Below, one piece after another: positions 1 through 39,376 of a stretch of DNA of 39,376 bases. The notes beneath the pieces were generated by a model that saw only the letters and a program-made list of their open reading frames with translations, searched no databases and had not been told where the DNA came from. The stretch is from a virus: IMG/VR virus record IMGVR_UViG_3300045988_105434. One strand, given 5' to 3'. The translations under genes were made by a program, and so were the position numbers. Position 1 is the first letter of the stretch. Each line of letters opens with the position of its first letter.

Positions 1-55
1 CCACCATTTGTACATTTGTACGAACAGCTCTCTATTCTTACAGGGTTCGTGAGAA
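1..55. repeat. Terminal direct repeat copy 1 (identical to 39322-39376); circular-assembly overlap
   Basis: The first 55 nt (ccaccatttgtacatttgtacgaacagctc...gtgagaa) recur exactly as the last 55 nt. The repeat lies inside a minus-strand ORF that stays open across the junction. Confidence 0.9.
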
Positions 56-1499
56 TAGGGAGTTGTTCTGCGTAATTGTACTGGATTTCAACGTATTCAT
101 TACAAATATAGACGGCACGAACAAGAGACGTGAGAAGTATATCGTTATATTTCTCCGTCTCTTTTGCTTTTTCGCGGATTGTTTCAAAGAAAAACTGGAT
201 TTTTTCTTCCGTCAATAGCCCACTCCCTTGCATTAGCGATGCCTTCGCTAGTTTTTCTTTCAACACGTCCAGGGTTCGTTCGTTTTCATTCAGCGATTCA
301 ACCAGCGCATTTGACATGACACCGTTCTCAATAGCCTTTATACAGTTGTCAATTTTCTTTTGACAGCTGGAAATGTGATTTTTTATGGCACGTATTTCCA
401 ATTCGCTTTCGTCCCGTGGGCGTAGTTTCACAGCCTGCCTTGCGATTTCTTTTATAGCCTTTTTACTCGATAAAATCTCATGTGTTTTGTCACAAACAAG
501 CTTTTCTAACACATCTGCGCGTATGTTTTTTGTCTCACAATACTCGTATCTCGCACTTCTATGGTGGTGTGAACAGCCGTAATAGCAATACTTGTTTCCG
601 TTTTGCGATTTCCCGGAGGTCCCTGATACTTTTGCACCACAGGAGGCGCAAAAAGCTTTCCCCGCTAACAAATAATTGTTGTTTGTCCGGTAAGAGCTAC
701 TTTTCATGGCATTTATCCTTTCCTGCACTGCGTGAAACGCTTCTTTGGAGATAATCGGTGGTATTATCCCTTCTTTCTTTATGTCTTTCCATTGAAATGT
801 ACCGATATATCGCTCATTATGCAAGATATAATAAACACGGCTGCGCGAAAATACCTTTCCAGCGTCCGTCGTGTACTTTTTGTCGTTCAATTTCCTCTCA
901 ATTCTGGCTACCGACATGCCGTCTAGGAACATTTGATATATCATTCGCACGATAGGGGCTTTCTCTTCGTTTATTATCAGACGCCCGCCTTTGTCTAGCT
1001 TGTATCCCAGTGGGATAACGCCGCCCGGCCATTTCCCTTCCAGCGCGTTTTGCGTCATGCCGCGCAATACATTTTCCGATAACTCTGCGCTGTAATATTC
1101 TGCCATGCCTTCAATGACCGATTCGAGCAAAATCCCTGACGGGTCATCCGCTATGTTTTCCATTGCAGAAACGACTTTGACACCATACTTTTTCAGCTTA
1201 TGCTTGTATTTTGCGCTGTCATAGCGGTTCCTGGCAAATCGGTTCAGCTTATAGACCAGGATGACATTGAAGGCCATTGTGGCGGCGTCTCTGATCATCA
1301 TCTGGAACTCCGGACGCTGATCGGAGCGGCCGGTCATAGCGCGATCCGCATAAGTGTGGAGAATGGTGATATTGTTCCGGCGGGCGTAGTCCTCACAAAC
1401 GCGCAACTGGCCTTCTATGGACTCCTCGCGCTGCCGATCGGACGAATATCTTGCATATATGACGGCCTTTGCGGCCTGTTTTTCTTCTGTTTTAGGCAT
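1..1499 (-). CDS. Large serine recombinase (phage integrase), 5' 1499 nt; gene continues across the circular junction to a stop at 39246
   Basis: Absent from the ORF track because it runs off the edge. My translation starts at the ATG at compl(1497-1499), with GGAGG 8 nt upstream: MPKTEEKQAAKAVIYARYSSDRQREESIEGQLRVCEDYARRNNITILHTYADRAMTGRSDQRPEFQMMIRD... This is a resolvase-type catalytic domain with the YxRxSSxxQ serine motif. It is followed by a recombinase domain, a Zn ribbon (KAFCASCGAKVSG...NKYCYYGCSHH) and a coiled-coil tail. Total 524 aa once joined. Confidence 0.85.
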   Translation of the reverse strand, partial: MPKTEEKQAAKAVIYARYSSDRQREESIEGQLRVCEDYARRNNITILHTYADRAMTGRSDQRPEFQMMIRDAATMAFNVILVYKLNRFARNRYDSAKYKHKLKKYGVKVVSAMENIADDPSGILLESVIEGMAEYYSAELSENVLRGMTQNALEGKWPGGVIPLGYKLDKGGRLIINEEKAPIVRMIYQMFLDGMSVARIERKLNDKKYTTDAGKVFSRSRVYYILHNERYIGTFQWKDIKKEGIIPPIISKEAFHAVQERINAMKSSSYRTNNNYLLAGKAFCASCGAKVSGTSGKSQNGNKYCYYGCSHHHRSARYEYCETKNIRADVLEKLVCDKTHEILSSKKAIKEIARQAVKLRPRDESELEIRAIKNHISSCQKKIDNCIKAIENGVMSNALVESLNENERTLDVLKEKLAKASLMQGSGLLTEEKIQFFFETIREKAKETEKYNDILLTSLVRAVYICNEYVEIQYNYAEQLPILTNPVRIESCSYKCTNG

Positions 1500-1516
1500 A
1501 AAAAGAGCCTCCTTCT

Positions 1517-1544
1517 TTGGCATTGGGAGGCTTTATGATATAAT
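1517..1544 (+). promoter_or_regulatory. Sigma70-like promoter with extended -10, antisense to the int 5' region
   Basis: TTGGCA (1517-1522), 16-nt spacer, TGaTATAAT (1536-1544). Confidence 0.4.
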
Positions 1545-1550
1545 ATACAC

Positions 1551-1662
1551 ATAATCTGCCTCCTTGGATGAGTGGATTATAACCGCAACCTGGTACTGGT
1601 AATGCCGGGCTGCATTCCCCTGTCATATTTCGCGATATGGCAGGGGCTTTTTATTTTGTTTT
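1551..1662 (+). ncRNA. Candidate ~110-nt small RNA, antisense to the immA-int intercistronic region
   Basis: Bounded by the promoter at 1517-1544 and the intrinsic terminator at 1617-1662. No ORF longer than a few codons. Contains a CCUCC tract. Confidence 0.3.
1617..1662 (+). terminator. Rho-independent terminator (plus-strand polarity)
   Basis: 12-bp stem cccctgtcatat / atatggcagggg (one G.U pair), 6-nt loop ttcgcg, then ctttttattttgtttt. Confidence 0.6.
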
Positions 1663-1691
1663 CACTTTGCCTTGATGTCCAATAGCTTCCT

Positions 1692-2132
1692 TTATATATC
1701 CCTCCCTGACTTTTTCAGTTTAATGAAACGGTGCGGCACTCCGCGGCAATTGGCCAGCGTGTAAATAGATGTCCCCGGATGCTCTGCCAGATACCCATCA
1801 TTCAACAGCAGCTCTACAGCAAACATGTTTGCCAGTCTCTCCACCCGGTCAGCATTGATATCCATGGTGTATGTCTTGAGCCACTGGGTATTGTCATTGG
1901 GCGTACAAAGCGCATGACCAAGTTCATGCGCACAGACAAACGGCAGCATAGATTCCGGTGTCCGTTGGGCATCAATGATAATAAATTTTGAACGTTTATA
2001 TTTGAGATAGTTGCCGTATTTTCCGCCCAGGTCAGAATACATGATGATGATATTCTTACACGCGGCCAGCCGAAACGGGTCATCTGTTTTATAGCGACGG
2101 ATAAGAGCGGCAACTTTTTGCTGCACATCCAT
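1692..2132 (-). CDS. ImmA/IrrE-family zinc metallopeptidase (anti-repressor protease)
   Basis: HExxH motif in VCAHELGHAL, ~146 aa, placed immediately downstream of the XRE repressor as in ImmR/ImmA pairs. Confidence 0.8.
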   Translation of the reverse strand: MDVQQKVAALIRRYKTDDPFRLAACKNIIIMYSDLGGKYGNYLKYKRSKFIIIDAQRTPESMLPFVCAHELGHALCTPNDNTQWLKTYTMDINADRVERLANMFAVELLLNDGYLAEHPGTSIYTLANCRGVPHRFIKLKKSGRDI

Positions 2133-2136
2133 AGTC

Positions 2137-2544
2137 TTAATCCCTCCGGTATTTTTTCGGCGTATATTTCTTCTTGGCTATCTTCTTTGCCTGGATCATG
2201 GCAGCCTTAATGGTCGCTTTGAAGGCTTCAATGTCTTCGATATCATCCTCTCCTTCAAAGGCGGCAGAGGAAATAGAGTTCATCATGTCTTCCAGATCTG
2301 ACTCAATTTCACGTTCATCGCGCCGGTTCAGTTCCGGCTCTTCGTCAAATCCCATAAGCCAGGCAGGGCTGACATGCAAGGCTTTAGCGATTAGAGCAAT
2401 CTTATCTTGCTTTGGCTCATACTTCCCATTTAGATATTCCGAAAGGGAAGAGTTGCTGATGCCAGTCAGCCTAGATAAATCGGCCTTGCTCATATTTTGT
2501 TCTGTGAGTATCTTCTTTATCCTATTGATTAAAATATTGTTCAT
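2137..2544 (-). CDS. XRE/CI-like HTH repressor
   Basis: N-terminal HTH (MSKADLSRLTGISNSSLSEYLNGKYEPKQDKIALIAKALHVSPAWLMG) with an acidic C-terminal tail. Divergent from the early operon. Confidence 0.85.
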   Translation of the reverse strand: MNNILINRIKKILTEQNMSKADLSRLTGISNSSLSEYLNGKYEPKQDKIALIAKALHVSPAWLMGFDEEPELNRRDEREIESDLEDMMNSISSAAFEGEDDIEDIEAFKATIKAAMIQAKKIAKKKYTPKKYRRD

Positions 2545-2588
2545 AATGTCTCCCTCTATCCTAGTGAAGCATTCAAATCGTCATCACT

Positions 2589-2617
2589 ATGATATACGAT
2601 TTCTCGAATAAAATCAA
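2589..2617 (-). promoter_or_regulatory. Leftward promoter for the repressor operon
   Basis: On the minus strand: TTGATT, 17 nt, TATCAT (plus-strand aatcaa 2612-2617 and atgata 2589-2594). Confidence 0.45.
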
Positions 2618-2634
2618 TAAAATTTCATCGTTCT

Positions 2635-2650
2635 TTTCGGAAAATCGTTG
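2635..2650. promoter_or_regulatory. Operator-like site O3 (TTTCGGAAAATCGTTG), overlaps the -35 of the rightward promoter
   Basis: Shares the TTTCG-NN-AA-N-TCG pattern with 2689-2704 and 2964-2979. Confidence 0.4.
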
Positions 2651-2676
2651 ACACATAAAAAACCATGTGCTATGAT
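2648..2676 (+). promoter_or_regulatory. Rightward early promoter
   Basis: TTGACA (2648-2653), 17-nt spacer, TATGAT (2671-2676). Confidence 0.65.
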
Positions 2677-2688
2677 TCAGTTAAGAAA

Positions 2689-2704
2689 TTTCGACAAGTC
2701 GAAA
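2689..2704. promoter_or_regulatory. Operator-like palindrome O1 (TTTCGACAAGTCGAAA)
   Basis: 7-bp inverted arms (TTTCGAC / GTCGAAA) around a 2-nt AA centre, 13 nt downstream of the -10. Confidence 0.5.
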
Positions 2705-2726
2705 ACGCCGAAAGGGGGTGAAGGCA

Positions 2727-2963
2727 ATGAGAGGAAAAGAAAGGCCAAAATTTAAGTACGATTATCTCAGGGGATTTATCCGTGAAAACTTCGAGACGCT
2801 TGCAAATTATGCCAGCTTTTTGGGTATATCCCCGTCTACATTGAATGACCGTCTTAATGGCAATACCAGCTTTACTCAGGACGATATTTATAAGACCGCC
2901 AACTTTGCCCTTGACAGAAAATTGACGGCAGCTGAAGTAGATCTTCTTTTTTTTAACTTTTAA
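2727..2963 (+). CDS. Cro-like small HTH regulator
   Basis: ATG at 2727 follows AAGGGGG; the track's GTG at 2718 is less likely. HTH region: ETLANYASFLGISPSTLNDRLNGNTSFTQDDIYK. First gene of the rightward operon. Confidence 0.7.
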   Translation: MRGKERPKFKYDYLRGFIRENFETLANYASFLGISPSTLNDRLNGNTSFTQDDIYKTANFALDRKLTAAEVDLLFFNF

Positions 2964-2979
2964 TTTCGGAAACTCGAAA
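2964..2979. promoter_or_regulatory. Operator-like site O2 (TTTCGGAAACTCGAAA)
   Basis: Near-palindrome of the same family, directly after the cro-like stop codon. Confidence 0.4.
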
Positions 2980-2998
2980 AATAGAGGAGACAGGTGAT

Positions 2999-3154
2999 AT
3001 GGATGCTCTTATGCAGTACATCAGGGACTACATCCGGAGCCATCCGGATGAATACCAGGAATGGCTGAAAGCAAAAGGCCAAGATGAGGATAGGCATGAA
3101 GCCCACCTCCAGGATCGGGCTCTGGATTTTGGAAGGCCGGAGGAAGCGTTATGA
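2999..3154 (+). CDS. Small hypothetical protein (51 aa)
   Basis: AGAGGAG RBS, then ATG. Sequence MDALMQYIRDYIRSHPDEYQEWLKAKGQDEDRHEAHLQDRALDFGRPEEAL. Below the track's length cut-off. Confidence 0.4.
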   Translation: MDALMQYIRDYIRSHPDEYQEWLKAKGQDEDRHEAHLQDRALDFGRPEEAL

Positions 3155-3178
3155 GGCATAAGAAGTTGAAACTGGCAA

Positions 3179-3421
3179 ATGAGGACGAAGAAGATGACTA
3201 GAAATTGCGATTTGGGGCTGTTTCCCCGCCTGATAGAGCAGTGGAGGCTGGAAGAGGAAGCCAAAGAAGCCGAAGAAGCAAGACGGATCCAGCTGGCTTC
3301 CCGCCCAAAGTTTGACTCTGATAAGACCCGAGAAGAGTCTTTCGTGGACCTGCTGACTACTTGGGCGGCCTTGACGTGCTTGTTCCTCGATTATGCGCTG
3401 TTTATTATTTGCTTCGGGTAA
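3179..3421 (+). CDS. Hypothetical protein with a hydrophobic C-terminus
   Basis: ORF-track entry; the start is uncertain (ATG 3179 or 3194). No recognisable motif. Confidence 0.35.
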   Translation: MRTKKMTRNCDLGLFPRLIEQWRLEEEAKEAEEARRIQLASRPKFDSDKTREESFVDLLTTWAALTCLFLDYALFIICFG

Positions 3422-3459
3422 GAAGGAGGAGGCTCATGGTACGCGGCCCACCAAAAAAG

Positions 3460-3491
3460 CCGATGAACGAAGGACCATTCGTTCATCGGCA
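3460..3491 (-). terminator. Perfect 13-bp hairpin with minus-strand terminator polarity
   Basis: gccgatgaacgaa / ttcgttcatcggc with loop ggacca. An A6 run (3454-3459) precedes it on the plus strand, so the U-run is on the minus strand. Confidence 0.35.
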
Positions 3492-3538
3492 CAGGTAAAA
3501 ACCACCTATTTGTATTATAGCACAGGAGGAAAAGACTT

Positions 3539-4042
3539 ATGGTAACTATTACATTTTCCGGCGATGCCGAGGAAGTGCTGCTTGAAATGCAGCAGCTTGT
3601 GAATATGAAGAAAGTTGAAGAAACGCCGAAGAAAGAAGCCCAAAAGGTAACAAAGGTGCCTAATGAAGAACCAAAGAAGGAAACACCTAAGTTGAAAGAA
3701 GCCCCCAAGCCTGAAGAACCTAAGCAGGGAGAACCAAAGAAGGAAGAGCCCAAGAAGGTCGAAGAAGCTCCAAAGCCGAAAGAAACCCCAAAGCCTGAAG
3801 AACCAAAGCAGGAAGTCAAGAAAGAAGCTCCAAAGGAAGAACCCAAACAGGACGACACCGGCGACGCTCCGATGACAGAGGAGCAGACGGCAGAACTCCG
3901 CACGCTGTGCATGAACTATTGCAAGAAAGTACCGGACGGTAAGGAACGGATCAAGCAGCTGCTGAAAGGTAAAGGCTGCGCCCGCGTTACCGATCTGCGG
4001 CAGAAGGATATCCCGGAATTCAAAGCACTGGTATTGGTCTGA
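3539..4042 (+). CDS. Hypothetical protein with a central PEEPK/KKE low-complexity repeat region
   Basis: Globular ends flank about 90 aa of (P)KxEEPK repeats. A near-identical 22-nt DNA repeat, aagcctgaagaacc[t/a]aagcagg, occurs at 3707-3728 and 3791-3812. Confidence 0.6.
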   Translation: MVTITFSGDAEEVLLEMQQLVNMKKVEETPKKEAQKVTKVPNEEPKKETPKLKEAPKPEEPKQGEPKKEEPKKVEEAPKPKETPKPEEPKQEVKKEAPKEEPKQDDTGDAPMTEEQTAELRTLCMNYCKKVPDGKERIKQLLKGKGCARVTDLRQKDIPEFKALVLV

Positions 4043-5172
4043 TGGGACACGCTATCTTATCCGCCAGTGGGGCGGCCAGGTGGCTGGCCTGCCCGCCCTC
4101 TGCTAGGGAAGAGCAGAAATACCCGTCGGAATCTAGCCCTTATGCCCGGGAAGGAACCCGGGCGCACGCCTTAGCGGAAAAGCATCTAAAGCGATACCTC
4201 GAGACGGGGGACGCTACCGTAACCTTTGAGGAAGACGCCGGGATGGCCGAGTCCGTGCAGTCCTATGTGGATACGGTTGTCGAGAAGATCACCGAGGCTA
4301 GAACGGCCAGCAAGGATGCACAGATATTCATCGAAAAGAAATTGGATTTTTCCCAATGGGTACCCCACGGCTTTGGCACCGGCGATGCGGTGATACTCTC
4401 CGACGCGTTCCTGGAAATCATTGATTTGAAATATGGTAAGGGCGTACCTGTAAGCGCTAAAAACAACCCTCAGATGAGGCTATACGCCCTCGGCATGTAT
4501 GCCCTTATGGGTTGGCTCTATAGCGCCGAGAATGTGCGGATGACCATCGTACAGCCCCGCCTAGATAGCATTAGCACCGAGACCATCACGGTGAAGGAGC
4601 TGCTCGCCTGGGGCGAATCCATCAAGGATATAGCTGACAAAGCTTTTCAGGGGGAGGGGGAGTACAAAGCGGGGGATCACTGCCGTTTCTGCCGTGCCCG
4701 CAAAGTGTGCCGCACCCGGGCGAACGCTTTGAAAAAGGTGTATCGTAAAGCCTTTGCACCCGGAAACGAACTGGAACCCGAAGAGATCGCCGAAATCGTA
4801 CTTCAGGCGAAGAATATACAGACTTGGTTAGATGAAGTGAAAGAGTACGCTCGTGTAAAGGCCATTAGCGGGGAGAAGTGGCCGGGGCTGAAGCTCGTTC
4901 AAGGGCGCAGCGTACGGAAGATTATCAATAAAGAGGATGCGGGGGAATTGCTGGTAAGTGAAGGCTTCCCCCGTGACAAGATTTTCAAAACCCAGCTTTG
5001 CACAATTACAGAGCTAGAAAAGGTATGCGGCCGTAAGAAGCTAAAGGAGCTTTTACAGGACCAGCACGGTTACATCATAAAGCCCAAAGGGGAGCCGACC
5101 CTAGTGTCCAGTGATGATAAACGTGAAGAAATTCAAAATATTAAAGACTTGTTTGAGGAGGAATCTCAATGA
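4042..5172 (+). CDS. DUF2800-type PD-(D/E)XK (Cas4-like) nuclease
   Basis: N-terminus MGHAILSASGAARWLACPPS, a DxxxLKY-type nuclease core (GDAVILSD..EIIDLKYGKG), and the C-terminal cysteine cluster CRFCRARKVC. Confidence 0.8.
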   Translation: MGHAILSASGAARWLACPPSAREEQKYPSESSPYAREGTRAHALAEKHLKRYLETGDATVTFEEDAGMAESVQSYVDTVVEKITEARTASKDAQIFIEKKLDFSQWVPHGFGTGDAVILSDAFLEIIDLKYGKGVPVSAKNNPQMRLYALGMYALMGWLYSAENVRMTIVQPRLDSISTETITVKELLAWGESIKDIADKAFQGEGEYKAGDHCRFCRARKVCRTRANALKKVYRKAFAPGNELEPEEIAEIVLQAKNIQTWLDEVKEYARVKAISGEKWPGLKLVQGRSVRKIINKEDAGELLVSEGFPRDKIFKTQLCTITELEKVCGRKKLKELLQDQHGYIIKPKGEPTLVSSDDKREEIQNIKDLFEEESQ

Positions 5173-5726
5173 AAAGTGTACTGATTAAAACCGGTGTTGT
5201 TCGTCTGAGTTTTGCCCATGTATTCGAACCGGTAGAGGATGATCGGGGCAATTTGAAATACAGTGCCTCCCTTCTGATCCCCAAAGGCGACACCGCCACG
5301 GTAGCCAAATTCAAAAACGCTATCAAGGATATGCTGGCTGATGCAGAAGTAGTTCAGAAGTTGGGAGGAAAGACAAAGGGCATTCACATCCCGATCAATG
5401 ACGGGGATGAAAAGTATGAATCCAATCCGAAGATGTACGCCTCCTATAAAGATTGTTACTACGTGAACGCCAAAGCCAATGAAGATTATCCACCGGCGCT
5501 TTTCGATAACCACCGTAATGAAATCGTAGACAAAATCTTGATGTATAGCGGCTGCTATGTACAGGCTATCGTGAATCTGTTTCCCTATCACAATAAGGGC
5601 AATACCGGTATTGGCGTAGGGCTTCGTGGCCTGATGAAGGTAAGAGACGGGGAAGCCTTGGGGGGTACTGGTGTATCGGCCAACGACTTCGATGATTTTG
5701 AGGATTCTGACGACGATATTTTTTAA
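5169..5726 (+). CDS. DUF2815-type ssDNA-binding protein
   Basis: TGVVRLSFAHVFEP...KYSASLLIPKGD pattern and an acidic SSB-like tail DFDDFEDSDDDIF. Confidence 0.8.
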   Translation: MKSVLIKTGVVRLSFAHVFEPVEDDRGNLKYSASLLIPKGDTATVAKFKNAIKDMLADAEVVQKLGGKTKGIHIPINDGDEKYESNPKMYASYKDCYYVNAKANEDYPPALFDNHRNEIVDKILMYSGCYVQAIVNLFPYHNKGNTGIGVGLRGLMKVRDGEALGGTGVSANDFDDFEDSDDDIF

Positions 5727-5738
5727 GAGGTGAGTGTT

Positions 5739-7700
5739 ATGCCTACACTGTCAATTGACCTGGAAACCTACAGTAGCAACGATATCAAGTCAGGGGTCTA
5801 CAAGTATGTAGACGCTGACGATTTTGAAATCTTGCTACTGGGGTATGCCTTCGACGATGACCCGGTGCGGGTGGTAGACCTTACCAAAGAGGAGATGCCT
5901 GCACCGATTGTGCAGGCTCTTTTCAATTCGTCCATTACCAAAACGGCATTTAATGCCAACTTCGAAATGACATGCTTTAGGAAGCTATTTCCTGAAATGC
6001 CCTATGACCAATGGGAATGCACCTCTGTACTGGCCTTATATAATTCTCTTCCTGTCAGTCTGGCGGAGGTAGCCAAAGCGCTTCATATGGACGAGGACAA
6101 GCAGAAGGATATACGGGGCAAGGCGCTGATCAACTACTTTTCTAAGCCCTGCAAGCCCACCAAGGCCAATGGGGGCCGTACTAGAAACCGTCCTTCTGAT
6201 GCACCGGACAAGTGGGCTACCTACATAGAGTACAACCTCCAGGACGTGGTGGTGGAGCGGGCTATACGAAAAAAGTTACTGGAGCTAAAGCCACCGGAGG
6301 AGGAACATCGGTATTGGCTCCTTGACCGATGGATCAATGACAACGGGGCGCGAATCAATAAGACTCTGGTAAGGAATGCTATCCAGATGGATGCGGATTT
6401 CAGAGCCATCATGACAGAGAAGGCCCAAAGGCTTACCGGGCTTTCTAATCCCAATTCGGTTAGTCAACTAAAGGCATGGCTGGAGGACAAGATACAGAGG
6501 CCTATAGCTTCCTTAGACAAGAAAGCCATTGCAGAGATGCTAGGAGACAGCTCACTGCCTTCTATAGCCCATGAGGTGCTAGTGACTAGGCAGCAACTGG
6601 GGAAGACCTCAGTAAAGAAATATCAGGCCATGGCCAATGCACTGACTAGGGACGGCCGCATTCATGGTATGTTTCAGTTCTATGGGGCGATGCGGACAGG
6701 CAGATGGGCCGGGCGTATTGTCCAACTGCACAACCTGCCGCAAAACCATATGGAGCTGGCGGAGCTGGATGCGGCCAGAAGCATGGTAATGAAGGGGGAT
6801 ATGGAAGCGCTATCTCTCTGCTACCACAGTATCCCCGATGTGCTTTCTCAGCTCATACGAACGGCCATAGAAGCCGAACCGGGGCACCGCTTTATTGTGG
6901 CAGACTACTCCGCTATCGAGGCCCGTGTCATTGCCTGGCTGGCCGGGGAGACTTGGGAACAAAAGGCATTCGCTGAAGGGAAAGACATTTACTGTGCTAC
7001 GGCTTCCGCGATGTTCCATGTTCCGGTAGTCAAGCACGGTGTCAATGGTCATTTGAGGCAGAAGGGCAAAATAGCCACCCTGGCCTGCGGGTACGGCGGC
7101 GGTGTAGGCGCCCTAAAAGCTATGGGAGCTGACAAGATGGGGCTCTCCGATGAAGAGCTGCAAGGCATCGTGACACACTGGCGAAAAGCCAGCCCAAATA
7201 TCGTACGGTTTTGGTGGGATGTGGATGCCGCGGCAAGGCGTGCCATAGAAAAACCGGGCAGGCCTATCACTATCAAGCAAGGAGGCTTTCAATTTTTAGT
7301 CAAAAAGGGGGCTCTTTTCGTCCGTCTGCGCTCTGGAAGGCATTTGGTATATATTCACCCTCGAATTGGTAAGAACCGCTTTGGGGGAGATTCTATCCTC
7401 TATGCAGGTATGGAGCAGGGCACTAGGAAATGGGGAACTCTGGAAACCTACGGGGGCAAGTTAGTAGAAAACCTGGTACAGGCTACCGCTAGGGATTGTC
7501 TGGCGGCTGCCATGTACCGTTTAAAACGGGCGGGCTATAAAATCCTGATGCACGTACATGACGAAATCATCATGGAGATGCCGGAAGGGAAAGGCAGCCT
7601 GAAGGAAGCTATACAGTTTATGTGCATTAGTGAACCCTGGGAAAAGGGGCTCATTAAAAATGCGGATGGATTTGAACATCATTACTACATGAAGGACTAG
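5739..7700 (+). CDS. Family A DNA polymerase with an N-terminal 3'-5' exonuclease
   Basis: Exo motif SIDLETYS. Pol motif A VADYSAIEARVIAWL, motif B RQKGKIATLACGYGGG, motif C HVHDEII. ATG at 5739 follows AAGAGG; the track starts at GTG 5730. Confidence 0.9.
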   Translation: MPTLSIDLETYSSNDIKSGVYKYVDADDFEILLLGYAFDDDPVRVVDLTKEEMPAPIVQALFNSSITKTAFNANFEMTCFRKLFPEMPYDQWECTSVLALYNSLPVSLAEVAKALHMDEDKQKDIRGKALINYFSKPCKPTKANGGRTRNRPSDAPDKWATYIEYNLQDVVVERAIRKKLLELKPPEEEHRYWLLDRWINDNGARINKTLVRNAIQMDADFRAIMTEKAQRLTGLSNPNSVSQLKAWLEDKIQRPIASLDKKAIAEMLGDSSLPSIAHEVLVTRQQLGKTSVKKYQAMANALTRDGRIHGMFQFYGAMRTGRWAGRIVQLHNLPQNHMELAELDAARSMVMKGDMEALSLCYHSIPDVLSQLIRTAIEAEPGHRFIVADYSAIEARVIAWLAGETWEQKAFAEGKDIYCATASAMFHVPVVKHGVNGHLRQKGKIATLACGYGGGVGALKAMGADKMGLSDEELQGIVTHWRKASPNIVRFWWDVDAAARRAIEKPGRPITIKQGGFQFLVKKGALFVRLRSGRHLVYIHPRIGKNRFGGDSILYAGMEQGTRKWGTLETYGGKLVENLVQATARDCLAAAMYRLKRAGYKILMHVHDEIIMEMPEGKGSLKEAIQFMCISEPWEKGLIKNADGFEHHYYMKD

Positions 7701-7713
7701 GAGGAACTTATAA

Positions 7714-8058
7714 ATGGATACACGAGTATACCGCGCTTTTGAACAGCAGGTAGAAATGGGACAGAAGGGGCTGAAGGTCCTGGAAGACTGGGAAAATATG
7801 ACCGCAGAACAGAAGGCGGAACTGTATCCCCACGCTTCCGATTATGCGGCTATGGTAGATAGAGTGGCCAAGAGCAAGCAGTATTGCTCGGACTGCATCG
7901 ATGCGGCGCAGACCGTTGTAGACGCCATGGACGCTATGAAGAATATGGAGGCAGAAAAGAAACCAAAGCGCACGAAGAAAGCAAAGAAAGAAGAACCTAA
8001 GAAGGATCCAGACTTATTCGACGAAAAGACAGACGAAGAACTCGATGATCTATTCTAA
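7714..8058 (+). CDS. Hypothetical protein with a lysine-rich segment and an acidic DDLF tail
   Basis: ORF track. The C-terminus ...DEKTDEELDDLF resembles an SSB C-terminal tip. Confidence 0.55.
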   Translation: MDTRVYRAFEQQVEMGQKGLKVLEDWENMTAEQKAELYPHASDYAAMVDRVAKSKQYCSDCIDAAQTVVDAMDAMKNMEAEKKPKRTKKAKKEEPKKDPDLFDEKTDEELDDLF

Positions 8059-8069
8059 GAAGGTGTCTT

Positions 8070-9713
8070 ATGAAAACTTTAGCGGTCTACGAAAACGACA
8101 AGCTTTTTTCTGCTATCCGTGTCATCGGCTCGGGCGCTGATGAATCGGGGGCGCTTTATGCCATAGGAAAGCGGGCAGTCCAGTTCATATGCCCCGCCTG
8201 TGAATCGGGGTTCCTAACTTGTTGCGGCTTTCAAAACCCCTTTTATCCTTTTTCAGATATTGCGCAGTACCACTGCCCTTTGTGCGGCCGTTCCCTGAGT
8301 TTATACGATAACTATACGGCGCTCGAGTACTGGTGTTCTAACAATCGCCCACGGTACATTCCCTATAAGATCCGACTGTCTTTGGAAGAATACAAGAACT
8401 CTCTGGATTTGGATATCGTAACGGTCAATGCCCGATTGGACACGGAAAAATTTGCACTGTGCGGCGTGCGGAGAAGGTTAAAAATCCGTTTTGACTGTAA
8501 GAACCATTCTGTGGAGGTGCTAAGGGCGGGCGGTCGGCGACTTGACCGACTGGGGATGGTTTGGCCATTCAGGGCGGTAGAGAGGGATGTGCCCGAGGGG
8601 TATATCCTGCTAAGGGATACCCCGCTTAGGTATCTAAGTAAGGATAGCAGCATTCACGGCGAGGAACGGAAAAAGCTAGATGCCTTTATCCGGGCGCTCT
8701 ACGCGGCGGTGACGGAAAGGCTGGAAAAGCGAGTGGGGCATAAAATACGATCCGTGTATGTACCGTCAAATGGTGGGAATTTTGAACGGGGAATGTTAGA
8801 GGACCCTTTGGCCAATCTGGCCTGGCGTTGGGCCTTCCCAGAGGGGCGAAACCTCACTCGTGGTGAACGCTTATTTACACCTGATAAGGACGAGATTTTA
8901 GACCTGATGAACCTGATGGACAGGGGAAGACATGGGGAGCCTTACGTATACGCTATGAAGGGCGCCTATAGGCTTCCCGGGGGCAAGAAAACACTGTCGC
9001 TGCTTCCTACCGTGCCTCTCATGGATCTGGACAACCTCAAGCAGCTGGGCGTTATTCTCAAGACCCCTGAGTACTTCGTGGAAGGGGCGGCGAAGTGCCT
9101 GCAAACGATAAGCCGCCATAAAACGATATCGTGCCCCTTTACTATTGCGCTTCTCCGGCACCGGGGAAGCGCAGCGGTGAAGAACTTTGTGATGAAGCTT
9201 CTTGCTAAAGACTGGGGAACGGAGGAGGATGACACGGCCCGCACTTATGACCTACTTACCAACGAAAACAAGGCTCTATTCTGGGCGCAGAAACCACGGT
9301 CCCGAGATATGCACGATGCCCTGACAAGGCTGTATGACAAGCAGGTATACCAGGATATCCCATTACATTATGACGCCGAGGAAAGGAACATGGAAAAGGA
9401 AGTAGACGGCTTCCTTTTCCGCCTTCCTAAAAGTACGGGGGTTATCCGGGAGACAGGACGGCGGATGCACAATTGTGTGGGATCCTACTGCGACCGTGTG
9501 CGGGCGAAAGATTCGCTGATTGTAGTAGGCTATAAGGACCATACGACTAAAATCTGCATCGAGGTAAGACGCCGTAGCCTTATACAAGCAAAGCTTTTTG
9601 CCAATAAGGCCGTTAGCCGTGTACCAGACGTAAACGCCGCGGTCGTTACCTGGGCGAAACAGTGCGGTATTAGCTACAATACCACGTCGGACGTGAGGGA
9701 GGTGACATCTTGA
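8070..9713 (+). CDS. PcfJ-like domain protein with N-terminal CxxC pairs
   Basis: The C-terminal RETGRRMHNCVGSYCDRV...LIVV matches the PcfJ-like signature as I recall it. N-terminal CPACESG and CPLCGRS look like a zinc ribbon. Confidence 0.55.
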   Translation: MKTLAVYENDKLFSAIRVIGSGADESGALYAIGKRAVQFICPACESGFLTCCGFQNPFYPFSDIAQYHCPLCGRSLSLYDNYTALEYWCSNNRPRYIPYKIRLSLEEYKNSLDLDIVTVNARLDTEKFALCGVRRRLKIRFDCKNHSVEVLRAGGRRLDRLGMVWPFRAVERDVPEGYILLRDTPLRYLSKDSSIHGEERKKLDAFIRALYAAVTERLEKRVGHKIRSVYVPSNGGNFERGMLEDPLANLAWRWAFPEGRNLTRGERLFTPDKDEILDLMNLMDRGRHGEPYVYAMKGAYRLPGGKKTLSLLPTVPLMDLDNLKQLGVILKTPEYFVEGAAKCLQTISRHKTISCPFTIALLRHRGSAAVKNFVMKLLAKDWGTEEDDTARTYDLLTNENKALFWAQKPRSRDMHDALTRLYDKQVYQDIPLHYDAEERNMEKEVDGFLFRLPKSTGVIRETGRRMHNCVGSYCDRVRAKDSLIVVGYKDHTTKICIEVRRRSLIQAKLFANKAVSRVPDVNAAVVTWAKQCGISYNTTSDVREVTS

Positions 9714-12088
9714 ATAAGGAATTAGCTATAGCTACGGCTCCTAGCCGTTTCTCAAAGAGCTGGAAGAATCGGACGACGACATGGGACGAGCTGGTAGAGC
9801 AGCTAGAAACCCCGGCGAGAACCGGGGAGACTATGGCAGAGTACCGCGCCATGAAGAAGTCAGAGCGAGATAACCGTAAGGATGTGGGCGGCTTCGTGTG
9901 TGGCCGCCTGAAGGATGGACGGCGAAAGAAAGATTGTGTCTTGTATCGTAGCGCAGTAACACTCGATGCCGATTCCGCCAGTAGGGACTTCCTAGACCGT
10001 CTGGGCGTGCTGCCCTGCGCTTGGGCGGTTTACTCCACCCACAGCCATACGGAGGAATCGCCGCGGTATCGCTTGGTTGTGCCTTTAGGTAGAAATGTAA
10101 CGCCGGAAGAATACCAGGCCATTTCTAGGAAGCTGGCGGACATGGTGGATATAGAAGCCATGGATCCCACTACCTACGATATTGAACGGTTGATGTATCT
10201 GCCTTCCTGCCCTAGCGACGCGCCCTATATCATGCGGCACCAGGATACGGAGTTTTTAGACCCGGACACGATACTGGCCACCTATGAGGACTGGCGCGAT
10301 GTGTCTACCTGGCCGGCCAGTGCTAGAGAATCCAAAGTTATCAAGAAGCTGGCCACGGGAAGACAGGCGGATCCTCTGGCTAAAGGGGGCGTTATCGGTG
10401 CTTTCTGCAGGGCCTACCCTATCTCTAGGGCGATTGGGGCCTTCTTGGCCAACGTCTATACCCCGACAGAGAAAGATGATCGCTACACCTATGCCCCTGG
10501 GAGTACGGTGGGCGGGGCGGTGGTGTACGATGATAAGTTTATGTATTCCCATCATGCCACGGATCCGGCGGGTAACAGGTTGTGTAATGCCTTCGATCTG
10601 GTACGGATTCACTACTATGGCGACCAGGACGAGGAGGTAGTACCGGGCACTCCGGTTGCTAAGCTGCCATCCTTCACCGCAATGAAAAAGTTCGCCAGAA
10701 ACGATCCGGATGTCAAGGAAATACTAAGGAATGAGAGCTTGGCCAGTCTGGGGGCGGCCTTTGGCGAAGAAAAGGTCGAGGGCATAGATTGGAAAGCGAA
10801 GCTTGAATGGAGTGACGGGGAACACCCCAAAATTCTTCCTAATGCGTTCAATTTCAAACTGATACTAGAAAACGACGAGAACCTGAAAGACGCGGTAGGT
10901 ACGAACACTTTTGCATCCCGTATGCAGATAAAGCATAAAGTCCCTTGGCGAACCCGGGAAGACTATAGGGATTTGAACTGGAGGGACACTGACGACGCGG
11001 GGCTTCGTAACTATCTATCAACCACCTACAAATTGGTAAGCCGTCAAGTCATCGATGATGCGCTGTCTGAAGTGGCAGGGCGGCATGCCTTCCACCCGGT
11101 CAGGGAGTACCTGGCGGGGCTTACCTGGGACGGCACGCCACGAGCTAGGAGTATTTTCATCGACTGGCTGGGGGCAGAGGATAGCGTCTACACCCGGGAG
11201 GTAACGGAGAAGTGGCTTCTAGCTGCTGTGACTCGCGTCATGCGGCCCGGGTATAAGTTCGACTATTGTCTGGTACTCTTGGGCCCGCAGGGTATCGGTA
11301 AAAGTACGGTGCTGGCCAGGCTAGGGGGCCGCTGGTTCTGTGATTCACTGGTGTCTTTCAAAGGCAAGGATGCTATGGAGATGCTGCTAGGTCATACGAT
11401 CATCGAGCTTTCTGAAATGCAGGCGGCCACTAGGGCGGAGAATGACCAGGTCAAGGCCTTTATTTCCCGTACAGAGGACAAGTATCGGGCGGCCTATGGT
11501 CGTCGGTATCAGAGTTACCCCCGCCAATGCGTTTTTGCGGCTACGACTAACGAGACCGATTTCTTAAAGGATAGGACCGGCGGCCGCCGCTTCTGGGCGC
11601 TTTCCTGTGAAGCTATGGGGCGGCCTATAGTCGAGCTGGATAGGGACTATATCGATCAGCTGTGGGCGGAGGTCTATCAGTGGTATCTGAAGAGGGAAAC
11701 CATCGACCTGGAGCTTTCGGCGGAAAGCCTCAAAGTAGCGAGAAAGCTGCAAGAAGAGCATACAGAGGGGGCGGAACGGAAAGCCTTGGTGCAGTCTTAC
11801 TTGGATACCTTGCTACCGGAAGACTGGGAGACCCTGGATATAGGTTCCAGGCGCTATTATCTACGGGATCCGGTGCAAATAGCGGAAAAGGGAAAGGTAC
11901 AGCGGCGCAGGGTCTGCATCCTGGAAATCTGGTGTGAACTGCTGGAAGGAAACAAGAAGGATATGAAGAACCTGGACGCTAGGGAGCTCAATGCCATTAT
12001 GCAGTCGTTGCCCGATTGGAAGGCGGGGACGACGGCGAGATTTGGGGGAGAGTATGGTATCCAAAGAGTCTATTTTAGAAGTGCTTAG
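9710..12088 (+). CDS. Primase/helicase, VirE-family P-loop NTPase
   Basis: 792 aa. Walker A LLGPQGIGKST, Walker B-like HTIIELSEM, and a primase-polymerase-like N-terminal half. TTG start after GGGAGG. Confidence 0.8.
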   Translation: MNKELAIATAPSRFSKSWKNRTTTWDELVEQLETPARTGETMAEYRAMKKSERDNRKDVGGFVCGRLKDGRRKKDCVLYRSAVTLDADSASRDFLDRLGVLPCAWAVYSTHSHTEESPRYRLVVPLGRNVTPEEYQAISRKLADMVDIEAMDPTTYDIERLMYLPSCPSDAPYIMRHQDTEFLDPDTILATYEDWRDVSTWPASARESKVIKKLATGRQADPLAKGGVIGAFCRAYPISRAIGAFLANVYTPTEKDDRYTYAPGSTVGGAVVYDDKFMYSHHATDPAGNRLCNAFDLVRIHYYGDQDEEVVPGTPVAKLPSFTAMKKFARNDPDVKEILRNESLASLGAAFGEEKVEGIDWKAKLEWSDGEHPKILPNAFNFKLILENDENLKDAVGTNTFASRMQIKHKVPWRTREDYRDLNWRDTDDAGLRNYLSTTYKLVSRQVIDDALSEVAGRHAFHPVREYLAGLTWDGTPRARSIFIDWLGAEDSVYTREVTEKWLLAAVTRVMRPGYKFDYCLVLLGPQGIGKSTVLARLGGRWFCDSLVSFKGKDAMEMLLGHTIIELSEMQAATRAENDQVKAFISRTEDKYRAAYGRRYQSYPRQCVFAATTNETDFLKDRTGGRRFWALSCEAMGRPIVELDRDYIDQLWAEVYQWYLKRETIDLELSAESLKVARKLQEEHTEGAERKALVQSYLDTLLPEDWETLDIGSRRYYLRDPVQIAEKGKVQRRRVCILEIWCELLEGNKKDMKNLDARELNAIMQSLPDWKAGTTARFGGEYGIQRVYFRSA

Positions 12089-12350
12089 GTTTACAAATGA
12101 CGGAGCGAAAGATGTAAACGGAAATATTTTTAGGTGTAAACGAAATTATAATTGCGTTTACACCTTCTGTTTACGCTTTGAGCCCCGATACTATCGAAGT
12201 TTATTGGATGTGTAAACAATGTAAACAATTTTTCTATAGAGACTTTGAAATTATAGAATTTATAGACCTTTATAGTATCTATAAACTCTATAAATTCTAT
12301 AATTCGCCCTAGCTAAGTAAAACTCTGTTTTTCTGTTTACACCGTTTACA
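12089..12350. repeat. Iteron-rich intergenic region: putative replication origin
   Basis: Nine copies of GTTTAC(A/G) or its complement TGTAAAC start at 12089, 12113, 12135, 12156, 12169, 12211, 12220, 12335 and 12344. Seven (C/T)TATA(G/A)(A/T) boxes start at 12234, 12251, 12260, 12270, 12279, 12288 and 12297, mostly 9-10 bp apart. Confidence 0.55.
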
Positions 12351-12359
12351 GAAAGGAAA

Positions 12360-12695
12360 ATGAAGATGCTAGATGAGAGCAAAGTTGACAAATATCTCGC
12401 AAGAATTGTCGACCGGGAAGGCGGGCAAAGCTTGAAATTTGTATCCCCCGGAATGGCAGGGGTGCCTGACCGGATTGTTATACTACCGGGCGGGGTTCTC
12501 TGGTTTGTAGAGCTGAAGGCACCTCATAAGAAACCTAGGGCCTTACAACGGTTTGTGATGAGGAGGCTCCGAAAACTGGGCTGTCAGGTGGTAACCATTG
12601 ACAACAAGAAGACGGTCAAGGCCTTCGTGGGTTTACGGGTAAGGAGGCGTGATCATGCGGTTTGTCTCACACAAGTATCAACAGAACGTAATTAA
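12360..12695 (+). CDS. VRR-NUC domain nuclease
   Basis: GVPDRIVILPGGVLWFVELKAPHKKPRALQ matches the PD-(D/E)xK VRR-NUC core. Confidence 0.8.
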   Translation: MKMLDESKVDKYLARIVDREGGQSLKFVSPGMAGVPDRIVILPGGVLWFVELKAPHKKPRALQRFVMRRLRKLGCQVVTIDNKKTVKAFVGLRVRRRDHAVCLTQVSTERN

Positions 12696-14025
12696 CCATA
12701 TTTTGTCCCACCATGGCACGGGGGTATTTCTGGACATGGGGTTGGGGAAAACAGCGATCACTTTGATGGCCATACTGATAGAAATCTATGATCTTCTGGA
12801 AGTTGACAAAGTTCTGATCATCGCGCCTAAAAAGGTGGCGGAGGCTACCTGGCAGGACGAGGCAGCCAAGTGGGAGGATTTCAAGGGCTTACGCATCAGT
12901 ACCGTACTGGGGACGGAAAAGCAGCGTACAAGGGCTTTGGCCACGGAGGCTGATATCTATATCATTAACCGGGAAAATACGGAGTGGCTCATAAGGTACT
13001 ACAATGGGAAGCTTCCTTTTACTATGTTGGTGGTCGACGAGAGTACCAGTTTCAAGGACCCGAAGACAAGACGCTGGAGGGCGCTTAAGAAGGTACGGAC
13101 GTGCTTCAGTAAGGTCATTATCCTGACAGGTACGCCAAGGCCAAACAGCCTGATGGATCTGTGGGCGCAGATTTATTTACTGGACGGGGGCGATAGGCTG
13201 GGGAAGACAATTACAGAGTACAGAAATAACTATTTCATACCGGATAAACAGAACGGCCCCATCGTGTATAGCTACCGCATCCGAAACAAGGAAGCAGAAA
13301 GAGAGGTGTATGACCATATCAAGGATATCTGTATTTCTATGAAGGCGTCGGATTACTTGGAGCTTCCTGCGAGGCTCCCTCCGGTGGAGGTTCCGGTAGT
13401 ACTGGATGCCAAAGCGTGGGGGGTCTACAAGAAGATGGAGAAGGACTGTGTATTGGAGCTGCAAGGGAAGGAGATAACGGCTACCGCGGCCGCAGCGGTA
13501 AGTAATAAATTGCTTCAGATGGCTAACGGGGCGGTATATGACGACGAGAAAAATGTGGTGGAAGTACACCGGGCTAAACTGGCGGCGTTAAGGGAAATCA
13601 TAGACGCTGCCAGTGGTCCGGTTCTTGTGTTCTATAATTTCCGCCATGACTTAGCTAGGATTTTGGAGGAATTCAAGGAAGCCAGAGAGCTGAAGAACGC
13701 AGAGGATATCCGCGCGTGGAATGCGGGGCATATCAAGATGCTACTGGCCCATCCGGCCAGCGCCGGCTATGGGCTAAATCTACAAGCGGGCGGTCATATC
13801 ATCGTGTGGTATGGTCTTACGTGGAGCCTGGAGCAGTATTTACAGGCCAATGCCCGACTGGACCGTCAGGGGCAGAAAGAGCCCGTTATCATCCATCACC
13901 TGATAGCTAAGGGTACGATGGACGAGGCGGTGATGCGGGCTTTGGCTACAAAGAAAAAAGGGCAGGACGCTATGATGGCGGCTGTCGGTGAATTGGTACG
14001 AGGAGGTGAGAGTAGTGGAAAATAA
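12655..14025 (+). CDS. SNF2-family helicase/ATPase
   Basis: Walker A-like DMGLGKT, DExx box LVVDESTSFK, and a helicase C region (GLNLQAGGHIIVWYGLTWSLEQYLQANARLDRQGQ). ATG at 12655 lies 7 nt after AAGGAGG. Confidence 0.85.
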   Translation: MRFVSHKYQQNVINHILSHHGTGVFLDMGLGKTAITLMAILIEIYDLLEVDKVLIIAPKKVAEATWQDEAAKWEDFKGLRISTVLGTEKQRTRALATEADIYIINRENTEWLIRYYNGKLPFTMLVVDESTSFKDPKTRRWRALKKVRTCFSKVIILTGTPRPNSLMDLWAQIYLLDGGDRLGKTITEYRNNYFIPDKQNGPIVYSYRIRNKEAEREVYDHIKDICISMKASDYLELPARLPPVEVPVVLDAKAWGVYKKMEKDCVLELQGKEITATAAAAVSNKLLQMANGAVYDDEKNVVEVHRAKLAALREIIDAASGPVLVFYNFRHDLARILEEFKEARELKNAEDIRAWNAGHIKMLLAHPASAGYGLNLQAGGHIIVWYGLTWSLEQYLQANARLDRQGQKEPVIIHHLIAKGTMDEAVMRALATKKKGQDAMMAAVGELVRGGESSGK

Positions 14026-14161
14026 AGAAATCGATCAATATATCGAAGAACTGGAAGAACAGAAAGACGAGCGGGACGTCGCGGCTATTATTCTGGGGTT
14101 CGCCTTCATCGGAGTCCTTGGTATTTTAGTGACCGTCAGTATCTGTGGAGGTTTGGGCTAA
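14015..14161 (+). CDS. Small membrane protein (48 aa)
   Basis: AGGAGG 8 nt upstream of a GTG start. Sequence MENKEIDQYIEELEEQKDERDVAAIILGFAFIGVLGILVTVSICGGLG. Its stop overlaps the next ATG (TAATG). Confidence 0.4.
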   Translation: MENKEIDQYIEELEEQKDERDVAAIILGFAFIGVLGILVTVSICGGLG

Positions 14162-14451
14162 TGGCTAAGGCAGGAATGAAGCGTTATGTGAGCAATCATA
14201 AGGACCCGACATATGATCAAGCTTTGGGAAATATCCGAAAGCAAGAAAGAGCGGCCGCTTTTACGGCGATGCTAAAGGTACGTAGGGTGCTAGAGGCGGC
14301 GGGCTATGTTCTGTGGTGCGATCTGAAAATCAGAAGCGATAGAAGCGGCGAGGTCTATGTGAGTAAGTCTGAGTATGTCGGCGTGCGGTTTAAGCACTCC
14401 AGCGGTTCACTAAATCATGGCCGCCACAGGATACCGGATTGTGAAAAATGA
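14161..14451 (+). CDS. Hypothetical protein
   Basis: ORF track; GGAGG upstream; no recognisable motif. Confidence 0.5.
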   Translation: MAKAGMKRYVSNHKDPTYDQALGNIRKQERAAAFTAMLKVRRVLEAAGYVLWCDLKIRSDRSGEVYVSKSEYVGVRFKHSSGSLNHGRHRIPDCEK

Positions 14452-14521
14452 TCTGGTGATCGAGAAAGTAAGGGCCGGAAACAAATATATCTTCCATAAG
14501 GTGAAAGAAGGAGGCAGCTAA

Positions 14522-14950
14522 ATGAGTGAAGCGAAGGATTTTCTGGAAATGGTACGGGAAAAGCGCAGGAAGGTGCGGCGCATGGAAGAGGCGCTGGCGG
14601 AGAATACGGCTCGGGCAGAATCGGTGACGGGGCTCGCCTTCACCGAGCGGGTGCAGACCTCGAACAAATCCACCATCGATGCCACGCTGGCAGCTCTCGA
14701 AGAAGAGCGGCAGAAGCTGGTGGACGCACAGAACGAGCTGAAAGACATGACGGAACGGGCTAAAGCCCTCATCAACACGGTCAGGGAGGATGAGGTGACG
14801 TGGCAGATCCTGTGGCACCACTATATCCTCGGGGAGAGCTGGAAAGAGATGTCCGCCCGGCTGCACTATAGCAGGACCAGTCTGTATCTGAAACTCGAGC
14901 AGGGATTGGGCTTGATTCAAGAAAAATTGAACACTACTGAACATGATTGA
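14522..14950 (+). CDS. DUF1492-type late transcription regulator (sigma-70 region 4-like HTH)
   Basis: C-terminal WQILWHHYILGESWKEMSARLHYSRTSLYLKLEQGL is region-4-like. N-terminal coiled coil. Sits directly upstream of the terminase genes. Confidence 0.65.
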   Translation: MSEAKDFLEMVREKRRKVRRMEEALAENTARAESVTGLAFTERVQTSNKSTIDATLAALEEERQKLVDAQNELKDMTERAKALINTVREDEVTWQILWHHYILGESWKEMSARLHYSRTSLYLKLEQGLGLIQEKLNTTEHD

Positions 14951-14967
14951 ACACGACTGAACATAAA
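14928..14967 (+). repeat. Four phased 10-bp repeats TGAACA(c/t)nnn
   Basis: TGAACA starts at 14928, 14938, 14948 and 14958, exactly one helical turn apart, spanning the regulator's stop codon. Confidence 0.6.
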
Positions 14968-14985
14968 AATGTGTTAAACTATAGA
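14958..14985 (+). promoter_or_regulatory. Candidate late promoter
   Basis: The fourth TGAACA serves as a -35-like element, followed by a 16-nt spacer and TATAGA (14980-14985). The match to consensus is weak, which fits activator dependence. Confidence 0.3.
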
Positions 14986-15035
14986 AAAGGAATTGGGCAA
15001 AAGGCATTGTAAATCGTTTTCCTCCTTTGCAAAAG

Positions 15036-15059
15036 GCTCGCGGCAACGCGGGCTTTTTT
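15036..15059 (+). terminator. Intrinsic terminator in the leader upstream of terS
   Basis: Stem gctcgcg / cgcgggc (one G.U pair), loop gcaa, then T6. Confidence 0.55.
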
Positions 15060-15094
15060 GCTGCTATTTTCGAGAAGTGAGGTGGTGACAGGGG

Positions 15095-15541
15095 ATGAAG
15101 TCGCTGACGGTGAAGCAGCGGCGGTTCGTAGACGCATATATCGAGACGGGAAATGCGGCGGAAGCCGCCAGACGGGCAGGCTATAAATCACGCAATGCTG
15201 ATGTGATGGGCCGTGAAAACTTACGAAAACCTACGGTCAGAAAAGTACTGGAGGCCCGGTTGAAAGAGCTCGAGGACGCGCAGATCGCCGAGGCCCGCGA
15301 AGTGCTCATCTATCTCACCTCGGCCATGCGCGGGGAAATCGAAGAGGAGGTCGTTGTCGTGGAAGGGACTGGCGTCGGCCGCAGCGCGGCGAGAATCATA
15401 GAAAAACAGATCGGGGCCAATGACCGTATCAAAGCAGCGGTGCAGCTGGCGAAGCGCTACGGACTGGACAGGCCGGAAGATGCTGACGGTGAGGCGCACA
15501 TTACATTCAAGTTTGAAAGAGGCGGGGATGATGGAAATTAA
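15095..15541 (+). CDS. terS: Terminase small subunit
   Basis: LTVKQRRFVDAYIETGNAAEAARRAGYKSRNADVMGRENLRKPTV is the classic terS HTH. Confidence 0.85.
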   Translation: MKSLTVKQRRFVDAYIETGNAAEAARRAGYKSRNADVMGRENLRKPTVRKVLEARLKELEDAQIAEAREVLIYLTSAMRGEIEEEVVVVEGTGVGRSAARIIEKQIGANDRIKAAVQLAKRYGLDRPEDADGEAHITFKFERGGDDGN

Positions 15542-16775
15542 CGTAGCGGACCATGTGGGGCCTGCTTTTGATGCCGTATTCCAAGACATCATTCATCACC
15601 GTCATACCCATTATTGGATGAAAGGCGGCCGCGGCAGTACGAAGTCGTCTTTTGTGAGTGTCGTGCTGCCTATCCTGCTTTTGCAAAATCCCAAGTGCCA
15701 TGCGGTCGTACTCCGAAAAGTCGGGAACACCATCAAGACATCGGTTTATCCGCAGGTATTATGGGGAATCGATGCTATGGGCCTTAATGGTTTGTTTTCC
15801 GCAAAGATTTCCCCGCCGGAAATCACCCTGAAGCATACGGGGCAGAAGATTTATTTCATGGGCGATGATGATCCCATGAAGCTCAAGTCCATCAAGCCGC
15901 AATTCGGCTATATCGGTGTGGTGTGGTTTGAAGAATTCGACCAGTTCGCCGGTATGGAAGAGATCCGGAATCTGAACCAGTCCTTGCTTCGCGGCGGTGA
16001 TAAATACTGGGAGTTCTGTTCTTTCAATCCGCCAAAGTCGAGAAACAACTGGGTGAATGAAGAACAGCTCTATGACGATGCGGACAGGCTGGTACACCAT
16101 TCCACCTATTTGCAGGTCCCGAAGGAATGGCTAGGCAGCCAGTTTCTGCTGGAAGCGGACAAGCTGAAGGGGAAGAATCTCAAGAGCTACGAGCATGAGT
16201 ATCTGGGAAAAGTCACAGGGACCGGCGGCACCGTATTCGAGAATGTGGAGGATCTGCGCATGAGCAATGAGATGATCGCACAATTCGACAGGCTGCATTG
16301 CGGGCTGGACTTTGGCTTTGCAGTCGATCCGTTGGCTTTCGTCCAAATGCACTATGACGCCAAGAAGGAAGAGCTGTATATCTTTGACGAAGTATACCAG
16401 CAGAAACTCACGAACCGCGCTGTGGCGCAAATTCTGCGCGCCAAGCACCTCACGGCACCGATCATTGCCGACTCTGCAGAGCCGAAGAGCATTGCTGAAA
16501 TACGTGACATGGGCTTCAACATTATCGGATGCCGCAAAGGGCCTGATAGTGTAGCTTACGGTATCAAATGGCTGCAGGAACGGCGGAAGATATACATCGA
16601 TAAGCGCAGGTGCCCGAACACATACAGGGAATTTACCTGCTACGAATACGAGAGAAATCGTCAGGGGCAGTTTATTTCTGCCTACCCTGACGCAGACAAC
16701 CACGCTATCGATGCCACGAGATACGCCTGCCAGAATGAAATGGCTAGGGCTAGAGTGAAGATTTTAAGGAGGTGA
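15528..16775 (+). CDS. terL: Terminase large subunit (PBSX-type)
   Basis: Walker A MKGGRGSTKS. The ATG at 15528 overlaps the terS end; the track's upstream start at 15420 is unlikely. The nuclease half carries DADNHAIDATRY. Confidence 0.9.
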   Translation: MMEINVADHVGPAFDAVFQDIIHHRHTHYWMKGGRGSTKSSFVSVVLPILLLQNPKCHAVVLRKVGNTIKTSVYPQVLWGIDAMGLNGLFSAKISPPEITLKHTGQKIYFMGDDDPMKLKSIKPQFGYIGVVWFEEFDQFAGMEEIRNLNQSLLRGGDKYWEFCSFNPPKSRNNWVNEEQLYDDADRLVHHSTYLQVPKEWLGSQFLLEADKLKGKNLKSYEHEYLGKVTGTGGTVFENVEDLRMSNEMIAQFDRLHCGLDFGFAVDPLAFVQMHYDAKKEELYIFDEVYQQKLTNRAVAQILRAKHLTAPIIADSAEPKSIAEIRDMGFNIIGCRKGPDSVAYGIKWLQERRKIYIDKRRCPNTYREFTCYEYERNRQGQFISAYPDADNHAIDATRYACQNEMARARVKILRR

Positions 16776-16779
16776 GAAC

Positions 16780-18174
16780 GTGGATTTAACCGTAGCTAGA
16801 AAAATGATACAGAAATATGTCACCGGGCACAGCGAATTTTTAAAACGGGCCCTGACGGCTGACAGGTATTACGATAACCTGAATGATATCCTATTCGCTC
16901 CCAGCAGGCAGGAGAAAGAGGCAAAGGGCGATATCGAGAACCCCATGCGCACGGCAGACAATCGAATCCCCATGAGCTTTTACAGCCTGCTGGTGGATCA
17001 GAAGGTGTCTTACCTTTTTACTGCCCCACCTTTGTTTGATACACATAGCGATGACGTCAATAAGGTGATTACTGATACACTGGGAGGCAGTTATGCAAGC
17101 AGAATCCAAGAGCTGGCCACCAATGCATCCAATGCAGGGGTCGGATGGCTGCACTACTGGATTGATGAGAATGAGAAGTTCCAGTATGCCGTAGTACCCA
17201 GTGAGGAGATTATTCCGATTTGGTCGCCCAAATTGTCCCATGATCTGCTGGCAGCGCTCCGCGTGTATCGTGAGTACGATGATAACGGTGACGCCTACAA
17301 GGTTTATGAGTATTGGAATGACCGGGAATGTGAGGCTTATCGAATCCCGGAATCTGATGAAACGATGGATAGGCTATTCCCTTATGGCTGCTTTGCTGAT
17401 TTTTACAATGCGGGATTGTCTGAAGCGGATAACCAGTTTATCCATAACTTCGGCCGGGTGCCGTTTATCCCATTCCGCAACAATCAACGAGCTACTAGTG
17501 ATCTCAATAAAATCAAAAAACTGATAGACGCTTATGACAAAACATTAAGCGGTTTCATGAATGACCTGGAGGATATTCAAGAGATCATTTTTATTTTGAC
17601 CAATTACGGCGGGGAAGACCTAAACGAATTCCTGAAGAACCTGAAATACTACAAAACCATTTCCGTGGAATCTGCAGGTACAGGGGATTCGTCTGGGGTG
17701 TCCACTCTAAATATCGATATTCCGGTAGAAGCCAGGGATAAGATGCTGGAAATCACCCGAAAGGCGATCTTTACCATGGGGCAGGGGGTAGATCCGGAGC
17801 AGCAGGGACTGGATAAGACTTCCGGCGAAGCCATGAAATTCGTTTATTCCCTGCTGGAGCTCAAGGCGGGGCAGATGGAAGTCCAATTCCGCATGGGATT
17901 CGACGAATTGCTTCATGCGATATTGCGGCATTATGGGAGGGACACAGCAGGCATCGTACAGACATGGACGAGAACGTCCATTAAAAATGACTCTGACCTT
18001 GTGACCATGTGCAGCAATTCCGTGGGCATTGTTTCCAATAAGACGATCTTATCTCGCCATCCATTCGTGGATGATCCAGAAGCAGAAGCAAAACAGATCG
18101 AAAAGGAACGCAAAGAGCAGGATGCGCAGGCTGATCCCTATGGAGGGGATTTGGATGGCAAGAAAGATGACTAG
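16780..18174 (+). CDS. Portal protein (SPP1 gp6-like)
   Basis: 464 aa, immediately after terL. GTG start 7 nt after AAGGAGG. N-terminal RALTADRYYDNLNDI pattern. Confidence 0.85.
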   Translation: MDLTVARKMIQKYVTGHSEFLKRALTADRYYDNLNDILFAPSRQEKEAKGDIENPMRTADNRIPMSFYSLLVDQKVSYLFTAPPLFDTHSDDVNKVITDTLGGSYASRIQELATNASNAGVGWLHYWIDENEKFQYAVVPSEEIIPIWSPKLSHDLLAALRVYREYDDNGDAYKVYEYWNDRECEAYRIPESDETMDRLFPYGCFADFYNAGLSEADNQFIHNFGRVPFIPFRNNQRATSDLNKIKKLIDAYDKTLSGFMNDLEDIQEIIFILTNYGGEDLNEFLKNLKYYKTISVESAGTGDSSGVSTLNIDIPVEARDKMLEITRKAIFTMGQGVDPEQQGLDKTSGEAMKFVYSLLELKAGQMEVQFRMGFDELLHAILRHYGRDTAGIVQTWTRTSIKNDSDLVTMCSNSVGIVSNKTILSRHPFVDDPEAEAKQIEKERKEQDAQADPYGGDLDGKKDD

Positions 18175-18229
18175 TTTTTTATTTCCTAACGTGGCAGGTG
18201 AACCACGGTAAAAACCGGAGGAGGATTTT

Positions 18230-18853
18230 ATGAATCAGGAAGAATTATTTGCTGAATTGGGCATCGCAGCCGATAAAAAGGAAGCAGCGAAAAAAGCGCT
18301 GACTGCTTTCTTAGATGGTGCGTATGTACCAAAATCTCGTTTCAATGAGGTCAACGAGGAAAAGAAGACCTTAACCGCTACTGTAGCGGACCGTGACAAA
18401 CAACTGGAAACCCTCAAAAAGTCTACAGGTGATCTGGACGCATTAAAGAACCAGATTAAATCCCTGCAGTATGCCAATAAGAAGGCCCAAGAGGAAGCTG
18501 ATGCGAAAATGAAAGAACTCCGTATCAATGACGCTATCAAACTGGCTATTGTGGACAAAGCGCAGGATGTGGACATTGTTTCCAGCTTGTTCGACAAGGC
18601 CAAACTCATCCTTGGTGACGATGGAAAAATCACCGGATTGGACGAACAGCTGAAGGAACTGCAAAAGAACAAAGCATTTTTGTTTAAGCAGGCCGGCCCT
18701 AACCCGAAGTATGACCCCAAAGGCGGAACCGGAAACCCCAGCACCAATCCATTCGCAAAAGATACGTTTAACCTCACTGAACAGGGAAGATTGCTCAGAG
18801 AAAATCCGGAACAGGCCAAAGCCTTCGCACAGGCCGCCGGAGTAACCATTTAA
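18230..18853 (+). CDS. Scaffolding protein
   Basis: Helical, charged, 207 aa, between the portal and the capsid genes. Confidence 0.7.
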   Translation: MNQEELFAELGIAADKKEAAKKALTAFLDGAYVPKSRFNEVNEEKKTLTATVADRDKQLETLKKSTGDLDALKNQIKSLQYANKKAQEEADAKMKELRINDAIKLAIVDKAQDVDIVSSLFDKAKLILGDDGKITGLDEQLKELQKNKAFLFKQAGPNPKYDPKGGTGNPSTNPFAKDTFNLTEQGRLLRENPEQAKAFAQAAGVTI

Positions 18854-18873
18854 TCTAAAAGGAGACAATACAA

Positions 18874-19842
18874 ATGGCAGGAACTACTATTTCCGATATC
18901 ATCGTCCCGGAACTGTTTAATCCATACGTAGTGCAGAAAACCATGGAGAAATCTGCATTTTTCAATTCCGGTATTATTACTAGAAGCCCGGCATTCGATG
19001 CCCTGGCGAGCGAAGCAGCACGTACTCACAACATGCCATTCTTCGAGGATCTGCAGGGAGACGCTGACAACATCGTAGAAGGGCAAACCATCGAAGCACA
19101 GAAAATCACATCCAAGAAAGATGTATCCACTACCATCATGCGTAGACAGAAATGGAGTGCTTCCAATCTGTCTGCCGCACTGGCTGGTAAGGACCCGATG
19201 GCCGCTATTGGCGACTTGGTAGCAGGCTATTGGGCTAGACAGTACCAGAAGGAACTCATCAATATCCTTGCTGGCGTATTCGCTTCTACTTCCATGAAAG
19301 ACCATATTCTGGATATTTCTGCACTGGAAGGGGAAGCTGCCAACATTTCTGCCTCTGCGGTCATCGATACCCTCCAGCTCATGGGCGATGCACAGGATCA
19401 GCTTTCCGCTGTGGTGATGCATTCTGCTACCAAAGCATACCTGAAGAAAAAGAACCTCATTTCTACCGAAAGAGATTCTACCAACGTAGAATTCGATATC
19501 TATCAGGGCCGTCGCGTTATCGTAGATGATGGATGCCCTGTAGTGAGTGGTGTATATACCACCTACTTCTTCGGTACCGGTGCCATTGCTTACGGAGAAG
19601 GTTCTCCGGTTCGTTTCGTGCAGACCGAAACCAAACGTGACCCGGATGACGGCGCTGGCGTAGACATGCTCTATAACCGTCGCTGCTTTATCATGCATCC
19701 ACGTGGAGTAGCATGGACCAACAAGAAGAGGACCAATCCGGAATCCCCAACTCGCGCAGAACTGGCGGATGCCACCAATTGGAATCGTGTATATGAATCC
19801 AAAGCTATTCGCATGGTAGCGATGAAACACAAGGTCGGCTAG
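18874..19842 (+). CDS. Major capsid protein (SPP1 gp13-like)
   Basis: The N-terminus ISDIIVPELFNPYVVQKTMEKSAFFNSGI closely resembles SPP1 gp13 as I recall it. Confidence 0.85.
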   Translation: MAGTTISDIIVPELFNPYVVQKTMEKSAFFNSGIITRSPAFDALASEAARTHNMPFFEDLQGDADNIVEGQTIEAQKITSKKDVSTTIMRRQKWSASNLSAALAGKDPMAAIGDLVAGYWARQYQKELINILAGVFASTSMKDHILDISALEGEAANISASAVIDTLQLMGDAQDQLSAVVMHSATKAYLKKKNLISTERDSTNVEFDIYQGRRVIVDDGCPVVSGVYTTYFFGTGAIAYGEGSPVRFVQTETKRDPDDGAGVDMLYNRRCFIMHPRGVAWTNKKRTNPESPTRAELADATNWNRVYESKAIRMVAMKHKVG

Positions 19843-19844
19843 TC

Positions 19845-21701
19845 ATGGATAAGCAGTCAGAGAATGAAGCATACTGGGCGGCTAGAGCCACTGCCTACGA
19901 GGAAGCGTGGCACAATCGTTGCCAGACTACCGTAGAGCGCGATCTGGCGGCGTATTATGAGCAGGCTCTGGCTGACATCCAAAGGGACATCGCTGCTCTG
20001 TATGGGCGCTTCGCGAAAGATAACAAACTATCTATGGCAGAAGCGCACAGACTGTTGACGGGCGATGAATATCGCGTCTGGCGGATGAGCATGGAAGAAT
20101 ACCTGCAGGGGATCGAGAACGGCAGCGTTCTGTCGGAGGAACTGGACACCCTCGCTATGCGAAGCCGCATTTCGCGGCTGGATAAGCTCTATGCAGAAAC
20201 GCTGAAGGCTCTTGACCGGCTGGGACGCAAGACAGAAGACCGCATGACGGATTTTCTGATGGATGCCTACAAGGATCGTTTCTACCACGGCATTTATGAC
20301 GTGGCAGAACGGACGGGAATCATGAAGGCGAATGTCGCTATTGATGACGATACGGCACAAAAAATCGCCGCTGCTCCGTGGAGCGGAAAGTCCTATAGCC
20401 AGCGTATCTGGAAGAATGACCAGCAGCTCGGCGCGGTCCTTCGCACAGTCGTGTCGAATGGGCTGCACCGTGGACTGTCCGTCCCTCAGATGGCAAAAAT
20501 GGTAGAAGACAAAATGCATGCCGGTCTCTCCAATGCGAGAAGGCTAGTACGGACGGAAATGAACTATGTTCAGAATCGTGCAGCCGCTGACAGTATCAAA
20601 GAGTCCGGCATGAAATACTACCGTTTCATTGCTACATTAGACAGGCGTACTTCTGTTATATGCCGGTCACATGACGGCCATGTCTATTCCATTGATGAAT
20701 ACCGCCCTGGTGAAAATGCACCGCCACTTCATCCTAACTGTCGAAGTACAATCGCGGGCAGCCTGAAAGGCTGGCATAGCGAAGAGGGCGCTCGAACTGC
20801 TAGGAATATTGATGGAAAAACGGTACATGCGCCTAAGGGTATGACATACGATACATGGTATGAAAAGTATATTATCCTACAGCCAGCTCCAGCTAAACCC
20901 CCGCTATCAATCCAGTCTATTAAAGACGCTATCTCACAAAAACCACTTAAGGATATGAGCGTATCTGATGTGTGTCGTATAGGTGAAATGGTAAATCAGT
21001 TGTTAAAAGTAGACCAGCATATTGGGGACAAACAAAAGCTAAAGGAAATTTTCGGAAACTTTAGAGAAATGGGAGGTACCATCCGAGATGACCAGTGGGC
21101 CAAAGGCAGTTCTAAGGTAAATAAAGAAATGCTAAGAAATGCATTTTCTGTATACCCAAAGGCATGGGCAGATTACTTGGACGCTACAAGTCGGAAGCTT
21201 TATACGCTCAAGGCTGACAGAGGATTCTTTATTAGCGGGGCTGTAATGGCAAACGGGAAACGTTATGCTACAAAGTTCGACAATTACCGTGAGAATTATG
21301 TTTCTATCCATATGAATGGCGTGCGAAAAACAACTCCGTTTCATGAAATTGGGCATTATGTAGAATTCTTTAATTCCGACGCTTTAAAAATATCAAAAGA
21401 TTTTATCGCGCAAAGAACTAAAGATGAGAACCCAGTAGCGTTGGCGGAATTATTTCCAGGATTTGGGTATAATGATACCGAGATTACCAAAAAGGACGAT
21501 TTTATCAATCCGTATATTGGTAAAGAATACACCAGTGCTTCAGAAGTTCTTAGCATGGGGCTAGAACAAATCTATGAACCCACAAAATTCGTGAAAAGCA
21601 TTAGCGTCGATTCTGACGGGACGGAAACGCGGAATTATGCTATAATAACAGATGATAGAGAATATCTTAATCTTATTATTGGTCTGATATTAATGGCATA
21701 A
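19845..21701 (+). CDS. MuF / SPP1 gp7-like minor head protein fused to a C-terminal HExxH domain
   Basis: MuF signature ATLDRRTSVICRSHDGHVYSIDEYRPGENAPPLHPNCRSTI. A C-terminal extension of about 290 aa contains FHEIGHYVE (HEIGH at nt 21342-21356). Confidence 0.8.
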   Translation: MDKQSENEAYWAARATAYEEAWHNRCQTTVERDLAAYYEQALADIQRDIAALYGRFAKDNKLSMAEAHRLLTGDEYRVWRMSMEEYLQGIENGSVLSEELDTLAMRSRISRLDKLYAETLKALDRLGRKTEDRMTDFLMDAYKDRFYHGIYDVAERTGIMKANVAIDDDTAQKIAAAPWSGKSYSQRIWKNDQQLGAVLRTVVSNGLHRGLSVPQMAKMVEDKMHAGLSNARRLVRTEMNYVQNRAAADSIKESGMKYYRFIATLDRRTSVICRSHDGHVYSIDEYRPGENAPPLHPNCRSTIAGSLKGWHSEEGARTARNIDGKTVHAPKGMTYDTWYEKYIILQPAPAKPPLSIQSIKDAISQKPLKDMSVSDVCRIGEMVNQLLKVDQHIGDKQKLKEIFGNFREMGGTIRDDQWAKGSSKVNKEMLRNAFSVYPKAWADYLDATSRKLYTLKADRGFFISGAVMANGKRYATKFDNYRENYVSIHMNGVRKTTPFHEIGHYVEFFNSDALKISKDFIAQRTKDENPVALAELFPGFGYNDTEITKKDDFINPYIGKEYTSASEVLSMGLEQIYEPTKFVKSISVDSDGTETRNYAIITDDREYLNLIIGLILMA

Positions 21702-21715
21702 ACGGGGGGATTAAT

Positions 21716-21955
21716 ATGCCTGCAGACGCATTCGGGACTAATCTTGATATAGCAATGGCGGATTTAACTCGTGCAAAGACGGAATACTTAAAAGTATTCG
21801 GACAGCATTCTCTTGAGCGTGTTACGTTATTGGATCCTGTACACCCTGTTGCAAGTGAGTATAAATTAGCAGCAAAGAAACTTTGGCGTGCGATAAAAAC
21901 GAAGCAAGCAATTCCTCAATTTGATAAGGAAATTTGGGATACAGTGATATTTTAA
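21716..21955 (+). CDS. Small hypothetical protein (candidate immunity/partner of the MuF C-terminal domain)
   Basis: 79-aa ORF, 14 nt after the MuF stop, followed by a terminator. Confidence 0.5.
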   Translation: MPADAFGTNLDIAMADLTRAKTEYLKVFGQHSLERVTLLDPVHPVASEYKLAAKKLWRAIKTKQAIPQFDKEIWDTVIF

Positions 21956-21960
21956 ACAAA

Positions 21961-21989
21961 AAGCACTTGCGAGCTGCAGGTGCTTTTTT
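21961..21989 (+). terminator. Rho-independent terminator inside the structural region
   Basis: 10-bp stem aagcacttgc / gcaggtgctt (one G.U pair), loop gagct, and a T-run. Confidence 0.6.
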
Positions 21990-22014
21990 GATACCCTAGA
22001 AAGTAGGTGATGCG

Positions 22015-22407
22015 ATGAAATATATTTCTCAAGAGGAAGCCAATGCGGCCATTTATGACAAAATCATGGAGGTCAAAGGGGATTATAACGGCATGGTAGA
22101 GGAATCGCCTATCATCAACGATACAAAGCTCCGAATGTACGTGGAGAAGTTTGTAGTGGATGTGATGGATTACTGCCACCGAGAGGTTTTCCCTGATAGC
22201 CTGATTTATACGGCGGTGGAGCTTATTACTAAGTGGACGGATGCGGAGACTTCAGGAGAAAAAGCACCGCTGAAATCTCTGAAGCAAAATGATACGGAAT
22301 TTACCTTTGCGGTATCTGATGTATCTTCTACTGGAAATCCCCATGAAGCAGACTTCGAGAGTTTGAAACCAAAGCTGAACCGTTTCCGCAAGGTGGGAGG
22401 TAGGTAG
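22015..22407 (+). CDS. Head-tail connector (gp6/gp15-like), by position
   Basis: Size and position after the head genes. Weak motif recognition only. Confidence 0.45.
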   Translation: MKYISQEEANAAIYDKIMEVKGDYNGMVEESPIINDTKLRMYVEKFVVDVMDYCHREVFPDSLIYTAVELITKWTDAETSGEKAPLKSLKQNDTEFTFAVSDVSSTGNPHEADFESLKPKLNRFRKVGGR

Positions 22408-22409
22408 CC

Positions 22410-22778
22410 ATGGAATTCGTAGGAATGAAGCGGTTGCTGAAACAGTTTATGTACAATGACCGCATGACTGTGTCCAGACAAGTCGCTTCTTTGGATGCAG
22501 AGGGAGCTGACGACTATAGGATTGAGGAAATCTATCACGAGATTCCCTGCCATTTGGGCAGCTACGAAATCAGCTTGACCGGGAAACAGTCCGATCGGGG
22601 CGATGTGTTGACACAAAAGCTCCGCATTGATTGTGACCCTCAGTATGATATACGGCCTAATGACATTCTGGCCATTCAGACGGCAGCGGAGCAGCAGTTC
22701 CTGCTTCGTGCCGGTAAGGCTTTGAACTATCCTACTCACAAGGAAATTAACGCAGAACGGGAAGGGGAGGAGGCCTGA
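22410..22778 (+). CDS. Head closure / head-tail adaptor, by position
   Basis: 122 aa; stop/start overlap (TGATG) with the following gene. Confidence 0.4.
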   Translation: MEFVGMKRLLKQFMYNDRMTVSRQVASLDAEGADDYRIEEIYHEIPCHLGSYEISLTGKQSDRGDVLTQKLRIDCDPQYDIRPNDILAIQTAAEQQFLLRAGKALNYPTHKEINAEREGEEA

Positions 22779-23176
22779 TGGGCGAAGAAATCACCGGCTT
22801 CGATCAGCTGGATGCCAAGTTGCAAAGCATTTTGAATCAATCACTGGCTAAGAGAAACAAGTTCGTCGCGCAGCAGGCGGAGCTTCTGAACGGTCGTGTC
22901 AAGGACAACACCCCCGTGGATACCGGTACGCTTCGAAACGGTTGGCATAGGAGCCGCGCCGCCAAGGGGGCTGCTACAGTTTACAACAATACGCATTATG
23001 CGGGGCACGTAGAATTCGGGCACCGCATACGAAAGCGCGGGGGCGGGTGGGCGAAGGATAAGAAGGGCCGCACGCGGTTCGTTCCCGGTGCGAAGATGCT
23101 TCATGAAGGATTGGCGGAAACGGAAAGGCAATTCAAGGCGGATGCAGAAACCATCATGGAGGATTTGCTCTCATGA
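22778..23176 (+). CDS. HK97 gp10-family tail-attachment protein
   Basis: NTPVDTGTLRNGWH motif. Confidence 0.7.
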   Translation: MGEEITGFDQLDAKLQSILNQSLAKRNKFVAQQAELLNGRVKDNTPVDTGTLRNGWHRSRAAKGAATVYNNTHYAGHVEFGHRIRKRGGGWAKDKKGRTRFVPGAKMLHEGLAETERQFKADAETIMEDLLS

Positions 23177-23616
23177 TTACCTATAGAAGTCTCAAGAAAA
23201 CGCTTACGGCGTTACTAAAAAACAAATTTCCAGATTGTAAGGTGCACTTCGATAATGTAGAAAAATCGGATGCGCCTTATTTTTATGTCGAAATGCAGCC
23301 CTACACATCAACGGTGGATGGGAAAGGCGTATATCATGACCGCAATATCGAGATTGACATCCAGTATATTCCGGATGAGGACTTATTCGGACGGATTGAC
23401 CGGATGAAGATTTATGATATTGGTCAGATTCTCGATTTGGCGATTCGCCCTGTCTTTTATGTAGAAGATAGAGCCATCACCATTCCGGAAGCCGAAACCA
23501 CTGTCCATGATGAAGTGCTGCATTATATTTTCCGGTTACAGTTCACGGACGCTGACATGAGTCAGGAAGAATTTGAACTGATGGAAGAGCTGACGCTCAA
23601 TTTAAGGAAGGAGTAA
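23173..23616 (+). CDS. Tail completion/terminator-like protein, by position
   Basis: Lies immediately upstream of the sheath gene and overlaps the end of the preceding gene. Confidence 0.4.
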   Translation: MITYRSLKKTLTALLKNKFPDCKVHFDNVEKSDAPYFYVEMQPYTSTVDGKGVYHDRNIEIDIQYIPDEDLFGRIDRMKIYDIGQILDLAIRPVFYVEDRAITIPEAETTVHDEVLHYIFRLQFTDADMSQEEFELMEELTLNLRKE

Positions 23617-23620
23617 CAAT

Positions 23621-24751
23621 ATGGCAAATGAAGCTGAAGTTTTTGGATTGCCACAGGTACTGATTGATTTTAAAACCAAGGGAACTACGGCTATCAAGCG
23701 CAGCGCTCGAGGCATTGTGGCGATGATCCTCAAAAATGAGGAAACTGATGTCAGTAAGTACTACAAAATCAACGATGTTTCTGACATTCCAGATGAAGGA
23801 CTGACCGCGGAAAACGTAGATCTGATTAAAAAGTGCTTGCTGGGGACACCGCTTCGTATCCTGGTATATACTCTGCCAAAAGCAGACATCACTGAACCAA
23901 CTCAGAAACTGGCCGGTATCCTTGCAAAACTGGAAAGCGTAAAATGGAATTATCTCTGCTATCCGAACAGTACTGAACAGGAGCAGCAGGATATCGTTTC
24001 CTGGATCAAGTCTGAACGCGGAAACAAGAGAAAGACTTTCAAGGCTGTGGTAGCTAATCAGGCAGCGGACCACGAAGGCATCATCAATTTCTGCACCGGC
24101 GGCATCAAGGTAAAGACTGATACCGATTCCAAGGGGAATCCGGTGTATACCACCTACACTGCTCTCCAGTACACCGCTCGTATCACCGGTATTCTGGCCG
24201 GTCTTGCGCTTGACCGTTCTGCTACCTATTTCAAGTTGACCGAAGTCGAAGAGGTAGAACAGTATGAAGATATCGATTCTCTTATTGATAAAGGCCAGCT
24301 GCTTCTCTTTGATGAACAGGATGGGGATGGAGTCAAGATTGCCCGTGCATGCAATTCTCTGACTACCTTCACCACAGATAAAGGCGAAGATTTCCGCTAC
24401 ATCAAAATTATGGAAGCGGTCGATATGATTACCGATGATATCCGTGATACGTTCAAGAAGTACTATGTGGGCAAAGTCATCAATGACTATGACCATAAAA
24501 TGCTCTTCATCACCGCTATTCTGGTGTACTTCGATGAAATCAAAGGCAATGTTATTGACCGTGACGGCAATAACACGGTAGATATCGATGAACAGTATCA
24601 GGCGAATTATGCTAAGCTCCACGGGGAAGATACATCCACCATGACGGCTATGCAGATTCGTCAGTACAATACAGGTACTAATGTGGTACTGGCTGGCAGT
24701 GTGAAGCCAGTCAACGCCATGGAAGATCTGAAAATTGTATTTGTTATGTAA
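23621..24751 (+). CDS. Tail sheath protein (XkdK-like)
   Basis: 376 aa, first gene of the sheath-tube-chaperone-TMP series. Has an RGIVAMIL-type N-terminal pattern. Confidence 0.8.
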   Translation: MANEAEVFGLPQVLIDFKTKGTTAIKRSARGIVAMILKNEETDVSKYYKINDVSDIPDEGLTAENVDLIKKCLLGTPLRILVYTLPKADITEPTQKLAGILAKLESVKWNYLCYPNSTEQEQQDIVSWIKSERGNKRKTFKAVVANQAADHEGIINFCTGGIKVKTDTDSKGNPVYTTYTALQYTARITGILAGLALDRSATYFKLTEVEEVEQYEDIDSLIDKGQLLLFDEQDGDGVKIARACNSLTTFTTDKGEDFRYIKIMEAVDMITDDIRDTFKKYYVGKVINDYDHKMLFITAILVYFDEIKGNVIDRDGNNTVDIDEQYQANYAKLHGEDTSTMTAMQIRQYNTGTNVVLAGSVKPVNAMEDLKIVFVM

Positions 24752-24768
24752 TGTAGGAGGCATGAATA

Positions 24769-25224
24769 ATGGCTAGAGCTGCAGAAGATGTGAAATACAG
24801 AGGCCGTCGTCGCTGGAATGGTTCCCACGGGAAAGTATGGTGGGATGGTGAACTTCTCTTTGAAATTGAATCCTTTGAATGTAAGGTAACGGCAGACCGC
24901 GAGGACGTGCTGATTGGCAATTCCAAAGACTCCAAAATCGTATCCCTCACCGGTTCGGGTACACTGACAATCAAGTCTGTCATTAACCGCAACATTAACG
25001 CCTATCTGGAGGAGTGGAAAAATGGCCATGATCCGAGAGCTACGCTTGTGGGGCTGCTGGATGATCCGGATGCCGTAGATGGACAGAAGGAACGCGTGTC
25101 CATTGATAATGTATTCTTTAATGAGCTTGCTCTGATGAATTTCAAGAAGGGTGAAGTGGTCGAGAAGGAATTCCCCTTTGGATTCACTCCTGAGGATGCG
25201 AAATTTATTGAAACAGTAGAATAG
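24769..25224 (+). CDS. Tail tube protein (XkdM-like)
   Basis: 151 aa, follows the sheath gene. Confidence 0.75.
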   Translation: MARAAEDVKYRGRRRWNGSHGKVWWDGELLFEIESFECKVTADREDVLIGNSKDSKIVSLTGSGTLTIKSVINRNINAYLEEWKNGHDPRATLVGLLDDPDAVDGQKERVSIDNVFFNELALMNFKKGEVVEKEFPFGFTPEDAKFIETVE

Positions 25225-25230
25225 CGAGGT

Positions 25231-25599
25231 ATGAGAATGGCTGTAAGTATTGAAGAACTGATCGAAATGAAAGAAGCCGTAGCAGCGGCGAAGAAAGAAA
25301 CGTATGACATGGAAACATCCATCGGCGTCATCACGGTAAAGAAACCGACGGCAGCGATGGTGCTCGAATCCAAAGCTACGGAGGGGGATGGAGATGCGTA
25401 TCTCGTGCTGAACTGCATAGTATCCCCGAATCTGAAGGATGCCAAGCTGCAGGAGGCCTATGGGTGCGTGGAACCGACGGATATTGTGCGTAAACTGTTT
25501 GATGCAGGTGAAATGACTCGGATCGCCGTGGCTATTCTTGATTGTGCAGGTTATAACAAAAACATCGTACGAAAGGTTCACGACGACGCAAAAAACTGA
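25231..25599 (+). CDS. Tail assembly chaperone (XkdN-like), short isoform
   Basis: 122 aa, directly upstream of the tape measure gene. Ends at a slippery heptamer. Confidence 0.7.
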   Translation: MRMAVSIEELIEMKEAVAAAKKETYDMETSIGVITVKKPTAAMVLESKATEGDGDAYLVLNCIVSPNLKDAKLQEAYGCVEPTDIVRKLFDAGEMTRIAVAILDCAGYNKNIVRKVHDDAKN

Positions 25600-25778
25600 T
25601 TGAAGGGAACTGGGAGGCTGCCACGGCGGCCTTTTTAGTTTCCCATGGTCATTCTCTCTCTTATTTCTTCTCACTGTCGCCGGTCGAGAAGATCTTCTGC
25701 CATGCGGCTATGGAGGCAGAGGATGAGAGGGCGGCCAAACTGGCCGCAGTAGGCATGACAAGGCAGGTGATAGGATGA
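25231..25778 (+). CDS. Tail assembly chaperone, -1 frameshift-extended isoform (G/GT-like)
   Basis: The -1 frame reads KKLIEGNWEAATAAFLVSHGHSLSYFFSLSPVEKIFCHAAMEAEDERAAKLAAVGMTRQVIG, with no start codon of its own. Its stop overlaps the TMP ATG (ATGA). Confidence 0.6.
25590..25596 (+). promoter_or_regulatory. -1 programmed frameshift heptamer A_AAA_AAC
   Basis: In zero-frame phase the sequence reads gcA AAA AAC tga. The -1 frame is open from here to 25778. Confidence 0.65.
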
Positions 25779-28591
25779 GCCAGTATGTATTGAGCGCTAC
25801 GCTCGAGATGCGGGATAAGATGACGGCTGCCATCAAGACCGCGAAGAAAAACGTCTCCGGGTTTAAAACTTCTGTAGTGGGTTCGCTGTCGGCGGTCGAC
25901 CGGCTGACGACGGCCAATGGCAGACTGGCGGCATCCGCTGTCAAGTCTGCGGCCGAAATCAAGAAGACCGCCAGCGCACTTTCTGGGATCAAGGGAAATC
26001 ATCGGGCGGCAGTATCCGTGACGGATAAGGCAACGCCTGCGATTACCCGGATCAGGAACCAGATGAACAGTATCCGTTCGAAAGAGGTAGCTATTAACCT
26101 AGTACAGAAGAGCGGCAAGCTGAAAAACAGTCTTGATGGGCTTGCTTCTGGCATGCTTATGAATACTTCGCTGCAGATGCTTGGCGGTGCGGGAGTCGGC
26201 TTTGGTATTTATAATACTGTGAAAAGCTACATGGACTTCGAGCAGACTATGTCCGGCGTCAAGGCGATTTCCGGTGCTACAGACGAAGAATTTCAGAAGC
26301 TCACGGCGTCTGCTTTGGAGATGGGGGCGAAAACGAAATTCACCACGACGGAGGCGGCGCAGGCGCTCACTTATATGGGCATGGCGGGCTGGAAGACTGA
26401 GGAAATGATCGGCGGTCTTCCTGGCATCATGAATCTGGCTGCCGCCTCTGGCGAAGACCTGGCTTCGGTATCAGACATCGTAACGGACGCTATGACGTCT
26501 TTTAAAATGGGGGCCGATGAAGCGGGGGAATTCGCTGACGTGCTCGCTGCAGCGGCTGCCAATTCTAATACCAATGTCGGAAAGATGGGTTACACGTTCA
26601 AGTATGTAGCGCCGCTTGCGGGGGCTCTTGGCTATAACATTCAGGACACGGCGCTCGCTATTGGTGCAATGGCAGACAGCGGCGTTAAAGGGGAACAGGC
26701 CGGCACGTCGCTTCGTGCACTGATGACTCGTCTGGTATCGCCGACAAAAGACGTGAAAGAAGCGATGGCGACACTGAGCCAGCACATCGACGGCGGGTTC
26801 TCTGCTATCGACACGGCAACAGGGAAGATGAAACCGCTCCAAAAGATTTTGCTGGATTTGCGAAAAGGGTTCAAAGGCCTCGACGAAGCCACGCAGGGAA
26901 AAGTTGCCTCTGATCTTGCCGGGCAGGAAGCCATGTCCGGTTTATTGGCTATCGTCAACGAATCAGATGACAAGTTTGAACGGCTGACGAAAGCCATCGA
27001 CGGTTCACGCGGTGCCGCGGATAAGATGGCAAAAACTCGCCTGGATAATTTGGCGGGCGATCTGACCTATCTTTCAAGCGCATGGGACGGGCTGACGAAA
27101 AACCTGCTGAGTGGCCACGTATCTAGCGGCCTTCGCGATTTGGCGCAGGAGAGTACGAAGCTCTTAAATCGGTTCAATGAAAATATCAAGGACGGGCTGG
27201 ATTTTGGTGACGTATTTGATATAGTCGGGACTCTCGTCGTCGATCTGAAGAACAAGTTCCTGCAGCTTGATGGCGTAGGCTCCGTTCTAGCCGGCGGGGT
27301 GCTGGCCGGGGCGCTCTATAAGATCGCAAAGTTGACGAAGAACGGCGTCGATGCTGTCTCCAGTGTGCTGCATCCTAAGACTGGCGGCATTGCCGGTGGC
27401 AGGAACGGTGCATTAAATGATATGGTGGTGTCTGCCAACACAGTTATCGTCAATGGTACGGTAAGCTCTGGCGGCACAGGCATCGGCGGAGCTGGCTCTA
27501 TCCCCGGTACAAAAGCGGATGGGAAGATTGATGCAGGGAAAGCCGCCCGGTACGGAAAAATCTTCGGACGCGTCATGATGGGCGCTGCTCTTGCCACTTC
27601 TGCTTACGAGGTCTACCGTGCAGCGCCGGAAGAACGTGGTGCTGCAACCCTAAAGGCGGGCGGCTCACTTGCCGGCATGTATGCTGGTTCCAAAGCTGGC
27701 GCGCTGGCCGGCGGGGCCATCGGAGGTGCTTTCGGCGGCATAGGGGCCGTTCCCGGCGCGCTGATAGGCTCGATTATCGGTGGACTGGGTGGCAGCGTTT
27801 TCGGCAACTATATCGGGAACGGTCTTGCTAATGGAACTTTTGGTGCAGGCCGTCTGCAGTCTATGAAGGAAGCGACCATGTATCGGGACAATGCGTCTCG
27901 CGGTATGACCTACGAGGACTATGACGACATCACTAAAATCATGGAGCAGGCAACGGAAGAACGCTCGAAGGTGATCGGAGACTTGTGGAATAACGTCTGG
28001 GACGGACTCAAGGCGCACGGACAGGAAGCTGTCGAGTCCATCAAAGGACAGTGGAGCGATGCAGCGGGCTGGTATGACGCTTCCGTCTGGGATCCTATTG
28101 ACGCCAGCGCAGGGACTACGGGAGCTGACATCGGATCCGCGTTTACGGATGCGTGGAGCTCAGTGCAGGGTGCATGGAGCGGCGCAGCAGCATGGTTTGA
28201 AGCAAACGTCATGGCACCGATTTCCTCTAAAATTTTGCAGATTTCCGCCAGTGCTATGAGTCATTACTCTTTTGGAAGCGATGGCGCTGTGCGAGTCGGT
28301 GACAGCGTGCCGATGGACGCCGTAGGGGATATGCATTTCTCTGGCGGTTTGGCACAAATCAATGAACACGGCGGCGAACTCATCGACCTGCCGCAGGGCA
28401 GCCGGATCTATCCGGCGGGGAAAACAGCACAGATCATTTCCCGTGAAGTACAGAATTCGACCGCATCTGGGAACTCTGTCATGGTTACGGGAAATACGTT
28501 CGTTGTGAGAAATGAAGCCGATATGGACAAAATCGCTTATACAATCATGAGAGCCCTCGAACAGGGCTATGCAAACTACGGAGGTGCGTAA
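25775..28591 (+). CDS. Tail tape measure protein
   Basis: 938 aa. TP901-type core (KFTTTEAAQALTYMGMAGWKTEEM...), a Gly-zipper segment, and the canonical position. Confidence 0.9.
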   Translation: MSQYVLSATLEMRDKMTAAIKTAKKNVSGFKTSVVGSLSAVDRLTTANGRLAASAVKSAAEIKKTASALSGIKGNHRAAVSVTDKATPAITRIRNQMNSIRSKEVAINLVQKSGKLKNSLDGLASGMLMNTSLQMLGGAGVGFGIYNTVKSYMDFEQTMSGVKAISGATDEEFQKLTASALEMGAKTKFTTTEAAQALTYMGMAGWKTEEMIGGLPGIMNLAAASGEDLASVSDIVTDAMTSFKMGADEAGEFADVLAAAAANSNTNVGKMGYTFKYVAPLAGALGYNIQDTALAIGAMADSGVKGEQAGTSLRALMTRLVSPTKDVKEAMATLSQHIDGGFSAIDTATGKMKPLQKILLDLRKGFKGLDEATQGKVASDLAGQEAMSGLLAIVNESDDKFERLTKAIDGSRGAADKMAKTRLDNLAGDLTYLSSAWDGLTKNLLSGHVSSGLRDLAQESTKLLNRFNENIKDGLDFGDVFDIVGTLVVDLKNKFLQLDGVGSVLAGGVLAGALYKIAKLTKNGVDAVSSVLHPKTGGIAGGRNGALNDMVVSANTVIVNGTVSSGGTGIGGAGSIPGTKADGKIDAGKAARYGKIFGRVMMGAALATSAYEVYRAAPEERGAATLKAGGSLAGMYAGSKAGALAGGAIGGAFGGIGAVPGALIGSIIGGLGGSVFGNYIGNGLANGTFGAGRLQSMKEATMYRDNASRGMTYEDYDDITKIMEQATEERSKVIGDLWNNVWDGLKAHGQEAVESIKGQWSDAAGWYDASVWDPIDASAGTTGADIGSAFTDAWSSVQGAWSGAAAWFEANVMAPISSKILQISASAMSHYSFGSDGAVRVGDSVPMDAVGDMHFSGGLAQINEHGGELIDLPQGSRIYPAGKTAQIISREVQNSTASGNSVMVTGNTFVVRNEADMDKIAYTIMRALEQGYANYGGA

Positions 28592-29298
28592 TGAAAGCAT
28601 GGGGAGCACTTGGTACCGCGTTAAATATCGCCTCCGCAATCTTAGGTGGAGGCAGCTCGAAGCGGCAGATCATTCTTTCTTGTGAAACAGAAAAAGTCAC
28701 GCTGCCTGTTACGCCGCGTGTATACGAGGTATCTACCGGGCAGGGGAATAAGGTTGTCAACGTCGAGCAGGTAGGTGAGGCACTCGTCTTTGGGCTGCCT
28801 CAGGCGCAACGGATTTCTTTCCAGTGTTTTTTCCCAGCTTCGGTACATGACTACCCCTTCGTAGTTGGGGATGCCCTCGAACCGTCTTTTTTCGTCGAAA
28901 AACTAAGGAAGTGGAAGGAAAGCAGAAAGCCTGTCAGAATCATTATCACTGATTCGCCGGTCAATCTTATGACCGGTATCATGAAATTCGATTACAAAGA
29001 ACAGGATGGAAGTCGGGATATCTACTACGCTTTGACTCTCACTGAGTACAAAGATCTGAATACGCCACTTGCCAACAACAATAAGCAGGTAGATAAGACC
29101 ACGGGCTTGAAAGACAGACCATCGCCAGACAAAAAAGCAGATTCGGCAGCTAAACTGAAAAAGGCGAAGGATGTGGTGGACGTGGCCAAGAAATGCTACG
29201 GGCAGGCCAACAAATGGCGTCGTATTGCCCAAAGCAATGATCTGAAAGATTTGGCTATCAATAACGCTGATAAGATTGGCAGGTTGATCATCAAATGA
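28591..29298 (+). CDS. XkdP-like tail protein with a C-terminal LysM
   Basis: LysM-like C-terminus CYGQANKWRRIAQSNDLKDLAINNADKIGRLII. Sits after the TMP. Confidence 0.65.
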   Translation: MKAWGALGTALNIASAILGGGSSKRQIILSCETEKVTLPVTPRVYEVSTGQGNKVVNVEQVGEALVFGLPQAQRISFQCFFPASVHDYPFVVGDALEPSFFVEKLRKWKESRKPVRIIITDSPVNLMTGIMKFDYKEQDGSRDIYYALTLTEYKDLNTPLANNNKQVDKTTGLKDRPSPDKKADSAAKLKKAKDVVDVAKKCYGQANKWRRIAQSNDLKDLAINNADKIGRLIIK

Positions 29299-30293
29299 TT
29301 GTCAAGCACGAATACATAACGACTGATAGTGATGGGAAAAAGACTCAGCATGTAGATGACATCACGCAGCTAATCAGCCGCATCGAGTGGTCCGGGTCCC
29401 GTTTGCAGGCTGCACGGCGCCTTGCCTTTGATGTGGTACAGGACTATCGAGATCCTAACCTACCTAATCATCCATTGGATAATGGCGATACGGTATATGG
29501 GTACGATGAGGACGGCACGCTTCGATTCCATGGGAATATATTTCATCTGGAGCGGGACGTGCAGGCGTCCAAAGTCTCTGTCACTGCCTATGACAATTTG
29601 TTTATCCTAAATAAAAGCAAAACTACACGTAAATTTACAGACATGACTCCTGAAAGCATCACAGAGTCGGTTTGTAATGAACTGGGAATCGAAACGGGCA
29701 ATATCCTTGCTACAGGGACGCCCGTTTCTTTCATTGCTGTCAGGAAATCTGGCTATCAGATTATTCTCATGGCGTATACCGAGGCGGCGAAGCAAACAAA
29801 GAAGAAATATGCCCTGCTGATGAATGGCAGTAAGCTGGATGTAGTCGAAAAGGGAACTCTCATCGAGGACTACGAAGCCAATGGATATACCAATGTATTG
29901 AATGAACGGTTTGCCGAAAGCATTGAAAACATGGTGAATCAGGTCGTGATCACTGATGCAGAGGGGAATGCCACCGGCTATCAATCCGAAGATGACCAAA
30001 TCAAAAAATATGGCTTGATACAGGATGTATATAAGACCAATCCAAAAGCCAATGCGCAGCAGGAAATCGAATCGTTGCTAAAAGGCCCTGATAGAACCGG
30101 CACCTTAGATATGCTGGGTGATTATCGGGTGGTAGCCCCCTATTCCATTGCCGTGCAGGAGCAATATTTCAAAGGCCAGTTTTGGATCAAGAGTGATAGC
30201 CATATCTTTGAGAATGGTATGCACACCATGAAGCTGGAACTGGAATTTGAAAACATTATGACCAAAGAGGAGGCGGGAGCCAATGGCGGATAA
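29295..30293 (+). CDS. XkdQ-like baseplate hub/late control D-like protein
   Basis: 332 aa; position within the Xkd P-Q-R-S-T-U order. Confidence 0.55.
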   Translation: MIVKHEYITTDSDGKKTQHVDDITQLISRIEWSGSRLQAARRLAFDVVQDYRDPNLPNHPLDNGDTVYGYDEDGTLRFHGNIFHLERDVQASKVSVTAYDNLFILNKSKTTRKFTDMTPESITESVCNELGIETGNILATGTPVSFIAVRKSGYQIILMAYTEAAKQTKKKYALLMNGSKLDVVEKGTLIEDYEANGYTNVLNERFAESIENMVNQVVITDAEGNATGYQSEDDQIKKYGLIQDVYKTNPKANAQQEIESLLKGPDRTGTLDMLGDYRVVAPYSIAVQEQYFKGQFWIKSDSHIFENGMHTMKLELEFENIMTKEEAGANGG

Positions 30294-30693
30294 AATTCCA
30301 ACTATCGAGCAGTCGGCCAATCGCATGATCGGGTTGATGCACCAGGCAGGGAAAGACGAGCAGGTGCAAATGGCTCAGATGGGTATCGTGCGATCGCCGC
30401 CTCCCGATATCGCTATTGATGTCAACACTATCCAGCTCCATAAGGAAGATGTTTATATCTCCAGATACCTCATGCCCGGTTATACCAGGCACATGGTAGG
30501 CGAGACGTCCTATCGTGGCGGTGGTGGCGGTTATGCGGAATACGCCAGCCACAATCATCCTATTGATAACGATGAGACATGGACGGATACGCTAAAGCCG
30601 GGAACTATCGTCCTGGTGATACCTTTGGAAGGTTCAAAGAATCTAGAAGGAAATCAGCTATATTGGATAGCAGATAGTGGGGTGAAACTATGA
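30283..30693 (+). CDS. XkdR-like (DUF2577) baseplate protein
   Basis: 136 aa; position. Confidence 0.5.
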   Translation: MADKIPTIEQSANRMIGLMHQAGKDEQVQMAQMGIVRSPPPDIAIDVNTIQLHKEDVYISRYLMPGYTRHMVGETSYRGGGGGYAEYASHNHPIDNDETWTDTLKPGTIVLVIPLEGSKNLEGNQLYWIADSGVKL

Positions 30694-31121
30694 GTGAAGC
30701 GTTCCCTTTTGTCGGTGCCAGCGAGGCTTTGATTCAGGCTTCCTCTGATACGCAGGATCTACCGTTATTTAAAGAATTCGCATGGGATTTTGAAAAGAAT
30801 TGTTTTCTGTATGACAAATCGGGGAAGCATATCCTGCTAGAAGGCACCGAGGCTATCAAGATATGGGTATATAAAGCATTGGCCACAGAACGCTATACAT
30901 ACCTTGCTTATTCGTGGCAGTACGGTATTGAAATCAAGCCATTTATAGGATTGGTGATGGGAGTACAGGAACGAATCAGCGAGCTGAAACGAATGATTGC
31001 GGAATGCCTTATGGTAAATCCCTACATTCTATCCATCAATGATATTTCATTTTCACAGGAAGGGCGAAAGGCGACAGTAACGATTGACCTGACAACGGTC
31101 TATGGGGAGGTGAGTGCGTAA
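30690..31121 (+). CDS. XkdS-like (DUF2634, gp25/W-like) baseplate wedge protein
   Basis: LEGTEAIKIWVYKALATERYTYLAYSWQYGIEIKPFIG pattern. Confidence 0.65.
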   Translation: MSEAFPFVGASEALIQASSDTQDLPLFKEFAWDFEKNCFLYDKSGKHILLEGTEAIKIWVYKALATERYTYLAYSWQYGIEIKPFIGLVMGVQERISELKRMIAECLMVNPYILSINDISFSQEGRKATVTIDLTTVYGEVSA

Positions 31122-32176
31122 TGTATGTAGCTAGAGATCAGAACGAAATCCTGCAGGAATTGCAAAGACAAAGCGGGATTGAAGCGTCGAAAATCGAAGG
31201 AACCTTTGAAAATGATGTGTTGGCGTCCAATAGCTTTGAGTTTTCGAAGAGCGAAGTCGAAATTGAGCAGCTCTATAAGGCCGCCTTTGCGGATACATCA
31301 TGGGGTGAATACTTGACGCTTCGAGCCGCGGAGTTCGGCATTGATAGGAAGCCGGCTGTTAGAGCCATCGGGGCACTGACTATCACCGGTACCAAAGGTA
31401 TCATCGTCCCGCAGGGCTCCGTATTTTCAACCGACAATAATGTATATTTTACGACTGATGCAGCATGTACCATTGCTGATAACGGGACCGTGGATGTAAA
31501 AATCACGGCGCAGATCGCTGGCACTTCGGGTAATGTGGGGGCCAACACCATCGACAAGATCCCTATGAGTATTCCCGGGGTGTCGAAAGTCATCAATAAG
31601 GATGCTACCCACGATGGGTTTGAAGAGGAAACAGACGAATCTCTCTTGAAACGGTACTTGGTACATGTCAGAACGCCTGCCACGTCGGGAAATGTGATGC
31701 ATTATAAGGAATGGGCCCTCTCCGTAGCTGGTGTGGGGGATGTGAAAGTCATTCCCCTATGGAACGGCAATGGCACGGTCAAGGTGCTTGTTACCGACGT
31801 CAATAAAAATGCAGCCAGTCAGGAACTGCAGAAAAAGGTGGCTGATTATATCGAGACGGTACGGCCCATCGGTGCCACTGTGACCGTAACGGCGCCGGCA
31901 TATCTCAATATCAACGTGACGGCTAACGTAAAGGTCAATCAGGAATATTTACAGGATTATGCGTCTGTGCTGAAAAATACACTGGATGCGTACTTGGTAG
32001 ATAGTGGATTTGATAGTGATTATGTATCCATTGCCCAAGTCGGTAAGGTACTGCTTAATAGTGGTGCTATTTCAGACTATGACTCACTAAAAATCAATGG
32101 TGGTATCAGCAATGTAAGAATTCCATCAGGATACCTGCCTAGAGCCGGCACTATGGGGGTGACTAGGGTTGACTAG
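31121..32176 (+). CDS. Baseplate J-like protein (XkdT-like)
   Basis: WGEYLTLRAAEFGIDRKPAVRAIGALTITGTKG pattern; 351 aa. Confidence 0.8.
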   Translation: MYVARDQNEILQELQRQSGIEASKIEGTFENDVLASNSFEFSKSEVEIEQLYKAAFADTSWGEYLTLRAAEFGIDRKPAVRAIGALTITGTKGIIVPQGSVFSTDNNVYFTTDAACTIADNGTVDVKITAQIAGTSGNVGANTIDKIPMSIPGVSKVINKDATHDGFEEETDESLLKRYLVHVRTPATSGNVMHYKEWALSVAGVGDVKVIPLWNGNGTVKVLVTDVNKNAASQELQKKVADYIETVRPIGATVTVTAPAYLNINVTANVKVNQEYLQDYASVLKNTLDAYLVDSGFDSDYVSIAQVGKVLLNSGAISDYDSLKINGGISNVRIPSGYLPRAGTMGVTRVD

Positions 32177-32708
32177 ACTACTAAGGTCATCTGACAAAAT
32201 AGATATCACGCAGTACTTGCCGCCTTTTTTAAAAAAAGATCCTCATTTCCGTGCAGTATGTGAGGCGTGTTCATGGGAGCATGAAAACATCCGTAATGCT
32301 ATTCTCGATGCGCTGAATCAGTTTTTCGTCGAGAAAGCGACTTGGGGACTATCCATGTGGGAACGAGTGCTGGACCTGCACCCTAGCCCGGAAGATACTT
32401 ATGAACAACGGCGCAAAAAAGTGCTGGTTAAGCTGCAAGGTACGCAAACCAGCACGGTATCTTTTTTGGGGAAATTGGTGAATGCCTACGGATATGGATA
32501 CATCGAGGAACATAACGACAAGTACTATTTCAATATCTACACTACATCCACAAATACAGAGGATTTGAAACAGATGCAGAATACAATCATCTATTACAAG
32601 CCGGCACATTTGGGACTCAATGTGTATCTAGGCTTTTCATGGAATGGAAAAATCCAATTTGATGGGAAATATACCTATGGTTCGTCCATTACTAAATGGG
32701 AGGAATAG
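32169..32708 (+). CDS. XkdU-like (DUF2313, P2 gpI-like) tail protein
   Basis: TTG start. QYLPPFL...ATWGLSMWERVLDL...EQRRKKV pattern. Confidence 0.65.
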   Translation: MTRLLRSSDKIDITQYLPPFLKKDPHFRAVCEACSWEHENIRNAILDALNQFFVEKATWGLSMWERVLDLHPSPEDTYEQRRKKVLVKLQGTQTSTVSFLGKLVNAYGYGYIEEHNDKYYFNIYTTSTNTEDLKQMQNTIIYYKPAHLGLNVYLGFSWNGKIQFDGKYTYGSSITKWEE

Positions 32709-32710
32709 AC

Positions 32711-33583
32711 ATGGCAAAATATCTTGATAAATGGAAAACTGATTTTCCCGCTTCGGTGGGGAATGTGACAAGACCAACAGACGGAATCGATGATACTCTT
32801 GACTTCAATTCCGACGGATTTCCGCAGCGAATCTCATCTGATCCGGTTCATTATAAACTGGAAAACGATATGGCAAGTCAGCTCTTCTCTAACGATGCCC
32901 GATTGAAAGAAGCTATTGATGCTAACAAAGCAGCCGGAGATGATACGCTTGCAAATCATAACAAAAGCGCCCAATCCCATGCTACTGGCATTGCGGGAAA
33001 TGCAGCATCTGCCACTAAGCTGAAAACGGCTAGACGCATCAACGTTATTGGAGATTGTCTGACGGGCAAGGCTGCTTCTTTTGATGGAAGTGATGATGCT
33101 GATATCGAAGTTGCTTTAACTACTGCACTAAAAGCATTAGGCAGACTCAGTCCATCAGTTGATAAATTACCTTACTTCACAGGAGCGAACGCAGCATCTC
33201 TTGCCAGTCTGTCAGAATTCATGCGCGGCGTACTTGGTAAAGCGACGGCAGCAGAAGTGCGTACGGCTATTGGGGCTATCAATGAGCCTGGTGTTGGGGT
33301 TATTGCAGGCAATGTGCCAAGCGCTAATGCATGGTGGGTGAAGCTTAGCGGCGCGGTGCCGCTAATTATCCAAGGGGGATATAACGAGACACAAGTTAAT
33401 CATACTCGAACTGTTACTTACCCGATTGGGTACTCAGGAATACTAGGAGTATTGATTACAGAAATTTCTTACCGAGCAGATTCGGATTGGGGAGAACTTA
33501 CTCAAATGCCGAACAATACAAACTTCACATACTATCAAAATGGCAGAAGTACCGGTTCATTTTGGTATTCTATTGGTATCTGA
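32711..33583 (+). CDS. Tail fibre protein, currently expressed allele with a switchable C-terminal tip
   Basis: Mu/P2-type fibre motif SATKLKTARRINVIGDCLTGKAASFDGSDDADIEV. ATG at 32711 follows GGGAGGAA; the track starts at 32696. The C-terminal 67 aa after ...IIQGG are homologous to the two inverted cassettes downstream. Confidence 0.85.
   Translation: MAKYLDKWKTDFPASVGNVTRPTDGIDDTLDFNSDGFPQRISSDPVHYKLENDMASQLFSNDARLKEAIDANKAAGDDTLANHNKSAQSHATGIAGNAASATKLKTARRINVIGDCLTGKAASFDGSDDADIEVALTTALKALGRLSPSVDKLPYFTGANAASLASLSEFMRGVLGKATAAEVRTAIGAINEPGVGVIAGNVPSANAWWVKLSGAVPLIIQGGYNETQVNHTRTVTYPIGYSGILGVLITEISYRADSDWGELTQMPNNTNFTYYQNGRSTGSFWYSIGI
33369..33382 (+). repeat. Inversion site A inside the fibre gene (TCCAAGGGGGATAT)
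   Basis: Encodes I-Q-G-G-Y. A perfect inverted copy lies at 33987-34000 and the 10-nt core recurs inverted at 33797-33806. Has internal dyad TATCC-AAGGG-GGATA. Confidence 0.8.
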
Positions 33584-33806
33584 TTAGATACCTACCGCCA
33601 GCCAAAATTGCTGATGCTCCATATCAAATCCTGCATAAAACACAAATCTCGTAGTTGTATAAGATTTGATGACATCAAGACCACGTCCGGAAGAGTTAGT
33701 ATTATTAACATAGGCGGCGTGCAAGATATTAAATACCCAGCTAAATGCGACTGGATATGTAATAGTCACGTCCGCGCGGCGACTGCTGCCGATAATTCCC
33801 CCTTGG
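33584..33806 (-). other. Silent tail-fibre C-terminal cassette 1 (no start codon or RBS)
   Basis: Minus-strand reading from the core gives QGG-IIGSSRRADVTITYPVAFSWVFNILHAAYVNNTNSSGRGLDVIKSYTTTRFVFYAGFDMEHQQFWLAVGI*. The expressed tip reads QGG-YNETQVNHTRTVTYPIGYSG...SFWYSIGI*. Confidence 0.8.
33797..33806 (-). repeat. Inversion site B (inverted core CCAAGGGGGA)
   Basis: The plus strand reads tcccccttgg. The caa-ggg-gga phase is the same as at site A. Confidence 0.7.
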
Positions 33807-34000
33807 TTAGTAGCCTATCGCTATGTAATGCGCATAACGATCTCTATATCTTTGGAATAAATAAAAATTGGTGGAGGTGTATTCATAGGTTTGTGCAGCT
33901 TCTTCATCGCCTCGTGCTAGTGATGCAACCACAGATAAACAGTTTTGAAAAGAAATCGCAAAAGTAACGGTACTCTGAACCTTATGATATCCCCCTTGGA
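33807..34000 (-). other. Silent tail-fibre C-terminal cassette 2 (no start codon or RBS)
   Basis: Minus-strand reading gives QGG-YHKVQSTVTFAISFQNCLSVVASLARGDEEAAQTYEYTSTNFYLFQRYRDRYAHYIAIGY*. The stop at compl(33807-33809) abuts site B. Confidence 0.8.
33987..34000 (-). repeat. Inversion site C (perfect 14-nt inverted copy of site A)
   Basis: The plus strand reads atatcccccttgga, the reverse complement of TCCAAGGGGGATAT. Confidence 0.8.
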
Positions 34001-34152
34001 GAAAAGCGAATTTTCAATGAGTTGAAAACATCCGATAAACTCAGAATATTCGATACTATCGATATGGAATAAAATGCAATAATCGGCACAAATCTAAGTA
34101 ACGAAAAAGTATCACGATACATACAATACTCGCGGTACTTTTCAAATTGGGC

Positions 34153-34170
34153 AATTCTTTGGTTAGTAGC
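34153..34170 (-). repeat. Degenerate copy of the site B junction (aattc-t-ttggttagtagc)
   Basis: ttggttagtagc (34159-34170) is identical to 33803-33814, and the aattc flank is also shared. The C-run of the core is reduced from ccccc to ct. Confidence 0.5.
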
Positions 34171-34179
34171 AGGTTAGCA

Positions 34180-35196
34180 TCAAATCTTTTCGATAGCTTT
34201 ACGTAGTTGCCGTAGATTTTTGTGAGTGTATACTCCGTTAGTCACATCATGTCTAGCATGACCAAGGATCATTTTTCTGGCGTTATCGTTAACATCGACG
34301 GCATCCAGCAGAGTGGCACATGTATGACGAGTATCATGTGGTTTGTATTTCTCCCCGTGAATTAGCTTCATGACACGGCTAAACAGGCGAGAGAGACGAC
34401 TATAGCCGTAGGGATCCCCACTTTCATCACATAGCAGGAAATCACCTTGTAAAGAGTATCGAGCTTCTACGAGAGGCCATATCTTACTGGCGATAGGGAT
34501 GATTCGTTTTCCGGCTTCGGTCTTTGATTTTGTGATGCGGATATACTTCTGCCTACGATTGATGTCAGTTTTTTTGAGATTACGGAGTTCGCAAGTACGC
34601 ATGCCGGTGTAGATGAGTATCAGTACAATATCGACATCTGCTTTATCAACTAGTTTCCAAAGCCGATTGATGGCTTGCTTACTCATGGCTTGATGAGGAT
34701 TGACTGGCTTGTTTTTACCGATTCGGATAAGCCCGGTAAAATCATGAAACGTGTATTCCATTTTGCGAGCGTATGCAAATAGCAGTGATAGCAGGTTGCG
34801 GACCTTTTTCTTGCTGGCATATGATAACCTATTCATTCCATCTATGACGGTTTGTAAATGGCTGTATTTGATGTCGGATACTGGTAAGTCATACAAAAGC
34901 CTGCAGTGCTTATAGGCGCTTTCGTAGCCGTGTATGGTGCTATCAGACACGCTGCTGTATTCGATGTGTTTGGGAAGCCAGCGTGCATATAATTCTGCAA
35001 ATGTTATTTTGTTGTCTGAAAGGCGGTGGAGCCCATGAGATTGATTGTAATCAACTTGATAAGCCATTGCTTCCAACTTAGTAGCAAAGTAACCAATGAC
35101 TTTCTGCTTGCCTTGCTGGGACACAACAAAGCAATACGGCCGCCGCCGTGAACCACTTAATAATTTAATACAACCATATCCATTTGGATTTTTCAT
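34180..35196 (-). CDS. Tyrosine recombinase (phage-integrase family), candidate fibre-tip invertase
   Basis: Catalytic signature GMRTCELRNL (Arg), HDTRHTCATLL (HxxR), LGHARHD and VYTH (Tyr). The N-terminal NGYGCIKLLSGSRRRPYCFVV...IGYFATKLEAMAY is the arm-type/AP2-like domain of Firmicutes phage integrases. Confidence 0.85.
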   Translation of the reverse strand: MKNPNGYGCIKLLSGSRRRPYCFVVSQQGKQKVIGYFATKLEAMAYQVDYNQSHGLHRLSDNKITFAELYARWLPKHIEYSSVSDSTIHGYESAYKHCRLLYDLPVSDIKYSHLQTVIDGMNRLSYASKKKVRNLLSLLFAYARKMEYTFHDFTGLIRIGKNKPVNPHQAMSKQAINRLWKLVDKADVDIVLILIYTGMRTCELRNLKKTDINRRQKYIRITKSKTEAGKRIIPIASKIWPLVEARYSLQGDFLLCDESGDPYGYSRLSRLFSRVMKLIHGEKYKPHDTRHTCATLLDAVDVNDNARKMILGHARHDVTNGVYTHKNLRQLRKAIEKI

Positions 35197-35203
35197 TTTT
35201 TAG

Positions 35204-35227
35204 ACCTCCAATCATATTGATGGAGGT
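35204..35227. promoter_or_regulatory. Hairpin that can sequester the recombinase Shine-Dalgarno
   Basis: ACCTCCA (35204-35210) and TGGAGGT (35221-35227) are perfect inverted repeats with a 10-nt loop. On the minus-strand mRNA the 3' arm contains the GGAGG RBS, 7 nt upstream of the ATG at compl(35194-35196). Confidence 0.45.
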
Positions 35228-35252
35228 TATTTTAATGTAAGGAGATAATGCG

Positions 35253-35678
35253 ATGGTAGTATCTATTGCCAATCCTACTTTGACATATTTGTCTATCTAC
35301 GAAACAACAGGTGAAAGAGTAACCTCTTATGTGACCGGCGCACATGGGGACACTGTGGAAGAATTGCTGGCTAAAGCCAAAGTGGAATATCCAGACAAGG
35401 TCCATGTTGTGCAAGACGCTTTGACCTACAACAAAGCCCTGCAAGGTGATTTGCTGTATAAAAATGGAGCATATCAGGCTAAACCGGAACCAACAGAAGA
35501 AGAGAAGCGAGAAGCCGAACTGGCGGCGCTTGATTCTGAATATGCTAGAAAAATCAGTGATATCGAAACAGGAATGGCGAAAGCAAAAGCCGTAGAAGAT
35601 GAGGACTACTACAATGACCTCAAAGCTGAAAGAGAAGAACTGGTTGCGGAATATACAGAAAAGAGAGGAGCAATTTAA
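35253..35678 (+). CDS. Hypothetical protein (XkdW position; possible fibre-associated/assembly protein)
   Basis: AAGGAG RBS; 141 aa with a helical, acidic C-terminal half. No firm motif. Confidence 0.55.
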   Translation: MVVSIANPTLTYLSIYETTGERVTSYVTGAHGDTVEELLAKAKVEYPDKVHVVQDALTYNKALQGDLLYKNGAYQAKPEPTEEEKREAELAALDSEYARKISDIETGMAKAKAVEDEDYYNDLKAEREELVAEYTEKRGAI

Positions 35679-35816
35679 ATGGAAAGATGTTTCATTTGCC
35701 ATCGCAAGATGGATAACAAGACTGGACTTTGCACTAATGCGAAATGTATCAGATCGAAGCCGCTGACACCCAAAGATGAAACGGAAGAAAAGAAAGATGC
35801 GGAGGATAAAACATGA
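35679..35816 (+). CDS. Small CxxC...CxxxxC protein (45 aa)
   Basis: MERCFICHRKMDNKTGLCTNAKCIRSKPLTPKDETEEKKDAEDKT. Starts right after the previous stop, and its own stop overlaps the holin ATG (ATGA). Confidence 0.4.
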   Translation: MERCFICHRKMDNKTGLCTNAKCIRSKPLTPKDETEEKKDAEDKT

Positions 35817-36319
35817 CTGAAATCTTCATTCAAATTTACAATTCCGCCGATCGTGCGATTTGCAGCATCCCGGACGGCTGGCCCTACAAAATTCTTATGG
35901 GGATCTTACTCATCGCCATGTCGAAGCACATCATGCTTTTTACTGCATTCGCCGTGTTGGTGGCTCTTGACTTGTTCGCCAAATTTATTGCCCTGTCCTA
36001 TCACTGGCTGATTGAGAACAATGTGGAAAAGCCCTCGCTGGTAGATTCCATCCGAGGCATTCCAGCGGCACATCGGGCTCGTATCATCAATAGCCATGAA
36101 ATGAAAACGCAGTTTGCAGGGAAAATCTTTGCTTATATGTTTTTGGTGATTGCTGGCGGTCTAGCCGATATCCTTGTGGGCCATGTCAATTTTGCACAGA
36201 TCGTGATTTCCTACCTGGCATCCACCGAGCTTCTCAGCATCGTGGAGAACCTGGACGATGCTGGTGTGTCTAGGGTCCATAATTTAGCTGCAGTAATTAA
36301 AAAGAGGAGTCCAACATGA
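35813..36319 (+). CDS. Holin (phage_holin_4_1 / TcdE-like)
   Basis: Multiple TM segments and the family-typical ...STELLSIVENLDDAG... C-terminal motif. Lies just upstream of the endolysin. Confidence 0.75.
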   Translation: MTEIFIQIYNSADRAICSIPDGWPYKILMGILLIAMSKHIMLFTAFAVLVALDLFAKFIALSYHWLIENNVEKPSLVDSIRGIPAAHRARIINSHEMKTQFAGKIFAYMFLVIAGGLADILVGHVNFAQIVISYLASTELLSIVENLDDAGVSRVHNLAAVIKKRSPT

Positions 36320-36420
36320 AATTAAAAGAATGGGTCGTTATTTACGTGGCAGTCTTTTTGTTTACCGTAGGGGATTGGATAAAGGGACGTTGGAAAAAGG
36401 AGGATAACGAATGCTGGTAA
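36316..36420 (+). CDS. Small single-TM protein (34 aa) between holin and endolysin
   Basis: MKLKEWVVIYVAVFLFTVGDWIKGRWKKEDNECW. ATGA overlap with the holin stop, and overlaps the endolysin start by 10 nt. Confidence 0.4.
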   Translation: MKLKEWVVIYVAVFLFTVGDWIKGRWKKEDNECW

Positions 36421-36989
36421 CTGATTTAAGTGACTGGAATGATCACATTAACTGGTCTCATCTCATCGCCGCAGGAGTCGGTGGTGCGATTGTGAAGATT
36501 TCCGAGGGCAGAAGCCTGACTCAACTGCACGGAAAACATATCGCCGGTGCGGAGGCTAGGGGATTGCCGTGGGGCGCCTATTGCTACACGCACGCACAAA
36601 CTACCGAGCGAGCAAGAGAAGAAGCAAATCGAGTGATCGAGGCGCTGAATGCATTGGGGTACGGTACACCGCCGTTAGGGATTTGGTTTGATGTGGAAGC
36701 GCCCGAAGTCATTGGGCAGGATAGGGAAGATGTGACCGCCATCTGTAGTGCATTTATTTCAGAATGCAATGCCGCGGGTTATTCTGCCGGAATCTATGCA
36801 AGTCTGTCTACTATCACAGACTGCATGAATCTTGATGATCTAGCTGATTATGTACCCGTATGGATTGCCCAATATGCCGGTGCATGTGATTTCCATGATT
36901 ATTTCCCGAGCAGAATCCTTGCTGGTTGGCAATATACTGATTCTTTTGAAATTGATGGGCGGAAATATGATTTAAGTGAATGGTACTGA
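36411..36989 (+). CDS. GH25 muramidase endolysin, catalytic domain only
   Basis: DLSDWNDHINWSHLIAAGVGGAIVKISEG...WGAYCYTHA...GIWFDVE...WIAQY pattern of GH25. At 192 aa there is no room for a cell-wall-binding domain. Confidence 0.8.
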   Translation: MLVTDLSDWNDHINWSHLIAAGVGGAIVKISEGRSLTQLHGKHIAGAEARGLPWGAYCYTHAQTTERAREEANRVIEALNALGYGTPPLGIWFDVEAPEVIGQDREDVTAICSAFISECNAAGYSAGIYASLSTITDCMNLDDLADYVPVWIAQYAGACDFHDYFPSRILAGWQYTDSFEIDGRKYDLSEWY

Positions 36990-37001
36990 TGAGGTGATAT
37001 T

Positions 37002-37328
37002 GTGCTGAAAGTGATCAACAATGGAATTAGTCTGACAAGAGGAGATACTGCTACTTTCAGACTGCAAATCAAAAATCAAGACGGTACTGACTACGAAATC
37101 ACTCCGGATGATCAGGTGCTTTTTACCGTAAAAAGATCGCCAAATGACGAGGAAATCGTTATCCAAAAAGCGGCTGCTAATAATTGCATCACCATTGTTC
37201 CTAGAGAGACAGATAATCTGGCGTATGGAACATACTACTATGATATCGAATTGCGCCGGCCTGATGGATTTGTCGCGACTGTGATTCCACCACACATACT
37301 GAAACTAACAGAAGAGGTGACTTTCTGA
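37002..37328 (+). CDS. Ig-like (BppU-type) small structural protein
   Basis: LTRGDTATFRLQI...YGTYYYDIEL pattern, which I recall from BppU-type Ig-like domains of phage baseplate proteins. GTG start after GAGGTG. Confidence 0.45.
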   Translation: MLKVINNGISLTRGDTATFRLQIKNQDGTDYEITPDDQVLFTVKRSPNDEEIVIQKAAANNCITIVPRETDNLAYGTYYYDIELRRPDGFVATVIPPHILKLTEEVTF

Positions 37329-37495
37329 TGAGTGATAATGCAACACTTACAGGAGTCCTGTCTGCCGTAGGAGTTTTAACTGGTGTGTTGACTCCGGCTG
37401 ATACTGGCAATTTCGTGGCAGATTACGCAACCGATGCGGAATGCGTGGCTGTCATTGATGATATTTTTGATAATCTACTAAAAGGAGAAGAATAA
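37328..37495 (+). CDS. Small hypothetical protein (55 aa)
   Basis: MSDNATLTGVLSAVGVLTGVLTPADTGNFVADYATDAECVAVIDDIFDNLLKGEE. ATGA coupling to the previous gene; its stop is 1 nt before the next ATG. Confidence 0.4.
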   Translation: MSDNATLTGVLSAVGVLTGVLTPADTGNFVADYATDAECVAVIDDIFDNLLKGEE

Positions 37496-37496
37496 T

Positions 37497-38294
37497 ATGG
37501 CTGCTATTGATAAAATTCTGAGAAAATCCAATTTTGCTGCTGCTATGACCGCTTTGATTGCAAAGCTGAATAGCCTTTTTGTCAGGAAGGAAACCGGGAA
37601 AGGCCTTTCTACCAATGATTATACTTCCGCAGAAAAAGCAAAGCTCGCAGGCGTAGCAGCAGGAGCGAATAACTACGTCCTTCCGGCACCGACAGCAAGC
37701 ACCATCGGTGGTGTCAAGGCGGGCAATAATGTGACTATTTCCGAAGACGGTACGATTTCCGCTATTCAGGGTTACGTGGACCTGTCTCCCTACGCAAAGA
37801 CGGCCGATGTAAATACTGCTTTGGGTAAAAAGGCAGATGTAGCCACCACGCTGAAAGGCTATGGTATCACGGATGCCAAGATCGCGGGCGGTGTCATTAC
37901 ATTGGGTGCTAATACCATTACCCCGCTGACGCAGCATCAGTCGCTTGCTGCCTATGCAAAGAGCGCGGACGTAGATAGTACTTATGCGAAAAAAGCAGAC
38001 ATCACCACAGTCTATAAGTACCGCGGGAGTGTGGACACCTATGCGGATCTCCCCGTTAATGGGAATGCTGTAGGCGATGTATACAACGTCGTGGCGGCGG
38101 ATGCGTCTCACGGAATCAAAGCCGGAGATAATGTAGTTTGGAATGGCAATGCATGGGATAATCTGTCCGGCGTGGTTGACTTGTCTGCTTATATCAAAGC
38201 TGCTGATGCTGATAAGAAATATATGCAGCTTAACAACTTCCCACTGTCGACGGATGAGGAAATTACAGCCATCGTCAACGAAACTATTGTATAA
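37497..38294 (+). CDS. Fibre-like protein (KGLSTNDYT motif, repeated Y-A-K-x-A-D-V units)
   Basis: GKGLSTNDYTSAEKAKLAGV motif common in phage fibre proteins. Internal repeats YAKTADVNTALGKKADV, YAKSADVDSTYAKKADI and YIKAADADKKY. Confidence 0.6.
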   Translation: MAAIDKILRKSNFAAAMTALIAKLNSLFVRKETGKGLSTNDYTSAEKAKLAGVAAGANNYVLPAPTASTIGGVKAGNNVTISEDGTISAIQGYVDLSPYAKTADVNTALGKKADVATTLKGYGITDAKIAGGVITLGANTITPLTQHQSLAAYAKSADVDSTYAKKADITTVYKYRGSVDTYADLPVNGNAVGDVYNVVAADASHGIKAGDNVVWNGNAWDNLSGVVDLSAYIKAADADKKYMQLNNFPLSTDEEITAIVNETIV

Positions 38295-38307
38295 GTGAGG
38301 TGCTAGC

Positions 38308-38634
38308 ATGAGCACTTACAAGGACTCGCTGCTGGGGGCTATCCGGAAACTATGCACGCAGCTGGACAAGAAATTCGCTAAGTCGTCTGATATGGTAAGT
38401 GTCATTGGGCTGCTTTCTGCATATAGGCAGGATATGAATATGTACGTAAAGAAAGCCGACTTATACCCTGTGGGCAGTATCATTATGTCTATCACTAATA
38501 TCGATCCTGCTTCGCTCTACGGGGGTACTTGGGTGTCAGGTGCATATCTCTCGCAATACGGCGGGCAAATTATATTTTCTGAAGGGGCTACTCCTATTAA
38601 CGGAGCGCCTTATGTATATAAGAGGATAAAATAA
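38308..38634 (+). CDS. Short fibre-tip-like protein (YPVGSI..S....P..LYGGTW motif)
   Basis: LYPVGSIIMSITNIDPASLYGGTWVSG resembles the conserved tip motif of many phage tail-fibre C-termini. Confidence 0.5.
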   Translation: MSTYKDSLLGAIRKLCTQLDKKFAKSSDMVSVIGLLSAYRQDMNMYVKKADLYPVGSIIMSITNIDPASLYGGTWVSGAYLSQYGGQIIFSEGATPINGAPYVYKRIK

Positions 38635-38645
38635 AGGAGGGCGTA

Positions 38646-39053
38646 ATGTGGACCACAAAAAGATTATGTATCTGCTTGCTGGCGTGTTCCTTGTGGCTGG
38701 CGGCTGGTTCTGGTACGCAGGCCGAGGAGATGTATCAGATATCGGAAAGCGAGCTGACACAGTTAGAAACGAACTTGAATCAGCTCGCGAAGAACAACGA
38801 GACCAAGCAGCAGCTCTTGACCGAGCAGAAAACGCAGCTGTCAGAAGCCAATCAGCAATTAGAGACAGTGAAGAAAGAGCTGATCGCGTCCAAGAGCTTG
38901 AACGAAGCGACGCAGAAATCATTAGAGAGAGCCAATCAATCCTTGAAGCAGTTCGAGGACGAGGCAAAAAGGAAAATTAGAGTAAAGACCCGCCAGCGCA
39001 ATTTGTGGATCGCGATCTCTGGCGGGCTTTTGTATGCATGGATTAAGAAGTAG
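38646..39053 (+). CDS. Secreted/lipoprotein-like coiled-coil protein with a C-terminal hydrophobic anchor (frame A; u-spanin-like architecture)
   Basis: ATG lies 5 nt after AAGGAGG. MWTTKRLCICLLAC-SLWLAAGSGTQA-EE looks like a signal peptide with an imperfect lipobox LLAC. It is followed by a Q/E/K/L heptad region and a C-terminal LWIAISGGLLYAWIKK. Codons are mostly CAG/CTG/GAG, as in the rest of the genome. Confidence 0.5.
   Translation: MWTTKRLCICLLACSLWLAAGSGTQAEEMYQISESELTQLETNLNQLAKNNETKQQLLTEQKTQLSEANQQLETVKKELIASKSLNEATQKSLERANQSLKQFEDEAKRKIRVKTRQRNLWIAISGGLLYAWIKK
38648..38980 (+). CDS. Alternative +2-frame ORF: N-terminal TM plus charged helical domain (frame B; i-spanin-like architecture)
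   Basis: GTG lies 7 nt after the same AAGGAGG. MDHKKIMYLLAGVFLVAGGWFWYAG is followed by an R/E/D/A-rich helix. The ORF ends just before the hairpin at 38989-39026. It uses CGA/CAA codons, which I judged atypical here. Confidence 0.35.
   Translation: MDHKKIMYLLAGVFLVAGGWFWYAGRGDVSDIGKRADTVRNELESAREEQRDQAAALDRAENAAVRSQSAIRDSEERADRVQELERSDAEIIRESQSILEAVRGRGKKEN
38989..39033 (+). terminator. Hairpin with a weak U-tract after frame B (inside frame A)
   Basis: cccgccag / ctggcggg, an 8-bp GC stem with a 22-nt loop, then cttttgt. Confidence 0.35.
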
Positions 39054-39068
39054 GATGGCAATAAAAAG

Positions 39069-39114
39069 GACGTCTTGATTTGGCACATTGCTAAATCAAG
39101 ACGTCTTTTTTTTT
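39069..39114 (+). terminator. Strong (bidirectional-looking) rho-independent terminator ending the late operon
   Basis: 13-bp perfect stem gacgtcttgattt / aaatcaagacgtc, 11-nt loop, T9. An A-rich run lies upstream. Confidence 0.8.
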
Positions 39115-39173
39115 ATTTGGCTAAAATGAATAGAAATGCGATAAAATCTGACTTTCTGACGATTTGATAAAAT

Positions 39174-39202
39174 TTCACCAATAATATTCAATATGATATA
39201 AT
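39174..39202 (+). promoter_or_regulatory. Promoter-like element facing the 3' end of int (antisense)
   Basis: TTCACC, 17-nt spacer, TGaTATAAT (39194-39202). TGATATAA is tandemly duplicated at 39194-39201 and 39203-39210. Confidence 0.3.
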
Positions 39203-39245
39203 TGATATAAGCAGGCACAGGGATTCAGACTAGGCGGGTTTTGTT

Positions 39246-39376
39246 TTATACAGCCGTGCGAATGCAGAAGTAGGATTCATAAAACTGGAGCTTATTTAAT
39301 TCGTATGGGGGCAAGATACGTCCACCATTTGTACATTTGTACGAACAGCTCTCTATTCTTACAGGGTTCGTGAGAA
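39246..39376 (-). CDS. 3' end of the same serine recombinase gene (39322-39376 duplicates 1-55)
   Basis: Reading the minus strand in phase across the junction gives ...SYKCTNGGRILPPYELNKLQFYESYFCIRTAV, with the TAA stop at compl(39246-39248). Confidence 0.8.
   Translation of the reverse strand, partial: LTNPVRIESCSYKCTNGGRILPPYELNKLQFYESYFCIRTAV
39322..39376. repeat. Terminal direct repeat copy 2 (identical to 1-55)
   Basis: Exact 55/55 match to the window start. Confidence 0.9.

Follow-up and report, generated by a model that had tools for sequence, protein, structure and literature searches.

A probable shufflon-type switch of tail-fibre tips, beside a tyrosine recombinase gene, in a contractile-tailed phage of Dialister hominis

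The window, a 39,376-nucleotide stretch of viral DNA, very probably encodes a host-range switch of shufflon type, belonging to a temperate phage of Dialister hominis with a contractile tail. A tail-fibre gene with a constant shaft and a variable tip is followed on the opposite strand by two silent tips and a tyrosine recombinase gene, and each silent tip is headed by an inverted copy of a short site that also marks the joint of shaft and tip in the expressed gene. The initial annotation had proposed a multi-cassette invertible fibre tip with an adjacent tyrosine recombinase, and inversion isomers found in nature support it. The features are:

1..1499, minus strand: large serine recombinase that serves as prophage integrase; truncated at the window's first base, outside the switch
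32711..33583, plus strand: tail-fibre gene as now expressed, 290 aa; the shaft (aa 1-219) is constant and tip A follows it; both the ORF and its ribosome-binding site were read from the sequence
32711..33366, plus strand: constant part of the fibre gene
33367..33382, plus strand: site A, TAT-CCAAGGGGGA-TAT; core 33370-33379, codons Q-G-G within the expressed gene; breakpoint of both natural inversions
33371..33583, plus strand: tip A, 70 aa and stop, the variable segment at present fused to the shaft
33584..33805, minus strand: silent cassette 1, 73 aa and stop; own start codon absent at its head
33794..33809, minus strand: site B, TAA-CCAAGGGGGA-ATT; core 33806 to 33797; TAA is the cassette 2 stop; right breakpoint of the 33367-33809 inversion
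33807..33998, minus strand: silent cassette 2, 63 aa and stop
33987..34002, minus strand: site C, TCT-CCAAGGGGGA-TAT; core 33999 to 33990; outermost site; right breakpoint of the 33366-34003 inversion
34003..34179, minus strand: fixed non-coding spacer without a cassette, from a 14-locus alignment
34180..35196, minus strand: tyrosine recombinase, the proposed invertase, 338 aa, with a predicted N-terminal domain (9-53), a SAM-like core-binding domain and a catalytic domain

Fibre gene, silent tips and crossover sites

The fibre gene lies directly 3' of Baseplate_J and Mu Gp48-like genes, and its product (427 homologues) matches tail-fibre PHROGs. Among 118 homologous fibres, 34 clusters of tips, Gp53-like and 60-83 aa long, sit on a nearly invariant shaft: median pairwise identity is 28% for the tips and 96.8% for the shaft. 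Tip A, as expressed, reads QGGYNETQ...FWYSIGI-stop. Translation in the same caa-ggg-gga phase gives QGGIIGSS...FWLAVGI-stop for cassette 1 (33805 to 33584) and QGGYHKVQ...YIAIGY-stop for cassette 2 (33998 to 33807), bearing out the initial reading of two start-less frames on the opposite strand that share the phase of the tip at all three sites. The TAA stop of cassette 2 (33809-33807) directly adjoins the core of cassette 1, also as first described.

In profile searches all three tips match Pfam PF21882, Gp53-like_C, cassette 2 at 28.6 bits, above the gathering threshold of 24.9 bits, and cassette 1 (23.0) and tip A (20.6) slightly under it. A tip-family profile made solely from tips that share under 40% identity with the query scores 40.1, 26.4 and 29.7 bits for the three tips, well over the 5-13 bits of the best of 200 shuffles. 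By these scores both silent cassettes are homologues of the tail-fibre tip. The initial annotation had named non-homology under profile comparison as one of the results that would count against it; in that comparison all three tips fit, at 26-40 bits. The number of tips per array differs among loci: contig L016 has two, the window three, L019 four and L004 at least six. Two silent cassettes, and no more, are present in the window. A third cassette, or a degenerate fourth site at 34150-34170, was considered and rejected, since the frame past cassette 2 (34122 to 33982) misfits the tip profile and the region is a fixed-length spacer with a terminator-like hairpin. A 12-nt direct repeat, TTGGTTAGTAGC, at 34150-34170 matches 33803-33814. 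Among deposited phages, a nucleotide search found no close relative, and protein matches to the fibre were limited to T4-like gp37 shaft repeats.

Read directly, TCCAAGGGGGATAT at 33369-33382 on the plus strand has an inverted copy, 14/14, at 33987-34000, and the core CCAAGGGGGA occurs again, inverted, at 33797-33806; the repeat coordinates of the initial annotation stand. In a repeat search no inverted repeats of the region ranked longer than these two site pairs (I1, 17 nt at 94%; I2, 20 nt at 80%). The exact 10-mer CCAAGGGGGA has three copies in the 39,376 bases, all in this locus, for about 0.07 expected from base composition. From 60 distinct sites the consensus is T-A-N-[A/C]CA[G/A]GG[T/G]G[G/T]A-W-N-T, with conservation limited to about 11-16 bp; a tyrosine-recombinase core would usually be longer, and neither a second binding arm nor an accessory site was found. 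The site sequence within which the crossover position could be mapped is TATCCAAGGGGGATAT. Co-variation of the core variant with the recombinase allele was also considered, and no clear pattern emerged: alleles with 75-95% identity go with CCAAGGGGGA cores as well as with ACAGGGTGGA cores.

Site C is the fixed boundary of the invertible region, its left flank (...TTTTCT) being retained across all isomers. Beyond it, about 192-196 nt separate the last site and the recombinase stop codon in 12 of 14 loci. The spacer holds a conserved hairpin and T-run (34139 to 34104; fold -12.3 kcal/mol, z -2.5), probably the recombinase terminator. G+C content is 39.3% in 33369-34179 and 48.3% in the whole window, in agreement with the early impression of a module more A+T-rich than its surroundings.

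These parts suggest the following mechanism. The constant shaft ends in ...PLIIQGG and would be followed by one receptor-binding tip, the alternatives being stored downstream on the other strand as promoterless cassettes, each headed by the inverted short site TAN-[A/C]CA[G/A]GG[T/G]G-. The site encodes the Q-G(-G) joint, and where it is internal to the array the preceding cassette's stop codon forms its left edge. The recombinase would bring the expressed gene's site together with an inverted silent one and exchange strands in the common core, so that the intervening DNA flips and a new tip is joined in frame: site A with site B would give the fibre with cassette 1, and site A with site C the fibre with cassette 2. 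The latter would leave cassette 1 in direct orientation, and later inversions would permute the array; a lysogen population should thus release virions differing in tip. The tips presumably set receptor specificity, and with it host range, and switching would be expected at a useful frequency within a lineage.

Inversion isomers in public gut metagenomes

All three predicted forms occur in public gut metagenomes, as judged from assembled contigs compared between samples; within-sample switching is read from assembler behaviour. The inversion between sites A and B is present in contigs L001, L002, L016 and L019, and that between sites A and C in L009, L010 and L012; the breakpoints lie within the repeat, and the flanks are 97-99.9% identical to the window. 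L001 (from run ERR1190833) corresponds to the window with 33367-33809 inverted (flanks 99.7-99.96% identical), and L010 to the window with 33366-34003 inverted (flanks 99.4-99.6% identical); L002 is from run ERR1398240. Cassette 1 is the expressed fibre tip in P0016, L001, L002, L016 and L019, cassette 2 is expressed in L009, L010 and L012, and tip A is silent and inverted in L001, L010, L016 and L019. The expectation that inversion between site A and either silent site gives an in-frame new tip is thus realized in natural contigs for both sites.

Some contigs are peculiar: (i) L002 and L013 fold back, running through the shaft, the segment and the reverse-complemented shaft. Such a contig requires both junctions in one sample, so we take these two as pointing to mixed orientations. 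(ii) L015, L020 and L024 terminate at site A or within about 45 nt of it. Together, the fold-back contigs and those breaking at the site suggest that both orientations are mixed inside single samples. (iii) In L010 sites A and B are in direct orientation; since direct-orientation sites occur, deletion must somehow be avoided. (iv) L016 lacks cassette 2 and has a mosaic junction exactly at site C. (v) In L011 site A is joined to an unrelated inverted pseudo-site at about 29480.

Other explanations of the locus were weighed. The isomers might be fixed differences between related phages, left by sporadic recombination, homologous or illegitimate, at a short conserved coding motif, or else artefacts of assembling across an inverted repeat; every comparison is between assembled contigs, the repeat is short, and the L011 join shows that odd joins exist in the data. 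However, a repeat of 10-14 nt is shorter than assembler k-mers and so cannot alone create false joins, and three or four independent assemblies, made in different studies, show each alternative junction. Every breakpoint lies in one and the same core, each product stays in frame, 60 distinct cassettes retain the site at their head and the linkage to the recombinase is conserved, all of which makes fixed differences or artefacts very improbable. Still harder to credit is that the downstream frames are decayed duplicates of the fibre gene, or small genes expressed on their own (fibre chaperones, for instance), rather than working, exchangeable cassettes. Gene callers do sometimes annotate small ORFs here (a cassette is called as a 79 aa gene in L003, and there are internal GTG ORFs), but the cassette heads lack a start codon, the frames are open from site to stop and keep the tip-family profile, and in other samples the cassettes are fused to the shaft.

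The tyrosine recombinase

The recombinase has Phage_integrase (PF00589, 5.7e-21) and SAM_3 (PF14659) domains, and R200, K225, H287, R290, H313 and Y323 are invariant among 42 homologues, so that the intact catalytic signature first reported for it is upheld. It is identical to WP_303229497.1 of Dialister hominis. In structural comparison the whole enzyme comes closest to Tn1549 Int and lambda Int (E about 1e-10), and the alignment to full-length lambda Int extends over about 350 columns. The N-terminal residues 1-55 are highly conserved, and residues 9-53 are predicted to form a strand-strand-strand-helix (pLDDT about 80-90). The isolated domain gave nothing significant in a fold search (the best relevant match, AP2 domain 1gcc, ranked second at E 0.4), no Pfam match at E up to 10 and no match in a PDB profile search. 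Of the early description as an integrase-type protein with an arm-binding N-terminal domain, the first part agrees with the lambda Int alignment; the second is plausible from the predicted topology and gains no significant match from the domain searched on its own. The enzyme matched no Rci model in NCBIfam, with weak sub-threshold matches to Xer and integron-integrase models.

A role as prophage integrase was considered for this enzyme and rejected, as a large serine recombinase occupies the prophage end beside host genes. In L030-L034 the serine gene is complete (516 aa; Resolvase, Recombinase and Zn_ribbon_recom) and lies between an ImmA-like gene and host genes; it is the sole serine recombinase, about 32 kb from the cassettes. 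With integration accounted for, the tyrosine enzyme is free to act as an invertase, and we infer that it catalyses the inversions. It is conceivable, and we think unlikely, that the inversions are real and catalysed in trans, by a host invertase or this phage's serine recombinase, the tyrosine enzyme having some other job, e.g. moving the A+T-rich tip module between phages or serving as a second integrase. It does resemble an ordinary phage integrase, as its top structural matches show, and a protein search of deposited phages returned only integrases as relatives, the nearest annotated ones about 35% identical. The A+T-rich module is found in differing phage backbones, L016 has its mosaic junction at site C, and trans-acting master invertases (Mpi) are known in gut bacteria, to the extent of their citation in PMC6109161. 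Against this, recombinase and array are linked and convergent across 54-100% recombinase identity and different baseplate types, the serine integrase already accounts for integration, and other recombinases near the module are absent.

The more distant loci (P0207, P0217 and P0237) have recombinases 54-58% identical beside Gp53-like fibres and a cassette array of like kind, in other myovirus prophages with other baseplate modules. The recombinase-fibre gap is about 1.1-1.4 kb without called genes, apart from one small ORF called in two of the loci, and the related cores ACAGTGGGGA and CCAAGGGGGA are used at these loci; L038 and L039 are inversion isomers of one another. Perhaps, and this we offer tentatively, the recombinase represents a separate integrase-derived lineage of phage invertases, unrelated to Rin or Rci, that has kept an arm-type N-terminal domain. 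Combined with the last shaft codons and the tip array, it may make up a portable, A+T-rich unit for shuffling tips, one that passes among unrelated gut prophages with contractile tails and is supplied from a common stock of dozens of tips.

Known inversion systems and implications

The C-termini of phage tail fibres are swapped by site-specific inversion in Min (p15B), Gin (Mu), Cin (P1) and Pin (e14), and Min resembles the present locus in its several crossover sites and numerous isomers. All four depend on a small serine invertase, an enhancer and Fis, and their invertible segment also has fibre-assembly genes; here the tip alone is swapped and the adjacent enzyme is a tyrosine recombinase, no small serine invertase (Resolvase domain) having been found beside the invertible segment. 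The R64/IncI shufflon, in which Rci acts on sfx sites of the pilV adhesin at the conjugative pilus tip, is closer in that a tyrosine recombinase works on multiple short asymmetric sites, switches an adhesin C-terminus on a constant N-terminus, and inverts rather than deletes. An sfx site spans 19 bp, of which 7 bp form a spacer and 12 bp a conserved right arm. The target here is a phage fibre, the conserved site is about 11-16 bp of other sequence, with nothing like the 19-bp sfx, and the enzyme resembles phage and ICE integrases rather than Rci. With lambda Int and the heterobivalent integrases of Tn916-Tn1549 type it shares the catalytic hexad, the SAM-like core-binding domain and the predicted strand-strand-strand-helix N-domain; the proposed role differs, being inversion in a phage structural gene in place of integration and excision, and neither arm-type sites nor a directionality factor were noticed.

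The nearest precedent is the Rin shufflon of Bifidobacterium breve and B. longum prophages, which Mavrich et al. (2018; PMC6109161) presented as the first case of a tyrosine invertase that a phage encodes and that works on a receptor-binding protein; it was also reported in Eggerthella lenta prophages in 2022 (PMC8778435). Both systems have a receptor-binding gene with a constant N-terminal part followed by tandem promoterless C-terminal cassettes with highly dissimilar tips, a short asymmetric repeat (the 11-bp rix in Rin) heading each cassette, inversions at the repeats with some sites in direct orientation, and a flanking tyrosine recombinase separate from the phage integrase. The union of a phage fibre gene, shufflon logic and a tyrosine enzyme, put forward in the initial annotation, holds in view of the natural isomers; it is not categorically new, since Rin shares the logic and precedes it. 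The differences from Rin are several: the host belongs to the Negativicutes (Dialister) rather than the Actinobacteria, the phage has a contractile tail (Baseplate_J, Mu Gp48-like) and is not a siphovirus, the tips are 60-83 aa and Gp53-like_C against 95-100 aa TP901-1-RBP-like heads, the site is TAN[A/C]CA[G/A]GG[T/G]G against TTCCCTAACCC, and the phage integrase is a serine recombinase. The extra predicted N-terminal domain, which gives the enzyme a three-domain build like that of lambda Int, also sets it apart from Rin, which, compared by description, is two-domain and XerD-like without an arm-type N-domain. Why inversion beats deletion was left open in the Rin paper (PMC6109161); if the N-terminal domain binds accessory sites in the fixed spacer, this could explain the preference. 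Conceptually, the step beyond Rin and Min is modest. Literature searches for Dialister invertons and for intragenic tail-fibre invertons, covering open-access papers and bioRxiv preprints, turned up no description of the present system.

Tyrosine-invertase fibre shufflons would thereby extend from siphoviruses of Actinobacteria to myoviruses of Negativicutes. The phage is very common: at least 1000 public contigs carry its recombinase sequence, whose annotation in Dialister hominis is simply that of an integrase, so that a programmed host-range switch would have gone unrecognised in a prevalent human-gut bacterium. Since contigs of these phages end or turn back at the site, the locus will be misread in assemblies and in strain-level comparisons of viromes. 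The natural library of at least 34 tip types, on one shaft and behind a fixed Q-G-G seam, is directly usable to engineer receptor-binding tips.

The fibre gene and its silent tips

The finding is real, and its initial annotation as a multi-cassette invertible tail-fibre tip beside a tyrosine recombinase was essentially right; because all isomers have been observed, the evidence is stronger than could be known from this stretch alone. Every sequence statement made there held on re-reading (the fibre ORF, the three sites, their phase, the open frames and the stop-core abutment), as did the A+T-richness of the module (39.3% G+C at 33369-34179 vs 48.3% window-wide). Its features are:

32711-33583, plus strand: fibre ORF, ATG after a GGAGGA ribosome-binding site, C-terminal end ...PLIIQGG-YNETQ...FWYSIGI (stop)
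33369-33382, with an inverted copy at 33987-34000: repeat TCCAAGGGGGATAT, 14/14 match
33797-33806, inverted: third copy of the core CCAAGGGGGA
33805->33584, minus strand: cassette 1, in caa-ggg-gga phase and open to the stop, 73 residues, end ...LAVGI (stop)
33998->33807, minus strand: cassette 2, in caa-ggg-gga phase and open to the stop, 63 residues, end ...IAIGY (stop)
34104-34139, minus strand: hairpin and T-run just past the recombinase stop

The exact core occurs three times in the 39,376-base window, always at these sites, with ~0.07 copies expected from base composition, and the TAA stop of cassette 2 directly abuts the cassette 1 core. All three C-termini match PF21882 (Gp53-like_C), cassette 2 (28.6 bits) above the 24.9-bit cut-off, and cassette 1 (23.0 bits) and tip A, the one now expressed (20.6 bits), below it. 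Pairwise identity among the three is 18-30%. The homology of the cassettes to the expressed tip that the initial annotation read from the sequence held under profile comparison: profiles built for each tip solely from other fibres' tips <40% identical to the query scored 40.1, 26.4 and 29.7 bits for the three, vs 5-13 bits for the best of 200 shuffles. Judged by sequence, both cassettes are fibre tips. A further frame (34122->33982), open on the recombinase side of cassette 2 and considered as a third cassette, was rejected for lack of fit to the tip profile, so the silent cassettes number exactly two.

A fixed spacer of constant length (~180 nt) separates the last site from the recombinase gene. 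The hairpin and T-run, conserved across lineages with some compensatory changes, probably terminates transcription of the recombinase gene, and transcripts running on from the fibre gene may end there as well; the site-proximal half of the spacer differs between lineages. An exact 12-nt direct repeat, TTGGTTAGTAGC, lies at 34159-34170 and 33803-33814. Its copy just past the recombinase stop reads GCTACTAACCAAAGAATT on the minus strand, resembling the end of a cassette plus site B (the site heading cassette 1) without the G-run, and its CTGCTACTAAC stretch is kept in 14/14 aligned loci; the repeat may be what is left of a former site, or may have arisen by chance.

Inversion isomers and array variation

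Among 427 fibre homologues, the first 222 residues are nearly invariant and divergence is complete straight after Q-G-G. The tip of one, P0016, is cassette 1, and in the 87-kb gut-metagenome contig encoding it (L001) 33367-33809 is exactly inverted, with both flanks 99.7-99.96% identical to the window. In L010 (99.4-99.6% identical) 33366-34003 is inverted, giving the order shaft and cassette 2, then GY-stop-site-cassette 1 (direct), and lastly tip A, inverted and adjoining the constant flank ...TTTTCT, with site A (that of the expressed gene) and site B in direct orientation. Cassette 1 is also the expressed tip in L002, L016 and L019, and cassette 2 in L009 and L012. Both predicted in-frame inversions, of the expressed site with either silent site, thus exist in contigs from other samples, which display substrates and products of the switch.

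L002 and L013 run shaft, segment, reverse-complemented shaft, a fold-back shape that can be assembled only if a single sample yields reads across each of the two junctions. Three further contigs (L015, L020, L024) end at site A or just past it, as would be expected of an assembler at a branching orientation; for both groups of contigs, the reading of mixed orientation comes from assemblies, not read counts. The low-coverage L011 (ERZ1023619 NODE-1372) links the shaft at site A, at 1394-1405, with window 29483->28163 in reverse complement; the two meet at the microhomology ATTATCCAA..GGAT (window counterpart 29472-29486, minus strand). This contig is either a chimeric assembly or the product of an aberrant inversion that used a pseudo-site within a baseplate gene.

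The array of L016 holds two tips, that of L019 four and that of L004 at least six, the last a lower bound because ~260 nt (4853-5113) from the expressed tip to the next direct site, without a cassette by site pattern, may hold a cassette with a variant site. L016 is without cassette 2 and has a recombinase allele 79% identical; its identity to the window falls from ~97% to ~78% exactly at site C, which heads cassette 2 (5084-5100, window 33987), so that the site is also where sequences of different phage lineages meet in a mosaic. In 118 fibres the tips form 34 clusters at 60% identity; the tips share a median identity of 28%, the shafts one of 96.8%.

From 60 distinct sites the consensus T-A-N-[A/C]CA[G/A]GG[T/G]G[G/T]A-W-N-T was derived, with a conserved extent of ~11-16 bp; at internal sites T-A at -3/-2 is the preceding cassette's stop codon. 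Some expressed fibres have QGV, QGI or QGT instead of QGG, so exchange must occur no later than the second G codon, leaving a shared core of ~11 bp.

The recombinase, the integrase and the host

The adjacent 338-aa recombinase contains Phage_integrase and SAM_3 domains. Its tyrosine-recombinase signature is intact as annotated, R200, K225, H287, R290, H313 and Y323 being invariant in 42 homologues at identities down to 54%. Curated Xer, integron and Rci models gave no match above threshold; the top structural matches were Tn1549 Int and full-length lambda Int (E ~1e-10, ~350 aligned columns). Residues 1-55, among the protein's most conserved parts, have a predicted strand-strand-strand-helix topology, as arm-type (AP2-like) domains do. 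The proposed arm-binding N-terminal domain is plausible on this predicted topology, but the isolated domain had no significant match in a fold search (AP2 domain 1gcc second-ranked, E 0.4), and Pfam and PDB sequence searches were empty.

Dialister hominis has an identical protein, WP_303229497.1, and contigs encoding it number at least 1000. In L008 (Dialister sp. i34-0019-2H8, NZ_BAABYQ010000001) recombinase matches at 5478-6480 fall in two frames (residues 1-77 and 83-338), possibly a frameshift, which would lock that isolate's array, or a sequencing error.

Other window genes include:

1-1499, minus strand: large serine recombinase gene, the prophage integrase (the window starts inside it)
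1692-2132: ImmA-like peptidase, adjoining the serine recombinase
2137-2544: HTH repressor, adjoining the ImmA-like peptidase region
35813-36319: holin
36411-36989: GH25 endolysin

In longer contigs the full-length serine recombinase (516 aa; Resolvase, Recombinase and Zn_ribbon_recom) lies at the prophage end, beside the ImmA/repressor pair and then host genes. The tyrosine recombinase was considered as prophage integrase and rejected, since the serine enzyme occupies that end. The host is Dialister; a relative was found within a 2.5-Mb Dialister sp. contig. More structural-looking genes follow the holin and endolysin (37497-38634, plus strand), among them a 265-aa protein with head-fibre/tail-protein matches and a 108-aa ORF, an unusual place for virion genes.

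Known systems, proposed catalyst and conserved linkage

Multi-site fibre inversion dates back to Min of p15B, a system with a serine invertase. In the Rin shufflon, Rv cassettes accompany a constant Rc gene, the rix sites are 11 bp long, and a tyrosine invertase flanks the array; its 2018 report presented this as the first tyrosine invertase encoded by a phage (PMC6109161), and prophages of Eggerthella later proved to carry the system too (PMC8778435). Tail fibres also appear among the programmed-inversion targets catalogued in systematic surveys (PMC9881135). The Dialister switch follows the logic of Rin and is less novel than the initial annotation held; it differs from Rin in host phylum, phage morphotype, tip fold and size, and site sequence; the phage integrase is serine here and tyrosine there, and the recombinase, armless there, is here predicted to have three domains. 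Open-access papers and bioRxiv preprints yielded no report of a fibre shufflon in Dialister or other Negativicutes, or of a Gp53-like tip array.

In the proposed mechanism, the recombinase would synapse the expressed-gene site with an inverted silent site, strands would be exchanged inside the shared core, and the DNA between the sites would flip, joining a new tip in frame at Q-G-G. We infer the identity of the catalyst, as we do the switching frequency and the host-range effect; the main argument for the adjacent recombinase is its conserved linkage with cassette arrays. In distant prophages whose baseplate modules differ (Mu Gp48-like or P2 gpI-like), recombinases 54-58% identical (P0207, P0217, P0237) are convergent to a Gp53-like fibre, across a gap of ~1.1-1.4 kb without called genes, save one small ORF in two loci, and the cassettes in those gaps are headed by ACAGTGGGGA, ACAGTGGGTA or CCAAGGGGGA. 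Two such loci from different samples, L038 and L039, are mutual inversion isomers.

The L038/L039 fibre is different and longer (481-487 aa) and is found with a baseplate of P2-gpI type; its constant part (~6880-6900) ends in the same DNA, tgccgctaattatCCAAGGGGGA, as that of the window (33356-33379). The last shaft codons, the tip array and the recombinase seem to travel as one module.
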